From an uncultured delta proteobacterium (GTDB lineage: Bacteria > Myxococcota_A > Polyangia > Polyangiales > Houyiibacteriaceae), in assembly GCA_963699755.1 (NCBI GenBank), contig CAVOVB010000002.1, positions 160,001-224,000 on the forward strand: a stretch of DNA of 64,000 nucleotides, given 5' to 3'. Positions 1 to 64,000 of the stretch are shown in pieces. The number at the start of each line of letters is the position of its first letter. Positions within the stretch are counted from its first letter, which is position 1. Below the pieces are notes generated by a model. The model did no database searches. It was given only the letters and a program-made list of their open reading frames with translations, and had not been told where the DNA came from. The position numbers and the translations under genes were made by a program.

Positions 1-736
1 TGAACGGCGGGCCGCTTTGCTCGCGCGCGAACAAGGTGATCGGGCAGCGCACTTTTTGGAGCGCGCGATACGGATTGACCGTCGCCGTGGCGAAGGTCTT
101 GCTCTCCCAAGCCCGGTCGCAGCTCAGGCGAACCGTCCCGTCGTCGTTTTCGACCGTGCCGCCTTCGACGTAGCGTTCGATCCATTCGCGCTGCCAGGTT
201 CGAAATGGCCCCTTGCCGACATAGTTCTCGACGGCTGCGGCTTTGGACGGAAACTCCATGCGCCGGCGCGCCGCCATCTTCGCGATCGGCACGATGCGTT
301 CCGCCAGCCCGAGCGTGCGAGCCACGGCCAGCATCGGGATCTGAGCTGGGGGAACGATCACCGGGTCGATGAGCACCAGGCCGCAGACCAGGTCGGGGCG
401 CGCCGCTGCAAGCTCCATGCTGACGGTCGCGCCCATCGAATGCCCGGCGAGAACGAGAGGCTGCGGGAGAGTGCTTGCAAAGGCTTCGAGGTCTTTCCGA
501 TACGGCCGCCAGGATCGAAGCTTCCTCGGATCCGCGCTCGCTCGGGATCTGCCGTGTCCTCGCGCATCCATCAGATATAGGCCGATCGCCGGGTCGACCA
601 CCGCTAGCAGAGCACTGTAGGTCTCCGCGTTGAAGCCCGTCGCGTGCGCGAAGTGAACTGTGACGGTCTCTTCGCCGCTCGGTTCGCGGCGGAGCACGCT
701 GAAGTCTCCGAAACGCTCGCGTCGAACGGTCAGCAC
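1..736 (-). CDS. Alpha/beta fold hydrolase, 3' end runs off the window
   Basis: Manual translation of the minus strand from GTG at 736 gives VHFAHATGF, MDARGHGRS and LAGHSMG (GxSxG nucleophile elbow), with no stop before the window edge. Absent from the ORF track. Confidence 0.85.
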   Translation of the reverse strand, partial: MLTVRRERFGDFSVLRREPSGEETVTVHFAHATGFNAETYSALLAVVDPAIGLYLMDARGHGRSRASADPRKLRSWRPYRKDLEAFASTLPQPLVLAGHSMGATVSMELAAARPDLVCGLVLIDPVIVPPAQIPMLAVARTLGLAERIVPIAKMAARRRMEFPSKAAAVENYVGKGPFRTWQREWIERYVEGGTVENDDGTVRLSCDRAWESKTFATATVNPYRALQKVRCPITLFAREQSGPPF

Positions 737-738
737 GG

Positions 739-1560
739 CTACCGCGGGGAGATCCTCTTGAACACGCGCGCAACGATGCCGTCCGCGGTTGCAGGCATCA
801 AACGCTTGAGCGCGTCCGCCACGCGCGTTTCTTTGGTGATCAAGACGCGGGGCGAATTCTGCTCGATGGCCTTGACGATCCGCGCCGCGACGACATCGGG
901 CGTGGTGCCGAGGCGATCGAACAGCTCCTGCGTCCTGTCCCGAAGCTTCTGGTGCGTGTCGGTGACCAAACGAGCGTTCTGAATGATGTTGGTCTTGATC
1001 GCGCCGGGATGGACCGAAGTCACGCCGACCTTGTCTTCAGCCAACTCCGCCCTCAAGGACTCGCTGAAGCCTCGCACCGCAAACTTGCTCGCGACGTAGC
1101 TGGTTTGAAGCGGTGGGGCGATGATGCCGAACACGCTAGATAGGTTGACGATGTGGCCTTCCCCTGCAGCCTTGAGATGGGGCAGGAAGAACTTGCAACC
1201 GTAGATTACTCCCCAGAGGTTCACGCCGAGGATCCATTCGAGGTCCTCGACGCTGTGCTCTTCGAACGAGGCGTAGACGGTGACTCCGGCGTTGTTGATG
1301 AGGATGTTGGCGGCGCCGTGCGCACGGACGACCTCGGCCGCGAAGCCTTGCATTTGTGCCCTGTCGGAGACGTCGACCTGGTGGGCCGTCACGGTGGCGC
1401 CCCGGAGCTCGAGCTCATGGCGAACCCCCTCGAGCGCGGCCTCGTTCACATCACAAATCGCAAGTCGGCACCCCCTGCCCCCGAGGGCCAACGCCGTTTC
1501 GCGGCCGATGCCGTGCCCCGCTCCGGTCACAACCGCAACTTTCCCCTCGATTTCGCGCAT
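739..1560 (-). CDS. Short-chain dehydrogenase/reductase (SDR)
   Basis: TGAGHGIG, NNAG and YVASK motifs. Start trimmed to the ATG at 1560, which has a GGAGG RBS. Confidence 0.92.
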   Translation of the reverse strand: MREIEGKVAVVTGAGHGIGRETALALGGRGCRLAICDVNEAALEGVRHELELRGATVTAHQVDVSDRAQMQGFAAEVVRAHGAANILINNAGVTVYASFEEHSVEDLEWILGVNLWGVIYGCKFFLPHLKAAGEGHIVNLSSVFGIIAPPLQTSYVASKFAVRGFSESLRAELAEDKVGVTSVHPGAIKTNIIQNARLVTDTHQKLRDRTQELFDRLGTTPDVVAARIVKAIEQNSPRVLITKETRVADALKRLMPATADGIVARVFKRISPR

Positions 1561-1767
1561 CCGCCCTCCGGACCGGACCGTACAGGACCGCGTTCGGCAT
1601 GCAAGCCCCACCGTGCGGCCCCACCTGATCTAGCGTCCCAGCGAGGCCGATGGCGTCAGCACCAACACGGGAGCTGAACACTACCGTGGGGCTCGTACGC
1701 ACAAGCCGAGACGCCGGAAGATGGTGTCTTTTTCCGGGGCGCCTATCTGTTATGCTCGCGCGTCTTC

Positions 1768-3393
1768 ATGGCTAGGAAGAGCAACTACGACGCCGAGGTG
1801 CTCGTCATTGGCGCCGGCCTCGCCGGGATGGTGACGGCGCTCGAGCTCCTCGATGCGGGCAAGCGGGTGCTGGTGCTGGACGCCGCTTCGCGGGATCGCT
1901 TCGGCGGGCTCGCGCGTTGGTCGTTTGGCGGCATGTTCTTCGTCGACTCGCCCGAGCAACGAAAGAGCGGCATCAAGGACTCGGTCGACCTGGCAATGCG
2001 AGACTGGGTTCGCTACGGCGAGCTCGATCCCAACGATGTCTGGCCCTATCGCTGGGCCGAGGCGTACGTCCATCGTTGCACCGAAGAAGTGCGCGGCTGG
2101 CTCGCCGAACGGGACGTCAGCTTCTTCCGCGCTGTCAACTGGACAGAGCGTGGCTACTTCGTACCGGGCAACTCCGTGCCCCGCTTCCACATCGTCTGGG
2201 GCACGGGCGAAGGGATTGTGCTGCCCTTGATCCCGCGGCTCGAGGAGCACGAAAGAGCCGGGCGGCTCGAGCTCCACTTCGATCATCGCGTCGAAGGCCT
2301 GACCCAAGACGGCGGTCAAGTCGTCGGCTGCCACGGCGTCAATGGCGCTGCTCCATTCGAAGCACGGGGCGACGCGGTGGTGATCGCGGCTGGGGGAATC
2401 GCCGGCGACCACGACAAGGTGCGCGAGTTCTGGCCTCGAGATCAATGGGGTGAGCCCCCCGAGCCGATGCTCAATGGCTCGATTCCCGAAGCCGACGGCA
2501 AGCTCCTGGACCGGGCGGCGGCGCTCGGTGCCAACCTGACCCATCTGGAGAAGATGTGGAATTACGCCGCTGGGGTTCGACACTGGGAACCTCTATTCCC
2601 GAAGCACGGTCTGAGCTTGGTACCGATGAAATCGCCACTCTGGGTCAACTACCAAGGGCGCCGCTTCGTCGACCCGCCGCTCGTCGGCTCCTACGACACG
2701 CTCCTGCTCGTCGACAGAATTTGCCGCGAAGAGAAGAAGTACTCCTGGCAGGTCATGAACCGGAAGATCGCCAACAAGGAATTCGCGGTCTCTGGAGCGG
2801 AGTTCAATGAGGCCGTGCGCGAAAAAAAGCTCTTGGCGTTCATCGCTCGGCTCCTGCAGGGCAATGGCGAACAGGTCCAGGAGTTCATCGACCACTGCCC
2901 GGACTTCGTCACCGCGGGGAGCGTGGCTGAGCTGGCCGACAAGATGAACGCCTTGGCCGGCAGCGAAGACGTCGACGCCCAGATGCTCGAACGGGAAATC
3001 TCCGAGTACGACGCCAACATCGCGCGCGGCCCGAAGTTTCAAAACGACGACCAGCTTCGCCGAATTGCCCATGTTCGCCAGTACCTCGGCGACCGGCTGC
3101 GCACCTGCAGCATGGCACCCATTCTCGACCCGAACGCCATGCCGCTGATCGCGATTCGCACGCAGATCCTCACGCGCAAGAGCCTCGGAGGCCTCCAAGT
3201 CGATCTCGATGCGAAGGTTCTCGACACGGAGGGCAGGCCGATCCCCAATCTCTTCGCGGTCGGCGAGGCCTGTGGCTTCGGAGGCGGCGGTATGCACGGA
3301 AAGCGCGCGCTCGAGGGGACATTCCTCGGAGGCTGTGTGTATTCCGGTCGGGTCGCGGCTCGAGCTATCAACAGCGGTAAAGGGGTGAGGTAA
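1768..3393 (+). CDS. FAD-binding dehydrogenase (KstD/flavocytochrome-like superfamily)
   Basis: N-terminal VIGAGLAG dinucleotide fold, KSLGGL, LFAVGE and C-terminal LEGTFLGGC. Confidence 0.85.
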   Translation: MARKSNYDAEVLVIGAGLAGMVTALELLDAGKRVLVLDAASRDRFGGLARWSFGGMFFVDSPEQRKSGIKDSVDLAMRDWVRYGELDPNDVWPYRWAEAYVHRCTEEVRGWLAERDVSFFRAVNWTERGYFVPGNSVPRFHIVWGTGEGIVLPLIPRLEEHERAGRLELHFDHRVEGLTQDGGQVVGCHGVNGAAPFEARGDAVVIAAGGIAGDHDKVREFWPRDQWGEPPEPMLNGSIPEADGKLLDRAAALGANLTHLEKMWNYAAGVRHWEPLFPKHGLSLVPMKSPLWVNYQGRRFVDPPLVGSYDTLLLVDRICREEKKYSWQVMNRKIANKEFAVSGAEFNEAVREKKLLAFIARLLQGNGEQVQEFIDHCPDFVTAGSVAELADKMNALAGSEDVDAQMLEREISEYDANIARGPKFQNDDQLRRIAHVRQYLGDRLRTCSMAPILDPNAMPLIAIRTQILTRKSLGGLQVDLDAKVLDTEGRPIPNLFAVGEACGFGGGGMHGKRALEGTFLGGCVYSGRVAARAINSGKGVR

Positions 3394-3472
3394 GCAAGGT
3401 GACGCTCAGCCGGTTCCCAATCCGCCACAAAGTCAGGTACATTGGGCGTGCGCTCGAGCGCGAGACCAGCGA

Positions 3473-4108
3473 ATGAAGGGTTCAATGTTCAGTCGTCCAA
3501 TCCATGCAGCCTCATCGATCGCTTTGATGGTCTTGATGGTCTCGGGCGGCCTGGTCGGCGTCGTCCCGGCAGCATTGGCAGATGGCGCGCCCGAGACACC
3601 GAGCACCCCGAAGAACATCGACGCGACGCCTCCGCTGGTCCCCATTCCCAATGCCCGGGTTACCAAGACCGGCCTGCTCATCGGAGGCCAGCCCTCCCCT
3701 GGTCAGCTGAAAGCGATTCGGGACGCCGGGTACCAGACCGTCATCAGCCTCCGAACGGACAGCGAGCATGGCGACGAAGGTGAGCAAGTCGCGGTCGAGC
3801 GTCTCGGTATGAGGTTCGTGTCCATACCGGTCGCGGGTGCGGCAGGGCTCACCGCAGAGAACGCGCGCGCGCTCGCCAAGGAGCTCGGAGTGCAGGACGC
3901 GCTGCCCGCCGTCGTGCATTGCAAGTCAGGACAGCGAGTGAGCGCATTACTGGGCCTGAAGGCTTTCGTCGTGGACCGCGTCAGCGCTGCGGCGGCGATC
4001 GATTTGGCGAAGAGTCTCGGCATGACGAAGCTCGAAGCGGCGCTTCGAGAGCGAATCGCCGAGATCTGCAAGGCGGACAAGTCGCGCAACTGCGAAGAGG
4101 CGCCATGA
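3473..4108 (+). CDS. Exported Cys-based phosphatase/sulfurtransferase-like protein (DUF442/Blh-like)
   Basis: Signal-peptide-like N-terminus, GGQP, TVISLR and VHCKSGQR active-site loop. Confidence 0.7.
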   Translation: MKGSMFSRPIHAASSIALMVLMVSGGLVGVVPAALADGAPETPSTPKNIDATPPLVPIPNARVTKTGLLIGGQPSPGQLKAIRDAGYQTVISLRTDSEHGDEGEQVAVERLGMRFVSIPVAGAAGLTAENARALAKELGVQDALPAVVHCKSGQRVSALLGLKAFVVDRVSAAAAIDLAKSLGMTKLEAALRERIAEICKADKSRNCEEAP

Positions 4109-4674
4109 GCGGCAAGCCAACGGCCTTGGTACTCCTCACGCAGGGCAGCGAGGAGATGGAAGCCGTCATCAGCATCGATGTGCTACGGCGTGCCGGAATC
4201 GAGGTCACCGTCGCTGGGGTCGAGGGCAGCGAGCCGATTCGATGCAGCCGTGGCGTGCTGATCACCCCGGACGTAGGGCTCGACAGCGTGGAGGGCGACT
4301 TCGACGTTCTCGTCCTTCCTGGCGGAGCGGAAGGCGCGCAACGGCTCGCGCTTTCCGAAAAAGTCGGAACGCTTCTCCGACGGCAAGAACAAAGCGGCCG
4401 CTGGGTCGCCGCAATCTGCGCCGCCCCGATCGCGCTCCAGGCGCACGGGGTTTTTCGACATCGTCAACTCACCAGTCATCCAAGCGTCAAGAGGATGCTC
4501 GAAGGTTGGGGCGAGTACAGCGAACACTCTGTCGTCGCCGATGGAAACCTGATCACGAGTCGGGGTCCAGGCACGGCGTTCCCGTTCGCCCTGCGGATCG
4601 TGGGCGCGCTGGTCGACGCGCAACGCATGGTCGAGGTGCGTGCGCCCATGATGTTCCCCGTGCAGGTTTCCTAG
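4105..4674 (+). CDS. DJ-1/PfpI (YajL/ThiJ-like) family protein
   Basis: GSEEMEA, LPGG, AICAAP and ITSRGPGT. ATGA overlap with the upstream stop fixes the start at 4105. Confidence 0.92.
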   Translation: MSGKPTALVLLTQGSEEMEAVISIDVLRRAGIEVTVAGVEGSEPIRCSRGVLITPDVGLDSVEGDFDVLVLPGGAEGAQRLALSEKVGTLLRRQEQSGRWVAAICAAPIALQAHGVFRHRQLTSHPSVKRMLEGWGEYSEHSVVADGNLITSRGPGTAFPFALRIVGALVDAQRMVEVRAPMMFPVQVS

Positions 4675-5354
4675 TCGGGCGGCCCGGGTGGCTGCGTCGC
4701 GCCGGGGCGAACCGAAACCTTGGCGCGAGCCGCGTAGGACAAGAGCTTGTGGACCGCGGTGCCGGCGAAGAACCCAGGAGCGGTGGGCGTCCGGTCAGGC
4801 TCAGGAACGGGCATCGTCGCGATGATCGCCCCGTCGCCCGCGTGGCTGAACTTCACCTCGGGGCTCAGCGCCTCGATCATCCGTTTCGACGCCGCGTTTT
4901 CGGCCAGCAACTCGTTCCGAAACCAGCGGATGTCGCGCTCCCAGGCGGCTTCGATCAGCCGCTGCAAGAGGATGGAGCCGAGTCCTTTGCCCTGGAACTC
5001 ATCCAGAACCGTCACCGCGGCTTCGGCGGTGTCCGGCTCGCCGGTAAGGCGCACGAAGCGCGCACTTCCAATGCCCTCGTCTTTCGAGACGAAGCGACGC
5101 CGAATGGCGCCCATCGCGAAATGGTCAATCCCGTCGACCTCGGTGAGGTATCGCAACTCCCTCTCGCTAAGCCGGGACTTGGGCGCCATGAAGCGCGCAT
5201 AGCGGGACTCGGGCGATAGGTGCTCGAAGCCCTCGCGGAGCATCTCCTTGTCCGATGGACGCATCAGACGCAGATGTACCCGCTGTCCGTCGTTGAGATA
5301 AACGGTTTCTTCGTACCCGCTGTCATACCGATACGCCTGCGTGGATCCCCCCAT
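4671..5354 (-). CDS. GNAT family N-acetyltransferase (Pat-type GNAT domain)
   Basis: LSPESRYARF, AEAAVTVLDEFQGKGLGS acetyl-CoA motif and LAEN. Confidence 0.88.
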   Translation of the reverse strand: MGGSTQAYRYDSGYEETVYLNDGQRVHLRLMRPSDKEMLREGFEHLSPESRYARFMAPKSRLSERELRYLTEVDGIDHFAMGAIRRRFVSKDEGIGSARFVRLTGEPDTAEAAVTVLDEFQGKGLGSILLQRLIEAAWERDIRWFRNELLAENAASKRMIEALSPEVKFSHAGDGAIIATMPVPEPDRTPTAPGFFAGTAVHKLLSYAARAKVSVRPGATQPPGPPD

Positions 5355-5366
5355 GACAGGACCAGC

Positions 5367-6134
5367 CTAGGCACGATCGAGCGCGCGCACAACCGCATCC
5401 ATGGCAGCCGCTGCGCCCGCACGAAGCCGGTAGTCGACGATGTGTGACACTTCGCTGATACCTGGATTGACCTCGACGGTCAGCGCGCCTCGGCGTCGCG
5501 CATCGACTACAGGCTCGGCGATGTATGGGAACACGCTGGTGGTCCCAATGGTGAACACCGCGTCGAAGCCACGCATCAGCTGCTCTTGAAGCAAGCTGGC
5601 GCGATCCATGGGCAACATCTCGCCGAACAAGACGACCTCGGGCCTGACCAAGGAGGCACACTCGGGGCAGGACGGCGGAATGTCGAGCCCCAGGTAGCTG
5701 CCTACGCGCCACCGGTGACCACAGCGGGTGCAGCGCAAACGATGCACGTCTCCATGAATGTCGATGACCTGGACGCTGCCCGCCGCATGATGGAGGCCAT
5801 CGACGTTCTGGGTCAGCGTCCAGACCCGTTCGAAACGGCTCTCGAGCTCAGCGATGACCTGGTGGGCACGGTTTGGACCTGCGTGTCTGCACGAGCTTTC
5901 GATCTGGTGGATGTACTTCCAGGTGACCCGGGGATCTCGCTGGAACATCGCCCCCGAGAGCGCCGCCTCGATGGGGATGCCTTCGTCGGTTTCCTCTTGC
6001 TCGTAGAGCCCTCCGATGCCCCGATAGGTCGGCAGACCCGAATCCGCAGAGATCCCCGCCCCTGTGATGAACAGGACGCTCCGGCTGCTCCGCAGCCGTT
6101 TGGCGATCTCCGAAACGTGTAGCTCCTCCATCAA
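5367..6134 (-). CDS. cobB: Sir2-family NAD-dependent protein deacylase
   Basis: [26 protein letters not shown], CxxC...CxxC zinc site and RPEVVLFGE. Confidence 0.9.
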
Positions 6135-6218
6135 GCTTGGTTATCGTACTATCGTCTGAACGCCAAGTCGGGGCCCGAGGCACTAGCGCCACGGCCAAAG
6201 TTCCCTATAGGATCTGGG

Positions 6219-6866
6219 ATGTTCTTCGGTTCCGAAAAGAAGCTTCGAATGCCTGCTCGCGAGCAGGCCCTCCCCGGACGCGACGCGAAGATGCCTGTCG
6301 CGAAGCGCCATTTCGTCCTCGGAACACCACTCGAGGGCCCGTTCCCCGAGGACACACGAAAAGCCATGTTCGGCCTTGGGTGCTTCTGGGGCGCGGAGCG
6401 AAAGTTCTGGCAAGCTCGGGGTGTGTTCACCACGGCGGTAGGCTATGCGGCGGGCCTCACTCCGAACCCCACGTACCAAGAGGTTTGCTCGGGCATGACC
6501 GGGCACAACGAGGTCGTGCTGGTCGTCTACCGGCCCGCCGAGGTCAGCTACGAAGAGCTTCTCGAGATGTTCTGGGAAAGCCATGACCCGACCCAGGGCA
6601 TGCGACAGGGCAACGACCGCGGTACGCAATACCGGTCGGGTATCTACTATTTCGATGATGACCAGCGCCAACTGGCGACTGAGTCGATGCAGCGCTACCA
6701 GCGCGCGCTCAACGACGCAGGGTATCCACCGATCGCCACCGAGATCATCGCGGCTCCGACGTTTTACTATGCTGAGAAGTACCATCAGCAGTACCTCGCG
6801 AAAAACCCGGCCGGCTATTGTGGCCTGGGCGGCACCGGGGTGACCTGCCCCAGCAAGCTCGTGTAG
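6219..6866 (+). CDS. msrA: Peptide methionine sulfoxide reductase A
   Basis: [21 protein letters not shown] and C-terminal [12 protein letters not shown]. Confidence 0.97.
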
Positions 6867-7012
6867 CTCTGAGAGACAGCGAGTAAAGCTCGGAGATCAG
6901 CTGGATACTTGTGCCTCATCAAGGCCCTTTTTTGGTTGACCTATCGGCGTGCTTTGAATGTATCCTGCGCCGACCCGCCAGGTCGGACGCTGGGTAGAGG
7001 AGCCCCCCCGTA

Positions 7013-8455
7013 ATGAAGCACAAACTCTTGACGGCGTGCCTGCTGATAGGCTTGCTGACTCCGGCGCTTGCGAGCGCCAATCCCGAGCCCACCGCCTACG
7101 ACAGCCGAAGCATCGGGATGGGGCTCACCGGGGTGACCTATCTGGATCATGCGTCCGCGCTCGTGCTCAACCCAGCGAACCTGGAAGGAATCGAGAAGCT
7201 CGGCTTCACGATCAACTTCACCGCTCTGTTCGTGAACCAGCGAGCGCCGGTGATCGGCCCCGGCACCCGGCTCGATTCAGGCGTGGGCTTTGGTCCCTTG
7301 CCGTCTGGGTTCATCGCGGGAAGGATCGCCCCGCGCGTCGTCTTCGCAGGCGGCATCTACATCGAGACCGGCTACGGCTCGTCCTTCAGTCAGGTGCGGT
7401 GCTTGGATGGCGCGACCGTGGGAGGACCGCCCGACTACGCGCCGGACACCGATCCGGCGACCTGCTTGAATCCGACTCCCGAAGACCTCGACGTGACGTT
7501 CTTCGTCGGCGAGTTCTCGGCGGGCTTTTCCTTCAAGGCCCACGAGAAGTTTTCGCTTGGGCTCGCGCTCCGCCTGCCCTTTTCGAAGCAGACCGCTGAC
7601 CTCTATCAGAACATCGGTGCGGCCACGGAAATTCTTGCGAGCCCAACCTATGGACGGGTGAAGAACGACCTCGGCGGCGTGGGCGTTCCCTCGCTTCGAT
7701 TCGGCTTCACCATCAAGCCACACCGCAAGGTCCGGATCAGCGGAATGTACCGCATGGCTACCAAAATCAAGCTCACGGGAACGACCGAAACGGCGCTCGC
7801 CCCGTCGCTTCCCCCTGTGACTCTCGACGGCGAAGCGGACTGGTTTCTGCCGCATGCGGTCGCCTTTGGTGTCTCTTATCAAGCCAACAGCCATCTGCTC
7901 TTGGCGTTCGAAGGACGGATCCAGTTCCACGCGGCCAAGAAGAGCGGCAACCAGAATCAGACCGTGACCGCAACGGACCCCAATGGCGCGTTTCCTGACA
8001 CGCGCCTCGTCGTGCCCTTTGGCTGGGAGAACGCCTGGAGCGCCAAGATCGGCTTTGAATATCGCTTCAACAAAGATTTCCTGGCGCTTCGACTGGGCGC
8101 CAACGTTGCCAAGGGAGCCACCAGCGCCGAGTGGGCACAGTACTTCACTCCGCCTCCCGCTCCCGCCGGCCTTCAAACCGTGACCGCCGGCCTGGGCTTT
8201 TACTGGGATGACCGGAACGACCCGAGCATCAAAGACAAGTACAGGCTCGACCTCGGGGGCCTCTTCGCCTTCACCAAAGACACCATTGGCTACGAATATA
8301 TCGGCCAGCAGGCTCTGGTGCCGGGCGGCGACCCGGATAACCCAGTTGACAATCCGCGGATCTGTTCTGCGGATCAAGTCGTCCGCACCGGCTGCCCTGG
8401 AGAGTACCGCGTATATAGCTACTGGGCTTCGGTCTCGTTCACTCTGCAGTACTAG
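7013..8455 (+). CDS. Outer-membrane FadL/OmpP1/TodX-like transporter
   Basis: Signal peptide, SIGMG...LNPANL hatch motif, alternating beta-strand pattern and C-terminal aromatic residue (SFTLQY). Confidence 0.75.
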   Translation: MKHKLLTACLLIGLLTPALASANPEPTAYDSRSIGMGLTGVTYLDHASALVLNPANLEGIEKLGFTINFTALFVNQRAPVIGPGTRLDSGVGFGPLPSGFIAGRIAPRVVFAGGIYIETGYGSSFSQVRCLDGATVGGPPDYAPDTDPATCLNPTPEDLDVTFFVGEFSAGFSFKAHEKFSLGLALRLPFSKQTADLYQNIGAATEILASPTYGRVKNDLGGVGVPSLRFGFTIKPHRKVRISGMYRMATKIKLTGTTETALAPSLPPVTLDGEADWFLPHAVAFGVSYQANSHLLLAFEGRIQFHAAKKSGNQNQTVTATDPNGAFPDTRLVVPFGWENAWSAKIGFEYRFNKDFLALRLGANVAKGATSAEWAQYFTPPPAPAGLQTVTAGLGFYWDDRNDPSIKDKYRLDLGGLFAFTKDTIGYEYIGQQALVPGGDPDNPVDNPRICSADQVVRTGCPGEYRVYSYWASVSFTLQY

Positions 8456-9908
8456 CGGGCTCTATCTCGACGCCTAGGATGGGCGCGTAGAGGGTTCGGT
8501 CGCGACGGCTCCACCAGTCGCCCGTGGCCTTTCTTTCGTCAACGCTGGTGAGCTCGTAGCGATAGATGACGGCCCGGATCTGCTTGGGTGGATGATCCTC
8601 GAACGGATTCTCATCGAGGAGCGCCAGGACCGTCGGCTGGCCTTGCAGGAGCCGCCTCATCAGATTGCCGAGCCAGAGGTTTCGGCGGTAGTCTCCGAGC
8701 GCGGCGAACCATATCTGCCAATCGAGCCGCGGTTGATGCGGGGAGCTCCAGACGGGCGCTCGGTCGAGGGGGCCCGGCTTGTAGCGGAACCTGTACGGCT
8801 TCCAGTTCTCGCCGTCGTCGCTGCCTTCGATCTCGATCTCCGGTCGCTCCCTGGTCATCACCGCAAACAGCCCGTAGTTGTTGACCGTGCTGAAGGGGTA
8901 GATCGGCCTCAGCCAGCGGGGCGGGCCCTGACCAAAGGTGCCCGAGAGGAAGACCACGGCCGACAGCGCAATGACGAGGGCAGGCGCTGCGCCAGGCCAA
9001 GCGTTCCATTTCGCTTTGCGATTGGGCGTCGGGTCTCGATCGGAGAATCGACCTCCAACGAAGCGGGCGAGCAGGCGGTCGTCCAAAAGTGGAATGCAGA
9101 GCACCATCGTGAGCAGGTTGAAGAATCCGTAGTTTCCCGTGAGCGCAATCAGGAGCATGAGGGCGCCGATCGCCGCGGCGGCGGTGCGGCGGGACCAGGA
9201 CCAGGGAAGCCAGATGAAAACGGGCGCGCCAAACTCGACTGCAAACATCAGCAGGCAGGAGAGCTTTTGAAACCAGTCGGGGAGCAGGTTCGCGTACCAG
9301 GCGAAAACCGTCGGCAGCGGCTGTGTCCAGTAATGGTAGCTGAGCGCGCTCAGATCCGCCCAAGCCGGATCTCCGCTCGCGAGCTTCACCCAAGCCGACC
9401 GGAATACGAGCCGAAACAGGAGCCACCAGAGGGCCCATCGCGCGATCGAGTGCGGAGAAGGATGTCCGGCCGGCCGATCCCAGACGCGCAAAGGGACGAA
9501 GAAGAAGGCGGTGAAGGACACCTCGAGCAGAAGCGTGTCCCACTGAAACGACATGAACGGCCAGCCCAGGCTGACGAAGGAGAGATAGGCGAACCAAGCG
9601 ACAGGCAGGGCAAGCTTCGGCACCAAGCCCACGAGCAACGCGAGCGCCGCGAGCACACCGACGAGCCAAACCAGAGCGATCATCGAGTCGGTTGCCCTCC
9701 ACCAGAGCGCGCTCGGGTGCTGCCCGAAGCTGTGGCCTGCGCTCTGGGCCTGCTCGACCAGCGTCGCGATCGGCATCACCCCATTGGCGCCAAAGAGCCC
9801 CCTTGCTTGAACGCCCAGCGAAATGAAGGCGATGAAGAGCACTGCCCCAAGCGCCCGCGCAAAGAGCCAAGAGGAGACAGAATAAGTCTGGCGAGGCCCG
9901 GACGTCAC
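8439..9908 (-). CDS. Lipase maturation factor (LMF) family membrane protein
   Basis: FQWDTLLLE, HYWTQPLPT, GNYGFFNLLT, YGLFAVMT and PHQPRLDWQIWFAAL. The GTG start at 9908 is tentative; the ORF-track extension runs through the repeat element. Confidence 0.88.
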   Translation of the reverse strand: MTSGPRQTYSVSSWLFARALGAVLFIAFISLGVQARGLFGANGVMPIATLVEQAQSAGHSFGQHPSALWWRATDSMIALVWLVGVLAALALLVGLVPKLALPVAWFAYLSFVSLGWPFMSFQWDTLLLEVSFTAFFFVPLRVWDRPAGHPSPHSIARWALWWLLFRLVFRSAWVKLASGDPAWADLSALSYHYWTQPLPTVFAWYANLLPDWFQKLSCLLMFAVEFGAPVFIWLPWSWSRRTAAAAIGALMLLIALTGNYGFFNLLTMVLCIPLLDDRLLARFVGGRFSDRDPTPNRKAKWNAWPGAAPALVIALSAVVFLSGTFGQGPPRWLRPIYPFSTVNNYGLFAVMTRERPEIEIEGSDDGENWKPYRFRYKPGPLDRAPVWSSPHQPRLDWQIWFAALGDYRRNLWLGNLMRRLLQGQPTVLALLDENPFEDHPPKQIRAVIYRYELTSVDERKATGDWWSRRDRTLYAPILGVEIEPASTAE

Positions 9909-9988
9909 TCCTGGCGTGATTATCACAGTGTCTGCGCCAGCGCCGGCAATGCTCAACGATACGATCGGAGAACGGCTAGCGAGGGACG

Positions 9989-10187
9989 TACCGGGGCGCG
10001 GAAAAGGGCGCGATATGGGGTGGAGTCGACGTAGCGAGTGACAATCGGCAAGATAGCAACCACCCCGATTGGCCGCGAGCTCCGAGGCTCGGCTTGCGTG
10101 GCCAAAGCCAACCAGTGAATCCGGCCACCTTTGCAAGCCGAGCCGTTCGATGGAACCCCATATCGCGCCCTTTTCCGCGCCCCGGTA
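9989..10187. mobile_element. MITE-like element with perfect 33-bp terminal inverted repeats
   Basis: taccggggcgcggaaaagggcgcgatatggggt at 9989-10021 is the exact reverse complement of 10155-10187. The element starts and ends in TA, has internal inverted repeats and contains no credible ORF. Confidence 0.65.
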
Positions 10188-10188
10188 G

Positions 10189-11052
10189 CTACGTCCATGC
10201 GTTGCGGTTGCGCTCTACGAATTCAGACAGGCTCGTGGCCGGCCGGCCGATGATTCGCGTCAAAGCCGGATCGACCGCAGCCTCTCCGCCGGCCTTCGCG
10301 TGCGCAAACACCGCGAGCCCCGCCTCGACCAGCCAGGGCGGACTGCCCATCTGCAGCATCATCTCCTTGGCCTGTTCCTCGCCGATGTCGATGTACGTCA
10401 CGGGCTTGTTGATGACTCGCCCGATCTCTGCAGCCACGCCCTTGGCGCCGTACGCCCGTGCGCCGGTGAGCACGTAGGTCTTGTCCCGGTGCTCGTCCGG
10501 GTTCATCAGACACTCGGCTGCTGCTTCTCCAATGTCCAAGGCGTCGATATAGGAAATCAGACCGTCGCCTTGCGGAACGATGATCGAGGACATGGTTCGG
10601 ATCGTTTCTGCCTGGTAGTTGATGAAGTTCTGGAAGAACGAGCACGGCCGCAGAATTGCCCAGCTCGCGCCGGACTCCTTCACGGCGTCGTCGATCTCCC
10701 GATGCCAGGCGCGGAGCGCGGAGCGCTGGTCCCAGCCCACCGCTCGAGACGACAGCCGCACGATGTACGGAACACCGGCTTCGATGGCCGCATCCAACAC
10801 ACGGCGGGATGCCGAAACTTGGTTCTCGATCAAGGGTGTCATGAAGAAGAAGGAATCGATGCCATCGAAAAGCTCCGCAGAGATCGCGTCGTCCTCGAAA
10901 TCGAGGATGACCCGATCCCGCACGTCCCGAAGGGCGCTGGACACGTCACTCGAGGTACGCGTGGCGACCCGAACCTCCGCACCTCGCGTGAGAAGCCCGC
11001 GATAGACTTCGCGACCCACGGCCCCGGTCGCCCCTGTGAGAAATGCTCGCAC
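10189..11052 (-). CDS. NmrA-like NAD(P)-binding protein (atypical SDR)
   Basis: LTGATGAVG, ILRPCSFFQNF, YIDALDIG and YVLTG. Confidence 0.88.
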   Translation of the reverse strand: MRAFLTGATGAVGREVYRGLLTRGAEVRVATRTSSDVSSALRDVRDRVILDFEDDAISAELFDGIDSFFFMTPLIENQVSASRRVLDAAIEAGVPYIVRLSSRAVGWDQRSALRAWHREIDDAVKESGASWAILRPCSFFQNFINYQAETIRTMSSIIVPQGDGLISYIDALDIGEAAAECLMNPDEHRDKTYVLTGARAYGAKGVAAEIGRVINKPVTYIDIGEEQAKEMMLQMGSPPWLVEAGLAVFAHAKAGGEAAVDPALTRIIGRPATSLSEFVERNRNAWT

Positions 11053-11167
11053 GATTCCGATCCACCTCGATCATCGCCGATCGGAGGCCGATCTGCACGA
11101 TCCCGGGCCTTTGCCAGAGGATCTGAACCGGTCAGAGCCCGACTTGAAGTGCTAAGGAGACGATTCG

Positions 11168-12343
11168 ATGTCGACGCAGCTGAAGCCTTCGGCCCCGAGC
11201 CACAATCGGCGGCTCCTGTCACGCGAGTTCCTGCTCCTGCTCGCCTCGGTTTCACTATTTGGATTCTCCTGGTCCTTCTATTTGATCCTGCCGAAATTCT
11301 TCGCGGCCGAGCTCGGCATGGACGCGGCGGCAATCGGTCGCGCGGTGGCGATCCAAGGGCTCACCGCCTTTGCCTTCACGCCTCTGGTCGGCTGGCTCGT
11401 CGATCGCTACGGCCGCAGGCCATGGCTCATTGCCGGAAACCTCATGCTCGCGTTGACTGGAGTGGTCTATCTCTTCGTCGATCAAGAAGGTCCCCTGCTG
11501 TTCCTCGCGCAGATGTCCTGGGGCATCGGAATGGTCATGGGTTTCAATTCGGCGGGCACGATGACTGCGGACATCGCGCCGAGCGACCGAATGGCGCAGG
11601 CGCTCGGCCTGTTCGGGGCCGCGAACCTCGGGATGAACGCAGTCTCACCCACGATCGGGGAGGTTCTCGCGGACTCCGTAGGCTGGCAGTACGTATTCGC
11701 CGCGAGCGCGAGCGCAGGCCTTCTCGCCACGGTGCTCAGCACGCGTTTGCGGGAGCCCGCTCGATATCAAGCGCAGGGGCATGAAGCTCGCCGACCGATC
11801 TTCGGCGGCTCGCTGATGCGGGTGTACGCGGCAACTTTCGTGATGACCGCTGCGTTCACTGCGCTGTTCACGCTCCATCAGCCCTTTGCGCTCGAGCTAG
11901 GCGTCACCGAGGTTCGGAGCTTCTTCATCGGCTTTGCGATCGTCGCGCTCACCGTTCGGCTCGGTGGCGGACGCCTCATCGATCGCTTTGGTGTGCTTCG
12001 GTCTTCGGTCATCGCGTTTTGCCTGTACTCCGCAGTCCCACCGATGCTCGGCATTCTCGGGCCCGGTCATCTCTTTGCGATCGGCGCCATGATGGGCCTC
12101 GGGCACGGCATCGCCTATCCCGCGGTGACGGCCCTCGGAATCGAACGGGCCGACGGATCCTCGCGCGGCATGGTGGTCTCGATCGTCCACGGCGCGTTCA
12201 ACGGAGGACATGCATTTTTTGCGTATGCCCTCGGTTTCGTGGCGGCAGCCTGGGGCTACGACGTGGCTTTTGGGGCCGCTGGCGCGGTGACCTTGTCTGG
12301 AGCCTTCATTCTAAGCGTCAGCCGTCGCACCAAAGTCCTTTAA
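11168..12343 (+). CDS. MFS transporter
   Basis: About 12 hydrophobic segments and motif A (GWLVDRYGRR; GRLIDRFG). Confidence 0.9.
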   Translation: MSTQLKPSAPSHNRRLLSREFLLLLASVSLFGFSWSFYLILPKFFAAELGMDAAAIGRAVAIQGLTAFAFTPLVGWLVDRYGRRPWLIAGNLMLALTGVVYLFVDQEGPLLFLAQMSWGIGMVMGFNSAGTMTADIAPSDRMAQALGLFGAANLGMNAVSPTIGEVLADSVGWQYVFAASASAGLLATVLSTRLREPARYQAQGHEARRPIFGGSLMRVYAATFVMTAAFTALFTLHQPFALELGVTEVRSFFIGFAIVALTVRLGGGRLIDRFGVLRSSVIAFCLYSAVPPMLGILGPGHLFAIGAMMGLGHGIAYPAVTALGIERADGSSRGMVVSIVHGAFNGGHAFFAYALGFVAAAWGYDVAFGAAGAVTLSGAFILSVSRRTKVL

Positions 12344-12400
12344 CGCCGACACGAGGGCTGGTCCTTCTGGTATTTTCCACCCGGGTAGTTTGGATTCGGC

Positions 12401-12772
12401 ATGAAACGGAACGACGACAGCAATCGCCCCGGCTCCGACGCAAAGAGCAAGCTCACTCGCTTGCTCGAAACAGAAGCGCAACTCGAGGGGATGCTCAAAG
12501 AAGCCAGGCGCGAGGCAGCGCAGCTCGTCGAATTGGCCCGCGAAGAAGCGAAGCAGCGCGTCCGCGACTTCGAGTCAGAGCTCGAAAGCGAACATCGCCA
12601 GCTCCGGGATCGAATTGCGCGCGAGCGAGACGAAGCTGTGAAGTCGATCCGAGAGGAGGCGCGGGAGGAAACCGAACGGCTCGTCGGGCTCGACGATGCG
12701 ACGGTCCACCAGCTGGCTCAGCACGTGGTGGGTCTTCTGCTGAATCGAACCGAGTCTGGGGGCTCTCCTTGA
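12401..12772 (+). CDS. A/V-type ATP synthase subunit H (G), peripheral stalk
   Basis: Charged E/R/A-rich coiled coil and first position in the ATPase operon. Confidence 0.7.
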   Translation: MKRNDDSNRPGSDAKSKLTRLLETEAQLEGMLKEARREAAQLVELAREEAKQRVRDFESELESEHRQLRDRIARERDEAVKSIREEAREETERLVGLDDATVHQLAQHVVGLLLNRTESGGSP

Positions 12773-14661
12773 TTCTGAAGATGTCCCGTATCCGAATGCT
12801 CGGCCCGAGAGAACGGCTCCAGTCATGCTTGGCCTGCATCCAGGACCTCGGCTTGGTTCAATTGGTCGAACCCGCCGAGACCGAGTCCCTCAGCCCGCTT
12901 GGGCTCACGCCGGAGCAGGAGCATCACGTGCGCAGCGTTCGCGACGTGGTCCAGGACGTGGACATGGCGCTCGAGCTACTCGGAGAAACGCCAAGCCCGC
13001 CCAGAGCGGCCGAAGACCTGCCGCTAACCGAGGCAGCGTTGATCGCGGGCCGAGCTCGAAGAGAGCTTGAAGCTCTGGCTGAGCAGCGCCAAAGCCTCGA
13101 AGAGGAGCGAGCGCTCATCTTGAAGTTTCGTCCGTTCTTCTCGGCTTTTCGAAAGATCGGCGACTCGGGTCTCGACCTCGACGGCATTCGAGTGTTCTAC
13201 CTCGTGTTGCGCGAGGACGGCGAGGAGGAGCTTCGCCGAATGCGTGCCGCGCTGCGCCAGGCCCTCGGCGAGGGTTTCGAGCTGCTCAGCCAGCCCTCGG
13301 AGTCTGGCGAATCGGCGATGCTTCTGGCCGTGCCCATGGCCGATGCCGCGAAAGCCGAGCAACTTCTCAGTGAGGCCGGCGTCCAATCGCTCTCCCTTCC
13401 CGCCCAGTTCGAAGAGCAGGGCGTGAGCGCGACGATCCAACGCATGCAGGCTCGTCTAGAGGAACTGCCCAAGGAGCTTGCCGCGCTGGAGCAAGAGCGC
13501 GCACGAATCGCCCGTGAGCGCGGCCGAAAGCTCGCGTGGATTCAGGCGAGCGTTCGAGACCACTTGGCGACCGTCGTAGCCATGGAGAAGGCCGTGGTCA
13601 CGCCGCGAGCCTTCGTTCTCGAAGGTTGGGTTCCGAAGGCGGTTCAGCCCGACCTCGAGCGGCGACTCAGCTCACGTTGCGGTCCGGGGTTCGAAATCGA
13701 GACGGTGTCCTCCGAAGAGTGGTCGGGCGACACTGCGCCGGTCGTCCTGCATAACCCTCGTCTGTTTCGTCCATTCGAGGCGATTACGCGGATGATGCCC
13801 CTCCCGAAGTACGGGACGGTCGATCCGACGCCTTTCGTCGCGGTCTTCTTCCCGATGTTCTTCGGCGTCGTCCTCGGTGACGTCGGTTACGGGACCCTCC
13901 TCGCGGCCGTGTCGCTCATCCTGCGCCTCCGTTCAAAGGCCGACACCACTCTGCGATCGGTGTCAGAGATTGGACTCGCCTGCGCCCTATTCTCGGTCAT
14001 CTTCGGCTTCTTGTATGGTGAGCTCTTTGGCGATCTCGGTCACCGGATCGGTCTGCATCCAATCATCTTCAATCGTGAAGAGGCGTTCTTTCCGTTCCTC
14101 GGCTTCGCCATCGCGCTGGGCCTCGTCCACATCGTGGTCGGCTTGCTCGTGGGCGCTGTGAAGATGTTTCGCGGAGACAAACGGCGCGCGCTTGGAAAGG
14201 GCATGGCAGCTTTGATGGTCGTCCTCATCGCGCTCGCGCTCTTGGCGGCGTTCGACATGCTCCCGGAGCGTTTTTTCACGCCGCTGGTGATCACCACGCT
14301 GGTCGCCCTACCCATCTTGATCGTAGGCGAAGGCGTTCTCGCGCCCATCGAGTTCGTCTCCACGTTGGGCAATGTCTTGTCCTACGCGCGCATCATGGCG
14401 GTCGGCACCGCTTCGGTCATGATGGCGGTCGTCGCAAATCGAATGGTCGGCGCCTTCGGCTCGGTCATCGTCGGCATCCTCTTCGCCCTCGTTTTTCATC
14501 TGATCAACTTCGTCCTCGGCGTCTTCAGCCCGACGATTCACGTGCTGCGACTTCACTACGTGGAGTTCTTTGGAAAGTTCTACAGCCCGGGCGGTGCGCA
14601 GTACCGGCCGTTTCGACATTGGTCCCCGCGCGAAAGCGCTTCCGACGAGAGGAGCGAGTGA
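12769..14661 (+). CDS. atpI: A/V-type ATP synthase subunit I (a)
   Basis: PKYGTVDPTP, FFGVVLGDVGYG, LSYARIMA (essential Arg) and LRLHYVEFFGKFY. TTG start overlaps the upstream stop. Confidence 0.93.
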   Translation: MILKMSRIRMLGPRERLQSCLACIQDLGLVQLVEPAETESLSPLGLTPEQEHHVRSVRDVVQDVDMALELLGETPSPPRAAEDLPLTEAALIAGRARRELEALAEQRQSLEEERALILKFRPFFSAFRKIGDSGLDLDGIRVFYLVLREDGEEELRRMRAALRQALGEGFELLSQPSESGESAMLLAVPMADAAKAEQLLSEAGVQSLSLPAQFEEQGVSATIQRMQARLEELPKELAALEQERARIARERGRKLAWIQASVRDHLATVVAMEKAVVTPRAFVLEGWVPKAVQPDLERRLSSRCGPGFEIETVSSEEWSGDTAPVVLHNPRLFRPFEAITRMMPLPKYGTVDPTPFVAVFFPMFFGVVLGDVGYGTLLAAVSLILRLRSKADTTLRSVSEIGLACALFSVIFGFLYGELFGDLGHRIGLHPIIFNREEAFFPFLGFAIALGLVHIVVGLLVGAVKMFRGDKRRALGKGMAALMVVLIALALLAAFDMLPERFFTPLVITTLVALPILIVGEGVLAPIEFVSTLGNVLSYARIMAVGTASVMMAVVANRMVGAFGSVIVGILFALVFHLINFVLGVFSPTIHVLRLHYVEFFGKFYSPGGAQYRPFRHWSPRESASDERSE

Positions 14662-14662
14662 G

Positions 14663-14890
14663 ATGGAAATAGAGACGGTTTTCCTTTACGTGAGCGCCGC
14701 TTTGGCGGTGGGCATACCCGCCCTCGCCACGGCTTGGGCTCAGTCCCGGATCGGCCCTGCCGCCGCGGCGGCGCTCGCCGAGAAGCCCGAGCTCACGGTC
14801 ACGGTCGTGCTTCTGATCGCCATCCCGGAGACCCTGGCCATCCTCGGCTTCGTCGTCGCGGTCCTGATCCTCATGCAGGGGGGCGGCTGA
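14663..14890 (+). CDS. atpK: A/V-type ATP synthase subunit K (c), single hairpin, 75 aa
   Basis: AQSRIG...AEKPE...IPETLAILG with the ion-carrying Glu; GAGGAG RBS upstream. Confidence 0.92.
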   Translation: MEIETVFLYVSAALAVGIPALATAWAQSRIGPAAAAALAEKPELTVTVVLLIAIPETLAILGFVVAVLILMQGGG

Positions 14891-14897
14891 AGCGCCA

Positions 14898-15479
14898 ATG
14901 ATCAGCTCCGACCTCGATACCGAATTGCGCCGTGCCGCGGACAAGACGGCCGAGTCCATCATGAAGGCCGCTCGCGCCGAGGCCGAGGAAATCGCTGCAG
15001 AGGCCAAGCGCTCGATCGAGGAACAGCGCAGAGAGCTCATGGCGGACAAGGAGGCCGAGTACGGTGCGGACGTTCGTCGTGCAATTGCCGCGGAGAGGCA
15101 TGCCGCGATGCGCGACGTGCTCCTGGCGCGGACAGCGCTCGTCGGCCGAGTGCTGGAGCGAGCCAGGGCCCTCCTCCCCCAAGCGGTGGAAAGCCAAGAC
15201 TATTTGTCGGGTCTAGACTCCGAGCTCGCCGAGACCTTGAAGTTCGTCGAGGGCGACGAGGTCGTCGTGCGCTGTTCCCCGACGCTCGAGTCCGCGGTTC
15301 GCAAAGCGCTCACCGAAAGGCCGCAAGTCGAGGTCGAAGCGGAAACCGGTACTGGCAGCGGCTTCATCGTCCTTGGCGGAGGCGGGACCGTGCTCGTCGA
15401 CGGCTGGCTCGATACGCGCATCGATCGCCTAGCCTCATCGTTCGCGATCGAGATCCATGCGCGCTTGAAGGAGCTCTAG
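14898..15479 (+). CDS. atpE: A/V-type ATP synthase subunit E
   Basis: N-terminal coiled coil, C-terminal GFIV...VD globular part and operon position. Confidence 0.8.
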   Translation: MISSDLDTELRRAADKTAESIMKAARAEAEEIAAEAKRSIEEQRRELMADKEAEYGADVRRAIAAERHAAMRDVLLARTALVGRVLERARALLPQAVESQDYLSGLDSELAETLKFVEGDEVVVRCSPTLESAVRKALTERPQVEVEAETGTGSGFIVLGGGGTVLVDGWLDTRIDRLASSFAIEIHARLKEL

Positions 15480-15481
15480 CG

Positions 15482-16498
15482 ATGGCGCGATACTTCGGTG
15501 ACATCAGTGTGCGCGCGCGCGGCCTTCGTACCCATCTGCTGCCATCATCGGATTTGGAGCGGCTCGCGCGGGCAACGAGCCTCCTCACACTGCAGCGAGA
15601 GCTCAGCGCGCTTGGCTTGGTCCGATCGGAGGCTCCGGCGACCCCAGCGAGCCTGGAGAAAGGGATCCGCCATCACGCCGCGAGCCGAATGCGAGTTCTC
15701 GAACGCTGGTGCAGTGACGACCGGCGCCTCGCGTTCTCGGTCCTTTTCGAGGACGAGGATCGACGATCGATTCAAGCGATCCTACGTGGCACGGAACAAG
15801 GCGTGGCATCAGAGGCGCGCATGGCGGGCCTGGTTCCGACTTCGAGTCTATCGGAACGCGCGCTCTTGACCCTGGCGAGTCAGCCCACTCCGGCTGACGT
15901 GGTTCGCATGCTCCTACTCTGGAACCACCCCTTCGGCCTGCCACTCGTCGAGGCCGCGAGCAGAGCGCGTCCGTCCTTGTTTGAAATCGAGGTCGCGCTG
16001 GAGCGCGCATTCGCCCGGAGAGCTTCGTCGCGGGCACGAGAAGGTGGCGCGCAACTAATCGAATACGTCGGTCAGATCATCGATCTGATGAACGCCTGGT
16101 CGGCCTTGCTGCACTTCGTCGAGCGCGACCCGAGGATCGTCGAGCTGACGTTCGTCGAAGGTGGACAGTGGCTCACGCGGGACGCGTTGGAGAGGCTCAT
16201 GGGCCTCCCTACCCTGGAAGACGTCGGGAGGGAGCTCGCCTGGGAGCTCCGCAAGTCAGGGCTCGGTTCGGCGTTTGCCGGAGGCATCGACGACCTCGCG
16301 GGCTTGGAAGGCGCGGCTCTTCGTGCCCAGATCGATTGGCTCAAACGATCGTTGCGCATCGATCCGAGCGGCGCCGCACCGGTGATTGGCTTTGCGATTG
16401 AGCTTCGCGCGGAAGTCCTGAACTTGAGACGCATCATCTGGGGCGTTGCCTTGCGGGCGCCTTCGGCGCTCATCCAGGCCGAAATGGTGCTCGCATGA
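15482..16498 (+). CDS. atpC: A/V-type ATP synthase subunit C (d)
   Basis: VRARGLRTHLL N-terminus, EVLNLRRIIWG C-terminal motif and operon position. Confidence 0.82.
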   Translation: MARYFGDISVRARGLRTHLLPSSDLERLARATSLLTLQRELSALGLVRSEAPATPASLEKGIRHHAASRMRVLERWCSDDRRLAFSVLFEDEDRRSIQAILRGTEQGVASEARMAGLVPTSSLSERALLTLASQPTPADVVRMLLLWNHPFGLPLVEAASRARPSLFEIEVALERAFARRASSRAREGGAQLIEYVGQIIDLMNAWSALLHFVERDPRIVELTFVEGGQWLTRDALERLMGLPTLEDVGRELAWELRKSGLGSAFAGGIDDLAGLEGAALRAQIDWLKRSLRIDPSGAAPVIGFAIELRAEVLNLRRIIWGVALRAPSALIQAEMVLA

Positions 16499-16824
16499 AG
16501 GAGCAACGACTAGTGGTGATCGCAAGCCAAGGTTTGAGCACCGGATTTGCATTGGCCGGGGTGCCCGTTTTCGAGGCAAGCGACGGAGTCGATGCAGCCA
16601 ATCAGATCGATCGCTTGGCAGAGAGCGACGGCGCGGGAATCATCATCATCGACGAACCTCTCTACCGGGACATCCCGGAGGAAGCTCGGCGGGCCCTTCA
16701 GCGATCCGCGCTCCCTGTCGTCATTCCAGTGCCCGGCCCCGACTGGACCACCGAGGCTACGGCTCACGAATACATCGTCGAGATCCTTCGGCGCGCGATC
16801 GGCTATCGGGTGAAGCTCCAATGA
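16495..16824 (+). CDS. atpF: A/V-type ATP synthase subunit F
   Basis: GFALAGV, GIIIIDE, PVVIPVP and RRAIG. Confidence 0.92.
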   Translation: MKEQRLVVIASQGLSTGFALAGVPVFEASDGVDAANQIDRLAESDGAGIIIIDEPLYRDIPEEARRALQRSALPVVIPVPGPDWTTEATAHEYIVEILRRAIGYRVKLQ

Positions 16825-18557
16825 CCGAGGCGCGCATCATCCGAGTCGCCGGCGCGATCGCCGAAGCACAGCCGCTTGGCGATGTCGGCCTCTACGAGCT
16901 CGTCGAAGTTGGCGAACGTAGGCTGCTCGGCGAGGTGATTCGTCTCCAAGACGACGTCGCGACCATCCAGGTCTTCGAAGAAACCAGCGGCCTCGGGCTG
17001 CATGAACCAGTGCGCCCCACTGGGAGTGCGCTCATGACCCGCCTGGGGCCGGGCTTGCTCGGCTCCATTCTCGACGGCGTCGGGCGGCCGCTGGCAGGCC
17101 TCGCCGAACGCTCGGGTGACTTCATGGCGCCTGGAATGACCTTGCCCACCCTCGACCCCGAGACCCGCTGGTCGTTCTCGCCAGCGGTCCAAGCGGGCAC
17201 CGAGGTGAATGCTGGCGACGTCTTGGGTCTGATCGAAGAGCGCCCAGCAATGATGCACCGGGTTCTGGTGCCACCCGGACTGACGGGTCGGGTCGCAGAC
17301 ATTCAGGAGGGAAGCTTCACTGTTGCCGACACGATCGGCGCCTTGGATGACGGAACGCCCCTCACGCTTTCGCAACCCTGGGCGATTCGCCAACGGCGTC
17401 CGTTCGCGCGACGTCTCCCCGGCGACCGCCCGTTCATCACCGGGCAGCGAGTCTTCGATCTGCTCTTTCCCGTCGTCGAGGGGGGTTCGGTCGCCGTGCC
17501 GGGCGGGTTCGGCACCGGCAAGACCGTGATCGAGCAGTCGCTGGCCAAGTACGCCAAGGCCGACATCATGGTCTACATCGGCTGCGGCGAGCGCGGGAAC
17601 GAAATGGCCGAGGTCCTCCACGACTTCAGCCGCCTCACCGATCCCAAAACCGGTCGACCGATCATGGATCGAACGATCCTGATCGTGAACACCTCGAACA
17701 TGCCCGTCGCTGCGCGAGACGCGTCTGTCTATCTCGGGATGACGATCGCCGAGTACTACCGAGACATGGGCTACCACGTCGCCATCCTGGCGGATTCCCT
17801 TTCACGCTGGGCCGAGGCGCTCCGGGAAATCGCCGCCCGCCTTCAAGAGATGCCCGGCGAGGAAGGCTACCCAACCTATCTTGCCAATCGAATGAGCCGT
17901 CTATACGAACGCGCTGGTCGAGTCGAGACTCAGGGCACACCCGGGCGCACTGGCGCAGTGACATTCATCAGCGCGATTTCTCCGCCGGGTGGTGACTTCG
18001 CCGAGCCTGTGACTCAAGCCTCGCTGCGCGTGGTCGGTGCGCTATGGGCGCTCGATCCGCGCCTCGCGCATCAACGTCAATTTCCCGCCGTAGACTGGGA
18101 CATCAGCTACAGCCTCTATGCCGACGGCACGAGGGCTTGGTTCTCGGAGGCAGGCGGGCCGGATTGGTCGGAGCTCAGAGTTGAAACGGTTCGACTCCTG
18201 CAACGGGATCGGGAGCTCCGGGAAATCGCCGGCCTCGTTGGGGTCGACGCGCTCGAAGACGAAGATCGCCTCGTGCTCGAAGGCGCAAGGATCGCCCGCG
18301 AGTTTCTCATAGGGCAGAACGCCTTCCATCCACACGACGCCTTTTCGAGCGTGGAAAAGACCTACCAGCTGGTGAAGCTGCTCTGGTCTTTCATGCAGAC
18401 GGGAGAGGCGGCTCTAAGGGAAGGCGTCGGCTTCGAGAAGCTCGACCTCGCGGCCGTCCGAGTCGCGTTCGGGTCCGTGAAGACGGCGGCCCCCGACGAC
18501 TTGGGTCAGCAGATTTCAGAAGCTCAGCAAACCATCGCGGAGATGAGGCCAGCATGA
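16821..18557 (+). CDS. atpA: A/V-type ATP synthase catalytic subunit A
   Basis: GGFGTGKT Walker A, GCGERGNEM, NTSNMPVAAR and PGEEGYP. ATGA overlap fixes the start. Confidence 0.97.
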   Translation: MTEARIIRVAGAIAEAQPLGDVGLYELVEVGERRLLGEVIRLQDDVATIQVFEETSGLGLHEPVRPTGSALMTRLGPGLLGSILDGVGRPLAGLAERSGDFMAPGMTLPTLDPETRWSFSPAVQAGTEVNAGDVLGLIEERPAMMHRVLVPPGLTGRVADIQEGSFTVADTIGALDDGTPLTLSQPWAIRQRRPFARRLPGDRPFITGQRVFDLLFPVVEGGSVAVPGGFGTGKTVIEQSLAKYAKADIMVYIGCGERGNEMAEVLHDFSRLTDPKTGRPIMDRTILIVNTSNMPVAARDASVYLGMTIAEYYRDMGYHVAILADSLSRWAEALREIAARLQEMPGEEGYPTYLANRMSRLYERAGRVETQGTPGRTGAVTFISAISPPGGDFAEPVTQASLRVVGALWALDPRLAHQRQFPAVDWDISYSLYADGTRAWFSEAGGPDWSELRVETVRLLQRDRELREIAGLVGVDALEDEDRLVLEGARIAREFLIGQNAFHPHDAFSSVEKTYQLVKLLWSFMQTGEAALREGVGFEKLDLAAVRVAFGSVKTAAPDDLGQQISEAQQTIAEMRPA

Positions 18558-19963
18558 AGCGAGCACATGCACCGATTGCTCGAACGTACACGGGTGCCGC
18601 CTCGGCAGCGGGTCCACTGATTTTCGTCCGTTCCACAAGGCGCGCGAGGCTTGGCGAGTGGGTTCGCATCGGAGGCATCGGCCAGGAGGATCGACGGGGG
18701 CAGGTCATCGACGTCGGCGACGAGATCACCGTCATCCAGGTGTTCGAGGACACCCTTGGGCTCAAGCCTTCAGACGCTAGGATTACCTTGACCGGCGAGA
18801 CGGCAACGACGGTGGTCGGCCTGGACCTGCTCGGGCGAGCGCTCAGCGGCACCGGCGAACCGCTCGACGGGCTCCCACCGTCGATCGGCGAAGCCCGTCT
18901 TCCCATCTGGGGCGCTCCCATCAACCCAGTTCGAAGGCAACACCCGTCGGATTTCATCGAAACCGGAGTGTCGGCCATCGACGGAATGAACACCCTCGTA
19001 CGGGGCCAGAAGCTCCCGGTGTTTTCGGCGCCCGGCCTGCCGGGGGTGGAGCTTGCAGCCGACATCGTGGAGAACGCGCGGCCTGCTCGCGGAGAGCCCT
19101 TTGCAGTGGTGTTCGCCGCCATGGGGATCACCGAGCGCGAAACACAGTCGTTCGTATCCCGGTTTCGCGAGAGCGAGGTGATGGAGCGCACTGTGCTCTT
19201 CCTCAACCAGGCGAGCGACCCGACCATCGAGCGCCTGCTCACCCCGCGAGTTGCGCTGACGGCTGCCGAGCACCTCGCGTTCACGCACGGGATTCACGTT
19301 CTCGTCGTGATGGCTGACATCACCCACTACGCGGAGGCTCTTCGCGAAATCGCCGCCGCGCGCGAAGAGATTCCGGGACGGCGCGGGTATCCCGGCTACA
19401 TGTACACCGATCTGGCATCGCTGTTCGAGCGCGCCGGAGTTCTCAAGGGCGGCACCGGCTCGGTCACACAGTTGCCGGTCGTCTCTCTTCCCGATGGCGA
19501 CATGACCCATCCGATTCCCGATCTCACCGGATACATCACCGAGGGGCAAATCGTCTTGAGCCGCGAGCTGCATCAACGCGGCGTGTACCCGCCGATCGAC
19601 GTCCTCCCTTCGCTTTCCCGCTTGATGAACGCCGGCATCGGCGAGGGGCGGACCGTGCCAGAGCATCGCGAGTGGGCGAACCAGCTCTATGCGATTTACG
19701 CGCGAGGCCGCGAAGCAAAGCTCATGGCGGCGATCGTCGGGAGCGAAGGGCTCGCGCCGGGCGACCGACGCGCCCTCGACTTCGTCGACGCGTTCGAAAC
19801 GCAGCTCATCGATCAAAGTGGCGCGCGGCGCTCTTTGGCCGAGACGATCCGGGTTGGCTGGTCGCTCCTCGAGACACTGCCTCGCGACGAGCTCAGTCGC
19901 ATCTCGGAAGAGGCTTGGAAATCGCACACAGGCACCGTCAAGACTGGGGAGGCCCGGCAATGA
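18554..19963 (+). CDS. atpB: A/V-type ATP synthase subunit B
   Basis: GQKLPVFS, PGRRGYPGYMYTDL, THPIPDLTGYITEGQ and LPSLSRLM. Confidence 0.97.
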   Translation: MKRAHAPIARTYTGAASAAGPLIFVRSTRRARLGEWVRIGGIGQEDRRGQVIDVGDEITVIQVFEDTLGLKPSDARITLTGETATTVVGLDLLGRALSGTGEPLDGLPPSIGEARLPIWGAPINPVRRQHPSDFIETGVSAIDGMNTLVRGQKLPVFSAPGLPGVELAADIVENARPARGEPFAVVFAAMGITERETQSFVSRFRESEVMERTVLFLNQASDPTIERLLTPRVALTAAEHLAFTHGIHVLVVMADITHYAEALREIAAAREEIPGRRGYPGYMYTDLASLFERAGVLKGGTGSVTQLPVVSLPDGDMTHPIPDLTGYITEGQIVLSRELHQRGVYPPIDVLPSLSRLMNAGIGEGRTVPEHREWANQLYAIYARGREAKLMAAIVGSEGLAPGDRRALDFVDAFETQLIDQSGARRSLAETIRVGWSLLETLPRDELSRISEEAWKSHTGTVKTGEARQ

Positions 19964-20595
19964 GCACGCGTTCGGTGCCGCCGACTCGCTCCGGGCTCGT
20001 TCGCGCGAGCGCGCAGCTTGGACGCGTGAAGAAAGGCCGCGAGCTCCTCAATCGCAAACGTGAAGCCTTGATCACGGAGCTCTTCAAGAGCGCGCGGCCG
20101 GCATTGAATGCTCGTCGAGAAGTCGAGGAGCGCGCCGGCAAGGCCTACGATGCGCTCCTCGACGCCTTAGCTGCACGCGGAGGAGCGAGCTTGCAAAGCG
20201 ATGCGTGGCCCGCCCGAGAGGTCGCGGTCGAGCTCGAACACAAGCTGATTTGGGGCATCGCCGTGCCTTCGGTCGTTTCACACAGCCCAATCCTGCGCAC
20301 CTTGACCGCCCGCGATACCGCCGCCGCCTCGATAGGCCCGGCAGCCGCACAGACCGCCACCGAGTTCGAGCGATTGGTCGAGCTGGTCCTCGACGCGCTT
20401 CCCAAGGAACAGCTGGTTCGACGCCTCGGCGACGCGCTTGCAAAGGCGACACGCCAAGTCAATACGCTTCAGCTGCGCGTCGAGCCGACGCTGACCGCGG
20501 AGCTGAGCTCTGTGAAACGAATGCTCGAGGAACGGGAGCGCGACGAGCGCTCGAGGTTGCGCCACGTGCTGCGCCGCCGAAAGAAGATGAGCTGA
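19960..20595 (+). CDS. atpD: A/V-type ATP synthase subunit D
   Basis: PPTR...GRELLNRKREAL, TRQVNTL and LEERER. ATGA overlap with subunit B. Confidence 0.9.
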   Translation: MSTRSVPPTRSGLVRASAQLGRVKKGRELLNRKREALITELFKSARPALNARREVEERAGKAYDALLDALAARGGASLQSDAWPAREVAVELEHKLIWGIAVPSVVSHSPILRTLTARDTAAASIGPAAAQTATEFERLVELVLDALPKEQLVRRLGDALAKATRQVNTLQLRVEPTLTAELSSVKRMLEERERDERSRLRHVLRRRKKMS

Positions 20596-20598
20596 CGC

Positions 20599-22137
20599 TC
20601 AGCGCGCTCGACGGCGCCGCCAATACCAGGCGCCGATTGCAAGGGCGATCAGGAGCCAAGCCGTATCGCGATCGGACGCACTCACGAGCCTGCAACTGCA
20701 ACCACTGGAGCTTTCGACTGGGTCGAGTGCAACCGCCGCTCGAAGCCAGACGTAGCTGCCGACGGTCAGCGGACCGAGCTCGTTGACGACCTGATGCCGA
20801 TAGCGATCTTCGCCCTCGGACGGCGCTTCGACGCTCATTTCGTGTGTGAACGGATCGCTGTCGATCGATAGCCTCTCCACCTCGGCCCCGTTCTTGATGA
20901 CCAGAAGGCTCTGGCCGATACCCCCGGTGACCCGCACCGAAAGACTCGTCTTGTCGGCGAAGACCGTGTCGCCAACGCGCTCGCCGCTCAGCTCGGTTTC
21001 GAGCATCGGGTCGTCGATACCGTTCACCTTGATGACCGTCCTTCCACTGCGAACTCCCTCGAGGATGGCGTCGACGCTGAGCTTCTCCGCGAACACCATG
21101 GTCGTCGGCGTTCCCATGGGAGCGTAGAAGATGCCGCTGCCCTGGCCGCCTTCGTGATCGTCGCTTCCGCCAAGCGCAGTCGCGTGCGAGCCCTCCGCGC
21201 AGATCTGCTCCCAAAATACGATCGAGTTCAAGATGCCGCCTTGCGCTTCGACGCCTTGGACCACGGCCGGGTCGACCTCCAGGTCCCAGAAGCAGCCGAT
21301 GCAGAAATCGCCGTTTGGCACGAATGGGTGGTCGATCGAGAAGATGGCGCCCTGTTCTTGAATCGCCTCGATGGCGCCATCGAGGGTGACGCCGCGCACA
21401 CCGATCTTCTGGTCGACCCATTGGAGCGCCCCGATCGCATGGGCATGCCCCGAATAGCTCGTCCACTCGAACCCCGGCACCATGAGAAGCGTCGGGAAGT
21501 CCTGCTGCAGGCTCCGGTAGAGCGTGAGCCCACTTTGGGTGTTGTGCTCGGAAAGCATGATGAAATCCAGGCCCAGCCCATCGGCGAACTCGAGCGCTTC
21601 GCGCATCTCGGGCCTGCCATCACTCTCCACCGTGTGCACGTGGAAGTCGCCGGCGTACCAACGAGCCTCCTCGTCGAGGACGCCCGGATCCTGGTAAGGC
21701 ATACGCGGCTGCGGATCCAAGGTCGCCTCGGTCCGCAAAATGATGCAGACGTCGTACTCGGCCGGAGTTTCGATGATCTTCGCCTTGCCGACGACGAGCT
21801 CCCAGGTGCCCGCCGGTATTGGCCCTGGAACGTAGCTCGGGGACGCAGCCTGGAGGCCCACGATCGCAGGGTTCTCAGGGCCGCTCTTCCCTCCGCCCCA
21901 GCCGCGGAATCCGTTCGGGTCGTCGAGCCCCCAATCGAGAATGTTCTCGGTCGAGAGGTCGTCGTGAATGACCTCGATTTCGACGATGCCTTGGGGGACT
22001 TCGAAGGGAACAAAGAAGTGCCTCTCCGGGCCATCGGGCACCATCCCCTGGATGCGCTTCGAACAGGGCTCTTGGGCGCGCGCGATGTTGGCGGCGAGAA
22101 CGAGGCCCAAGACGAAGCAGGCGAGATGAAACGGCAT
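20599..22137 (-). CDS. Exported PHP-domain (CehA/McbA-like) metallohydrolase with MYXO-CTERM-like tail
   Basis: Signal peptide, GDFHVHTVESDG, SEHN, GHA, IDHP and GGSDDH. C-terminal SSGCSC followed by a TM helix and RRRR. Confidence 0.82.
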   Translation of the reverse strand: MPFHLACFVLGLVLAANIARAQEPCSKRIQGMVPDGPERHFFVPFEVPQGIVEIEVIHDDLSTENILDWGLDDPNGFRGWGGGKSGPENPAIVGLQAASPSYVPGPIPAGTWELVVGKAKIIETPAEYDVCIILRTEATLDPQPRMPYQDPGVLDEEARWYAGDFHVHTVESDGRPEMREALEFADGLGLDFIMLSEHNTQSGLTLYRSLQQDFPTLLMVPGFEWTSYSGHAHAIGALQWVDQKIGVRGVTLDGAIEAIQEQGAIFSIDHPFVPNGDFCIGCFWDLEVDPAVVQGVEAQGGILNSIVFWEQICAEGSHATALGGSDDHEGGQGSGIFYAPMGTPTTMVFAEKLSVDAILEGVRSGRTVIKVNGIDDPMLETELSGERVGDTVFADKTSLSVRVTGGIGQSLLVIKNGAEVERLSIDSDPFTHEMSVEAPSEGEDRYRHQVVNELGPLTVGSYVWLRAAVALDPVESSSGCSCRLVSASDRDTAWLLIALAIGAWYWRRRRAR

Positions 22138-22222
22138 CGGAGCGCATTGGAACGCAGATCGGGGGCGGCATCAAGCACTAAGGAAGGGGCGTCCCGTGCC
22201 GAGACGATGCTAGGCTCGTGTC

Positions 22223-23002
22223 GTGACACCGGTGCTCGATCTTCACGTCGAAACCTTCACCCGCGACGGCGTCGACATCCTGCGGGACATCGAGTGGCAG
22301 GTGATGCCGGCCGACCACTGGGTGGTTCTCGGAGCGAACGGCGCCGGCAAGAGCTCTCTTCTTTCCATCGTCGCCGGCTACGAATGGCCGAGCAGGGGTC
22401 GCGTCGCGGTACTCGGGGAGACCTATGGCGAATGCGACATGCGGGCCCTCAAGGAGCGGATCGGCTGGGCCAGCTCGGCGCTCTTCGCGTGGCTCCCCGC
22501 CCGCCAAAGCGCCCGACAAGTGGCAGCTACGGGCATCCATGCCACGATCGGCAACTGGCACGAGTTGAGCGCCCAAGACCTCATCCGAGCGGACGACGCT
22601 CTTCGCACCATCGGCGCCTACGCATTTCGCAACAAGCGCTACGGTGTTTTGTCGCAGGGCGAGAAGCAGCGAGTCATGATCGCGCGCTCGCTGATCACCA
22701 AGCCTGCGCTTCTCATCCTCGACGAGCCCTGCGCCGGCCTGGATCCTGGCGCCCGCGAACGCCTCATCCGTGACGTGGATCGCCTCTGCGCAAAGCGTAA
22801 CGGCCCGACGCTGATCCTAGTCAGCCACCACGTCGAGGAGATCCCAGCTCAGGCCACCCACGCCTTGCTCCTCAAGGAAGGCGGCGTCCTGGCGTCCGGT
22901 CCGCTCGGAGAAGTGCTGACCGACGAACTGCTGACAGAGCTGTACGAGTACCCGTGCAAGATTGGAGCAACCGAGGGTCGCTACTGGCTACACGGTCGCT
23001 GA
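22223..23002 (+). CDS. ABC transporter ATP-binding protein (ModF/YlmA-like, orphan)
   Basis: GANGAGKS, LSQGEKQR, LILDEP and VSHH. Confidence 0.9.
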   Translation: MTPVLDLHVETFTRDGVDILRDIEWQVMPADHWVVLGANGAGKSSLLSIVAGYEWPSRGRVAVLGETYGECDMRALKERIGWASSALFAWLPARQSARQVAATGIHATIGNWHELSAQDLIRADDALRTIGAYAFRNKRYGVLSQGEKQRVMIARSLITKPALLILDEPCAGLDPGARERLIRDVDRLCAKRNGPTLILVSHHVEEIPAQATHALLLKEGGVLASGPLGEVLTDELLTELYEYPCKIGATEGRYWLHGR

Positions 23003-23014
23003 CACGGCACTGGG

Positions 23015-23428
23015 CTACTTCAGCAGCCCCTTACCCGGCACAAAATTGATCTCCAGACGGATCCCATCCGGGTCCTCGAACAGAATCGAGTAGTAGCCCG
23101 GAGCCCAAATGGCTTCTTCGGGGCCGTGAATGATCGTGGCGCCCAGGCTCTTCACGAGCTCGTGAGCCTCATCGACGTCTTCGCGGCTGCGGGCGCGAAA
23201 GCAGATGTGGTGGAGGCCGACTCGGTGTTGGTCGAAGCGCTCGCCGCGGTGCTCTTGGGGCGCCTCGCGGATCGCAAAGCCGGTACGGCCGCCGACGCAA
23301 TAGTACGTTCCCGGGATGTCCATGACGTTCTTCATGCCAAGGAAGGGCAGAAGCTGGCGATAGAAGGCCCGAGCCCGGTCGAAATCTCCCACGGTGACGA
23401 AGGTGTGAGCGATTCCGTTGATTTCCAT
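23015..23428 (-). CDS. VOC/glyoxalase family protein
   Basis: IAH...V.D, GLHHICF and FEDPDGIRLE. Confidence 0.9.
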   Translation of the reverse strand: MEINGIAHTFVTVGDFDRARAFYRQLLPFLGMKNVMDIPGTYYCVGGRTGFAIREAPQEHRGERFDQHRVGLHHICFRARSREDVDEAHELVKSLGATIIHGPEEAIWAPGYYSILFEDPDGIRLEINFVPGKGLLK

Positions 23429-23441
23429 GACGCCCTCCCCC

Positions 23442-24650
23442 TCAGCGAAGCTCCGACGAGCGCTTCCCGAGCAGCCGGCGGGCGACGATCAGCAACTGAA
23501 TCTGCTGGGTGCCCTCGAAGATATCGAGGATCTTGGAATCACGCGCCCACTTCTCGAGAAGCTCGCCTTCGGAGTAGCCGAGCCCGCCGCAAAGCTCGAC
23601 ACAGCGCAAGGTGATTTGATTGCCGACCCGAGCAGCCTTGGCCTTCGACATCGAGGACTCGGTCGAATTCGGAATCCCGTTGTCCGCCATCCATGCGGCC
23701 TTGAGCATGAGCAAACGGCCCGCTTCCCAGTCCGCCTCCATGCGAATCAGCTCGGCTTCGGCGGCGCTCTTCGCAAAGAGCGGACCACGGTAACGCACCT
23801 CGACCCCTTCCTCTTCGAGGAGCTTCCTGGTGTGCTCGAGCGCTGCGCGGGCCACGCCGACCGCCATGCCCGCCACGATGGGGCGCGTGTTGTCGAAGGT
23901 CTGCATCACCCCGCCGAAGCCCGCCTTGGTGTCGATGTCGGGAGTGCCGAGAAGGTTTTCTTTCGGAATGCGGCAGTCGGTCAGTGTGATGCTCGCGGTA
24001 TCCGACGCGCGGATACCCAGCTTCTTGTCGAGACGGACCACTTCCATTCCAGGCGTCCCGTGCGGCACCACGAACGACTTGATCGCCGCACGCCCTAGAT
24101 TCCGGTCGAGGGTCGCCCAAACGACGACCGAGTCTGCCCGGCTCCCCGCCGTCACGTAGATCTTTTCGCCGTTGAGCACCCACTCGTCGCCGTCGAGCCG
24201 GGCAGTCGTACGGATGTTCGCCGAGTCCGAGCCTGCACCCGGTTCCGTGATCGCCATGGCCGCCCAAACGCCATCGAAGCGCTTCTGTTGTTCCGCGTCG
24301 GCGACGGCCGCGATCGCGGCGTTGCCCAATCCTTGGCGCGGAATGGAAAGCGCCAAGCCCACGTCGCCCCAGCAGAGCTCGGTCAGTCCGAGACAGGTCG
24401 ACATGTTGCCGCCGTTGCGGACACCTTCGTCCGTGCTCTGTTCGCGATGAAGCGCATCAGCACCCGCGCCCTTTTGGCCGCCACCGGCGCTCAAGCCGTC
24501 CATCAGGGCGGCGAGCATGTCGAGCTCCTTCGGATACTCGTGCTCGGCGCGATCGTACTTGCGCGAAATCGGACGAAAGATGTGCTTCGCAACCTGATGC
24601 GCCTGGTTGACGATGGGCTTGAGGTGTCTTGGAACTTCCAAATAGATCAT
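23442..24650 (-). CDS. Acyl-CoA dehydrogenase (FadE23-like)
   Basis: AITEPGAGSD, NGEKIYVT, KLGIRAS and DIFEGTQQIQ (catalytic Glu). Confidence 0.93.
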   Translation of the reverse strand: MIYLEVPRHLKPIVNQAHQVAKHIFRPISRKYDRAEHEYPKELDMLAALMDGLSAGGGQKGAGADALHREQSTDEGVRNGGNMSTCLGLTELCWGDVGLALSIPRQGLGNAAIAAVADAEQQKRFDGVWAAMAITEPGAGSDSANIRTTARLDGDEWVLNGEKIYVTAGSRADSVVVWATLDRNLGRAAIKSFVVPHGTPGMEVVRLDKKLGIRASDTASITLTDCRIPKENLLGTPDIDTKAGFGGVMQTFDNTRPIVAGMAVGVARAALEHTRKLLEEEGVEVRYRGPLFAKSAAEAELIRMEADWEAGRLLMLKAAWMADNGIPNSTESSMSKAKAARVGNQITLRCVELCGGLGYSEGELLEKWARDSKILDIFEGTQQIQLLIVARRLLGKRSSELR

Positions 24651-24659
24651 CTGAACCCC

Positions 24660-25985
24660 TCAGAGCAACAGGTTGCCATCCATCACGCCGATAGCGCGGA
24701 GCTGTCGATACCAAAGCTCGACCGGGTGGTCCTTGATGAAGCCTGCGCCGCCGAGCAGCTGAACCCCATTGGTTCCGATCTCCATTGCCTTCTCAGAGCA
24801 AAGCGTGCGCGCAAGATACGCCTCGCGCTGGAACCTGAGACCCGCGTCGATGCGCCCCGCTGCTCGATACACCAACATCCGCATGGACTCGATTTCGATC
24901 GCGATGTCCGCAACCATGAACGCAACGGCTTGGCGATGGGAAATCGGCTCTCCAAACGCCAACCGTTCGTTGCAGTACGGAATCACATAGTCCAGCAGCG
25001 CCTGTGCGGTTCCGATCGCCATCGCACCCCAGGCGACGCGCCCGCGATTCACAGCGTCTTCATAGGCTGCCTTGCCCTCCGCCTTCAGGGCCCCTTCACC
25101 GCCAAGCAGCCCTTCGGCAGCAACCCGGACCTTGTCGAGCTTCAAGCGACCGAGGCTTGCTGAGCGTAAGCCCATGGCTGGCTCGTCGAGAACCTCGACC
25201 CCGACAGCATCGCGCTCGACCAAGAAGAAGCGAGGGCCGACCTTGGGAATCTCGGCCCCGACCAGAAACCACTTCGCACGGTCGGCCAGAGCTACCATCG
25301 ACTTCTCACCATTGAGCACGTAGTCCGGGCCTCGCTTCTTCGCAGTGGCTCGGACGGCAAGCGGATCGAAGAAGGGATGAGGCTCTACGACAGCCAAGGT
25401 CGCGCTGCTCGCGTGCCCTTCGAGAAACGACGGCAGTAAGCTTGCCTGCTGCTCTTCGGTCCCCCAATGAACCAGCGCGTTGACGAAGGACAAAGGAGAG
25501 AGCGCGGCGTACGCCAAGCCCATGTCACCGCGCGCAAGATCCTCCACGATGAGCATCTGAGACACAGCCGAGACCCGCTCGGCCGCGCCACCGAGCACCT
25601 CGGGCACCGCCATCGCAATCGCGCCGAGCTCGCCGAAGGTCTCGAGAAGCGCGTCGGGCACAGCGGAACGATCATCGGCTTCTCGCGCCGCTGGCTGCAT
25701 CACGTCGTCGGCAAACCGTCTGAGCGTATCCCGCATCAGCTGCTGTTCCTCGCTCAAGCTCAAGTCGAACTTCTTCGAGCTTCGCGGGTGGTCGTGACGG
25801 CGCTTCGAGGAAAACCGTTTTGCAGCTCTCGCGGCGGTCTCGGCCGCACGCTTGGCGCCTTCGTACACGAGCTTCTGAGCTCGATCCTCGAGCCCGAGTC
25901 GTTCGACGAGCGGCGAGTCGACGACCCGGCTAAGCATGCGCAGGCCGCTGCCCATCACGTCGTTCATGAGCTTCTCGTTGTCCAC
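24660..25985 (-). CDS. Acyl-CoA dehydrogenase (FadE24-like partner subunit)
   Basis: LARGDMG, LNGEK, RLAFGEPI and VQLLGGAGF. The C-terminus is short and lacks the FEGT motif. Confidence 0.88.
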   Translation of the reverse strand: MDNEKLMNDVMGSGLRMLSRVVDSPLVERLGLEDRAQKLVYEGAKRAAETAARAAKRFSSKRRHDHPRSSKKFDLSLSEEQQLMRDTLRRFADDVMQPAAREADDRSAVPDALLETFGELGAIAMAVPEVLGGAAERVSAVSQMLIVEDLARGDMGLAYAALSPLSFVNALVHWGTEEQQASLLPSFLEGHASSATLAVVEPHPFFDPLAVRATAKKRGPDYVLNGEKSMVALADRAKWFLVGAEIPKVGPRFFLVERDAVGVEVLDEPAMGLRSASLGRLKLDKVRVAAEGLLGGEGALKAEGKAAYEDAVNRGRVAWGAMAIGTAQALLDYVIPYCNERLAFGEPISHRQAVAFMVADIAIEIESMRMLVYRAAGRIDAGLRFQREAYLARTLCSEKAMEIGTNGVQLLGGAGFIKDHPVELWYRQLRAIGVMDGNLLL

Positions 25986-26111
25986 CGAGGAAGGCTGATC
26001 CGCGTCTTAACGGCGGTCAATGAGCTCCGTTGGGGTCGGCCTTCTCGCGTATCAGCCTCCCGAGGTCCTTCTTCCACTTGAATTCACGCACTACTGGGCC
26101 AAATTAGGACT

Positions 26112-27398
26112 ATGGGGTTAAGAATCTTCTTGGTCTGTGCGGTCCTCGTGGCCGCGTGCGGGGAGTCGGGGAGCAGTACAGGCGCCGGCGGCGACGCGGG
26201 TTCGGCGGGGATGGCTGGTGCAGGAGGCATGGTTGGCTCGGGCGGCATGGTTGGCTCGGGCGGGACGCTTGGCTCGGGCGGGACGCTTGGCTCGGGCGGG
26301 ACGCTTGGCTCGGGCGGGACGCTTGGCTCGGGCGGCGTTGGCGGGGGGAGCGGGGCCCCAGCTTTGAACGTCACGCCCTACATCTCCGGTCTCGACAACC
26401 CCTGGGACATCGCTTGGCTTCCGAATGGAACGGTGCTGGTCACCGAGAGGCCTGGTCGACTCAACGTGTACGTCAACGGCGTGGACGCAGCTCCGTTCAT
26501 CATCGCCCCGACAGACCTCGTCGCAAACAGCGAGGGCGGGTTGTTGGGCCTCGAGGTCGATCCCGACTTCGCGAACAACGGCTATGTCTACGTCTGCATG
26601 GCCTCGAACGCAGACATGTCCACCGACGTGCGCCTGGTCCGCTACGAGCTTGAGAGACCCAATGGCGATGCCTTGATCGCGCGTGCCGACATCGTGACCG
26701 GGATGCCGTACAGCTCGGGAAGACACAGCGGGTGTCGGCCTCGCTTCGGACCCTACGGCTACCTTTGGGTCGGCACTGGGGACGCCGCAATCGGGACGAC
26801 ACCCCAGGACGACAACTCCCTCGGCGGGAAAGTGCTTCGAATCGATCGAAACGGCAACGCTGCACCCGGCAACCCGGGCGGCTACAAGTGGTTTTCCAAA
26901 GGCCATCGCAACGTTCAAGGCGTGGCTTTTCGCGCCTCGGACAATCTGGGCGTCTCGGCCGAGCATGGGCCTTCGCGGGATGACGAAATCAATCTCCTGG
27001 TGGCGGGCAACTTCGGCTGGGACCCGGCGCCAGCGGGCGGGGGCCCAGGCTACAACGAATCGGTTCCGATGACCGATATCGCGGCGTTTCCAGATGCGGT
27101 CGAGGCGATTTGGTCGAGCGGTGTGCCTACGCTTGCCCTCTCGGGCGCGACCTTCCTCGAGGGAAGCGCATGGGGCAACTGGGACGGGGTACTTGCCGTC
27201 GCGACCCTCAAAGCGACGCACATTCACATCTACTTCGTAGGCACCCAAGGTGAGGTCACCGACGATTTTCGCGTGATCGAGAACGAAGGACGTCTTCGCT
27301 CGCCGCGACAAGGCCCCGACGGCCTCCTCTACATCACCAACGATGGCAGCGGCGCCGGTGGCCAAGTGCTTCAGGTGACCCCCGTCACCTCACCTTAG
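26112..27398 (+). CDS. PQQ-dependent sugar dehydrogenase (GSDH beta-propeller) lipoprotein
   Basis: Lipobox VAAC, Gly-rich linker, PWDIAWLP, VTERPG, EGGLLG, GHRNVQG and EHGP..DDEIN. Confidence 0.88.
   Translation: MGLRIFLVCAVLVAACGESGSSTGAGGDAGSAGMAGAGGMVGSGGMVGSGGTLGSGGTLGSGGTLGSGGTLGSGGVGGGSGAPALNVTPYISGLDNPWDIAWLPNGTVLVTERPGRLNVYVNGVDAAPFIIAPTDLVANSEGGLLGLEVDPDFANNGYVYVCMASNADMSTDVRLVRYELERPNGDALIARADIVTGMPYSSGRHSGCRPRFGPYGYLWVGTGDAAIGTTPQDDNSLGGKVLRIDRNGNAAPGNPGGYKWFSKGHRNVQGVAFRASDNLGVSAEHGPSRDDEINLLVAGNFGWDPAPAGGGPGYNESVPMTDIAAFPDAVEAIWSSGVPTLALSGATFLEGSAWGNWDGVLAVATLKATHIHIYFVGTQGEVTDDFRVIENEGRLRSPRQGPDGLLYITNDGSGAGGQVLQVTPVTSP
26226..26333 (+). repeat. Six tandem 18-bp repeats encoding G(M/T)(V/L)GSG
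   Basis: Two copies of ggcatggttggctcgggc followed by four of gggacgcttggctcgggc, contiguous and in frame. Confidence 0.95.
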
Positions 27399-27778
27399 AT
27401 CGAAAGCAGCCGCCCTACGCGCCGATACTTCCCGTTGAACATGTCGATCCACTCTTCGAGCTTGTCGAGCTCGTCCGTTTCCAGCCCTTCGATGTCTCCG
27501 GTGAAAAGCTCGGCGTCGAACGACACCTTGGCAAGCGCGCGCGTACAGTCCTTGCCGGCAAACATTTCGTAGGGGCCGCCGGGGCCATAGAAGTCCCGAC
27601 CGCGCGTCACGTCGTACACTTGGCCTCGGATGGCGATGAGGAGAGGCTTGTCCGGATCGGAGCCATCATAACGGGCGAGCTCCGAAAGCGAGTAGTCACG
27701 CTCCTCGGCTTCGGGCAGCGGCACTTCTTGTGGCGACCGCTTTCCCAACAAGCTAGCGATGAGACGGCGCAGACCCAT
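27395..27778 (-). CDS. Cytochrome b5-like heme/steroid-binding protein, MAPR (PGRMC1/Dap1-like) type
   Basis: ELARYDG...AIRGQVYDVTRGRDFYGPGGPYEMFAGKDCTRALA...W...F..KY..VG.L matches the MAPR signature. Confidence 0.9.
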   Translation of the reverse strand: MGLRRLIASLLGKRSPQEVPLPEAEERDYSLSELARYDGSDPDKPLLIAIRGQVYDVTRGRDFYGPGGPYEMFAGKDCTRALAKVSFDAELFTGDIEGLETDELDKLEEWIDMFNGKYRRVGRLLSI

Positions 27779-27837
27779 GCCCGAGACCTACGACGAACCC
27801 AGCTCGGGGACAATCGGTCTTCGGCGTAGAGCCGCGG

Positions 27838-29070
27838 CTACTCGGTCAGCGCGCCGGCGCCACCCATGTGGTAGCCCTCTTCGCCATGCAGATTGGTATC
27901 GAGCCCTTCGCTCTCTTCGTCGCCGCTCACGCGCAGGCCAAGCGTGGCATCGAGGATCTTCAGGATGACGAAAGTCAGGACGACCGAATAGGCTGCGGCC
28001 GCGAGCACGCCGATGATGTTCTCTACGAAGAGCTGGCTGTTGCCGCCGATCAAACCGTCGGTTCCGCCCCAGAGGGCACTCGCGAATACCCCGGTCAAGA
28101 CTGCTCCGAGCGCGCCGCCCACACCATGAATGCCAAACGCGTCGAGCGCGTCGTCGTAGCCGATTTTGCCCTTCAGCATCACGGCGCCGTAGCAGACCGG
28201 ACCGGCCACGAGCCCCATCAGCACTGCTGAGGTGGGGCCGACATAGCCCGCAGCCGGCGTGATGCACACTAGACCGGCTACCAAACCCGAGGCGACACCG
28301 AGTGCAGTAGGTTTCCCTTGCTTGATCCATTCGACGAGGGCCCAGGCCAACGCTGCAGCGCCAGCCGACAGGTGAGTATTCACCAGTGCGAGCGCGGCAT
28401 TCTCATTCGAGGCAAGGGCGCTGCCCGCATTGAACCCGAACCAGCCAAACCAAAGCATCCCAGCCCCGAGCAAGGTCAAGGTCAGATTGTGCGGCGGGCC
28501 GGGACGAGAACGGCGCCCGATGACCAGAGCGCAAACCAACGCCGCAGCCCCTGAGGAGAGATGAACGACGGTGCCGCCCGCGAAGTCGAGCGCGCCGCGA
28601 GCGCGGAGCCAACCGTCCGGCCCCCAGACCCAGTGGCAAATCGGGTCATAGACCAGAGTCGCCCACAAGAGGATGAACAAGAAGTAGGACGAGAATTTCA
28701 TCCTCTCGGCGATGGCGCCGGAAATCAGCGCCGGCGTGATGATCGCGAACATCATCTGGAAGGCCATGAACAAGATATGCGGAATGGTGGAGCCCGCTTG
28801 CGGCTCCAGCCCGACACCGTTCAACAAAGCGTATTCGAAACCGCCAATGAAGCCTCCGCCCAGGTCCGAGCCGAACGAAAGCGAGTAGCCGATCACCACC
28901 CATTGAAGCGTGATGATTCCGAGCGCGATGAAGCTGTGCATGAACGAGGACAGCACGTTCTTGGAGCCGACCATGCCGCCATAAAAAAGCGCCAAGCCCG
29001 GTGTCATCAGCATCACGAGTGCACACGACACCATGAGCCATGCCGTATCCGCCTGGTTGAGAGCATCCAT
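27838..29070 (-). CDS. amtB: Ammonium transporter
   Basis: LMTPGLALFYGG, DFAGGTVVH, WFGWFGFNAGS and DDALDAFGIHG (twin His); AAAGGAGG RBS. Confidence 0.96.
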   Translation of the reverse strand: MDALNQADTAWLMVSCALVMLMTPGLALFYGGMVGSKNVLSSFMHSFIALGIITLQWVVIGYSLSFGSDLGGGFIGGFEYALLNGVGLEPQAGSTIPHILFMAFQMMFAIITPALISGAIAERMKFSSYFLFILLWATLVYDPICHWVWGPDGWLRARGALDFAGGTVVHLSSGAAALVCALVIGRRSRPGPPHNLTLTLLGAGMLWFGWFGFNAGSALASNENAALALVNTHLSAGAAALAWALVEWIKQGKPTALGVASGLVAGLVCITPAAGYVGPTSAVLMGLVAGPVCYGAVMLKGKIGYDDALDAFGIHGVGGALGAVLTGVFASALWGGTDGLIGGNSQLFVENIIGVLAAAAYSVVLTFVILKILDATLGLRVSGDEESEGLDTNLHGEEGYHMGGAGALTE

Positions 29071-29306
29071 CCCCGGTTCCTCCTTTGAAGTTGGCGGAGC
29101 GTAGATCCGGGGTGTTTCAGGCCGATGTGTCGAGCATTTCCGGCTTGTTTCAACGCGCTGACAGACCCCAAACCCCGAAATTGCTGCATTTTCGACCTTC
29201 GACAGGGGTGCATGCAGCGGTGATTTCGGTTACAACTGCCGTCCGGCAGGCCACACCCCCGGGAGCGGGTGGAAACGGCGGCCGACAACCAAGAGAGGCA
29301 AGTTCA

Positions 29307-29648
29307 ATGAAATCTGCAGCCGAGTTCTTCGAGAAGTTTGAGAAGAGAGCCGCCGAAAACACCGACGCGGCCACCGCCCCCAACGCGATCTACCAGTTCA
29401 ACATCACGGGTGACGATGGGGGTGAGTGGAGCTTGGACTGTACGAAGGGCAAGACCAGCGACTTCGTCAGCAAGGGCACTCACGCGAGCCCCGGCGCGAC
29501 CATTACCGTGTCCGCTGAAGATTGGCTTGGGATGCTCAACGGCTCACTGAACCCCATGCAGGCCTTCATGTCCGGCAAGATCAAAATCGACGGCGACATG
29601 ACGTTGGCCATGAGCCTCCAGCAGGTGATGAACCTGGCTCAAGACTGA
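29307..29648 (+). CDS. SCP2 sterol/lipid-binding domain protein
   Basis: YQFNITG..GGEW and LNPMQAFMSGKIKIDGDM. Start trimmed to the ATG at 29307 after AGAGG. Confidence 0.9.
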   Translation: MKSAAEFFEKFEKRAAENTDAATAPNAIYQFNITGDDGGEWSLDCTKGKTSDFVSKGTHASPGATITVSAEDWLGMLNGSLNPMQAFMSGKIKIDGDMTLAMSLQQVMNLAQD

Positions 29649-29672
29649 GCCATCGTAATTCTGACTGGATTG

Positions 29673-29704
29673 GGGTGGCTTCTAGTTTTGGGGCCACCCT
29701 TTTT
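29673..29704 (+). terminator. Intrinsic terminator after the SCP2 gene
   Basis: gggtggc...gccaccc stem followed by ttttt. Confidence 0.65.
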
Positions 29705-29713
29705 CGTGAGCCG

Positions 29714-30328
29714 ATGCCTTCAAGCAACCGACCAAGCGATCCTTCCCGCACCAGGCTCAGCCCTGAAGAGCGTCAACAGCAGCTCTTGCGAGTCACATCG
29801 GACATCATCGCCGCCGCCGGTGTCGATAACGTACGCATTCCCTATGTCGCCGCAGCCGCGGGAATCACCAGGCCGGTCGTGTACAAGTTCTTTCCGAACC
29901 GACATGAGTTGATCAAGGGCGTGCTGGAGGATTTCCGAGAGGACTTCGCGCGCCGCACGCCGGACATCCTGCATTCGGAACAAGACGCCGACATCGCAAC
30001 GATCGCCCGCGGCTTCATCGACGCCGCCTGCGACACGATAGAGGCAAAGGGCTCAGGTGGCTGGCAGTTGCTTCGCTCGGTCGGTCCCGATCAGGAGATC
30101 TCCGCGATTAGCAAGGATTTCCGGGGGCAGCTCGTCCAGCCCTGGCTCCTCCCGCTGCGCGAGCTCACCGGGGTGGATGACGCCGAGGCCGAGGCGCTCG
30201 CTGACATGTTTCTCACGGGCGCCGGCGAAATCCTACAGCGATGGATCGAGGGTGAGTTTTCGCGGCAGCAGGTCGCCACGCTACTTGGCCGAATCATCCT
30301 CGCCGTGCTGAGCGAGTTCACGGAGTAA
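29714..30328 (+). CDS. TetR/AcrR family transcriptional regulator
   Basis: RLSPEERQQQLL...VAAAAGITRPVVYKFFPNRHEL N-terminal HTH. Confidence 0.88.
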   Translation: MPSSNRPSDPSRTRLSPEERQQQLLRVTSDIIAAAGVDNVRIPYVAAAAGITRPVVYKFFPNRHELIKGVLEDFREDFARRTPDILHSEQDADIATIARGFIDAACDTIEAKGSGGWQLLRSVGPDQEISAISKDFRGQLVQPWLLPLRELTGVDDAEAEALADMFLTGAGEILQRWIEGEFSRQQVATLLGRIILAVLSEFTE

Positions 30329-30329
30329 G

Positions 30330-31232
30330 ATGACGATGGTTTCCGAGATATTCGACCGGTCCAAGTGGACCGAGGTTCGAGGCTTCGAGCTCGAAGACAT
30401 CACCTATCACCGTGCAAAGGAACACGGCACGGTCCGCATCGCCTTCAACCGACCCGAGGTGCGTAACGCGTTTCGTCCGGGCACGGTCGACGAGCTCTAC
30501 CGGGCGCTCGACCATGCGCGGCAGAGCTCCGACGTAGGCTGCGTGCTCCTCACGGGCAACGGGCCTTCTCCCAAGGACGGAGGCTGGGCGTTCTGCTCGG
30601 GCGGCGACCAGCGCATCCGGGGCAAGGACGGCTACAAATACGAAACCGATTCCGCCGGGGAGATCGATCCGGCGCGCCTCGGTCGTTTGCACATCCTCGA
30701 AGTGCAACGCCTGATCCGTTTCATGCCCAAGATCGTGATCGCAGTCGTCCCGGGTTGGGCGGTAGGCGGCGGACACAGCCTGCACGTCGTCTGCGACCTG
30801 ACCATCGCCAGCGAGGAGCATGCTGTCTTCAAACAGACCGACCCGGACGTCGCGAGCTTCGATAGCGGCTATGGCTCCGCCCTTCTCGCGCGACAGGTCG
30901 GTCAGAAGAAAGCCCGTGAGGTGTTCTTCGTGGGCCTCAACTACAGCGCCCAAGAAGCTGCCGAAATGGGCATGGTCAACGCCGTGGTGCCCCATGCCGA
31001 GCTTGAGGATTTCGCCCTCGGCTGGGCCAAAGAGGTCAATTCGAAGAGCCCGACCGCCATGCGAATGCTGAAGTTCGGATTCAACATGGTCGACGATGGC
31101 CTCGTCGGGCAGCAGCTGTTCGCAGGTGAGGCCACCCGCTTGGCCTACGGAACCGAGGAGGCTCGAGAAGGCCGCGACGCCTTCCTCGAAAAGCGTCCAC
31201 AGGATTACAAAAAGTTCCCCTGGCACTACTGA
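30330..31232 (+). CDS. menB: 1,4-dihydroxy-2-naphthoyl-CoA synthase
   Basis: FNRPEVRNAFRP, AFCSGGDQ, GGGHSLH, SFDSGYGS and EGRDAFLEKR. Confidence 0.96.
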   Translation: MTMVSEIFDRSKWTEVRGFELEDITYHRAKEHGTVRIAFNRPEVRNAFRPGTVDELYRALDHARQSSDVGCVLLTGNGPSPKDGGWAFCSGGDQRIRGKDGYKYETDSAGEIDPARLGRLHILEVQRLIRFMPKIVIAVVPGWAVGGGHSLHVVCDLTIASEEHAVFKQTDPDVASFDSGYGSALLARQVGQKKAREVFFVGLNYSAQEAAEMGMVNAVVPHAELEDFALGWAKEVNSKSPTAMRMLKFGFNMVDDGLVGQQLFAGEATRLAYGTEEAREGRDAFLEKRPQDYKKFPWHY

Positions 31233-31335
31233 GCCAAGGCTATTGCCAACAAAAAGTCCGATCTGGGGTACACTTCTCCAATTGGACCCAAACCAAAAAC
31301 GTGCCAATTGAGCACATCGGAGAACGGAGCAAGTC

Positions 31336-31794
31336 ATCTCAAGCAAGATATTCGTAGGGAACCTCAACTTTGGCACGACCGACGAAGAGCTACGTGAGCT
31401 CTTCGGGGAGATCGGGGAGGTCGTTGATGTTCACATTCCCAAGGATCGCGAATCCGGACGTCCCAGAGGGTTCGCATTCGTCCGGTTCGCGGCTGAAGAG
31501 CATGCCGCCCAAGCCGTCGAGAAGTTCCACGGACGCGAAGTCGGCGGACGCGAGCTGCGGCTGGACATCGCGGAGGACCGGCCCCGGCCCCCACGTCAGC
31601 GGCGCGATTTCGGCGGCCCGCCACCGGACCGCTACAATCGCGGTGGCGACCCGGGCGGCGGAGACTTCGATCGCGGCGGCAGTTACGACCGTGGCGGCGG
31701 CTACGAACGCGGCGGCGACGGTCGCTCGTTCGAGAAGCCGAAGAAGCCCAAAGGTAGTCGCCGAGGTCTGCGCGGCAAGAAGCGAAGCCTGTAG
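31336..31794 (+). CDS. RRM (RNP-1) RNA-binding protein with RGG-rich tail; probable ATC start codon
   Basis: Manual translation gives (I)SSKIFVGNLNF (RNP2), RGFAFVRF (RNP1), RGG repeats and KPKGSRRGLRGKKRSL-stop. In-frame TGA at 31309-31311, no ATG/GTG/TTG in frame, GGAG 6 nt before the ATC. Confidence 0.9.
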   Translation: MSSKIFVGNLNFGTTDEELRELFGEIGEVVDVHIPKDRESGRPRGFAFVRFAAEEHAAQAVEKFHGREVGGRELRLDIAEDRPRPPRQRRDFGGPPPDRYNRGGDPGGGDFDRGGSYDRGGGYERGGDGRSFEKPKKPKGSRRGLRGKKRSL

Positions 31795-31855
31795 CGGCCT
31801 GGTCCTCGTGGGGCGTATTGCGCCCCTCGAGCAGTGCCCACAGCTTCTGTGGCTC

Positions 31856-31891
31856 AAAAAATCTCGGGCGAGGCGTTAGCCCCGCCCGAGA
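31856..31891 (-). terminator. Intrinsic terminator, minus strand
   Basis: Minus-strand RNA UCUCGGGCGGGGC-UAAC-GCCUCGCCCGAGA-UUUUUU: 13-bp stem whose G-U pair works only on this strand. Confidence 0.8.
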
Positions 31892-31966
31892 GCCCGTTTT
31901 TCTTGTACCCCCAAGGAGTGTGAACGCGATCTACCGTGTCGAAGGGTCGCTGGAGAGCCGTCGACA
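31856..31966 (-). ncRNA. Candidate small RNA (~110 nt)
   Basis: Flanked on the minus strand by TTGACA-N18-TACCGT and a strong intrinsic terminator, with no credible ORF between. The 5' end is inferred. Confidence 0.55.
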
Positions 31967-31971
31967 GTCGT

Positions 31972-32001
31972 ACGGTAAAGCTCCGAAGCCACCGTTGTCA
32001 A
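31972..32001 (-). promoter_or_regulatory. Sigma-70-type promoter of the candidate sRNA
   Basis: Perfect TTGACA (32001-31996), 18-nt spacer, TACCGT (31977-31972) and an AT-rich tract immediately upstream. Confidence 0.6.
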
Positions 32002-32207
32002 CAGGTATTTCTATTCACAATTGTTCAAATCTTACAGGTAGTTGACTTGGATGTAGGCGCTGCGGACGGCCCCAAGGGGCCTTCCGAGGTCTTTGATTCG
32101 CGGCAGATGCATGCCCGCCGTGAGGAAAGGCGAAACCGTCCACGCGCGTGCGAAGGTGCCAATTTTGCACGTCCCGTTGTGTCGTTGTCGTACGCAGAAT
32201 CGACTAC

Positions 32208-32223
32208 TGGGACGCACATTGCT
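32208..32223 (+). promoter_or_regulatory. Sigma-54 (-24/-12) promoter upstream of the RiPP-like operon
   Basis: TGGGACGCACATTGCT against consensus TGGCACG-N4-TTGCW: one mismatch and exact GG-N10-GC spacing. Confidence 0.55.
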
Positions 32224-32323
32224 TCTGGGGGGTCATCTGCTGATCAGGCGTGGCGTCGTTGCGAGGCGTGCCGAAAGCTCGCTTCGGGTCGCGTGTGAGG
32301 CGGACTTGCTGTATCTATCAACG

Positions 32324-32530
32324 ATGACCGACGAGGGGGAAACCAGCGAGCTCGATCGCGCTCGGCGCCACTTCCTGAGGGCCACGGCCTACATGGCACC
32401 TGCGATACTCGCGACTATCACGCTGAACAAGGCTCATGCGCAGGCCTCGTGCAGCCCTTCAACCTGTATGCCAGGGGTCTGCAACCCAAACGGCTGTAAC
32501 CCACTGACCTGCATGCCCGCCGGTGGATGA
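32324..32530 (+). CDS. Putative RiPP precursor, 68 aa: Tat-like leader plus (CxPxx)5 core
   Basis: MTDEGETSELDRARRHFLRATAYMAPAILATITLNKAHA-QASCSPSTCMPGVCNPNGCNPLTCMPAGG, directly upstream of radical SAM and PqqD genes. Confidence 0.85.
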   Translation: MTDEGETSELDRARRHFLRATAYMAPAILATITLNKAHAQASCSPSTCMPGVCNPNGCNPLTCMPAGG

Positions 32531-33686
32531 AGCGGGTGGAACCGTTCACGAAGCCACGATGAACGCGACCGGATACTTCTTGCCCGACGACTGGATCCTC
32601 TGGCACAGCGAGGGATCGCTCGAAGCCACGAAGCTGAGCAGCGGAGACCAGATCCGAATCGAAGGCACGCCCGAGCGCGATCCATTGAATAGCGAACTGT
32701 CCGCATCCATTTGGGATTCGCTGGCTCGGTTTGAACCTCTCCTAGGGCAACTTCGAAGACAACTCCAAGAGCGGGCACTTCAACCGCTCACGCGAGAAAC
32801 CGTCTTGCGGGGTTCTGGATGGAAACAGCTATTCGTAGAGCTTACCGCGAAGTGCAACGAGCGATGTGTCCATTGCTATGCTGAATCGTCGCCTGCCCGG
32901 ACGGAGGCGCTTGCCTGGCCGGAGATCAGCAAGGTACTCGAAGATGCGAAGGCGCTGGACTTTGGCCTGGTGCAGTTTACGGGTGGAGATCCTCTGATCA
33001 GCGCCCATTGCGTCCGAGCCGTGGAGTTTGCGAAAGAGATCGGAATTCCGCGCGTCGAGATCTACACGAATGGCCTCGCGCTTCGCGGAAGGATCTACGA
33101 GCGCTTGCGCGAGCTCGCGCCCTCGTTTGCGTTTTCCTTCTACTCACACGATCCCGAAACCCATGACGCCATCACCCAGACCCCAGGTAGTCATGCACGC
33201 ACCGCGCGAGCGATTCGACGCGCGGTGGACGATGGATTGAACGTACGCGTAGGTGTCATCTCGATGGAGCGGAACCAACACGATGCATCGAAGACCTACG
33301 AATATTTGCTGGAGCTCGGCGTGACTGGCAACTCAATCGGTTTCGATCAAGTGCGCGACGTCGGTCGAGGGGACGCCGTACCCATAGAAACCGATACACG
33401 ACCGGCGGGCGTCCGGAGCGGTGGCGTCGAGAGCGCGCGACCACGAAACTTCGGCGGCTCGGCGGCGGTAGGCTACGACGGCACGGTGTACCCGTGCATC
33501 TTCAGTCGGCACCTGCCACTCGGATCGATTCATGACACCAGCCTCCAGGCGATTCTCAGGTCTGCCGAGCCGATCGCCTCGAAAAAGAGAAGCCTACTGA
33601 CGGCCCGCGAACGATGGGGTGCAAAGCTCTCCTGTTGGGAGTGCCAGGCCCGATCCGTACTGCTCGATGGGAGGTGCAATGCCTGA
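32523..33686 (+). CDS. Radical SAM peptide maturase with SPASM/twitch-like C-terminus
   Basis: CNERCVHC, FTGGDP, YTNG, DGTVYPC and CWEC. Alternative ATG start at 32559. Confidence 0.9.
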   Translation: MDEAGGTVHEATMNATGYFLPDDWILWHSEGSLEATKLSSGDQIRIEGTPERDPLNSELSASIWDSLARFEPLLGQLRRQLQERALQPLTRETVLRGSGWKQLFVELTAKCNERCVHCYAESSPARTEALAWPEISKVLEDAKALDFGLVQFTGGDPLISAHCVRAVEFAKEIGIPRVEIYTNGLALRGRIYERLRELAPSFAFSFYSHDPETHDAITQTPGSHARTARAIRRAVDDGLNVRVGVISMERNQHDASKTYEYLLELGVTGNSIGFDQVRDVGRGDAVPIETDTRPAGVRSGGVESARPRNFGGSAAVGYDGTVYPCIFSRHLPLGSIHDTSLQAILRSAEPIASKKRSLLTARERWGAKLSCWECQARSVLLDGRCNA

Positions 33687-33972
33687 TGCTTCCGATCGAC
33701 GCGTGCCCAAGCGCAAAGACACACTCACGCATGAGGTCACCGATACCGACGAAGTCGTGATCTACGACGGCAGCGGTCCGCAATTGCTCGTCTTGAACGA
33801 TATTGCCGCGGGCGTTTGGCTGATGATCGACGGCGCACGAACAGTCGACGACATTACCGCCGAAATCCTGAACCATCTCGAGGCGGAGCCTGCGACGGTG
33901 ACCCGTGACGTGCTCGCGTTCTTGGGCCAGCTCGAGCAACGAAAGCTCATCGCATGGCAAGAGGCAACCTAG
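33679..33972 (+). CDS. PqqD family RiPP recognition element (RRE), 97 aa
   Basis: DEVVIYD...LN..A..VW..IDGARTV..I...I......DV..FL..L....LI pattern; GGAGG RBS. Confidence 0.9.
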   Translation: MPDASDRRVPKRKDTLTHEVTDTDEVVIYDGSGPQLLVLNDIAAGVWLMIDGARTVDDITAEILNHLEAEPATVTRDVLAFLGQLEQRKLIAWQEAT

Positions 33973-34775
33973 AGCAGCACGAGATCTTTCTCTCCGGCCT
34001 GCGTGTTCGCGTACAAAGCAGCTGCACGAGAACGAATCGTTACCTACGACGTCACTGGTCCGCTGCGAAGCTGCCGATGCTGCCGACCGAGGTCAGCTGC
34101 GACATGGAGGTGATCGCCGACGCATCACCTCGAATCATCGTGGATGGCGAAGTGGTCTGGGCCGACGGTGCCGCCGAATATCTGGTCGCTGGTTTCGAGC
34201 AGCGGCTCTATCGCGCGGCGCTCGCGAAGCACCGAGGCCGATTTGCTGTATTTCACGCAGCAGCGCTGGTGTCGGATGGAGCGACTGTCGTTTTCTCCGG
34301 ACCGTCAGGCGCCGGGAAGAGCTCGCTTGCGCTCGCGGCGGTTCGGCGCGGTTGGAAGTATTTTTCCGATGAGTTCGTGGTCACCGACGGCCAGAGCGTG
34401 TGCGGGTGGCCGCGCGCGATTCGCTTTGATCCTACAGAGCCGGGCGCGCCGTGTCCTGACTACCTCGTCGACCTCGATACCGATCAAGATGCCGTGGAGT
34501 CTCCGCAAGACGTTGGGCCACCGTACTACGCCGTCCGCGGCAACGCCTTGCAACGCGTCGCCTGTTCTGCCCGCGAGGTGCGTTTCGTTAGCGTAGAGCG
34601 TGGTACAGATACGACCCTATCCCGCGTCTCAGCGAGTGTCGGCCTGAAGTATTGGATGGAGGCTGCGTTTATCGAGCCAACGATGTCCTTGGGCGCGCTC
34701 GTCGGCGACGGACGGACTTGGCGCGCGTCGTGGCGCCACCCAGAAGAGCTCATCGAGCTGATCGAAACGATATGA
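33954..34775 (+). CDS. HPr-kinase-related P-loop kinase
   Basis: FHAAAL...FSGPSGAGKSSL...YFSDEF (His, Walker A and acidic pair), then GWPR. Confidence 0.8.
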   Translation: MARGNLEQHEIFLSGLRVRVQSSCTRTNRYLRRHWSAAKLPMLPTEVSCDMEVIADASPRIIVDGEVVWADGAAEYLVAGFEQRLYRAALAKHRGRFAVFHAAALVSDGATVVFSGPSGAGKSSLALAAVRRGWKYFSDEFVVTDGQSVCGWPRAIRFDPTEPGAPCPDYLVDLDTDQDAVESPQDVGPPYYAVRGNALQRVACSAREVRFVSVERGTDTTLSRVSASVGLKYWMEAAFIEPTMSLGALVGDGRTWRASWRHPEELIELIETI

Positions 34776-35551
34776 CGGGAAGCAACCCAAGCCTACGATA
34801 TCGATTGCTTCGAGGCTGGGCGCTGCAGAGTCGCAAAGTTCAGTACCTCATGCGTCGAATCGAGGACGCGGTCACCGTTTGGACCGGAGCCATCTTGAAC
34901 GGACTGCTTCGTGACGCCGAAAAAGAAGCCCTGTCAATCGACCTCTACGATGCCTCGTTTCGGCCCGACAACGATCATCAGGGGCTCTATGAATGGGAGC
35001 AGCAATGGTTCGAACGACGCTTGCCAGCTGCTCCAGCGTCCATTTTGATTGGTGCAGCCGGTGCGGGGCGTGAAGTCTGTGCCCTTCGAGAGCTCGGCTA
35101 TCGGGTTCATGCGTTTGAGCCCTCCGCATCGGCTTTTGAGCTCTGTCAGATCAAAGTCGGCTCGGAGTTTGTCGAGCAAGCGAGCTATCAGGATCTCGTT
35201 GCGACGATACTCCGTGGCGAGAGCACGCGACTGCGGCTCGGGAGCGAAGCAAAATTCGATGCCGTGCTGCTGGGCTGGGGGAGTTTCGGACACGTGCTTC
35301 AGCGCGCCGACCGCTTGGAGTTGCTCCGTGCGTGCGACATCCTCGCGCCGACTGGCCCGATTCTCGTGAGTATCTTCGAACCGAACGCCAGAGCCTCGAC
35401 GAATGGGACCTACTACATGCCATGGGGCGGCTTCCTGGTACGGCCTACACCCGAAGAGCTCGAGCAGCACGCGAAGGCCTTGAATCGGCAACTCGTCATG
35501 TCGCTTCGGGCGCCGAGCCCGTACGCCACTTTGATCCCCAACGGCTACTGA
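34772..35551 (+). CDS. Class I SAM-dependent methyltransferase-like protein
   Basis: ILIGAAGAGRE (motif I), HAFEPS and FDAVLLGWGSFGHV. ATGA overlap with the kinase stop. Confidence 0.72.
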   Translation: MTGSNPSLRYRLLRGWALQSRKVQYLMRRIEDAVTVWTGAILNGLLRDAEKEALSIDLYDASFRPDNDHQGLYEWEQQWFERRLPAAPASILIGAAGAGREVCALRELGYRVHAFEPSASAFELCQIKVGSEFVEQASYQDLVATILRGESTRLRLGSEAKFDAVLLGWGSFGHVLQRADRLELLRACDILAPTGPILVSIFEPNARASTNGTYYMPWGGFLVRPTPEELEQHAKALNRQLVMSLRAPSPYATLIPNGY

Positions 35552-36395
35552 ACCGCGTCAAGAGGCGGCGCGCCGCTTCGTCCGCGTGCGCAACGAGCGA
35601 ACGCGAACCCGCTGCCAAGGAGCGATCCAACAGGTGTGGCGTCCACCATCGAGGCGAGCCTGCGTTCGTGCTCGTAGCTAGCCGCACCACCGCGATCACA
35701 ATCCGGTCCCAACGCGAGAGCTCCAATGCGCGATTCGTTGCGCATGCGATGGGGTCTTCGCGAAACGACTCATGGCCGAGCACATAGGCAGCTGCACGCT
35801 GAAGGCCCAACGCCCGAAAATGGGCTCCCAAGGTTTCTGCATCTTCAAGTCGATAGAGGTTTTCCTTCAGCAGCCATCGAATGTCGTCGAGACTCGTGTC
35901 CTGACGAAACGTCCCGCGTCCCTTTACGAAATGACCGATCAAATGCGCTAAGAGGTCTTGATCAGATATCCGTGCGACTGGCGCGGCAAAAAGCGATGTG
36001 TCTATCGCTGCCCGCGAGAAAACGTCATCCGTAGACATGTCGAACAGGCCGTGTGGAAAGAGGTGGTGGTGCACGTCGATGCTGAGCGGCCACGAATCAC
36101 TGGCAAACGTTCTCCCGGCGCTTGAATCCACCGTCGCTTCGAACCCCAGCGCGTGCAGCACCAGGGTCGCCGCTTCGATATCCGAGCTGCGTACCAGGAC
36201 GTCGATGTCGACGAGATCCCGCCGCCCCCGCAAGGCAGGCCACCTCGCCAGCAAGAACGCGCCCTTCAGTGGCATCAACACGATGCCCCGCTCGGCACAT
36301 CCCTCGAAGACTTGATTTGCTAGACCAAGCGCCAGTTCGCCGACGAGCCTGGTGCGAAGGCGGTCTTGAGCAGCGTGGTCCACTAGGGCTATCAT
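35496..36395 (-). CDS. Nucleotidyltransferase family protein (NTP_transf_5-like)
   Basis: LMPLKGA...R.L.DIDVLV...IDVH...H..H...LDDI. Confidence 0.8.
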   Translation of the reverse strand: MIALVDHAAQDRLRTRLVGELALGLANQVFEGCAERGIVLMPLKGAFLLARWPALRGRRDLVDIDVLVRSSDIEAATLVLHALGFEATVDSSAGRTFASDSWPLSIDVHHHLFPHGLFDMSTDDVFSRAAIDTSLFAAPVARISDQDLLAHLIGHFVKGRGTFRQDTSLDDIRWLLKENLYRLEDAETLGAHFRALGLQRAAAYVLGHESFREDPIACATNRALELSRWDRIVIAVVRLATSTNAGSPRWWTPHLLDRSLAAGSRSLVAHADEAARRLLTRFSSRWGSKWRTGSAPEAT

Positions 36396-36623
36396 CGACC
36401 GTCATCGATGGGCGGGTCAAGACGGCCTTGGCCGACCTTCGGGCCAAGACACATCGTCGGTTTCCGCAGCTGCCTCCACACGACCGATGATCACGCGCTA
36501 TGAGACATCGAGTTCACCGACTGGTGCCCCAGCGCCACGGCCAGATGCTTGAGCTACGTACGAGTGCACCCCGTCGGGGACGACTTGGCATGCGCCTAGG
36601 CCGTTCGGTGGTATAGAGCGCCG

Positions 36624-37307
36624 ATGGCTACGCATCAAAGGCTCGGCGATCTTGCAGAGGCGCTCGAAGCAGAGGGGGCAGATGAGCTGCGGGTGCACGT
36701 CGTCCGCCGCGCGCGCGAGTTCAAGCGCTCCTGGGTAAACATGGCCGAGGCGCTCGTCGAAGTCCGCAATCGGGAATCCTACCTCGGCTGGGGGTACCAG
36801 GACTTCTACTCCTATTGCTCGCTCGAGCTTCAACTCAAGCAGGCCACTGCCGACAAGCTCACCGGCTCTTATGTCGCGCTCAAGCGGTACGCGCCCTCCG
36901 TGCTGAAACGCGATGGCCTCAACGAGAATATTCCGACCTGTGACGCAGTGGACTACTTCGCCAAGGCCCTGCAAAAGAACCCCAGCAACGACGGGTCGAA
37001 CGAACGGGCCGTGGCTCAAGACCTGGTCGACGAGCTCCGGCTCGCGGTATTCGAGGAAGGCGCGCCGGTGACCGAGCTTCGGAAGCGCTTCAATCCGGTC
37101 TTCCATCCGAAGCCCGAAGGCTCTGAACAGCTGGATGCGATCCAGCGCGCGGCGGCAACGGCCCGGCGGCTCGAAAAGATGGTCGAAGAAATCGACGGCC
37201 TCCGCCGGCCGATGGTGCGCACCACCCTCGAGACTCTCGAAGCGCTGCGAGAAGACCTGACAGAGCTTCTGGAACGAACCAAAGCCCAGTACGCAAAGTC
37301 GGCTTGA
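36624..37307 (+). CDS. Conserved hypothetical helical protein
   Basis: Clean high-GC3 ORF with ARxFKRSW and YLGWGYQDFYSYCxxELxL segments and a coiled-coil C-terminus; no recognised family. Confidence 0.75.
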   Translation: MATHQRLGDLAEALEAEGADELRVHVVRRAREFKRSWVNMAEALVEVRNRESYLGWGYQDFYSYCSLELQLKQATADKLTGSYVALKRYAPSVLKRDGLNENIPTCDAVDYFAKALQKNPSNDGSNERAVAQDLVDELRLAVFEEGAPVTELRKRFNPVFHPKPEGSEQLDAIQRAAATARRLEKMVEEIDGLRRPMVRTTLETLEALREDLTELLERTKAQYAKSA

Positions 37308-37314
37308 AACTGAG

Positions 37315-37328
37315 TGAAACGTGTTCTA
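37315..37328. promoter_or_regulatory. Palindromic operator TGAAACGTGTTCTA (TnnAACnnGTTnnA)
   Basis: Lies between TTGAAA (-35, 37304) and TATTTC (-10, 37327). A near-identical copy is at 45198. Confidence 0.65.
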
Positions 37329-37347
37329 TTTCATGGAACCGTTCGCG

Positions 37348-37797
37348 ATGACTGAGAAAACCAACGCCCCGGCCGTCGAAGGCCTCTTCACCATGGACCT
37401 GCGCGAGCCGCGCCTTCTCGGGACGCGATGCCGGGCTTGCCGAACCTATTTCTTTCCGGCGGAAAGAACCTTCTGCCGTAACCCGGCCTGCGACCATAGC
37501 GATTTCGAGGAAGTCCGGCTGAGCCCGACTGGGAAGCTCTGGTCGTTCACCAGCGCCAACTACAAACCGCCAGCGCCCTTCATCGCCAAGGAGCCCTTCG
37601 AGCCGTTTGCGATCGCAGCGGTCGAGCTCGAAGAGGAGGGAATGACCATTCTCGGCCAGGTCGCCGATGGACTTGGCGTCGCTGCCTTGAAGACCGGCAT
37701 GCCCATGGAGCTGGTGCTCCGCGAGCTTTACCAAGACGAGGAGCACGTTTACTACACCTGGAATTGGAAACCGATTCACGCCGGGAGTGACGCATGA
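37348..37797 (+). CDS. DUF35 Zn-ribbon/OB-fold protein (ChsH2 C-terminal-like)
   Basis: LLGTRCRAC...FP...CRNPAC, G.LWSFT and V.L.E.G...GQ. Start trimmed. Confidence 0.88.
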   Translation: MTEKTNAPAVEGLFTMDLREPRLLGTRCRACRTYFFPAERTFCRNPACDHSDFEEVRLSPTGKLWSFTSANYKPPAPFIAKEPFEPFAIAAVELEEEGMTILGQVADGLGVAALKTGMPMELVLRELYQDEEHVYYTWNWKPIHAGSDA

Positions 37798-38981
37798 GCA
37801 AGGACGTTGCAGTGCTCGGCGCGGGCATGCACCCCTGGGGCAAGTGGGGTCAGAGCTTCGTCGGCTACGGTGTGAAAGCTGCCCAGGATGCATTGAAGGA
37901 CGCGGGCGTGGAGTGGAAGGATATCCAGCTCGTCGCCGGTGGCGACACGATTCGCAACGGCTACCCGGGCTATGTGGCTGGGGCGACGTTCGCACAGGCG
38001 CTCGGCTGGTCTGGTGCCAAGGTATCGAGCTCCTACGGCGCCTGCGCGACGGGTGCCCAAGCGATTAGCGTCGCGCGAGCCAACATCTTGGCAGGCCTTT
38101 GCGACGTGGCGTTGGTGATCGGCGCCGACGCAGCGCCCAAGGGCTTCTTCGCGCCCACGGGAGGGCGGCGCCCTGAGGACCCGGATTGGCTGCGCTTTCA
38201 CATCCAAGGGATTACGAATCCGACCTACTTCGGACTGTACGCGCGCCGGCGGATGGAGGTCTATGGGGCGACTCCTCAGGACTTCGCCGCGGTCAAAGTG
38301 AAGAACTCCAGGCATGGCCTTCACAATCCCAATGCGCGATATCGCAAAGAGGTCGCCCTCGAAGAGGTGATGAGCTCGGCGGTCGTCGCTGACCCGCTTC
38401 ACCTGCTCGACATCTGCGCGACGAGCGACGGTGCCGCCGCGCTCGTGCTCTCGAGCATGGACTTCGCCCGCAAACACACGACCCACCCGGTGAAGATCTC
38501 GGCGGTGTCCACCGTGACGCCGCGGTACCCGAACGACATCATCGAAATGCCCAACCTAGCGACCGACTCCAAGGCTCGCGTCGGCTTGCCCGAGATCGGC
38601 TTCAAAGAATCGATCGCGCACGGTGCCTACGAAGAAGCCGGCCTCGGCCCCGAGGACATGAGCCTCGCCGAGGTCTACGACCTGTCGACGGCGCTGGAGC
38701 TCGATTGGTACGAACAGATCGGCCTTTGCCCGCCTGGAGATGCGGAGAGGCTATTGCGCGACGGCGACACCAGCCTTGGCGGTCGCGTGCCGGTCAACCC
38801 GAGCGGCGGCTTGGCCTGCTTTGGTGAAGCCGTGCCGGCGCAAGCGATCGCGCAGGTGTGCGAGCTGACCTGGCAACTCCGCGGCCAAGCCGAAGGACGG
38901 CAAGTGGAGGGCGCGAAGGCCGGTGTAACCGTGAACCAAGGCTTGTTTGGTCACGGCTCGTCAGTGATCTGCAGGGTTTGA
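37794..38981 (+). CDS. Thiolase-superfamily lipid-transfer protein (Ltp/SCP-x type)
   Basis: GAGMHPWGKW, GACATG, SDGAAA, VNPSGGL and QLRGQA..RQV. ATGA coupling to the DUF35 gene. Confidence 0.9.
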   Translation: MSKDVAVLGAGMHPWGKWGQSFVGYGVKAAQDALKDAGVEWKDIQLVAGGDTIRNGYPGYVAGATFAQALGWSGAKVSSSYGACATGAQAISVARANILAGLCDVALVIGADAAPKGFFAPTGGRRPEDPDWLRFHIQGITNPTYFGLYARRRMEVYGATPQDFAAVKVKNSRHGLHNPNARYRKEVALEEVMSSAVVADPLHLLDICATSDGAAALVLSSMDFARKHTTHPVKISAVSTVTPRYPNDIIEMPNLATDSKARVGLPEIGFKESIAHGAYEEAGLGPEDMSLAEVYDLSTALELDWYEQIGLCPPGDAERLLRDGDTSLGGRVPVNPSGGLACFGEAVPAQAIAQVCELTWQLRGQAEGRQVEGAKAGVTVNQGLFGHGSSVICRV

Positions 38982-39034
38982 GCACCGGCAGCGAATCCCC
39001 GTGGGCGGCGCAAGGCGGGGCCTTCAGGGGGCGA

Positions 39035-39499
39035 TCAGTCTAGGGCGGCTAGCTCTTGGTCCAGTCGGGCATCGAGCTCTTGGTCTCCTGGCGAAGCTTC
39101 GGTTCGGTGCATCCTCCCAGCGCGCCCTCGGAACCTACGGACCATCACGACGAACCAGAGCGTCGAGACCACGACGGCAATGACCGGGATGACCCAGCCG
39201 GACTTCACCGGAGGAATGCTCAAATCGAACGCGGGGACCCTCGCCTGAAGGCGCTCTCGGATTTCAGGCTCGGGCACGCCTTCCTCGACCCAGGTCCGGA
39301 TGTCCCTTCGCCACTCCCCGGCCTTTGGGCTCGGACAGGAGTTGAGCGTCTTACCAGGGCAGAAGGGGCTCAGCGTGTTCCGAACGATCGACTGTACCTG
39401 CCGACCCTCGTCGGTCGAGGCATCCTCAGCGGGCACCGAGGCGCAGCCAAGGGCAAACAAAACCAACGATGCCCCAAGAGCACGCGCCATCTCGGACAT
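39035..39499 (-). CDS. CcmH/NrfF-like cytochrome c biogenesis protein
   Basis: LSPFCPGKTLNSCPS...R..I.....G....EI, a TM helix and a LDARLDQEL tail. Confidence 0.7.
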   Translation of the reverse strand: MSEMARALGASLVLFALGCASVPAEDASTDEGRQVQSIVRNTLSPFCPGKTLNSCPSPKAGEWRRDIRTWVEEGVPEPEIRERLQARVPAFDLSIPPVKSGWVIPVIAVVVSTLWFVVMVRRFRGRAGRMHRTEASPGDQELDARLDQELAALD

Positions 39500-39604
39500 A
39501 TAGGCCCCCTCACTACTCGGCGTAAGGCGGCAAATTGTCGCGCCGGTACCCCGTAAAGACGCCGCTTCGCGCCGTCCACGGGGCTTCGCTGACGCTGTCG
39601 CTGA

Positions 39605-40900
39605 CTAGATCAGCATGCCTGCGACCGCGGCAGTCATCAGCGAGGCGAGCATGCCTCCGAACATCGCTCGCAATCCGAGACGGGCGAGGTCATGACGCCG
39701 CTCCGGCGCGATTCCGCCGATTCCGCCGATCTGGATACCGATGGATCCGAAGTTTGCGAACCCGCAGAGCGCATAGCTCGCGATTACGACGGTCCGGGGC
39801 GATAGCTGTGCGACGCCCTCCGACAGCGACTCGTAAAGATGGAGGTAGGCGATGAACTCGGTGAGGACGATCTTCTCGCCGAGGAGGGTTGCGACCGCCG
39901 CGCACTCGGCGGCGGGCACACCGATCAGAAAAGCAAATGGCCAGAAGAGCCATCCGAGAATCTGCTGAAAAGTCAGAGGCGCCACCGCCGACCCACCGTC
40001 CAGGCCCATCCAATCGTTGTAGAGCTGAAACGGAAGGCCGAGGAGTGCGTTGCCGAGTGCGATCAAGGCGATGAAGGCCAGCAGCATGGCCCCGACGTTC
40101 AGGGCCAACTTCATGCCTTCGTACGCACCCCGCGCGGCAGCGTCGATGACGTTGGCGTCCGGGTTGTCGAGCTCGGCGACCAGCTCCTCGTCAGATTCGA
40201 GCTTCTCGGCTTCGGGCCAGATGACTTTGGCGATGACCAGCGCTGCCGGAGCGCTCATGACGCTGGCGGCGATCAGATGCCCGGCAATGTCCGGGAGGAC
40301 GCTCTTGAGCAGACCGACGTAGGCGGCCAGAACCCCGCCTGCGACCGTTGCAAAGCCCCCAGTCATGACCGCCGTGAGCTGCGACATGCTCATCTTCCCG
40401 ATGAACGGGGCAATCATCAGGGGCGCCTCGGTCTGGCCGACGAAGGTGTTCGCAGCCACGCAGAGCGTTTCTGGGCCGGAAGTCTTCATGGTTCGGCGCA
40501 TGATCCAAGCAAACGCGCCAACCAGGCGCTGCATGAGGCCGAGGTAGTAGAGGATCGTCATCAGCGACGAGAAGAAGATCAGGGTCGGGAGCACGTTGAT
40601 CGCGATCGTGAACTTCTCGGACGCGAAGGCACCGAAGATGAACGCGGTTCCTTGCGCCGTGAAGCCAAGCAGCGCGAGCACCATGTCATTCAGCACCGCG
40701 AAAAGCCGGAGCCCGATCTCGGTCTTCATCACGAAGAGGCCAAACGACACCTGCAAACCGATTCCCCAGGCGATGACCCGCCAGGGCACCCGGTCGCGAT
40801 GTGCCGAGAACAGCCACGCGATCCCTACCATCGCGAACAGTCCAAAGAACGAAATCACGCGCTGTTGGAACGGCACGACACCAAGGTCGGTGCTCAACAT
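39605..40900 (-). CDS. CNT family (NupC) nucleoside transporter
   Basis: VLPTLIFFSSL, FVGQTEAP, GGFATVAG and YALCGFANFGSIGI. Start tentative. Confidence 0.92.
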   Translation of the reverse strand: MLSTDLGVVPFQQRVISFFGLFAMVGIAWLFSAHRDRVPWRVIAWGIGLQVSFGLFVMKTEIGLRLFAVLNDMVLALLGFTAQGTAFIFGAFASEKFTIAINVLPTLIFFSSLMTILYYLGLMQRLVGAFAWIMRRTMKTSGPETLCVAANTFVGQTEAPLMIAPFIGKMSMSQLTAVMTGGFATVAGGVLAAYVGLLKSVLPDIAGHLIAASVMSAPAALVIAKVIWPEAEKLESDEELVAELDNPDANVIDAAARGAYEGMKLALNVGAMLLAFIALIALGNALLGLPFQLYNDWMGLDGGSAVAPLTFQQILGWLFWPFAFLIGVPAAECAAVATLLGEKIVLTEFIAYLHLYESLSEGVAQLSPRTVVIASYALCGFANFGSIGIQIGGIGGIAPERRHDLARLGLRAMFGGMLASLMTAAVAGMLI

Positions 40901-40940
40901 GGCGGCCAGGCTATGCATGGCAGCGGATACTAGCCGCTTT

Positions 40941-42209
40941 TCATTCGTAGGGTACGTCGAAGCGCGCGCGATAGGTCGCGAGGCGAGACTCGACATCGTC
41001 CTTGGTCAGGCCGAAGTCGGCAAGGGAATACTTGTGGCGGCCATACTTGTGTTGCTTGTTGACTCTCCTCGACGCCTCCATCACGCCTACGGTCTTGGGC
41101 TCGAGGTCGAGCCCAGCGGCTTCGTAGATGCGCGCGACCTGAGGCAGAGGGTCCCTGACCAAGTCGTAGTACGAGACGTCCACAAAACCTCGATCGTGCA
41201 CGCGCTCCCGTGTCGCGAGCGTTCGCCGCGCCATGTTCTCGATCTTCCGCAGCCAGTGTCTCGCGACCCTATTCGGATCGACCTCGTCGCTGAAGATCAT
41301 TTGCAGATGGGTGAGCATACTGAAGAGCGACGGGCTCGTCTTGAGTGGGTCACGATGGGTATGGACGATCGTCGCCGTCGGAAAAACCTCGAGCAGAGGG
41401 TCGAAATACTCCTGGTGGTGCGGCGTCTTGAGCACCCAGCGAACCTCTTCACCGATGCCAGGCCGCTGCCATTGCAGGTACTGCATCATGCGCAGGAGCG
41501 CTCGGTAGGCCGGCACGTGGTCCTGCTCCTCCAACCAGTTGGAGTAGGTGGGTACGTTCATCATCGCTTCAGGCGTCGTCGTGAGGAACGCCTGTTCGAG
41601 CAGGATCACTTCTTCCTCTGGCGCATCCGGCTCGGCCGGGTGGATTGCAAAGAAGCCGGGCGACATGTACTTGAGTGCCTTCGCCGCAACGGCAGCCTGC
41701 GCCAAGCGCGGGTCCTTCTTCTGCCCGGGCTTCTGCTTCGCGGGGGCTGGATTGATCGCCTCCCAGGAAGCAAGCGAACGAATCGCCGGGTCCTGAGCGA
41801 TCAAACGATGCAACATGGTCGTCCCAGTGCGCGCGAGGCCCGCCACGACGATTGGCCCCTCGACCGGGATGTCCAAGATCTCGGGGTGCCGCTTGATCGT
41901 GTCTTGGGCGACTAGCTTGTTGGTCAGGACCCCCACGATGCGGCCGCGAATGATCTGGTGACCGACCGGATTGAGCCGCGCCTCTCGATTGATCGACTCG
42001 ACCAGCACGCCCAGTGGCTCGAGGAAGGCCTCGTCGCCAAAGTCGTCGAGCCCTACCTTGCGCCGCGCGTCGGAGAGCACCCCGTGCACCGTGATCGGCT
42101 TACCGCCGATTCCCACCTTCGAAAGCGCTCGCCCCAGCCGATTCGCCACTGCGATCGGGGCCGGGCGGTAGGGCCGATCGAATCTGCTGGTGATCTCTTC
42201 CGAAGACAT
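40941..42209 (-). CDS. Sulfotransferase family protein
   Basis: GLARTGTT PAPS-binding loop, WVLKTP.H and THRDP...S. Confidence 0.9.
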   Translation of the reverse strand: MSSEEITSRFDRPYRPAPIAVANRLGRALSKVGIGGKPITVHGVLSDARRKVGLDDFGDEAFLEPLGVLVESINREARLNPVGHQIIRGRIVGVLTNKLVAQDTIKRHPEILDIPVEGPIVVAGLARTGTTMLHRLIAQDPAIRSLASWEAINPAPAKQKPGQKKDPRLAQAAVAAKALKYMSPGFFAIHPAEPDAPEEEVILLEQAFLTTTPEAMMNVPTYSNWLEEQDHVPAYRALLRMMQYLQWQRPGIGEEVRWVLKTPHHQEYFDPLLEVFPTATIVHTHRDPLKTSPSLFSMLTHLQMIFSDEVDPNRVARHWLRKIENMARRTLATRERVHDRGFVDVSYYDLVRDPLPQVARIYEAAGLDLEPKTVGVMEASRRVNKQHKYGRHKYSLADFGLTKDDVESRLATYRARFDVPYE

Positions 42210-42217
42210 CGAAGGAC

Positions 42218-43318
42218 TCAGAGCTCCGAGAGCTTCACAACCCTGGTCTGCGGCTCCGGATGCGCATTCGCCCGAACCCAGCGCCAGCACATCGTGCCCT
42301 CTTCATGGCCGACGGTATCGATCCAATTGTCGAAGCCCTTGTTTTCCGCGGCAACCACCACTTGGACCGAGCCGTCGGGCCGGTACTTCGCGGTGTGCTT
42401 GTTCACGTGAACCTGGTAGTAGCGGTAGTCGAGCGACTCCATCCAGTAGTTGTTGAGCTGAAAGTTCCAGTGCTCGCATTCTGGGGGAATGGCATCGATC
42501 ACGAGTGCTTCGTCTGGCGCAAGCTTCCAGTAGCTGTGGTAGTAAGCGATGTCGGGCACGCCGCCGGCCATGTTCGAAACGTTCTGATCGAATCGCGGCA
42601 GCTTGTTGGTGTGCTTCTTGAAGCCTTCGGCCCAGCTTGCGAAAAGCATCGCAGCGCCAGCCACCAGCGCTGCCGACTGGGTCAGCCCATCTGCACAGCT
42701 CAGCGGATCGAAAGGTGTTGGCATTCCGTCCCCGCCCAGGCGCTCGATGTGCAAGTCCGCGATCGTTTCGTTCTGGCGGTCCAATCGCGTTTGGCGCACG
42801 ATCAAGGTGCCCGTATCCTTCTCCATCGGAAGCCAGTTCCCTGGCTTCTCCTTCGTGCTCAAGATGATCTCGAAGCTCCCGTCGGGCGCGACTTCCAAGG
42901 TCGAGGCTTCGAGGTAGCCGGTCGGCGGCATGCCACGGCCTTGTCCGTAGTTTCCCTTTTGCGTGAAGAAGCCGAGGTAGTGAACGGTCCCACGATTGCC
43001 CCAGATGCGGTACTCGTGTTCGCCACTGACCGCCGCATTCTGGTAATAGTTGTCGGGGTGGTCGGCGCCCATCTTCGCCGTCTCGTGCACCACCCGCTGC
43101 AGCACCGGTGCGAGCGGGTCGTTGTGCTCTACGAACGTTTGCAGCGCTGCACGCGTGATCCTGCTCAGGTACCGGAAACCCTCCATCCGATTCATCGGAT
43201 CGCTCGGCGTGTTGGTCCCAAGGACCACGTTGCCGGCCATCTTGAGCGTATCGCAGAACTGGTTCCACACTGTTCCGTCGACGATCTCTTGTTCTCGCTT
43301 GCTCAGCTCATCACTCAT
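42218..43318 (-). CDS. DUF1214 domain-containing protein
   Basis: KMGADHPDNYY, Y.I.G.RG, DGSFEI, WMESLDY and NWIDTVGH. Confidence 0.8.
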   Translation of the reverse strand: MSDELSKREQEIVDGTVWNQFCDTLKMAGNVVLGTNTPSDPMNRMEGFRYLSRITRAALQTFVEHNDPLAPVLQRVVHETAKMGADHPDNYYQNAAVSGEHEYRIWGNRGTVHYLGFFTQKGNYGQGRGMPPTGYLEASTLEVAPDGSFEIILSTKEKPGNWLPMEKDTGTLIVRQTRLDRQNETIADLHIERLGGDGMPTPFDPLSCADGLTQSAALVAGAAMLFASWAEGFKKHTNKLPRFDQNVSNMAGGVPDIAYYHSYWKLAPDEALVIDAIPPECEHWNFQLNNYWMESLDYRYYQVHVNKHTAKYRPDGSVQVVVAAENKGFDNWIDTVGHEEGTMCWRWVRANAHPEPQTRVVKLSEL

Positions 43319-43327
43319 GGGTCTCCC

Positions 43328-44341
43328 TCAAAGTACGTCGTGTTCGCGTAAGAGCGCTTCGGTCTTGCTCCAGAGCAACGCCCCGTTCTCCGGATCCATG
43401 GAGGCGTCCGATGACTCCTTGGCCCGCATCATATGCATGTACTCGCCGGTTCTTTCACCCATCTCGTCCGATGCGACCAGGTAATCGACTGGGATCGAAG
43501 CTTTTTCGGGGCTTTGGAAGAACAGAGCCATCAACGGCTTGAGAATCGGCTTGAGCCAGGCCGGCGCCTCACGCGCCATGTTCGAATTGACCGCGCCCGG
43601 ACAGAGTGCGTGAACACAGACGTCCGGGTTTCCGCTGCTGCCCCCGGGATTGAGCCGCCTCGAGAGCTCATGGAAGAAGGTCGTCAGGTGCAGCTTGCTC
43701 AGGCCGTAGTACTTCACTCCGTCCGCCACGCCATAGTCGATCGGCTCGCCGAACCTTTCGAAATCGATGGGAATCGAGCTCCTATGAGTCTCCGACGAGA
43801 TGAAAATGATTCGAGGTGGGTCTTCGGCCCGAGAATTGTGACCGAAGACCGCGTTGGGAATGACCCCGTCACGGAGCAAGCGGCGGAGCACGACGAACTT
43901 GGCCAAGAAGTTCACGGCAAACATCAGCTCGAGGCCGTGCTTGTTCGTGCGCGACGTGACCGGGACGACACCGGCATTGAACACCGCTACATCGAGCGTC
44001 ACATCGCGATCGCGCAGCTCGTCACAGAAGGCCATCATCGAATCGAAATCGCTCAGATCGACCTGCATCATCTCGACGCTGCCGCCTCCGCTTTCGGACC
44101 GAACATCTTCACCCGCTTCGGGAATCCCGCTACGGCAGGCCATGATCACGTGTGCGCCGCGCTTCGCGAGGCGAATCGCAATGCCCTTCCCCAAGCCGCT
44201 GTTTGCGCCGGTCACCAGGCAAATGCGTCCGTCGAGACGGACGCGATCGGGCACTGGCTCGACCTTTGGCTCCTTGCTGCGCAGATCGAGCACGCCACTC
44301 AGAACAGCCGTGAAAGGGTTTTGGTGTGTCCTACTGGCCAT
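43328..44341 (-). CDS. SDR family oxidoreductase (retinol dehydrogenase-like)
   Basis: TGANSGLG, NAG and YGLSK. Confidence 0.9.
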   Translation of the reverse strand: MASRTHQNPFTAVLSGVLDLRSKEPKVEPVPDRVRLDGRICLVTGANSGLGKGIAIRLAKRGAHVIMACRSGIPEAGEDVRSESGGGSVEMMQVDLSDFDSMMAFCDELRDRDVTLDVAVFNAGVVPVTSRTNKHGLELMFAVNFLAKFVVLRRLLRDGVIPNAVFGHNSRAEDPPRIIFISSETHRSSIPIDFERFGEPIDYGVADGVKYYGLSKLHLTTFFHELSRRLNPGGSSGNPDVCVHALCPGAVNSNMAREAPAWLKPILKPLMALFFQSPEKASIPVDYLVASDEMGERTGEYMHMMRAKESSDASMDPENGALLWSKTEALLREHDVL

Positions 44342-44374
44342 AGCCCCCGCACTCTCGAGAACCTGGTCTCACTG

Positions 44375-45115
44375 TCAACGGGCCCCCGTAATTTGCAGGT
44401 ATTCCGCAACGACGGCTCCCAAACCAACGAAGAGCGCACGCGCCATGAGCGCATGCCCGATCGAGACCTCATCGATCCGGGGCAGGGTCAGAAACGTCGG
44501 CAGATTTTGCAGGTCTAGGTCATGGCCTGCATTGACACCGAGCCCGTTGGCGATGGCGCGGTCGATCGCCCGGCGATAGAGCTCGAGACTGCCGCTCAGG
44601 GCATTGCCCCCCCGCGCGAACGCGCGCGCGTAGGGCTCGGTGTAGAGCTCGATGCGGTCCGCGCCCAAGTCCGCGGCCCAGTCGATTGCCGCCGGCGCCG
44701 GATCGACGAAAACGCTCGCCCGAACACCGTGCTGTTGAAAGCGCCGAATGATGTCAGCTAGGTCCTTCTTGGGCGTGTCCGCCGGCCAGCCGGCCTCGCT
44801 CGTGAGCTCACCGGGTCGAACCGGCACGAGCGTGCACTGATCGGGACATACCTTCTCGACGAGCTCGACGAGGCTGGGCCGTGGGTCGCCCTCGATGTTG
44901 TACTCGACGCGGTCGCGCTGCGGCTCGAGCCATGCGGCGATCTCATAGACGTCGGCCGGTCGGATGTGTCGCTCGTCTGCTCGCGGGTGAACCGTGATCC
45001 CTGGAGCCCCCGCCTCGACGCAGACCCGGACCGCGTCCACGACGCTAGGCGTCGCCCCTCCTCGGGAATTCCGAAGCGTGGCGACTTTGTTCACGTTGAC
45101 GCTGAGCCGCACCAT
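44375..45115 (-). CDS. pdxJ: Pyridoxine 5'-phosphate synthase
   Basis: LSVNVNKVATLRNSR, ITVHPRADERHI, NAGHDL and EVSIGH. Confidence 0.96.
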   Translation of the reverse strand: MVRLSVNVNKVATLRNSRGGATPSVVDAVRVCVEAGAPGITVHPRADERHIRPADVYEIAAWLEPQRDRVEYNIEGDPRPSLVELVEKVCPDQCTLVPVRPGELTSEAGWPADTPKKDLADIIRRFQQHGVRASVFVDPAPAAIDWAADLGADRIELYTEPYARAFARGGNALSGSLELYRRAIDRAIANGLGVNAGHDLDLQNLPTFLTLPRIDEVSIGHALMARALFVGLGAVVAEYLQITGAR

Positions 45116-45197
45116 CGCCGGCTGTCTTAGCTCCGGACCAGGGGTCTGTCAGCACAGCACCGGCTGGCTTCGCCTCAGGACGGGGCTAGACCCGGAA

Positions 45198-45211
45198 TGA
45201 AACATGTTCTA
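45198..45211. promoter_or_regulatory. Palindromic operator TGAAACATGTTCTA (TnnAACnnGTTnnA)
   Basis: 15 of 16 nt identical to the 37315 site including the trailing TT; overlaps a TATTAC -10 candidate. Confidence 0.65.
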
Positions 45212-45238
45212 TTACTCCTCCTAGAACGGTCTTGAATT

Positions 45239-46048
45239 TTGCGTAATGCCATGCACGTACACGTCAGCGCCAAGGCGCTTGTGTTGGAGGTCCTTTCGGC
45301 CGGCGAGTCAATTTATGACGGCGCGCTACCCGTCCGCTCTCTGGTGCAGGCCGCGTCGGTCTTCGACGTGGCTGAGAACAGCGTTCGCGTCGCCATCGTC
45401 CGCCTGCGTGGGGAGGGGCTCGTCGAGTCGCCGAGGCGAGGCGAGTATCGTCTCGGCCCACGCGCTCAGGTGGTCAACGACAAGATTCACGGTTGGCGAA
45501 CGGTTTCAGCGCGGGTGGGCGACTGGGACGGATCCTGGGCGGCGGTTTTCACGGCTGACCTTTCGCGTACCGATCGTCCTGCTCTGCGGCGCCGGCAACG
45601 CGCGTTTCGCTACCTTGGCTTCGAGGAGCTGAAGCCGGGATTGTTCCTCAGGCCGAACAATCTGACACCCGGCATCGATGGCCTACGTGACGAGCTGGTC
45701 GCCCTCGGACTAGACCCGCACGCATCCGTGTTTAAGATGGAAGAGCTCAATCCCGATCAAGAGCAGCGCGCTCGCGCCCTTTGGGATTGCCCTGCCCTGG
45801 AAGGGAGCTATTCGAAGCTTCACGGGGATCTGAGCGTCAGCTTGCGCCATCTGGAAGAGCTTCCACTCAACGATTCCGTACGCGAGGCATTTCTTCTCGG
45901 GCGCGAAGGCATTCGTCAAGTGGTGCTCGACCCACTCCTTCCGCAGCCGCTCATCGACGAGGACAAGCGATCGGCGATGGTCGAGGTCTTGCAGAGCTAC
46001 TGCGACAAGGGCCTCAAGCTCTGGGCCCGATTCCTAGTCATCGATTAA
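45239..46048 (+). CDS. PaaX family transcriptional regulator
   Basis: N-terminal wHTH (ENSVRVAIVRL...G.Y.L), WDGSW, YLGF, LW and DPLLP. Start uncertain. Confidence 0.85.
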   Translation: MRNAMHVHVSAKALVLEVLSAGESIYDGALPVRSLVQAASVFDVAENSVRVAIVRLRGEGLVESPRRGEYRLGPRAQVVNDKIHGWRTVSARVGDWDGSWAAVFTADLSRTDRPALRRRQRAFRYLGFEELKPGLFLRPNNLTPGIDGLRDELVALGLDPHASVFKMEELNPDQEQRARALWDCPALEGSYSKLHGDLSVSLRHLEELPLNDSVREAFLLGREGIRQVVLDPLLPQPLIDEDKRSAMVEVLQSYCDKGLKLWARFLVID

Positions 46049-46099
46049 AGAGGTCCGTCCCCTTTTTCAGCTGGCCAATTCAGGTATGCTGGCGCGGAT

Positions 46100-47032
46100 A
46101 TGAAGTCGGCGGATTTTGAGTTTCAGACGGTGGACGGTGCGAAGCTGCACGTGAGCGGCTGGGCGGTCGAGAACCCCAAAGCGATCGTGCAGATTCTGCA
46201 TGGGATGGCGGAGTACGGATCCCGGTACGCGCGGCTTGCGCAGGCGCTCGCTGCGGCAGGATATACGGTGTATGCCCATGACCACCGTGGACATGGCCAG
46301 AGCATTCCAGAGGGGGCTCCACCCGGCCACATGGCGGACAGCGACAGCTGGAATCGCGTCGTGGAAGACGCTCACGGGGTCAATCGAGAAATCGCGAAGC
46401 GTCACCGTGACCTTCCCATCATCATCCTCGGTCACTCGATGGGCTCGTATGTGCTGCAACAGCTGCTTTTCGAGCATCCCAACGACATGGTTGCCGCGGC
46501 CCTGTCCGGCTCCACCGGAAAGCCACCCCCCATCGCCACGGTCGCCAAGCTGATCGCCAGGATCGAGCGCGCTCGCGTCGGCAAGCGCAAGCCGAGCCCT
46601 GTCCTGCAGAAGCTCACCTTTGGCGAATTCAACAAGCCGTTCGAGCCGGCGCATACCGAATTCGACTGGCTTTCGCGCGACCCCGAGGAAGTCGGCAAGT
46701 ACGTCGCGGATCCCCTGATGGGTTTTGCCGTGTCGACGCAGACCTGGTTCGATCTGCTGTACGGGCTCGACCGTATCTCGAAGCCGAGCAACGTCGCGAA
46801 AGTGCCAAAAGACAAGCCCCTCTACCTCTTCGCCGGAGACCAGGACCCTGTCGGTGACAACGGCAAGGGCATGAAGAATCTCTACGATGCGTACAAGCGC
46901 GCGGGCATTTTCGATGTTCGACTCAAGCTCTACCCGGGCGCGCGACACGAAACCCTCAACGAAACGAATCGCCAAGAGGTGACCGACGATTTCATTGCCT
47001 GGTGCGACGAAATCGTCGCGGCCCCAGCCTAG
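46100..47032 (+). CDS. Alpha/beta hydrolase (lysophospholipase/monoacylglycerol lipase-like)
   Basis: HGMAEY..RY, DHRGHG, GHSMG and RHETLNE. Confidence 0.9.
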   Translation: MKSADFEFQTVDGAKLHVSGWAVENPKAIVQILHGMAEYGSRYARLAQALAAAGYTVYAHDHRGHGQSIPEGAPPGHMADSDSWNRVVEDAHGVNREIAKRHRDLPIIILGHSMGSYVLQQLLFEHPNDMVAAALSGSTGKPPPIATVAKLIARIERARVGKRKPSPVLQKLTFGEFNKPFEPAHTEFDWLSRDPEEVGKYVADPLMGFAVSTQTWFDLLYGLDRISKPSNVAKVPKDKPLYLFAGDQDPVGDNGKGMKNLYDAYKRAGIFDVRLKLYPGARHETLNETNRQEVTDDFIAWCDEIVAAPA

Positions 47033-47046
47033 GCCCTAGGCGAGCG

Positions 47047-47325
47047 TTACTTGTCGCGGAACACGATCATGCCGTGCGTGAGGTCGTACGGGGATAACGC
47101 CACCGTGACACGGTCACCTAGGATCACGCGGATCCTGAACTTACGCATCCGGCCACAGAGCTGCGCGCGCACCGCAGCGCCGGATTCGGTCGTCACTTCG
47201 AACTGGCCACCAGCGTAGACCTGACTCACCACGCCGTTGAGTTTGATGTGGTCGTCACGCTTGTCTTCCTGTTCGAAATTGCGCTCGAACTTCTTTTTCC
47301 TACCTCTTGGGCTACGTCTCGCCAC
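47047..47325 (-). CDS. infA: Translation initiation factor IF-1 with basic N-terminal extension
   Basis: G.V......F.V......V.A...GRMRKFRIRVILGDRVTVALSPYDLTHGMIVFR; AAGGAG RBS before the GTG. Confidence 0.92.
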   Translation of the reverse strand: MARRSPRGRKKKFERNFEQEDKRDDHIKLNGVVSQVYAGGQFEVTTESGAAVRAQLCGRMRKFRIRVILGDRVTVALSPYDLTHGMIVFRDK

Positions 47326-47545
47326 TCAGTCTCCTTTTTCGTTTCGCCGCAACCTAAGTCTTCTCGAAGCAGCTCGCCAATTTGATTGGTATCTTTATTG
47401 ATACCCATGGCGTACTGAGTTTTGTAGCACCCCCGATGGAAAAGTCAGCCGGAACCCACCGGGTGCGCTCAGCAGTGCCCCCGCCATTGGCGGCAGGTTC
47501 TGAATTGACACCACGCTGGCTTCTGACCACAAGTGGACCGGACCG

Positions 47546-48550
47546 ATGCTCGATCTGCCTCGACTCAAGCGCATCCGGCTCATGAAGCGCCCCATCGGTC
47601 AGGTGTTCTTCGGGCACATGGTCCTCGCGCCGAATTACACGTTCCTCCCTGGCATCGAGATCGAGATCGAGGGAATCGAGAAGATCCCGGACGAGCCGGT
47701 CATCTACGCGATGAACCACACCGACCGGTTCAATTACTTCCCCTTCATGTACAAGATCTGGAAGCTCAAGGAGCGCTACATCACGGTCTGGGTGAAGGGG
47801 AAGTACTATGAAAACCCGATCGTAGCGACCTTCATGGAGCTGACAAGCAACCTTCCGACCACGTCACGCGGGTACATCATCACCAAAGACTTCACCCTGA
47901 CGCTGGGACGGCGGCCGACCGAAGCCGAGTACGAGACCTTGAGGGCGCTCGTGAACAAGGAAGCAACCCCCGGAGAGGACTCGAGCACGGTCGATCTGTC
48001 TACGATTCCGCCCGAGCTCTTCGAGACCCGGCGCAACATCCTCGGCTTGAGCTTCGACCCTCGCGACTGCTCGTATGCGGTCTGCATCAATCGCGTGTTC
48101 ACAGCGATGATGGCCGAGTTCGTGCGGCTCAACGAGCGCTCGTTCGAGCTCGGCCTGGACCTGCTCGTTTTTCCGCAGGGCACGCGCTCGATTCGGCTGC
48201 CGCGAGGACGAATCGGCATGATGGAAATCGCGCTCCGCTACAAAAAGACGATCGTGCCCGTCGGCTGCAACGGCTGTGACCTGGTATACACCGGCTCGCT
48301 GCCGATCGGAAAGGCCGGCACCATCGTTTACCGAATTGGCGATCCTATTCCCTACGAAGAGCTCTCCGAATTTCACATCGACGGGGACTACGCGCCCTTC
48401 TCCGCGGAAGCCGAGCAGCAATATCGCGACAAGTTTCAAGGAGCGGTAGATCTCGTCATGGACCGTATCAATGATCTGCTCGATCCCGAGTACCAATTCA
48501 GCGATGACTTGCAGAGCACCGGTGTTCGCGGAACGTCGCGCTTTCTCTAG
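47546..48550 (+). CDS. Lysophospholipid acyltransferase (PlsC-like)
   Basis: AMNHTDRFN, FPQGTRS and IVPVG. Confidence 0.82.
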   Translation: MLDLPRLKRIRLMKRPIGQVFFGHMVLAPNYTFLPGIEIEIEGIEKIPDEPVIYAMNHTDRFNYFPFMYKIWKLKERYITVWVKGKYYENPIVATFMELTSNLPTTSRGYIITKDFTLTLGRRPTEAEYETLRALVNKEATPGEDSSTVDLSTIPPELFETRRNILGLSFDPRDCSYAVCINRVFTAMMAEFVRLNERSFELGLDLLVFPQGTRSIRLPRGRIGMMEIALRYKKTIVPVGCNGCDLVYTGSLPIGKAGTIVYRIGDPIPYEELSEFHIDGDYAPFSAEAEQQYRDKFQGAVDLVMDRINDLLDPEYQFSDDLQSTGVRGTSRFL

Positions 48551-48594
48551 CTCCGCGGTTGTTTCAATCATCGAATCGGGCTAGACCGGCGCTC

Positions 48595-49932
48595 GTGAAC
48601 GCGCTCCAAGCTTTGAAGGACGCGACGGAGCCGACGCCGGTCGTGGCGATCATCGGAGGAGCTGTCGCAGGGTCGGAGGCCGCAGCCGCCTGCGCCGCGC
48701 GAGGGGCCATCCCCGTCGTGTTCGAGCAGGGCGCGCGACCCTACGGAAAGATCGAAGATGGCCTGCCGCGGTGGCATGAGAAACTGCGCGAGAAGGAGTA
48801 CTCGAAGATCAATGCGAATCTCGGCAACGATTCCGTGATCTTCGTCCCGAAAACGGAGATCGGAGTCGATCTTCGCTGGGACGAGCTTCACGGCGAGCTC
48901 GGGTTCAGCGCAGTCGTGCTCGCGAATGGCGCCTGGCGAGACCGCGCATTGCCGGTCGAAGGCGCCGATTCCTACGAAGGTCGCGGGCTGGTGTACCAAA
49001 ACGAATTCGTATACTGGTTCAATCACTACGACGATGAGGACTATGAAGGGCCGGTCTTCGAGATTCCCGATGACACAATCGTCATCGGCGGCGGTCTCGC
49101 ATCGATCGACGTCGTGAAGATCGTGAATCTAGAGCTCTATGCTCGTGCCCTGCGAGCTCGCGGCATCGACATCGACATTGTCGAGATGGAAATCAAGGGC
49201 ATCGCGCGAACACTCGAGACCCACGGTCTGACCGCAGAGGAGCTCGGCGTGAACGGGTGCGCGCTCTACTATCGCCGCCGAAAAGAAGACATGCCACTGG
49301 CAAGTGCGGACGACCCGACTCCGGAGCAACTTGCCAAGCTCGAGAGGGCGCGTGCCAAGATCATGGACCGGGTCATCCGTAAGTACCTCGTTAAGTTCGA
49401 AGAGCTATCCAGGCCGGTAGACACGATCGTCGAAGGCGACCGATTGGCGGGGATTCGATTTCAGAGGACCGAGGTCGTCGACGGCAGGGTGCATGGCTTG
49501 GAGGGCACCGAGTTCGATGTGCATGCCTCGATGGTGATCAGCTCGATCGGTAGTATCCCAAAGCCCATCGCGGGCATCCCAACGAAGGGCGAGCTCTACC
49601 ACTACGATAGCTGGGACACGGGCGAGGTCCACGGCCTCCCGGGCGTGTTCGGGCTTGGCAACGTCCTGACGGGCAAAGGCAACATCAGAGACAGCCGAGC
49701 CAACGCCATCGAAATCATCGAGAAGGTCGTGGCCGCGTACCTCGGTGTTGGTGGCGAGCCTGAGGAATCGCCTGGCGCCGCCTCGGCGAAGGCCAAGACG
49801 GTTGCCGAACGGGCGGCAACTGGTGATGCAATGTCCGTCGATGCGATGAAGGCGCTCGCCAGGCGAATCGAACGCCGGCATGCGGAGGTCGGTTACCAAG
49901 ACTTCAGCAGCTGGATCACGGCCCACGCCTGA
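48595..49932 (+). CDS. FAD-dependent oxidoreductase (ferredoxin/adrenodoxin reductase-like)
   Basis: IIGGAVAG, PYG....G, VIGGG...IDV, YYRR and VISSIG. Start tentative. Confidence 0.75.
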   Translation: MNALQALKDATEPTPVVAIIGGAVAGSEAAAACAARGAIPVVFEQGARPYGKIEDGLPRWHEKLREKEYSKINANLGNDSVIFVPKTEIGVDLRWDELHGELGFSAVVLANGAWRDRALPVEGADSYEGRGLVYQNEFVYWFNHYDDEDYEGPVFEIPDDTIVIGGGLASIDVVKIVNLELYARALRARGIDIDIVEMEIKGIARTLETHGLTAEELGVNGCALYYRRRKEDMPLASADDPTPEQLAKLERARAKIMDRVIRKYLVKFEELSRPVDTIVEGDRLAGIRFQRTEVVDGRVHGLEGTEFDVHASMVISSIGSIPKPIAGIPTKGELYHYDSWDTGEVHGLPGVFGLGNVLTGKGNIRDSRANAIEIIEKVVAAYLGVGGEPEESPGAASAKAKTVAERAATGDAMSVDAMKALARRIERRHAEVGYQDFSSWITAHA

Positions 49933-50051
49933 CACCAACACCGACGCGGTGCTGGCGCTGCCGCTGGAACTGAAACCGGCACCCACTCCAGTCGCCAAGC
50001 AGTCGTTCTACAGGGTGGCACTACCGTGGACCCTGACGTAAGGTCCGCCCC

Positions 50052-50696
50052 GTGCAAGCACGCCTCATGCCGCTGTGGATCGCGCTGGCTCTGTGTTTCT
50101 TGGCTTCCTCGGCTTCGGCTCAGGAGCGCCGCGTTGCGCTTCGATTTCAAGGAGGGGCCGAGGTCGGCGTCCCGATCTTTTTCAACGTCGACCGTGAGAT
50201 CGTGAAGCCGGGTGCGAGCTTCTCCGGCTGGGCCGGCTTCGATATCGGCTGGGTGGTCTTCGAGTTCGCCCTCGGCCTACAGTGGACCCCGATCGACACC
50301 AACAAGATCCCCGGCGCCCTCGTCCCGACGGGACTCGAGCCGCTGGTGCGTTTGTCCTTCTCGCCCGGCATCCGGTTCCAAGTTCCATTGTTCGACGCGG
50401 TCCTTCCGTACGTCACAGGCGCGTTCGACGCGAACATCTGGAGTTTCGCAGCCCTCGGGCGAACCTGTGCTTGGTACTACTGCCGAAGTGAGAGCCGCGG
50501 ACAATTCGCGCCTGGATTCAGCGGCAAAGCAGGCCTCGGCATTCACCTCAAGGGGTCGCTGTACCTCGATGTTGGATTCCAATATTCGTTCAGCGGTACG
50601 GGCAACTTCTTCGATCGTCGGCAATGGTGGGCGGAACCGTTCGTCGGCTTCATCTACCGAGGCGACTCAGACCGCTTCGGCGGCACGGGGTATTGA
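50052..50696 (+). CDS. Outer-membrane beta-barrel domain protein
   Basis: Signal peptide ending ASA-Q and about eight amphipathic strands (PYVTG, GKAGLG, LYLDVGFQY). Confidence 0.65.
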   Translation: MQARLMPLWIALALCFLASSASAQERRVALRFQGGAEVGVPIFFNVDREIVKPGASFSGWAGFDIGWVVFEFALGLQWTPIDTNKIPGALVPTGLEPLVRLSFSPGIRFQVPLFDAVLPYVTGAFDANIWSFAALGRTCAWYYCRSESRGQFAPGFSGKAGLGIHLKGSLYLDVGFQYSFSGTGNFFDRRQWWAEPFVGFIYRGDSDRFGGTGY

Positions 50697-52274
50697 TTAC
50701 CACCAACAGATCACGACTACGAGGGTAATCACCGCGAGCGCCACCGCCTGCACGCGATAGTCCCGGTACCACGCCTCGCCGGGTTCGGGGGCTGCATCTG
50801 CTAGATGCCAAACTCGAGCGTCGACTTTGACGGCCGGAGGCGCGGGCGTCACCAAGCTAGCCGCTGAGACCAGAGCCAAGCCCAGCACGAACATCAACAC
50901 TGCGGCGTACAAATACTGAAGCTCGAATAGGGACAAAAGCTCGACCGCGACCCAGGCCAGGAGCCCCAAGGGTACGCCCACGACCAAGCCCGCCAGCGCA
51001 CCCGCGTTGTTGGCGCGACGCCAGAACAGGCCGAGCAAAAAGACCGCGACGACGGGCGGCGTGAGATAGGACAGAATCGACTGCAGGTACTGCCACAGCG
51101 TAGGGAAGCGCGAGATCTGCGGCGTCCAGACGACAGCAAAGACCATGAAGACCAAGATGGCGCCGCGGCCCCAGCGCGCGAGTTGCTGGCTGTCCATGTC
51201 GGGGCGAGCCGTCTGAACGAAGTCCATGGTAAACAAGGTCGAAGCCGAGTGAAGAATGGCTTCGAGGCTCGACAGCATCGCTGCAGCGAGGACCGCGAGC
51301 ATGAAGCCCCTCAGGCCAAAGGGCAGAAGGTCAAAAGCCAGCATCGGGAATACCAAGTCGGGGTTCTCGAGGTCGGGGTACAGCACGGTCGCGAAGACGC
51401 CGGGCAAGATTAAGACGAAGAGGTTGGGCAGCTTGAGCAGCCCCGCAAACAGGGCGCCCCAGCGCCCGTCGTTCAAGGTTTGAGCGCCGAGAGCGCGTTG
51501 GATGATGAACTGGTTGGTGCACCAGAAATACATGCCGACGATGAACACGCCTAGGATTCCGGGCCAAGGCATGACGGGGTCGCTGGCCGGCTGCATGAGG
51601 CTCAACGCACCGGGCTTCGAGGCCTCGACGACCGCATCCCAGGATGGAACCGCTTGCCAGGCGAGCGCGGAAATCGCGATGCCGCCGCCGAGGATCAGGA
51701 GCGCCTGCAGCGCATCGTTGGCGACGACCGCGCCGAGTCCGCCAAACGCGATGTAGACGCCAGCCGCCAGCGCAGCCACCGTGATCGTGATCCATATCGA
51801 CACCCCGGGGAGAAGCGTCTTGAGAACCATCGCGCCCGCATACAGTGATCCGGGCGCGTCGACTAACATGCTCGTGACGAGAAGCATCGCTGAGAACGCG
51901 AGTCTGGAGCCACGTCCGAAGCGTTGCTCGAGATATTGCGGAGCCGTGTAGATGCGCGCACGTAGGAACACCGGAAGGAAGAACATCGCGAACAGGATTA
52001 AGACGAGAGCCGGCATCCACTCGTAGTGAAAGACGCTGATGCCAGTGTGGTAACCAGCGCCAGGCAAACCAACGAAGCTGCTGCCTCCCATGTTGGCCAC
52101 GTAGAAAGAGAGCCCGATGATGGGCCAGCGCATGCGATGGCCTGCGAGAAAGAACCCTTCGGCGCCCTCCCCGCGCGTCTGCCTCGCGAAGAACCAACCG
52201 AAGGCTACGCGTGTGAACACGAGATAGCCGATGAGGATCGTCAAGTCCCACGCGCTTACCTCGAGCTCCGGCAT
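50697..52274 (-). CDS. Sodium:solute symporter (SSS/SLC5 family)
   Basis: FFLAG, YLEQRF, GGL.AV..D..Q, WCTNQFIIQRAL and AAMLSSL. Confidence 0.92.
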   Translation of the reverse strand: MPELEVSAWDLTILIGYLVFTRVAFGWFFARQTRGEGAEGFFLAGHRMRWPIIGLSFYVANMGGSSFVGLPGAGYHTGISVFHYEWMPALVLILFAMFFLPVFLRARIYTAPQYLEQRFGRGSRLAFSAMLLVTSMLVDAPGSLYAGAMVLKTLLPGVSIWITITVAALAAGVYIAFGGLGAVVANDALQALLILGGGIAISALAWQAVPSWDAVVEASKPGALSLMQPASDPVMPWPGILGVFIVGMYFWCTNQFIIQRALGAQTLNDGRWGALFAGLLKLPNLFVLILPGVFATVLYPDLENPDLVFPMLAFDLLPFGLRGFMLAVLAAAMLSSLEAILHSASTLFTMDFVQTARPDMDSQQLARWGRGAILVFMVFAVVWTPQISRFPTLWQYLQSILSYLTPPVVAVFLLGLFWRRANNAGALAGLVVGVPLGLLAWVAVELLSLFELQYLYAAVLMFVLGLALVSAASLVTPAPPAVKVDARVWHLADAAPEPGEAWYRDYRVQAVALAVITLVVVICWW

Positions 52275-52290
52275 CGTGCTGGGTCTTCTG

Positions 52291-52680
52291 TCAGCCGGCC
52301 ACCGGCAGGAGAGCCCATAGGATGGCTGCACCGAATGCGACGGCAATGAGCGAGTTGAATCGCATCGCGGTCGGAGAGAGACCGGTCCACCAGTCGATCA
52401 AGCGCTTGAAGCGCTCGACGCCCATGAACGGAAGAACGACGGCAGCGAGCAAGGCAACGACGGCCAGCACCTGAAGCAGGAGCGGTGCGCGCGAAGCCGG
52501 GGCGGCAAACCAAAGCGCAAGTCCAAACGCGAGCCGAATGGCCGCCGAGACCCAGAGGCCGCCTTTCGAAGCGAAACGAGTCACGAAGTCGGCGAGGCGT
52601 GAAGGCACAAGAACGCCCCAGACGCCCATTAGAAGGGTGAAGACCCCCAGCAAGCCCGAGATCTCGACAGCGAACGGCAT
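52291..52680 (-). CDS. Small four-TM membrane protein
   Basis: Four hydrophobic segments; no recognised motif. Confidence 0.7.
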   Translation of the reverse strand: MPFAVEISGLLGVFTLLMGVWGVLVPSRLADFVTRFASKGGLWVSAAIRLAFGLALWFAAPASRAPLLLQVLAVVALLAAVVLPFMGVERFKRLIDWWTGLSPTAMRFNSLIAVAFGAAILWALLPVAG

Positions 52681-52681
52681 G

Positions 52682-53104
52682 CTAGACGCGCTCCTCTTCC
52701 ACTCCCGGGAACATATCAGAAGCGGGTTCGTACATGGGAAGCGACTGCTCGATCAGATCTGCGGCGCGCGCAACCGCGTGCATCGACACCTCGATATCGG
52801 TGAGATGCAGGTGGTCCGCCATGACCGTGTGACGAACGACGTAGACGTCACCATCCAAACACAAAGAGCCAACGGCCAAGTTGAAGCTTTGCTGAAGCGC
52901 GGATTCCGGGTCGATGCGATCGATGGGACAACAGGCCGATGAAAAGTCCACCCAGGAACGGCCCATCGCGTGATAGTGAGATACGATCACGGCTTGCAGA
53001 CGGTTGCCAGCATATGCGAACACGACCTTGAAGCCGTGGTCGTGCTCTTCAGCCAGCTTGTAGCTGGACCTCGCGTGATCCTTGATGTCAGTCCACGTCG
53101 GCAC
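52682..53104 (-). CDS. Hypothetical protein, possibly YbjN/CesT-like chaperone fold
   Basis: Compact alpha/beta pattern ending VARAADLIE. The GTG start at 53104 is tentative. Confidence 0.55.
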   Translation of the reverse strand: MPTWTDIKDHARSSYKLAEEHDHGFKVVFAYAGNRLQAVIVSHYHAMGRSWVDFSSACCPIDRIDPESALQQSFNLAVGSLCLDGDVYVVRHTVMADHLHLTDIEVSMHAVARAADLIEQSLPMYEPASDMFPGVEEERV

Positions 53105-53180
53105 GGGTCGGTCCTTGTACCACAGGGATCGGAAAAAAAAACGTCTCGAATCTGGGTTTGGAGCGCGTACACTTCCCGAC

Positions 53181-54968
53181 ATGTTCTCGCGGCTCGCTTC
53201 ACCATCATGGCGATCTTCGGTGCTCGCGGAAATTCGCTTGGGACCCAAAGCATTGAAGGGGACGGTTCCTTGGTTGCTCCGCACGCAGCTGAGCCAGATC
53301 GACAGCCTTCTTCATGTAGCCCTGAAGAATGCCCAGGACGCGCCCCATGACCTCGCCTACGAGATGGCGAACGAGCATCTGACCTGGTCCGAGCTTGCGA
53401 ATGCGAGCTCCCGGGTCGCTCATGTGCTGGCAGCTGCGGGCGTGAGGCCAGGGGAAGCGGTCGCGCTTCTCGCAGAAAACTCCCCTTTCTACATCGCCTC
53501 GGTTCTCGGCATTTCGCGGATCGGTGCCACCGCCGCCTTGGTGAACACCAACCTGGGCGGGCGCCCGCTCTCGCACGCGATCGAGGTGTCCAGAGCGAGG
53601 GTGGTTCTCGTGAGCCACACGCTCGAATCGGGGCTTCGCCAGTGCGAAGAGCTATGCCGGTCGCTCGATCGCGTTCTCGTGTTCGATGACAATCCCTACG
53701 CTGGCCTTCTTGCCAATACACCGGCCACGGCTTACCCACCCGCCCCGGTCAAGGCCGAAGACGATTTCGTCTACATCTACACCTCGGGAACGACCGGGCT
53801 TCCCAAGCCTTGCCGCGTGTCCCACGCACGCGCGATTCTGGCTGGCGCAGGGTTCGGGCCGCTCATGTACGACTTTGGTCCCGGCGACAAGCTCTATTGC
53901 GTGCTTCCACTGTATCATGCGAACGGGCTCCTCCTCGGCGCTGCGGCGGCGATGATCGCGCGCGTTCCAATGGCCATGCGCCGCTCCTTCAGTGCGAGCG
54001 CGTTCTGGGACGACGTTCATCGATATAAGGCGACGGCGATTCTCTACATCGGTGAGCTCTGCCGGTACCTGGTCAACTCGCCTCCTCATCCGAGGGAGCT
54101 GCCCAACCCGGTTCGGGTCGCCGTCGGCAACGGGCTTCGCCCGGACATCTGGCCGAGGTTCAAGGCGCGATTCGGCATCGAGAATATCCGTGAGTTCTAC
54201 GGTGCGACCGAAGCACCAGGCTTCATCGCCAACATCAGCGGCCGCGAAGGGTCGGTCGGCCGCGTCCCTCTAGGCGGGCTCGCGGGCTGGTTGCGGCTCG
54301 TCCAGTACGACATCGACCTCGATCAACATCTACGCGACAAGAAGGGCTTCTGCATTCCTTGCCGCGATGGCGAGGCCGGCGAGCTTCTCATTCGTGTTTC
54401 GAAGTTCGCGAAAGGCGGGCTCGAGTACCGTGGCTACACCGACGAAGCAGCAACCCAAAAGAAGCTCCTGAGCAACGTCTTCAAGAAGGGAGACCGGTAC
54501 TTTCGCTCGGGCGATCTTCTTCGTCGCGATGCAGACGGCTTCTACTACTTCGTGGATCGCATCGGTGACACGTTTCGGTGGAAGGGTGAGAATGTGTCTA
54601 CCGCCGAGGTTGCAGACGTCATCACGCACAACGACGGCATCGACGAAGCAACCGTCATTGGCGTGCCGGTTCCGAACATGGAGGGTCAAGCGGGGCTCGC
54701 CGCGGTGGTTCCATCAGGAGAGTTCGATCCAGACCGGTTTTGGCGCGCGGTGTCCGATCTGCCCCCGTATGCGCAACCGCGATTCGTCCGCGTCATGGGT
54801 GGCCTCGCGAAGACGGGGACATTCAAGATTCAGAAGAACGATTTGAGAAAAGAAGGCGTCAACCCGGCAACGGTCGAGGATCCCGTCTACGTTCGCACCA
54901 ACACAGGTTACGAGCTGCTCACCGAGGAGCGTTGGGGTGACATCAAAGAGGGGCGCTTGAAGCTCTGA
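53181..54968 (+). CDS. Long/very-long-chain acyl-CoA synthetase (FATP/FadD6-like)
   Basis: YIYTSGTTGLPK, YIGELCRYL, EFYGATE and DRIGDTFRWKGENVST. Confidence 0.94.
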   Translation: MFSRLASPSWRSSVLAEIRLGPKALKGTVPWLLRTQLSQIDSLLHVALKNAQDAPHDLAYEMANEHLTWSELANASSRVAHVLAAAGVRPGEAVALLAENSPFYIASVLGISRIGATAALVNTNLGGRPLSHAIEVSRARVVLVSHTLESGLRQCEELCRSLDRVLVFDDNPYAGLLANTPATAYPPAPVKAEDDFVYIYTSGTTGLPKPCRVSHARAILAGAGFGPLMYDFGPGDKLYCVLPLYHANGLLLGAAAAMIARVPMAMRRSFSASAFWDDVHRYKATAILYIGELCRYLVNSPPHPRELPNPVRVAVGNGLRPDIWPRFKARFGIENIREFYGATEAPGFIANISGREGSVGRVPLGGLAGWLRLVQYDIDLDQHLRDKKGFCIPCRDGEAGELLIRVSKFAKGGLEYRGYTDEAATQKKLLSNVFKKGDRYFRSGDLLRRDADGFYYFVDRIGDTFRWKGENVSTAEVADVITHNDGIDEATVIGVPVPNMEGQAGLAAVVPSGEFDPDRFWRAVSDLPPYAQPRFVRVMGGLAKTGTFKIQKNDLRKEGVNPATVEDPVYVRTNTGYELLTEERWGDIKEGRLKL

Positions 54969-55408
54969 TGCCTAAGATGACACCCGAGGAGATCGAGCGC
55001 TTCATGGAGAAGGCATTCCCTCAGGCTCGACTGCCTGTGGAGATCGAGGAGCTGCGCGATGGCTTCCTGCGAATTCGGGCAGGAGTGACGGACCGATCTC
55101 TGCGCCCGGGCGGCACCGTTTCGGGGCCCACCTTGATGACGATCGCAGACACGGCGATGTACAATCTATTGCTCGGGATGATCGGTCCGGTCAGCCTCGC
55201 GCTGACAACCAGTCTGAACATCAACTTCCTTCGCGCACCGAAGCACGCAGACCTAATCGCCGAAGCCGAGATGCTCAAGCTCGGCAAGCGGCTCGCAATC
55301 GGCCAAGTCACGATCTACTCGGACGGTAGCGATGACCCAGTCGCCCATGCCACCGTGACCTATTCGATCCCGCCCGATGCTAGTCGCTCTTCAAAGCCAT
55401 TTGAATGA
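54968..55408 (+). CDS. PaaI family thioesterase
   Basis: RPGGTVSGP..M..AD and TTSLNINFLR. Confidence 0.9.
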   Translation: MPKMTPEEIERFMEKAFPQARLPVEIEELRDGFLRIRAGVTDRSLRPGGTVSGPTLMTIADTAMYNLLLGMIGPVSLALTTSLNINFLRAPKHADLIAEAEMLKLGKRLAIGQVTIYSDGSDDPVAHATVTYSIPPDASRSSKPFE

Positions 55409-55964
55409 CGGCAAGATCCTCCGGCGCGAAATCGAGTTTCAGCGCCGCTTCGTGCGCCTTGTCCGTCATTTTGTTCCAGGTTTTTCGAACGATGGGAACT
55501 AGCTTCTCGTCTTCGTGCTTCTTCGCGAATTCGTGGAAGTAGTGCTCGAGGAAAACAAGACAGATGATGTCTTCCATGAGCTGAACGTCGGGGTCGGTCT
55601 TGAGGCCGCGCTTCCGGAGGAGCGTCTTCACCCGTTCGATTGCCTCGGCATCATAGCCGACGTCTTCCATGATGGCGCCCGCGATATCGCCATGCCGCTT
55701 GTAGAGGTCGGTCCGCCATTTGAGATACCCTCCCCTGCCCTTCGGATAGCTATCCCGCGGTACCTCCCAGCGGCGAATGTGCTGGGCGCGGGCGGCGAGC
55801 TGTACGCTTTCGGGCGCGTCCGGTGCAAAGGCATTGAGCCGTGCAGACATGCGCCGCCCATAGACGAGCTCCTTCGGGGCCTCCTGACCGTCGACGATCT
55901 CGCGATTGGGATCTTCCGCATTGGCCTCGTCGAATAGGCGCATCGCCGCTTCCAGGCGCGACAT
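55380..55964 (-). CDS. DUF4202 domain-containing protein
   Basis: D.AN.EDP, AARAQHIRRW..PR..YP.GR.GY..WR and EDIICLVFL. Confidence 0.85.
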   Translation of the reverse strand: MSRLEAAMRLFDEANAEDPNREIVDGQEAPKELVYGRRMSARLNAFAPDAPESVQLAARAQHIRRWEVPRDSYPKGRGGYLKWRTDLYKRHGDIAGAIMEDVGYDAEAIERVKTLLRKRGLKTDPDVQLMEDIICLVFLEHYFHEFAKKHEDEKLVPIVRKTWNKMTDKAHEAALKLDFAPEDLAVIQMALKSD

Positions 55965-56034
55965 GCCGCGAGTCTACCACGGTGGCGCTCGCGCTGCGTG
56001 ACACTGCGGGCGATTGCCCTATAAACTAGTGCCA

Positions 56035-57156
56035 ATGTCCCCCTTCCGCCGTCGAGTCCACGGTCTGCGTCGCGAGCGCATTCATGCCTCTCCCCGCTTC
56101 CGCGACGGAGTGTTCCGCAACACCTCAGGCGTCGGCCCCGACCTCACGAAGGGCTCGACCTTGCCCGTCATGCGGGAATTCCTGTTCGGAGGCCGTCGTC
56201 GGGTTCCGGTAGCGCCACTCCCGTCGGTGAGCCCGCTCGAGGTCTGGGCCAAGCCCGTCGAAACCGGACTGCGAGCAACCTGGCTCGGCCATTCTACCCT
56301 TCTGCTCGAAATCGACGGCGTGCGCGTGCTCACCGATCCGGTCTGGAGTCGGCGTGTGTCTCCAAGCCCTCTTTTCGGCCCCAAGCGCTTTCAGCCCGTC
56401 CCGGTCCCGATCTCCCAGCTTCCCGCGCTCGATGCGGTGATCATATCGCACGACCACTACGATCATCTCGACTACCCGAGCATCGTCGAGCTGATTCGCC
56501 ACGAGGTTCCTTTCTACACATCTCTCGGCGTCGGCGCACACCTCGAGGCCTGGGGCGTGCCGGCCGACCGCATCACCGAGCTCGATTGGTGGGAGGGCGC
56601 CGAGCTTCCGAACAACGACTTTCGGATCACTGCTGCGCCCTCCCAACACTTCTCGGGCCGCGCTGCAGGCGATCGCAACCGAACGCTCTGGTCTTCCTTC
56701 GCGCTGCACGGTCCGCAACATCGCGCTTTCTTCAGCGGCGACAGCGGCCTCACTCCGGAATACCGAGAAATCGCGCGGCGCTTGGGCCCCTTCGACCTGG
56801 TGATGCTCGAGGTTGGCGCTTTCCATCCGGCCTGGGGCCACATCCACCTCGGTCCGGACAACGCGCTCGAGGCTTTGAGGCTGCTCGGCGGAGGTAGCTT
56901 CTTGCCGGTGCACTGGGGAACCTTCGACCTGGCGATTCATGACTGGGATCAACCCGCAGAGCGACTGATCGAGATCGCACCGAGCCTAGACACGCACTTG
57001 CTGATGCCGATGCTCGGCGCTCCCATCGAACCGTCGCGGGTGGAAGAAGTCGAAACCTGGTGGCGCACGATCTCCGCGCTCGAACGACATGGGACCCCGG
57101 AAGCTGCAGACCTTGCTCCGGAGCGCCTGGTGCCCATCGGCGACCCAATCGACTAA
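56035..57156 (+). CDS. MBL-fold metallohydrolase (NAPE-PLD/RomA-like)
   Basis: TWLGHS, ISHDHYDHLD, FSGDSG and PVHWGTF. Confidence 0.9.
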   Translation: MSPFRRRVHGLRRERIHASPRFRDGVFRNTSGVGPDLTKGSTLPVMREFLFGGRRRVPVAPLPSVSPLEVWAKPVETGLRATWLGHSTLLLEIDGVRVLTDPVWSRRVSPSPLFGPKRFQPVPVPISQLPALDAVIISHDHYDHLDYPSIVELIRHEVPFYTSLGVGAHLEAWGVPADRITELDWWEGAELPNNDFRITAAPSQHFSGRAAGDRNRTLWSSFALHGPQHRAFFSGDSGLTPEYREIARRLGPFDLVMLEVGAFHPAWGHIHLGPDNALEALRLLGGGSFLPVHWGTFDLAIHDWDQPAERLIEIAPSLDTHLLMPMLGAPIEPSRVEEVETWWRTISALERHGTPEAADLAPERLVPIGDPID

Positions 57157-57173
57157 GTCGAGGACCCTGCTGC

Positions 57174-57752
57174 TTAGGTTCCAGCTTCGCGGGCAGCGCT
57201 GCGTGCTGCACCACAGACCGATGCCACCGCGGACCCGCCGAACACCATTTGAATGCCAGCAAGTGTGCCGACCGCCCAAATCCCCGAAACTGGGAACTGG
57301 CGCCAAATCATGATGCCGAGCGCAAGCGAGACGACGCCGCTTAACAGCGACCAGCCCCAACCTTTGATCGGGCGAAGCCGAAACGCCCAGATGATCTGAA
57401 AGACACCGTCGACTGCGAAATAGACCGCCAGGACCAACGTCAGCGTCGCGAGTGCCATCCCAGGGCGCAAGACCATGTAGCCACCGATCACGATCGAGAG
57501 CAGCCCCAAGAGGAATACCAGCAGCCCGTGGCCGAACGAGCCCATCTTGAACGCGAGAAAGAGCCGCGAGACGCCCGATACCACGATGAGCACGCCGACG
57601 GCAATCGCGATCGAAAGCCCCGCGACCAGTGGTGAGAGCAGCGCCAAGATGCCGGCGACGACGACGAGGATGCCCACTGCAATCCCGATCCCAGCGTGCC
57701 GCTTGATCGTACCCAGCATTTCTTGATCTACAGCTAGAATCCCGTTCGTCAT
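57174..57752 (-). CDS. HdeD/DUF308 family membrane protein
   Basis: About six TM segments with GW.W.L.SG and P....W..G...GI. Confidence 0.82.
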   Translation of the reverse strand: MTNGILAVDQEMLGTIKRHAGIGIAVGILVVVAGILALLSPLVAGLSIAIAVGVLIVVSGVSRLFLAFKMGSFGHGLLVFLLGLLSIVIGGYMVLRPGMALATLTLVLAVYFAVDGVFQIIWAFRLRPIKGWGWSLLSGVVSLALGIMIWRQFPVSGIWAVGTLAGIQMVFGGSAVASVCGAARSAAREAGT

Positions 57753-57897
57753 TGGCGCCCTCCGAGCTGGCGATACCAAACCCTGGAACGGGGGCAACGA
57801 GATTCGGAACGCAGCGGGGGTAGCGTGAAATCCATCCTCTGTGCCTGGGATGATGCGGCTAACCTTGGCGCTGAAGCTCAATTCAACTTGCATTGTC

Positions 57898-57935
57898 TCT
57901 ACCATTTGGTAGACATATGACGACCAGTTGGTAGA
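57898..57935. promoter_or_regulatory. Tandem TetR-type operators
   Basis: TCTACCA-TT-TGGTAGA at 57898-57913 and ACGACCAGTTGGTAGA at 57920-57935, directly upstream of the TetR start. Confidence 0.7.
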
Positions 57936-57938
57936 GAG

Positions 57939-58547
57939 ATGGACGTCCGCGATCAGATTCTCACCCAGGCAGCGCGATTGTTCGCAGAGCAGGGGTACGA
58001 TGGGACTTCGGTGCAGGAGATCGCCGACGCGGTTGGCATCCGGAAGCCGAGCCTCCTCTATCACTTCAGGTCGAAGGACGAGCTTCGCGAGAACGTGCTG
58101 GCCGAGATGTTGGCACACTGGAGCGCCGTCTTGCCCGGCCTTCTGTTGAAGGCGTCCACCGAAGAGCGATTCGACGCGACGATGGAAGCACTGAGCGAGT
58201 TCTTCATCGAGGACCCGGATCGCGCGCGTCTCTTTCTTCGCGAGACCCTCGACCGACCCGAACAGATGCGGGTGATGCTAGCAGCGTACGTCCGGCCCTG
58301 GGTCGAGCTTCTCGGCGGGCAACTAGAGCGCGCCAAGGGGCAAGGCGTGGTGCGACTAGACGTCGACCCCCAAGCGTACGCGGTCGAAGTGATCACCATG
58401 GTGGTAGCCGGCACCGCGGTCATCGACACGGTGCAAACGATTCTACCTGATGATCCGGTTCGAGGAAGTACTCGAATGCGTCACGCGCGGGAATTGATCC
58501 GCGTCGCTCGATCGAGCCTCTACACAGAGAACGAAGGCGAGAACTAG
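57939..58547 (+). CDS. TetR/AcrR family transcriptional regulator
   Basis: AARLFAEQGYDGTSVQEIADAVGIRKPSLLYHFRSKDEL. Confidence 0.93.
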   Translation: MDVRDQILTQAARLFAEQGYDGTSVQEIADAVGIRKPSLLYHFRSKDELRENVLAEMLAHWSAVLPGLLLKASTEERFDATMEALSEFFIEDPDRARLFLRETLDRPEQMRVMLAAYVRPWVELLGGQLERAKGQGVVRLDVDPQAYAVEVITMVVAGTAVIDTVQTILPDDPVRGSTRMRHARELIRVARSSLYTENEGEN

Positions 58548-58549
58548 AT

Positions 58550-60478
58550 ATGGCCAATTTCTTCAAAGACAACGATGATCTTCAGTACTACTTCGACAAG
58601 GGCATCGACTGGGACTCGCTCGTGCAAATCACCGAGCACGACTTCGCAGGTGCCAACGGCGAGGGTTTCAGCAGCACCGAGGAAGCAGTCGAGTTCTATC
58701 GGGACATCATCGAGATGTTCGGGCAGTTCGCCGCAGAGGAGATCAAGCCCCACGAAAAGGAAATCGACGAAAAAGGAGTCGAATTCGTCGGCGGGGAGGT
58801 TCGGTTCCCCGAACGGCTCGCCGGGATTTTCGAGAAGATCAAAGAGCTCGACCTGCATGGTCTCCCGATCCCGCGTGAGCTTGGCGGGATGAACGCCCCG
58901 ATGATGGTGTACTTCATCAACAGTGAGTTGATGGCGCGAGCCGACGTATCTGCGATGGCGCACCATGGCTTCCACGCCGGCATGGCGATGGCGGCAATCG
59001 TGTTCTCCGCGCTCGAAGGGAGCTCGGACATCGATCCCGTGACCGGCCGGATCAACGAGACTCGCTGGCGGAAGATGGTCGAAGAGATCGCGACCGGCGA
59101 AGCCTGGGGCTGCATGGACATCACCGAGCCCGACGCCGGGTCTGACATGGCTGCGCTGCGCACGGTCGGCGAGCAAGACGGGGAAGGCAACTGGTTTGTA
59201 ACAGGCGAGAAGATCTTCATCACCTCAGGTCACGGCAAGTATCACTTCGTGATCGCGCGCACCGAGGAGCTCGACCCTGACGATCCGATGAGCGGGCTCG
59301 ACGGGCTTTCGATGTTCCTGGTGAAGACCTATGAAGACGGCGCGGAGGGAAATCGGACGCGCATCGTGCAGCTGAGCCGCGTCGAGGAGAAGCTCGGCCA
59401 CCACGGTTCTGCCACCTGCGGGCTCGTCTTCGACAGGGCGCCAGCGGAATTGGTCGGCCAACGGGGCGAGGGTTTCAAGTACATGCTCACCCTGATGAAC
59501 AATGCGAGGCTCGGTGTTGGTTTCGAGTGCCTCGGGCTGAGCGAGTCGGCCTACCGGGCCGCCGTTGAATATGCCTCCGAACGTGCCTCGATGGGCAAAA
59601 CGATCGATCGCCACGAGATGATCGCAGAGTACCTCGAAACCATGCGGACCGAGATTCAGGGCGTCCGCGCGATGGCCGTGACCGCATGTTTCCACGAGGA
59701 AATGGCACAGAAGCTGGGACTCACGCTTCGATACAGCGACCTCGCTGAAGACGAGCAGAAGCGCTTGCAGCAGCTGTTGGAGTCACATCAGAAGCAGGCG
59801 CGTCGCATCACTCCGCTGCTCAAATACTTCGCAGCGGAGAAGGCGGTGGAGCACGCGCGGACTTCTCTCCAGATCCACGGCGGCAATGGCTACATCACCG
59901 AGTACCTTCCCGAGAAGCTCCTTCGCGATGCGCTGGTGATGCCGATTTACGAAGGGACGAGCCAGATTCAAGCTTTGATGGCCATGAAAGACACGCTCGG
60001 CGGGATCATCAAGAGCCCGCAGGAGTTCGTGCGGGCCCTGGCACAGGCTCGCTGGCGTGCGTTGTCGAGCCGCAATCCGCTCGAGCGACGGGTCGCCCAG
60101 CTTCAGACGGTATCACTGAGCGCACAACAACACCTCGTTCTCAGAACCGCGGGCGACAAGGTTCGGGGCCTTCGCGGAAAGCCCATCCGCGCGTGGTCTG
60201 ACGAGCTGACCAAGAACTGGAACCCGAAACGCGATTTCTCGTTTGCGATGCTTCACGCCGAACGGCTGATCCAGATTCTCGGCGATACTGTGATCGCCGA
60301 GCTTCTCCTCGAGCAAGCCGCGAAGCATCCCGAGCGAGCCGAAGTGCTCGAACGGCACCTCGACTTGGCGGAGACGAGAGCACGCTATTTGCTGGATCGG
60401 ATCACGTCGACCGGCCATCGCCTCTTGAAGGAGCTCTCACCGGAATCGGCTCAGACGACGCGCCAAGCCGCGGAGTGA
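58550..60478 (+). CDS. Acyl-CoA dehydrogenase (long type)
   Basis: MDITEPDAGSD, KIFITSG, KLGHHGSATC, LQIHGGNGY and IYEGTSQIQ. Confidence 0.93.
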   Translation: MANFFKDNDDLQYYFDKGIDWDSLVQITEHDFAGANGEGFSSTEEAVEFYRDIIEMFGQFAAEEIKPHEKEIDEKGVEFVGGEVRFPERLAGIFEKIKELDLHGLPIPRELGGMNAPMMVYFINSELMARADVSAMAHHGFHAGMAMAAIVFSALEGSSDIDPVTGRINETRWRKMVEEIATGEAWGCMDITEPDAGSDMAALRTVGEQDGEGNWFVTGEKIFITSGHGKYHFVIARTEELDPDDPMSGLDGLSMFLVKTYEDGAEGNRTRIVQLSRVEEKLGHHGSATCGLVFDRAPAELVGQRGEGFKYMLTLMNNARLGVGFECLGLSESAYRAAVEYASERASMGKTIDRHEMIAEYLETMRTEIQGVRAMAVTACFHEEMAQKLGLTLRYSDLAEDEQKRLQQLLESHQKQARRITPLLKYFAAEKAVEHARTSLQIHGGNGYITEYLPEKLLRDALVMPIYEGTSQIQALMAMKDTLGGIIKSPQEFVRALAQARWRALSSRNPLERRVAQLQTVSLSAQQHLVLRTAGDKVRGLRGKPIRAWSDELTKNWNPKRDFSFAMLHAERLIQILGDTVIAELLLEQAAKHPERAEVLERHLDLAETRARYLLDRITSTGHRLLKELSPESAQTTRQAAE

Positions 60479-61507
60479 ACGCAGCGAGAGCCAATCCTTC
60501 GGGTTGAGGCTCTGATACCAGTCGTTCGCCTCGTACCATTGGTGCGTGAGACGGATGCCTTGTGCGAGGTCGATCTCGGCGGTGAAACCGAAGTCTTGTC
60601 TTGCTGCGTCGCCCACACAGGTCCAGGCCTGCTGAGAGCCTAACCTCGCCTTCTGAAGGTTGAGAATTCGCGGTTTCTTGTCGATCCGTGTCGCGACCTC
60701 GCCTGCAAAAGCCGATACCCACATCACTTGCTCGGGGAGATCCAAGTCCCGGACCGGCCTGCCGACGACCCGGACAATCTCGCCCTGGAACTGCTCCCAG
60801 GTCAGCTCCTCATCGTTCGTCAGGAAGTACCCCTTGCCGACGCTCTGCTCATGACCGGCCGCTTGGAGAATTCCGCGTACGCAATCATCGACGTAGATCC
60901 ACGACATGCGGTGGTCGCGGTTTCCGTAGTACAGATTCCATCCGAGCATTGCGCTCTGAAACAAAGCGAAATGGTCGACGTCGCCGGGCCCGTAGACCGC
61001 GCAAGGGCGCACGATCGTCCATGCCACTTGGTCCGACTCTTCCTCGACGACGCGTTCCGCTTCTAGCTTGCTCGTCCCGTAGTGTTCGATCGGTCGCGGC
61101 GGGTTCTCCTCCCGTTGCGGTGCAGATGTCGCTGATGGGCCGTACGAAGCGGACGACGAAACCAGGACGAAGCGCTTCGCAGCGGGGTGCGCGTCGCGGA
61201 CTGCCTTCAATAGGTTGCGGGTCGGCATGACGTTTCCACGTCGGAAGTCCTCGTAGGATGTCCCTTTCGTCACCCCGGCCACGTGCAAGACGTAATCCGG
61301 CCGTTCTTCGCCGATGACTCGCTCCAAGTCGGCGGCGCGAGCATAGTCTGCCTCCACCGATCGGCCAGCCTTCGAGGGAGGCGACCCCGGTCGGCGAATC
61401 GCTACGACGTCGGAACCGGAGGCAAGAAGCTCGTCGCGCAGCCGGCCGCCGATGAAGCCGCTCGCTCCGGTAATCAGCACCTTTCCATCGAGTTTGGGCA
61501 TCGCCAT
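60437..61507 (-). CDS. NAD-dependent epimerase/dehydratase (3-beta-HSD-like extended SDR)
   Basis: ITGASGFIG, HVAG, YGTSK and RP..VYGPGD. Confidence 0.9.
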   Translation of the reverse strand: MAMPKLDGKVLITGASGFIGGRLRDELLASGSDVVAIRRPGSPPSKAGRSVEADYARAADLERVIGEERPDYVLHVAGVTKGTSYEDFRRGNVMPTRNLLKAVRDAHPAAKRFVLVSSSASYGPSATSAPQREENPPRPIEHYGTSKLEAERVVEEESDQVAWTIVRPCAVYGPGDVDHFALFQSAMLGWNLYYGNRDHRMSWIYVDDCVRGILQAAGHEQSVGKGYFLTNDEELTWEQFQGEIVRVVGRPVRDLDLPEQVMWVSAFAGEVATRIDKKPRILNLQKARLGSQQAWTCVGDAARQDFGFTAEIDLAQGIRLTHQWYEANDWYQSLNPKDWLSLRSLRGLARRLSRFR

Positions 61508-61585
61508 CCCGAGGTCCTGCCCCGCGCTGGGCGAATGTGCAAGCCCGGATTGACCCCGAGTAGGAGCTGAGAAACGCTTCTGCCG

Positions 61586-62980
61586 ATGACCAGGCGCTTC
61601 CACACGATTTCTCCAGTTGATGGCAGTATCGTCTTCGAGCGCGCGCTCGATGGGGCCGAAGAGATCGAGCGAACACTGACCGACGCGCGAAAAGCCTTTG
61701 AGGCCTGGAAGGAGCGCAAGCTCGAGGAGCGCTGCACGATGGTTCGGCGTTTCGTCGAGTTCGCGGTCCACGATGCGGACGCCATCGCCCAAGAGCTCAC
61801 GATGCAAATGGGACGGCCGGTGCGCGACGGCGGTGGCGAAGTGGGCGGATGGCTGCTTCGCGGGCGAACGATGATCGACCTCGCAGCCGAGGGTCTGGCT
61901 GAGATCCAGCTCGAGGCTCGGGATGGCTTCACTCGGTTCATTCGGCGGGAACCCCTGGGCGTCGTTCTCATCGTTGCGCCGTGGAACTACCCCTGGCTAA
62001 CGGCAGTCAACGCCCTGGTGCCAGCGCTCGTCGCTGGCAACACGGTTGTCCTCAAGCATTCGGAGCAGACCCCGCTCGTCGCAGAGCGTCTCGCACGCGC
62101 GGCCAAGGAGGCCGGGCTGCCCGCGGGTGTGCTCCAGGTCCTCTATTTGAATCATGCCGGCGTCGCCGACGTCATCGCAGATCCCCGCATCGCGTTCGTC
62201 GCGTTCACGGGCTCGGTCGAAGGCGGCCACGCGGTTCAGAGAGCCGCATCCAATCGCTTCATCGGCGCCTCGCTCGAGCTCGGAGGCAAAGATCCGGCAT
62301 ATGTCTGTAGCGACGCCGATATCGAGCGCTCGGCAGCCAATCTCGTCGACGGTGCGTTCTACAATGCAGGGCAGTCGTGCTGCGGCATCGAGAGAATCTA
62401 CGTACATCACGAAGTGTACAAGCCTTTCCTCGAAGCGTTCGCTGCCGTCGCCAACGAGCTCCTGCTCGGCGATCCGCGCGATTCGGCGACGACGCTTGGC
62501 CCGGTCGTCCGCATCCGGAACGCCAAGGGCATCCAATCCCAAATCGACGAAGCGATCGCGGCTGGCGCGCGCGGCCTGCTCGACCCCAGCCATTTCGAAG
62601 AAGCCAAGCGTGGCCTCCCCTACATGGCGCCGCAAGCGCTAATCGGCGTCGATCACTCGATGCGGATCATGAGGGAAGAAACCTTCGGCCCGGCCGTTGG
62701 CATCATGCGGGTGCGGGATGACGCCGAAGCCATCGCCCTGATGAACGATAGCGACTACGGCCTCACCGCCTCGGTCTGGACGAGTGACCTCGAACATGCG
62801 CAACGGCTCGGCGCCAGCGTCGACACCGGAACCTGGTTCATGAATCGCTGCGACTACCTCGACCCCGAGCTCGCCTGGGTGGGAGTCAAGGACTCTGGTC
62901 GCGGGTGTAGCCTCTCGACACTCGGCTATGCGCAGCTTACTCGGCCCAAGTCGTTCCATCTGCGCCACCGGCCCGGCTAA
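61586..62980 (+). CDS. Aldehyde dehydrogenase family protein
   Basis: PWNYP, FTGS, LELGGKDP, GQSCC and EETFGP. Confidence 0.95.
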   Translation: MTRRFHTISPVDGSIVFERALDGAEEIERTLTDARKAFEAWKERKLEERCTMVRRFVEFAVHDADAIAQELTMQMGRPVRDGGGEVGGWLLRGRTMIDLAAEGLAEIQLEARDGFTRFIRREPLGVVLIVAPWNYPWLTAVNALVPALVAGNTVVLKHSEQTPLVAERLARAAKEAGLPAGVLQVLYLNHAGVADVIADPRIAFVAFTGSVEGGHAVQRAASNRFIGASLELGGKDPAYVCSDADIERSAANLVDGAFYNAGQSCCGIERIYVHHEVYKPFLEAFAAVANELLLGDPRDSATTLGPVVRIRNAKGIQSQIDEAIAAGARGLLDPSHFEEAKRGLPYMAPQALIGVDHSMRIMREETFGPAVGIMRVRDDAEAIALMNDSDYGLTASVWTSDLEHAQRLGASVDTGTWFMNRCDYLDPELAWVGVKDSGRGCSLSTLGYAQLTRPKSFHLRHRPG

Positions 62981-63018
62981 CCTGGTCATCGCTGTCTGGG
63001 TCGCTATAGTCGGCCGCG

Positions 63019-63762
63019 ATGAAGCCGCCGGTCCTACGCTGCCGCCACGTGAACAAACGCTATCGGAAGTTCACGGCGCTCAAAGACCTGTCGCTCGAGG
63101 TCTATGAAGGCGAAATCTTCGCGCTGCTCGGCCCCAACGGAGCGGGAAAGTCGACTCTGATCCACTGCATCACGGGGCTGGCCAAGCAAACCGGAGGAAG
63201 CATCGAGGTACTCGGTTTCGACACGATGAGAGACTTCCGGACCACTCGCCGCCTGGTTGGCTTGGTGCCGCAGGAGATCGGCTACGACCCGTTCTTCACC
63301 CCACTCGAAAGCCTGATGATTCAAATGGGGCTCATGGGAGTCGAGCCAAATCGGGAGCGGGCCGAGGCTCTCCTCGAGACCTTTGCCCTCAGCGACAAGC
63401 GCGACGCATATACCCGCACCCTCTCTGGCGGTATGAAGCGGCGGCTGCTCGTCGCGAAGTCACTGGTCCACGAGCCTCGGCTGCTCTTCCTCGACGAACC
63501 GACCTCCGGCGTGGATGTCGAGCTTCGCCACGAGCTCTGGCAAGAGGTCCAGGACCTCCGCACAGCCGGCACGACAATCGTGCTGACCACTCACTACATC
63601 GAAGAAGCCGAGAAGCTCGCCGACCGCATTGGCATTCTGCACAATGGCGAGCTCCTACTGGTGGAAAGCCGTGAAAGCCTGTTGGAGCGCCACGGCGGAC
63701 GCTCACTCGAAGACATCTACCTGGAGCTGATCCACAAGGCAGATGGAAGACACGCGGCATGA
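63019..63762 (+). CDS. ABC-2 type transporter ATP-binding protein (YadG-like)
   Basis: GPNGAGKS, LSGGMKRR, LDEPT and TTHY. Confidence 0.93.
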   Translation: MKPPVLRCRHVNKRYRKFTALKDLSLEVYEGEIFALLGPNGAGKSTLIHCITGLAKQTGGSIEVLGFDTMRDFRTTRRLVGLVPQEIGYDPFFTPLESLMIQMGLMGVEPNRERAEALLETFALSDKRDAYTRTLSGGMKRRLLVAKSLVHEPRLLFLDEPTSGVDVELRHELWQEVQDLRTAGTTIVLTTHYIEEAEKLADRIGILHNGELLLVESRESLLERHGGRSLEDIYLELIHKADGRHAA

Positions 63763-64000
63763 GCACGATCGCCCTCAAGACGCTCTTCCTGAAAGAGGTT
63801 CGCCGCTTTAGCAAAGTCTGGCTGCAAACGGTGCTCAGCCCGCTCGTCACGACCAGTCTCTATTTCTTGGTGTTTGGCGTTGCGCTGGGCTCTCGTCTCC
63901 GCGAGATCTCGGGCGTGCCCTACATCCAGTTCGTCGTTCCCGGACTGGTCATGATGACGATGATTCGAGACTCCTTCCTGAACACTTCGTCGAGTCTCTT
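63759..64000 (+). CDS. ABC-2 type permease (YadH-like), truncated by the window edge
   Basis: MSTIALKTLFLKEVRRF...QTVLSP...LYFLVFG...FVVPGL; ATGA overlap. Confidence 0.88.
   Translation, partial: MSTIALKTLFLKEVRRFSKVWLQTVLSPLVTTSLYFLVFGVALGSRLREISGVPYIQFVVPGLVMMTMIRDSFLNTSSSL

Follow-up and report, generated by a model that had tools for sequence, protein, structure and literature searches.

What kind of product is made by a compact group of six genes in an uncultured, Polyangiales-type genome, and by what chemistry, is the question raised by one locus of the window, the 64,000-nucleotide stretch of DNA that was analysed as a whole. A first-pass annotation had read the group as a candidate RiPP system, and all six of the genes it placed there are present:

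32324..32530, + strand: precursor peptide gene (68 aa: leader 1-39, core 40-68, five CxP units)
32363..32440, + strand: leader features (twin-Arg at aa 14-15; YxxP at aa 23-26 in an uncharged stretch; Ala-His-Ala at aa 37-39)
32447..32449, + strand: Ser42 (core +3), immediately ahead of the first CxP and the predicted target of the kinase
32523..33686, + strand: radical SAM enzyme gene (start GTG 32523 or ATG 32559)
33679..33972, + strand: stand-alone PqqD-family RRE gene (97 aa)
33954..34775, + strand: HprK-like kinase gene (273 aa)
34772..35551, + strand: class I SAM-methyltransferase-like gene (259 aa; weak domain matches)
35496..36395, - strand: NTP_transf_5 (PF14907) nucleotidyltransferase-like gene with a DxD motif, convergent
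31333..31794, + strand: gene for an RRM RNA-binding protein, marking the left edge of the variable slot that holds the cassette, outside the pathway
36624..37307, + strand: conserved hypothetical gene, marking the right edge of the same slot, outside the pathway

Gene order, conservation and the variable slot

The arrangement described earlier, five overlapping co-oriented genes and a convergent nucleotidyltransferase gene, is borne out. The + strand genes overlap successively by 8, 8, 19 and 4 nt (the first value assumes the GTG start of the radical SAM gene, ATG 32559 being used by most homologues), and the nucleotidyltransferase and methyltransferase genes overlap convergently by 56 nt. PF04055 and PF13186 (radical SAM enzyme), PF05402 (RRE) and PF14907 (nucleotidyltransferase) exceeded their cut-offs in a domain scan, with the HprK-like and methyltransferase matches falling under theirs. 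The impression that the codons are less GC-biased than the flanks was right but modest, because GC3 is 0.665-0.725 across the six cassette genes and 0.759-0.804 across ten flanking genes, around a median of 0.756 for 721 long ORFs from two contigs, 13.5% of which lie at or below 0.69. Domain scans covered two flanking genes, RRM and the one at 36624; menB, thiolase, TetR and others were identified by eye from translations.

Homologous clusters carry the peptide, in support of a conserved RiPP-like cassette: the precursor adjoins the radical SAM gene at 32 of 33 assessable loci, with corresponding counts of 31/31 for the kinase and 30/31 for the RRE, all resting on profiles built from these same loci. 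The radical SAM subfamily was found in 15 of 401 Myxococcota genomes, 14 of which hold a precursor match and the fifteenth a short precursor with one CxP. The nucleotidyltransferase gene frequently lies away from the rest of the cassette and is absent at four loci of adequate length. The methyltransferase, listed by the first-pass annotation as part of the system, proved not to belong to the core; its gene occurs at 20 of 37 loci, in one lineage and one related family, and is a lineage-restricted accessory gene, one homologue of which exceeds the PF08241 cut-off while matches of the window protein are weak. Congeners without the cassette hold a different radical SAM/kinase/RRE/nucleotidyltransferase cassette at the same site (5/5). 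The complete cassette was found in no cultured organism, and a literature search returned no description of it; the cassette is real, widespread and apparently unstudied.

The Cys-x-Pro core and its leader

The precursor gene is conserved and encodes a conserved leader followed by a core that consists of a CxP array of variable length. Third-position and synonymous changes predominate in a leader block of 31 codons compared across 19 loci (38, 25 and 211 changes at first, second and third positions; 192 synonymous versus 56 non-synonymous codon changes), which identifies a real coding gene. The family is a large one, comprising 303 representatives (50% identity, E up to 0.001) from several Myxococcota families and Mariprofundaceae-labelled relatives.

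Cys residues occupy positions 43, 48, 53, 58 and 63 of the window peptide, each with Pro at +2, and the five units of the proposed (CxPxx)5 repeat therefore stand; its strict five-residue spacing is no family trait, being kept in 281 of 527 intervals and otherwise varying, with repeats spaced 5-7 residues apart. In 132 distant precursor clusters (mutual likeness under 50%), 649 of 664 core Cys belong to CxP as against 0.23 in shuffles, a count biased upwards by a profile made from CxP peptides and by core boundaries set at the first CxP. The family invariant is Pro at Cys+2 and not a Cys at every fifth residue. A Ser or Thr stands immediately ahead of the first CxP in 127 of 132 clusters, and ahead of 104 of 517 later units. 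Mariprofundaceae-type precursors keep the leader, yet CxP accounts for only 109 of their 591 Cys.

The leader would combine two roles, as a Tat signal and as an RRE-binding segment, with Ala-His-Ala as a putative signal-peptidase-I-type site. The earlier suggestion of a Tat-like leader is supported as a sequence pattern that runs across the family: RR-x-hydrophobic-hydrophobic followed by at least 13 uncharged residues occurs in 127 of 132 clusters (by our own pattern rather than a trained predictor, and with a circular RR count, because the anchor pattern required RR), an AxA site in 101 of 132, and Gln after the cleavage site in 66 of 103. TatC is encoded in the host genome.

A rival with a modest share of the probability holds that the leader only binds the RRE and resembles a Tat signal by chance, the product staying inside or leaving via an unlinked protease and transporter. 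YxxP sits in the expected Tat h-region and agrees with the RRE motif of lasso leaders (PMC10368454), the precursor matches the Tat models TIGR02811 and TIGR01409 under cut-off only, and in the other cassette found at this site the leader has YxxP without twin-Arg, all of which count in favour of this rival. Chance resemblance is harder to reconcile with an uncharged stretch and AxA after RR in most of 132 clusters less than 50% alike, and the RR-less alternative cassette has its own peptidase-like gene (a TIGR02228 match under cut-off) where the window cassette has none.

The radical SAM enzyme and the fate of the Cys residues

The enzyme consists of a ~85-aa N-terminal beta4-alpha3 domain, a CxxxCxHC core and a Twitch domain in which three Cys are invariant; the first follows the hairpin and the other two come late. 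Of the radical SAM/SPASM maturase proposed at first, the radical SAM part holds, and the auxiliary domain is this three-Cys Twitch rather than a full SPASM. The sporulation killing factor sactisynthase SkfB (PDB 6EFN) ranks first in Foldseek (E 4e-14), in VIA structure comparison (Z 25.8, rmsd 5.8, 300 aligned) and in profile comparison (E 7e-21). An RRE identity of the N-terminal domain was not confirmed. SkfB likewise joins a small N-terminal domain, a radical SAM barrel and a Twitch domain and acts on a Cys-rich substrate, and its auxiliary cluster has an open site, with the Cys placed in the same way (PMC6231123). The two differ in that identity is about 20%, the predicted substrate in the cassette is an array of repeats with a Tat-type leader, and the cassette has a separate RRE, kinase and nucleotidyltransferase with no dedicated protease or exporter. 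The domain trait of sactipeptide and ranthipeptide maturases, a radical SAM protein with a SPASM or Twitch domain, was found (PF04055 and PF13186 over cut-off; SkfB fold), and curated sactipeptide maturase models scored below cut-off (AlbA NF012164, 53.9 versus 850 bits; StsB NF045574, 58.5 versus 625 bits). Neither the radical SAM enzyme nor the kinase reached the cut-off of any NCBIfam model.

In the cytoplasm, the enzyme would quite probably act once per CxP unit, a putative free iron site of its three-Cys auxiliary cluster binding the substrate thiol, and a short-range thioether is the slightly favoured product. The likeliest acceptor would be the invariant Pro at +2, itself a tentative choice, or a neighbouring C-alpha, and the result would be a string of small unnested rings. 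Cores that lack Asp/Glu (47/132) or Trp/Phe/Tyr/His (74/132), or that have an odd Cys count (54/132), make other acceptors unlikely. We know of no characterised Cys-to-Pro thioether. Small unnested rings on repeated motifs, the likeliest topology here, are described for the type 2 sactipeptides GggB and QmpB of streptococci (PMC9389541); those peptides have two rings, the portion of that account drawn on here describes no invariant Pro at Cys+2, and their systems, unlike the cassette, where the thioether is predicted, have no kinase or nucleotidyltransferase.

The nearest radical SAM relatives found are plasmid-borne in cultured Streptomyces, Amycolatopsis and Paraburkholderia, and seven of seven examined carry CxP at their own C-terminus (28/28 Cys of the last 45 aa), compared with 0 of 60 other radical SAM enzymes and 1 of 120 cassette enzymes, a Rosetta-stone link between enzyme and repeat. 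In a tree whose outgroup has only 11 rows, these relatives and the cassette enzymes form one group with 100/100 support. The fused tail begins 38-53 residues beyond the hairpin Cys, a region in which the cluster ligands of SPASM domains lie, and it could therefore be a ligand segment rather than substrate.

That position favours an alternative about as probable as the rival reading of the leader above, in which the thiols of the CxP array stay free and the array binds metal or Fe-S clusters, fused tails ligate a second cluster in cis, the cassette product is an exported metal-binding peptide, and the enzyme does other chemistry (e.g. epimerisation or Pro modification). Signal-peptide RiPP metallophores, the bufferins, are known (PMC12452194; PMC11626156), Mariprofundaceae-type cores resemble small disulfide or metal proteins, and EpeE, too, is related in fold (Z 17.7). 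Against it, CxP is found in none of the 60 other C-termini, the tails have 3 to 7 Cys at irregular spacing, unlike a fixed ligand set, and about three auxiliary Cys are retained apart from the repeat in both the cassette and fused subclades, in keeping with what an open site for substrate requires.

Distinctly improbable is the oxidation of each CxP Cys to thioaldehyde or formylglycine, yielding a poly-aldehyde peptide. In anSME maturation a radical SAM enzyme likewise acts at a Cys with Pro at +2, CxP being the first part of the sulfatase motif (C/S)xPxR (PMC8746622); the invariant Pro would then be a recognition residue, no acceptor would be necessary, and anSME is a fold relative (Z 19.8). 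Yet Arg at +4 occurs in only 40 of 649 units family-wide and in 0/5 in the window, the anSME auxiliary clusters are two and fully ligated (PMC6231123) as opposed to the three-Cys Twitch, the substrate is a peptide array and not a sulfatase, and the profile scores 26 bits to anSME versus 78 to SkfB.

Repeat-peptide families that the first-pass annotation had named for comparison were scanned with HMMs, and none of CXXX-repeat, SynChlorMet or, in addition, GeoRSP gave a match over cut-off. The CXXX-repeat system (TIGR04114/TIGR04115) also places a short Cys-repeat peptide beside a radical SAM gene, and its peptides are language-model look-alikes of the precursor (score 0.92, from only 143 shared features); the repeat here differs in being CxP with 5-7 spacing, and TIGR04114 matched none of 19 precursors (E up to 10) nor anything at these loci, and TIGR04115 nothing in the genome. 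SynChlorMet ScmC, ScmD, ScmE and ScmF gave 12.8/125, 31.7/100, 37.6/400 and 59.3/400 bits (score/cut-off), with one radical SAM gene at the locus instead of the two of that cassette, GeoRSP TIGR04302 and TIGR04303 gave 37.8/100 and 45.1/400, and the HPr-rel-A kinase TIGR04352 and PqqD TIGR04353 gave 46.1/200 and 16.1/35. No Cys-every-fifth model (CefA/CefB) appeared among the best 25 radical SAM matches or in the precursor scan.

Phosphorylation module, export and significance

The RRE scores 59 bits to PF05402 (cut-off 23.4). HprK is the top PDB match of the kinase, which has the His, GxxGxGKS/T P-loop and acidic pair of HprK-type peptide kinases, compared with the BsfK motif; His, Gly, Gly and Lys are invariant in 13 sequences, and the acidic pair is D-E or E-E, not D-D (D-E in the window). 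A stand-alone RRE, HprK-like kinase and nucleotidyltransferase-like gene also make up the lasso modules BsfB1/BsfK/BsfN (PMC10368454) and PsmK/PsmN (PMC6993621), which share a YxxP leader and a conserved Ser/Thr near core position 3, a likeness of gene content and motifs. BsfK is described as phosphorylating core Ser3 with the help of the RRE BsfB1 (PMC10368454), and PsmN as required for decoration of the pseudomycoidin phosphate, hexosylation being PsmN-dependent (PMC6993621). Unlike those modules, the cassette has no Asp/Glu ring acceptor, its radical SAM enzyme would hold the scaffold-forming role, and neither a B2 leader peptidase nor an asparagine-synthetase-like lasso cyclase is among the six genes.

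By analogy, the RRE would probably bind the YxxP leader and recruit the kinase, which would phosphorylate the Ser/Thr before the first Cys; the NTP_transf_5 protein might then decorate the phosphate, a step we consider slightly short of even. The methyltransferase may be an optional add-on in a lineage with Cys-Met-Pro cores. The same leader would then, fairly likely, act as the Tat signal, the rigidified peptide being exported and freed by signal peptidase I, usually with N-terminal Gln. Given such export and release, the cassette would need no protease or exporter of its own, and we agree with the first reading that it contains no dedicated protease, exporter or cyclase. The reading as a whole, a ribosomal peptide maturation cassette with short-range CxP thioethers, Bsf-like Ser phosphorylation and Tat export, stands in our judgement at an even balance.

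Least probable of the alternatives is a phosphoglycopeptide anchored at the cell surface and linked to the making of capsule or exopolysaccharide, a Tat lipoprotein in some lineages: PsmN-dependent hexosylation would suit it, 17 of 132 leaders end in Gly/Ala-Cys and four of five such loci (L048, L049, L071, L073) adjoin surface-polysaccharide or envelope genes, but the five are kin, the lipobox is non-canonical because the -3 residue is usually not Leu, Val or Ile, and in the lineage to which the window belongs the leader has AxA and the flanking genes are housekeeping genes.

For the preferred maturation route, the most likely biological role is that of an envelope or extracellular effector, with competition, defence or metal binding alike compatible. 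The HXS anti-phage system also has a radical SAM-matured, repeat-bearing product with a signal peptide, active outside the cytoplasm; it differs in its His-x-Ser repeats on a large peptidoglycan-binding protein and its two radical SAM enzymes (PMC13128918). HxsC models score 53-57 bits on the enzyme here against cut-offs of 268-500, and no defence model matches specifically.

The near-absolute CxP rule points to motif-programmed chemistry, in which a three-residue tag could place small rings anywhere. In the cassette, the RRE/kinase/nucleotidyltransferase module familiar from lasso peptides is combined with a sactisynthase-like enzyme and, with a single Ser named as target, therefore offers a test of PF14907 protein function. 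A leader that doubled as RRE handle and Tat signal would account for clusters without protease and exporter. Taken jointly, a new and repeated Cys S-to-Pro(+2) carbon crosslink, such a leader, a phosphorylated and decorated core and self-modifying Streptomyces sisters form a combination that we advance as possible, though doubtful; if it is true, those sister enzymes would be radical SAM proteins carrying their own substrate as a C-terminal tail. Because fused relatives occur in cultured Streptomyces and Amycolatopsis, the question of the core chemistry is approachable with one gene.

Gene content and distribution

The cassette is a real, conserved and apparently uncharacterised variant of a radical-SAM RiPP system, the literature covered being that on the cassette. 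Its six genes lie where the first-pass annotation had located them, between an RRM gene (31333-31794) and a gene at 36624-37307.

Genes of the cassette in the window
32324-32530, + strand, precursor of 68 aa, with a twin-Arg at 14-15, YxxP at 23-26 and Ala-His-Ala at 37-39
32523-33686, + strand, radical SAM enzyme (rSAM)
33679-33972, + strand, PqqD-family protein (RRE)
33954-34775, + strand, HprK-like kinase
34772-35551, + strand, methyltransferase-like protein (MT)
35496-36395, - strand, convergent nucleotidyltransferase-like protein (NT, PF14907)

The precursor has five cysteines within residues 43-63, each with a proline two residues after it (the Cys-x-Pro, or CxP, unit). Pfam matches of the window proteins were over cut-off for Radical_SAM and SPASM, PqqD and NTP_transf_5, and under cut-off for HprK and methyltransferase in the kinase and MT; no NCBIfam rSAM, RRE, kinase or methyltransferase model reached its own cut-off (for the rSAM, among the best 25 of 64 families). 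By curated criteria the cassette does not qualify as a CXXX-repeat, SynChlorMet, GeoRSP, HPr-rel-A, AlbA, StsB or lasso system. No description of it was found in the literature, of which the main rSAM-RiPP atlases and supplements may list the family; no CxP family appears in section 4 of PMC9062424, and term searches of PMC7470986 and PMC12710340 gave no match for HPr or a nucleotidyltransferase. PMC13635244, PMC8939145, PMC3531188 and PMC10885120 were uninformative.

An earlier impression, formed by eye, that the cassette codons are less GC-biased than the flanks held when computed: GC3 is 0.665-0.725 in the cassette genes, ten flanking genes reach 0.759-0.804 and the median across 721 long ORFs is 0.756, a modest shift. 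Purifying selection acts on the precursor, whose changes fall mostly at third positions (211, vs 38 and 25 at first and second positions). Promoter and terminator searches gave 2 and 5 sites vs 1.1 and 4.2 by chance, no excess of note; a GC-rich 13-pair hairpin just after the RRM gene (31862-31891) scored as a minus-strand terminator. In an expression check, 11 RNA runs contained 5-12% of the words, and four of these, as contigs, yielded short pieces of relatives across all six genes, which are no evidence of transcription, strand or level.

The host is a Polyangiales-type myxobacterium; its nearest titled relatives are Polyangiales and Myxococcales assemblies (rSAM identity 74-94%). Fifteen genome loci found via the rSAM keep their gene order, mostly with the same neighbours. 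In a sample of 401 Myxococcota genomes the rSAM subfamily occurs in 15; 7 of the 18 congeners and members of four other families are among them. A precursor match stands beside the rSAM in 14 of these 15 genomes, the remaining one having a precursor with a single CxP. Linkage was tallied over 38 loci with profiles built from the same loci, after removal of four duplicates and a locus nearly identical to the window; the rSAM was over threshold in 37. The precursor was linked in 32 of 33 loci with readable upstream DNA, and the kinase and RRE in 31/31 and 30/31 with readable downstream DNA. The NT lay within the locus in 20/37 and was clearly absent from 4 long ones; in the three genomes tested where it is non-adjacent, it was found elsewhere. 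The MT was present in 20/37 loci, each of these belonging to the window's lineage or to genome G041, so far as loci could be placed. The core of the cassette is therefore the precursor, rSAM, RRE and kinase, with the NT usual and the MT accessory.

Several loci depart from this arrangement. The G041 locus (L046) is rearranged, with rSAM, RRE, kinase and inverted MT followed by the precursor downstream and the NT on another contig, and L158 (genome G280) is reduced to a one-CxP precursor, rSAM and kinase, with no RRE, MT or NT nearby. Loci L001 and L009 are two cassette copies with different cores in one assembled genome, which could be a binning artefact. Three loci (L005:11011-12207, L010:11082-12389, L012:11008-12180) have an extra gene between MT and NT, for a Cys-rich, lipoprotein-like protein of ~400 aa that contains a linker rich in Gly and matches EGF weakly; in a fourth (L009:4769-6010) this gene adjoins the NT.

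Beyond these loci, 25 further genomes gave weak precursor matches; four of these were fetched (L059-L062) and proved to be low-complexity repeats, lacking any rSAM, RRE or kinase. Another 67 metagenome rSAM loci (L076-L142) scored <=135 bits, had no precursor match and were treated as other families; they look like a separate rSAM family, with an HprK-like gene often upstream and sometimes a PqqD or NT gene near. Recent horizontal insertion was considered and rejected: the GC3 shift is modest, the cassette is syntenic in relatives, some with rSAM identity down to 57%, and the site itself holds alternative cassettes.

The precursor family

A profile of 19 precursors retrieved 303 representatives (50% clusters) at E <=0.001, and 121 at 1e-10. 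Of 150 listed among the 303, those exceeding 160 aa (10) and those lacking the leader anchor (8) were removed, leaving 132. In these clusters 649 of 664 core cysteines are in CxP, vs 0.23 in shuffles (maximum 0.27), a comparison biased towards CxP by both the profile and the way cores were defined. For comparison with Cys-every-fifth families, cysteines are spaced by five in only 281/527 intervals. Ser or Thr directly precedes the first CxP in 127/132 precursors vs 104/517 later units.

Core composition bears on the crosslinking chemistry. Odd cysteine counts (54/132) disfavour a simple disulfide peptide. Ranthipeptides with Asp/Glu acceptors and cyclophane chemistry are likewise disfavoured by composition, as 47/132 cores have no Asp or Glu and 74/132 have neither aromatics nor His.

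In relatives labelled Mariprofundaceae the leader is kept, but the core is longer and Cys-rich, and only 109/591 of its Cys are in CxP. The Mariprofundaceae/Zetaproteobacteria-labelled set (L074:1767-2195, L075:543-944 and proteins P0159-P0226) comprises Cys-rich proteins of 125-150 aa behind the same leader; a double-CxP motif, Cys-Cys-Pro-Cys-x-Pro, is found in 43/45, and the NT is divergent upstream. Seven proteins of 3000-4000 aa (P0233, P0235, P0241, P0299, P0326, P0362, P0372) match the CxP core profile many times over and were left out of counts. Among precursors of L001-L058, Cys-Met-Pro occurs in 17/17 cores from loci with an MT and 0/7 without one; the positives are kin and may be one event.

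Putative modifying enzymes and fused plasmid relatives

The rSAM carries a CxxxCxHC motif and exactly three auxiliary cysteines, all invariant in 48 homologues. Its structural model (pLDDT 88) has SkfB as best match (Foldseek E 4e-14; profile E 7e-21), and VIA superposes the two with Z 25.8 and rmsd 5.8 over 300 aligned. The auxiliary cluster of SkfB, as described in excerpts of PMC6231123, is bound by a single Cys following the hairpin together with two late Cys, leaving an open site; the auxiliary cysteines of the cassette rSAM have the same arrangement. The N-terminal domain has beta4-alpha3 topology, and the whole model aligns over the N-terminal part of SkfB. Taken alone, this domain reached Z 4.1 at best and a best Foldseek E of 0.31, to the RRE TbiB1, and it did not match the stand-alone RRE by profile; it may be a degenerate RRE.

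The kinase keeps the His, P-loop and acidic pair, with HprK as top PDB match, and a DxD search hit 9 of the 10 NT proteins tested, the tenth reading Asp-Met-Asp. Excerpts of PMC10368454 describe BsfK, an HprK-like lasso kinase whose gene cluster further encodes an RRE and a nucleotidyltransferase; BsfK phosphorylates Ser3 or Thr3 of the core, a reaction strongly promoted by its RRE. In pseudomycoidin, hexose addition to the phosphorylated Ser requires PsmN, whose DxD is essential (excerpts of PMC6993621 and PMC9266682). In function the system would resemble a sactipeptide maturase coupled to a module for lasso tailoring.

A plasmid search found 14 records with 31-37% identity over the catalytic part of the rSAM, among them 10 listed sequences of which 7 were examined. 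All seven lack the N-terminal domain and bear a C-terminal tail, in which 28/28 Cys of the last 45 residues are CxP, 1 to 7 per tail; such tails occur in 0/60 other rSAMs with a complete C-terminus and 1/120 cassette enzymes. Against the cassette profile these fused rSAMs score 145-226 bits, the 72 other rSAMs compared reaching at most 135; in a midpoint-rooted tree with an outgroup of only 11 rows, they group with the cassette enzymes (100/100). Their auxiliary Cys are arranged differently, as CxxC before the hairpin plus a hairpin Cys. Scans around three of them and the annotations of two more showed no precursor, RRE, kinase or NT. They are annotated only as radical SAM protein, and no NCBIfam model exceeded cut-off for the three tested. 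This group ties CxP to the rSAM lineage independently of the rest of the cassette, although its tail could be a ligand segment.

The stand-alone enzymes (loci L164-L170) lie on plasmids of Paraburkholderia, Streptomyces, Amycolatopsis and Embleya. In three of these loci a protein-L-isoaspartate O-methyltransferase gene follows the rSAM, whose tail has Asp near Cys. One fused rSAM matches 29 plasmid records at E <=1e-30; 7 tails were examined.

Proposed maturation and the alternative cassette

From the genes, motifs, linkage and fold observed, we infer every chemical step and export. The rSAM would form one short-range thioether per CxP unit, the RRE-guided kinase would phosphorylate Ser42, the NT would decorate that phosphate, the MT would optionally methylate the peptide, and Tat with signal peptidase I would release the core. 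This whole chain is the most likely reading, with about an even chance of being right throughout. GggB and QmpB provide precedents for small, unnested sactionine rings (excerpts of PMC9389541), and HXS and bufferins for signal-peptide-bearing, enzyme-matured products (excerpts of PMC13128918 and PMC12452194). In a bolder reading, less likely than not, a thioether from Cys to Pro would be formed repeatedly along the chain and the sister enzymes would modify themselves.

Four rival readings concern different steps and are not exclusive. The fused tail could be a ligand segment because it begins where SPASM ligands normally lie; that the CxP segment is a free-thiol metal- or cluster-binding element is unlikely. 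It is similarly improbable that the leader is not a Tat signal: an uncharged run of at least 13 residues follows the twin-Arg in 127/132 precursors, AxA occurs in 101/132, the residue after the AxA site is Gln in 66/103 with the first Cys 1-5 residues on in 100/103, and the host encodes TatC. Formylglycine chemistry at the CxP Cys is more doubtful still, as Arg stands at +4 in only 40/649 units (the sulfatase motif being taken from excerpts of PMC8746622). A surface lipo- or glycopeptide fits the Gly/Ala-Cys leader ends of 17/132 precursors, 4/5 such loci adjoining envelope or polysaccharide genes, and is the least probable of the four.

For the favoured chain ending in Tat release, the cassette site offers a comparison. 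All five congeners tested that lack the CxP cassette hold a different one between the same two flanking genes (loci L159-L163 of genomes G130, G017, G035, G085 and G170, from the RRM gene to the orthologue of the window gene at 36624). It comprises a peptidase-like gene (~130 aa), an HprK-like kinase, PqqD, a distant rSAM (23-28% identity to that of the window), a two-Cys peptide and a convergent PF14907 gene. The peptide, of 56-60 aa, has a YxxP leader and a C-terminal Ser, without a twin-Arg, and no NCBIfam model matched it. The NTs of both alleles group together (99/98, midpoint root) and the kinases split by cassette type. The peptidase-like gene occurs only in the allele without a Tat-type leader, which fits cleavage of the CxP precursor by host signal peptidase. 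PADLOC returned generic viperin and methyltransferase matches only, giving no support for a defence role. Because the alleles are exchangeable at one site, they suggest an outward-facing role for the product.

Follow-up and report, generated by a model that had tools for sequence, protein, structure and literature searches.

A leader that is probably both RRE docking site and Tat signal in an undescribed radical SAM RiPP family

INTRODUCTION

RiPP leaders are usually distinct from export signals, and the signals of bufferins and HvfA are described as Sec-type and dispensable for modification (PMC11626156, PMC11252979). Can one leader nevertheless direct both the maturation and the export of a peptide? 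The question is raised by a short precursor encoded in a 64,000-nucleotide stretch of contig CAVOVB010000002.1 of an uncultured delta proteobacterium (the window, to which all unprefixed coordinates refer). Its leader combines a twin-arginine motif with a YxxP motif lying inside the hydrophobic run that follows, and a preliminary description had proposed that it is at once a Tat signal and an RRE-binding site. The family to which the precursor belongs is real and, as far as the literature was searched, undescribed, an RRE-dependent RiPP variant; judged from sequence comparison, its leader probably serves as both RRE dock and Tat signal. No description was found in literature joining Tat, signal peptides or HPr-kinase with RiPPs or radical SAM enzymes, a search that lay mostly outside subscription journals, and the supplement of PMC10288494, covering about 15,000 RRE-associated radical SAM proteins, may include these enzymes.

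THE PRECURSOR AND ITS OPERON

The leader and core features reported in the preliminary description are all present in the translation of the precursor gene (Table 1): D-R-A-R-R-H-F-L at residues 11-18, Y-M-A-P-A-I-L at 23-29 and A-H-A/Q at 37-40. The Tat consensus is R-R-x-[FL]-[LI]-[KR] near the N-terminus, and RRHFLR at residues 14-19 fits it. The closeness to S/T-R-R-x-F-L-K that had been pointed out holds for R-R-x-F-L, but the residue preceding the arginines is Ala, not Ser or Thr. The core cysteines stand at 43, 48, 53, 58 and 63, and all of them have a Pro at +2. No core shuffle among 200,000 placed Pro two residues after all five cysteines. Among the 95,221 stop-to-stop frames of the genome, the precursor is the sole one with at least three period-5 CxP units; its gene is present as a single copy, and no NCBIfam or Pfam family matches it above cut-off.

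About 40 bases 5' of the start (32281-32323) are kept among close relatives. Neither a ribosome-binding site nor a sigma-70-like promoter is evident upstream of the precursor, so that a leaderless start or a regulatory site at 32281-32323 is possible. Metatranscriptomes contain small shares of the locus in 11 runs; in four runs the contig is covered flatly and at a low level over the whole stretch, neighbouring gene included, and this cover is therefore uninformative on expression.

Stops and starts touch or overlap throughout the order precursor, radical SAM enzyme, PqqD, HprK-like kinase and methyltransferase-like protein. The PF14907 nucleotidyltransferase is convergent on the other strand here and divergent in Zetaproteobacteria. 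None of the cluster proteins reaches an NCBIfam cut-off, sactipeptide maturase models included, and no MNIO (DUF692) occurs among the six cluster genes, which are assigned otherwise, or among the scanned neighbours. The PqqD protein is the only one in the host genome, and the HprK-like kinase conserves its Walker A residues. The host assembly has a completeness of 100% and a contamination of 9%; three Tat-like genes are nearly duplicated between contigs C1 (about 1829000-1851000) and C7 (about 148000-176000), which is consistent with that contamination.

Table 1. Features of the precursor and of the surrounding gene cluster (window coordinates)
Feature	Position	Strand	Details and evidence
Precursor peptide gene	32324..32530	+	68-aa ORF: 39-aa leader and 29-aa core
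Twin-arginine motif R14-R15-H-F-L-R19, predicted Tat recognition element	32363..32380	+	Homologue counts
Uncharged h-region A20-N35, 16 residues	32381..32428	+	Hydropathy 1.50
Y23-x-x-P26-x-I28, predicted RRE-binding motif within the h-region	32390..32407	+	Motif conservation
A37-H-A39, predicted signal peptidase I site	32432..32440	+	AxA conservation
Core Q40-G68, with Ser42 (predicted kinase site) and five C-x-P units	32441..32527	+	
Radical SAM enzyme, shortened SPASM/twitch-like domain	32559..33686	+	PF04055 and PF13186; alternative GTG start at 32523
Stand-alone PqqD-family RiPP recognition element (RRE)	33679..33972	+	PF05402
HprK-like kinase	33954..34775	+	TIGR04352, E 3e-12, below cut-off
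Class I methyltransferase-like protein, accessory	34772..35551	+	PF08241 weak; NF041820, E 7e-8, below cut-off; frame open from 34652
PF14907 nucleotidyltransferase	35496..36395	-	PF14907, E 1e-20

FAMILY SIZE AND DISTRIBUTION

Searches with the precursor returned 35 close homologues and 90 profile matches, and 295 matches at E<=0.001 among 50%-identity representatives. Keratin_B2_2 matches and long repeat proteins that surfaced in the distant search were set aside as compositional. Since the precursor alignment is too variable for a locus scan, genomes were scanned with the radical SAM alignment instead, so that loci were not selected on the leader, and the best 80 of 139 relatives were kept. 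Among these best 80, 36 carry the title Zetaproteobacteria or Mariprofundaceae/Mariprofundales and the remainder are mostly Myxococcota, with single records titled Gammaproteobacteria, Planctomycetales and Thermoanaerobaculia; the named records nearest to the present locus are uncultured Polyangiales. Of the best 80 loci, 77 encode PqqD and 76 the HprK-like kinase; the nucleotidyltransferase is less frequent (55 loci), and the methyltransferase still less so (22). A precursor was detected in 73. The seven others comprise three with the radical SAM gene at a contig edge, one with a run of N upstream, one whose precursor was missed (a one-Cys Trp-leader type, outside the search pattern) and two, L087 and L101, that are unexplained.

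Several neighbourhoods deserve mention in their own right. Of the 36 Zetaproteobacterial loci, 23 have an MFS gene close by on the opposite strand, which counts against Tat export; none of the 44 others has one. At L101:5992-8203 the radical SAM-PqqD-HprK operon, without a detectable precursor in the locus, is followed by a PhyH-family dioxygenase gene. At L022:2832-5024(+) a TonB-dependent receptor stands directly 5' of the radical SAM gene, and the precursor is found downstream of the operon. Large Stig1-like Cys-repeat proteins are encoded just 5' of short (1-2 Cys) Trp-leader precursors at L069:5669-8383(+) and L140:2932-5316(+). Genes for Wzc-like polysaccharide tyrosine kinases adjoin the cluster at L068:5195-7357, L102:3066-5480, L103:8586-10859 and L150:3419-5548, recalling the capsule-locus setting of LPP clusters.

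JOINT CONSERVATION OF THE TWO LEADER MOTIFS

Non-conservation of RR or YxxP had been named in advance as evidence against a dual leader; both motifs are conserved in the precursors found from the enzyme side. When matches were anchored on RR, followed by an uncharged run and CxP, 81 of 84 had [YW]xxP at RR+9; when they were anchored on [YW]xxP together with Cys, 77 of 79 had RR nine residues upstream. One of the five exceptions is a register shift within an RRR run, and the other four look like shadow frames. RR is present in 110 of the 111 unique profile-found precursors, the remaining one having been mis-anchored by the script.

The same pairing extends to more distant relatives. The best 150 matches were taken, 139 of them of at most 250 residues; 11 proteins longer than 250 aa and P0158 were left out before counting. 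Both motifs stand in register in 126 of the 139 proteins, eight have RR-x-F with the Tyr lost or shifted, three have YxxP without RR, one carries a three-residue insertion between the motifs and one is an unrelated repeat. The eight leaders with an altered Tyr keep their h-region; the three RR-less homologues keep YxxP, and two of these have charged residues in the h-region. The two motifs thus nearly always occur together, yet each can be lost separately, and in sequence terms they behave as separable elements. The natural leader variants (P0151, P0193, P0211, P0212, P0216, P0219, P0225, P0191, P0222 and P0161) comprise one group that keeps R-R-M-F with the Tyr lost or shifted and the three proteins that have YxxP without RR; a search for their gene neighbourhoods gave no match. 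The proposal of a dual leader draws support from motif conservation, from the PqqD pocket and from signal anatomy, and it is weakened by the three of 138 distant proteins without RR and the eight of 138 with a lost or shifted Tyr.

PREDICTED RRE DOCKING

The leader motif [Y/W]xxPx[L/V/I/F/A] has been described as RRE-binding (PMC13381572), and the Y23-x-x-P26-x-I28 of the precursor matches it. In the solved LppB-leader complex the Tyr is contacted by Asp70, and Asn33 holds the Pro kink in place; the D70A exchange weakens YxxP binding and N33A almost abolishes it (PMC13381572). Alignment of the PqqD profile to LppB (9x8z) places N40, D77 and F81 on LppB N33, D70 and F74, the offset of 18 tag residues in the LppB numbering having been set from the residue identities given in PMC13381572. 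N40 and D77 are the most conserved positions of PqqD, with 76 of 77 orthologues retaining each. Replacement of the Tyr-binding Asp, by Ser, is seen only in the PqqD of L101, a single case. No covariation between leader and pocket was seen, and the four Trp-leader loci keep a Tyr-type pocket. Taken together, conserved motif and conserved pocket make it very likely that the RRE binds the YxxP of the leader.

Could the YxxP instead be an incidental part of the h-region of a true Tat signal, with the enzymes recognizing the core as in bufferins and HvfA? In those systems the signal peptide is reported to be dispensable for modification (PMC11626156, PMC11252979), and eight homologues do have the Tyr lost or shifted. 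However, none of 51 Tat-like N-termini, chosen by a purpose-made pattern from the 4,633 predicted genes of the host, has YxxP at this place, so the motif is not a generic Tat feature. The near-invariance of the pocket Asn and Asp also speaks against an incidental YxxP, as does the coincidence that the one Asp-to-Ser PqqD belongs to a locus in which no precursor was found. This explanation is highly improbable, and binding of the motif by the RRE is retained below.

PREDICTED TAT EXPORT

Downstream of the arginines the leader has the anatomy of a signal peptide. The hydropathy of its h-region, 1.50, compares with a median of 1.59 in the 51 host Tat-like N-termini. A strict AxA occurs in 69 of 83 precursors, against a mean of 26 and a maximum of 38 in 2000 shuffles, and its position varies between Y+15 and Y+20 in a family whose cores range in length from 29 to more than 100 residues. 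TatC is encoded by the host and by 48 of the 50 carrier genomes examined (from among the 80 loci), both misses being genomes below 2 Mb; TatC is common in these groups, and its presence therefore supports export only weakly. Two S26 signal peptidases are encoded on host contigs C5 and C8, the cluster itself being on C2. Dedicated alternatives are not apparent: the host genome contains neither PF13471 (lasso B2) nor PF03412 (C39 peptidase), and no lasso B2 protein, lasso cyclase, C39 exporter or S24/S26 peptidase was found among 109 hand-picked proteins from related loci, nearly all of them cluster neighbours and together a part of the neighbours of those loci. An M48 and an M12 peptidase occur once each among these 109. 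Profile models respond faintly. Pfam TAT_signal (PF10518) matches 3 of 64 members weakly (best E 0.083), and TIGR02811 scores the precursor at E 0.054. TIGR01409 does not pick up the precursor, and elsewhere in the host genome it has a single match, which marks the model as insensitive here. Export by Tat and cleavage after A39 are, on these sequence features, likely.

The same evidence has to be read against a look-alike, in which the D-R-A-R-R-x-F-L helix and YxxP form one recognition element for PqqD and the radical SAM enzyme or kinase, and the peptide leaves by another route or is not exported. Ala precedes RR in 106 of 111 homologues and in only 2 of the 51 host Tat-like N-termini, which makes it family-specific, and the near-fixed spacing between RR and Tyr would also suit a single helix bound by a pathway protein, for which the N-terminal domain of the radical SAM enzyme, of unassigned fold, is a candidate. 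The weak Tat profile scores and the three homologues without RR point the same way. A floating AxA well above shuffles, an uncharged run of 16 residues that equals host Tat-like signals in hydrophobicity, a host without lasso B2 or C39 peptidase and the retention of RR where the Tyr is lost speak against it. The look-alike is unlikely, and the Tat signal remains the preferred reading.

One branch departs from the AxA pattern. In 26 of 111 profile-found and 16 of 126 distant precursors an x-x-[GAS]-C stands in place of AxA; examples with x-x-[GA]-C, such as Q-A-G-C and L-S-A-C, include Kofleriaceae-titled records (the branch comprises L065:8969-9166(-), L067:8781-9002(-), L068:9540-9734(-), L138:3071-3340(+), P0049 and P0064-P0089). 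A lipobox usually has a hydrophobic residue at -3. The x-x-[GAS]-C sites are lipobox-like, yet mostly without that residue, and these precursors could possibly be Tat lipopeptides or be cut by signal peptidase I behind a Cys at -1.

THE CORE AND ITS PREDICTED CHEMISTRY

The preliminary description proposed that each five-residue repeat may form one ring or metal ligand; the conserved repeat of the core is CxP rather than a five-residue unit. In the profile-found set 578 of 583 core cysteines belong to a CxP, with the middle residue free, and the distance between cysteines is 5 in 294 of 473 cases, 6 in 104 and 7 in 46. Cysteine at every fifth residue, as first noted, is thus a property of the copy in the window but not a family trait. 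With CxP nearly constant, x free and the spacing variable, each CxP looks like an independent unit. Most cores have 4 to 9 cysteines, odd or even in number, so the earlier argument that an odd number precludes full pairing does not generalize; its conclusion that the cysteines do not serve paired disulfides is better supported by the free cysteine count and the constancy of CxP.

Zetaproteobacterial cores are built differently. They contain S-C-x-P-x-x-C-x-P-C (15 of 40) or C-C-P-C (25 of 40), add Cys-rich or His/Asp/Lys-rich tails, have CxP at only 90 of 416 cysteines and place the first CxP 23-64 residues after the Tyr; the last two points count against the preferred explanation. Precursors with 11-15 cysteines, 105-155 aa and a (V/I)-S-x4-5-C-C-P-C motif often occur two or three to a locus. 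The C-C-P-C type (loci L108, L113, L115, L117, L124, L125, L139, L141-L144, L152 and L157-L160) has the look, by sequence, of small secreted proteins that are rich in disulfides and carry a single modified site; structure predictions for a Zetaproteobacterial precursor were of low confidence. The S-C-x-P-x-x-C-x-P-C type with low-complexity flanks rich in His, Asp or Lys is exemplified by L106:1317-1625, L111:5514-5879, L119:5396-5743, L121:5292-5858 and L123:479-829, and such flanks in precursors of iron oxidizers are suggestive of metal binding.

Outside its CxxxCxxC motif the radical SAM enzyme has only three near-invariant cysteines, C313, C359 and C362 (79, 78 and 78 of 80); a fourth auxiliary Cys, found in about half of the family, is absent here. 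Around residue 144 the usual G-G-E-P is replaced by G-G-D-P in 80 of 80 orthologues, which makes it usable as a family marker. In enzymes of the SkfB type an RRE is fused at the N-terminus. The N-terminal domain here has no clear fold match: it gives no profile match to PqqD, and residues 1-85 taken alone find as their best match an unrelated protein (Z 4.0, rmsd 3.9, 67 aligned). The whole model aligns to SkfB from residue 5, and SkfB is its top match both by sequence and by fold (Z 24.5, rmsd 5.8, 311 aligned, 21% identity). BlsE follows with Z 22.8, and SuiB and the viperins score close. With so low an identity to SkfB and such close runners-up, the chemistry is unreadable from the fold. 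A three-Cys cluster that leaves an open site for the substrate thiol is the supposed mode of thioether-forming enzymes. Given the three near-invariant auxiliary cysteines and the closeness to SkfB, a single unnested thioether in each unit is favoured. For unnested rings of nine members, QmpB offers a precedent (PMC9389541). By analogy, that the enzyme acts once per C-x-P unit and closes a thioether ring within it comes just short of an even chance, and the Pro at +2 would be the first candidate acceptor.

The main rival to thioether chemistry keeps the dual leader and changes the product: the radical SAM enzyme would oxidize the Cys C-beta to a thioaldehyde, which would cyclize to a 5-thiooxazole in the manner of SbtM, and the core would become a series of copper-type ligands resembling the bufferins. 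Thiooxazoles made by radical SAM enzymes are on record (PMC13638132), and bufferins and HvfA are Cys-modified copper binders with signal peptides (PMC11626156, PMC11252979). The freely varying number and spacing of the cysteines would fit, as would the His/Asp-rich tails of several Zetaproteobacterial cores. The closest matches of the enzyme, on the other hand, are SkfB, BlsE and SuiB, and thiooxazole formation is improbable; so is the accompanying role of the Pro at +2 as a recognition turn rather than an acceptor.

CxP is also the first half of the sulfatase signature CxPxR, and an anSME-like enzyme could convert each Cys to formylglycine. The constancy of CxP and the reported action of anSME on the Cys of CXPXR substrates would agree with this, and many anSME substrates are exported. 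The anchoring Arg at Cys+4, however, is found in only 12 of 301 CxP units, which makes formylglycine unlikely from the outset. anSME has two auxiliary clusters that need more than three cysteines, against the three near-invariant ones here, and by fold it ranks 19th or lower (Z 19.6 against 24.5 for SkfB). Formylglycine is thus a very remote prospect, and a thioether within each unit is kept as the working chemistry.

A second modification is suggested by the kinase, which the preliminary description does not mention. In 35 of 43 non-Zetaproteobacterial precursors the residue in front of the first CxP Cys is Ser. Here Ser42 is the third residue of the core and lies 19 residues after Tyr23. LppK is reported to phosphorylate core Ser3, 18 residues after its Tyr (PMC13381572). 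By this analogy it is reasonably likely that the HprK-like kinase phosphorylates Ser42. For the NTP transferase, the LPP product was reported to be unchanged in its absence (PMC13381572).

A MODEL FOR MATURATION AND EXPORT

The pathway may be pictured as follows. In the cytoplasm PqqD would bind the peptide at Y23-x-x-P26-x-I28 and present it to the radical SAM enzyme and the kinase, which would modify the core. Release of PqqD would then expose the h-region, TatBC would read RR, and a housekeeping signal peptidase I would cut after A39, leaving a Gln40 that may cyclize. Tat moves folded substrates, and a core constrained by rings would suit it for that reason. With its site placed within the h-region, a docked RRE would keep the signal hidden until the core has been fully modified; that it acts in this way like a Tat proofreading chaperone is offered tentatively. 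The outcome would be a rigid peptide in the periplasm or at the surface, for which metal binding is plausible.

A broader reading can be entertained only as speculation: a class of Tat-exported radical SAM RiPPs, distributed over Myxococcota, Zetaproteobacteria and further phyla, in which the RRE is also the Tat proofreading chaperone, a stretch of 26 residues governs both maturation and export, the CxP units form a new Cys-Pro ring or metal ligand and the lipobox-like branch is membrane-anchored. That CxP modification in such a class would span the range from 29-residue peptides to mini-proteins with 13-15 cysteines is similarly doubtful.

A dual leader, if true, would show how a cell retains a secreted peptide until it has been modified, and would provide a ready-made tag for modification and secretion. 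The invariant C-x-P points to radical SAM chemistry outside all NCBIfam models. Uncultured myxobacteria commonly carry the family, as do iron-oxidizing Zetaproteobacteria (36 of 80 loci), where exported Cys- and His-rich products could matter for metal handling.

COMPARISON WITH KNOWN SYSTEMS

The nearest relatives by language-model features are clusters named as Cys-Xaa-Xaa-Xaa repeat radical SAM targets (PF27846; score 0.90-0.92), a likeness that, with 130-143 of 256 features shared, is a lead only. We take this family to be TIGR04114. These targets are also Cys-repeat substrates, but their period differs and the invariant Pro is a feature of the present family; the precursor has no HMM match to the repeat models at E<=0.5 in NCBIfam or E<=0.1 in Pfam.

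Lasso clusters of the paeninodin and pseudomycoidin type share the RRE, the HprK-like kinase, the nucleotidyltransferase and a [Y/W]xxPx(hydrophobic) leader. Unlike them, the present host has no B2 peptidase and the scanned neighbours include no cyclase. The LPP system is likewise without a lasso cyclase, and the resemblance to it covers the YxxP leader, a discrete RRE with the same pocket Asn, Asp and Phe, the HprK-like kinase, the NTP transferase and a Ser at core position 3, its cores being variable and 35-200 aa long (PMC13381572). LPP (LppA/B/K/S/D/N), as described there, has its own SpI-like peptidase LppS and an MsbA-like pump (PMC13381572); neither is encoded in the present cluster or among the 109 scanned proteins of related loci. 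Conversely, the radical SAM enzyme, the CxP core, the twin arginines and the h-region set the present family apart from LPP, the main text on which does not contain the terms 'radical SAM', 'Tat' or 'signal peptide' (PMC13381572).

Bufferins and the oxazolin/HvfA group are Cys-modified RiPPs with an N-terminal export signal cut by signal peptidase I (PMC11626156, PMC11252979), as predicted here. They are described as relying on Sec and an MNIO, with a signal dispensable for modification (PMC11626156, PMC11252979), whereas the present cluster has a radical SAM enzyme and a predicted RRE motif within the signal.

The radical SAM enzyme with a SPASM/twitch domain and the Cys-rich core by which sactipeptides and ranthipeptides are recognized are both present. 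The likeness to sactipeptides (SkfB/SKF and the type 2 unnested GggB/QmpB) extends to a short auxiliary domain and to association with an RRE (PMC9389541, PMC10288494). A kinase and a nucleotidyltransferase, a signal-like leader and an invariant Pro two residues after each Cys distinguish the present family from them. With membership features of each missing, the family is not an LPP, a lasso peptide or a bufferin. By analogy it would combine recognition and phosphorylation of the LPP kind with a general export route like that of bufferins and, probably, rings like those of type 2 sactipeptides.
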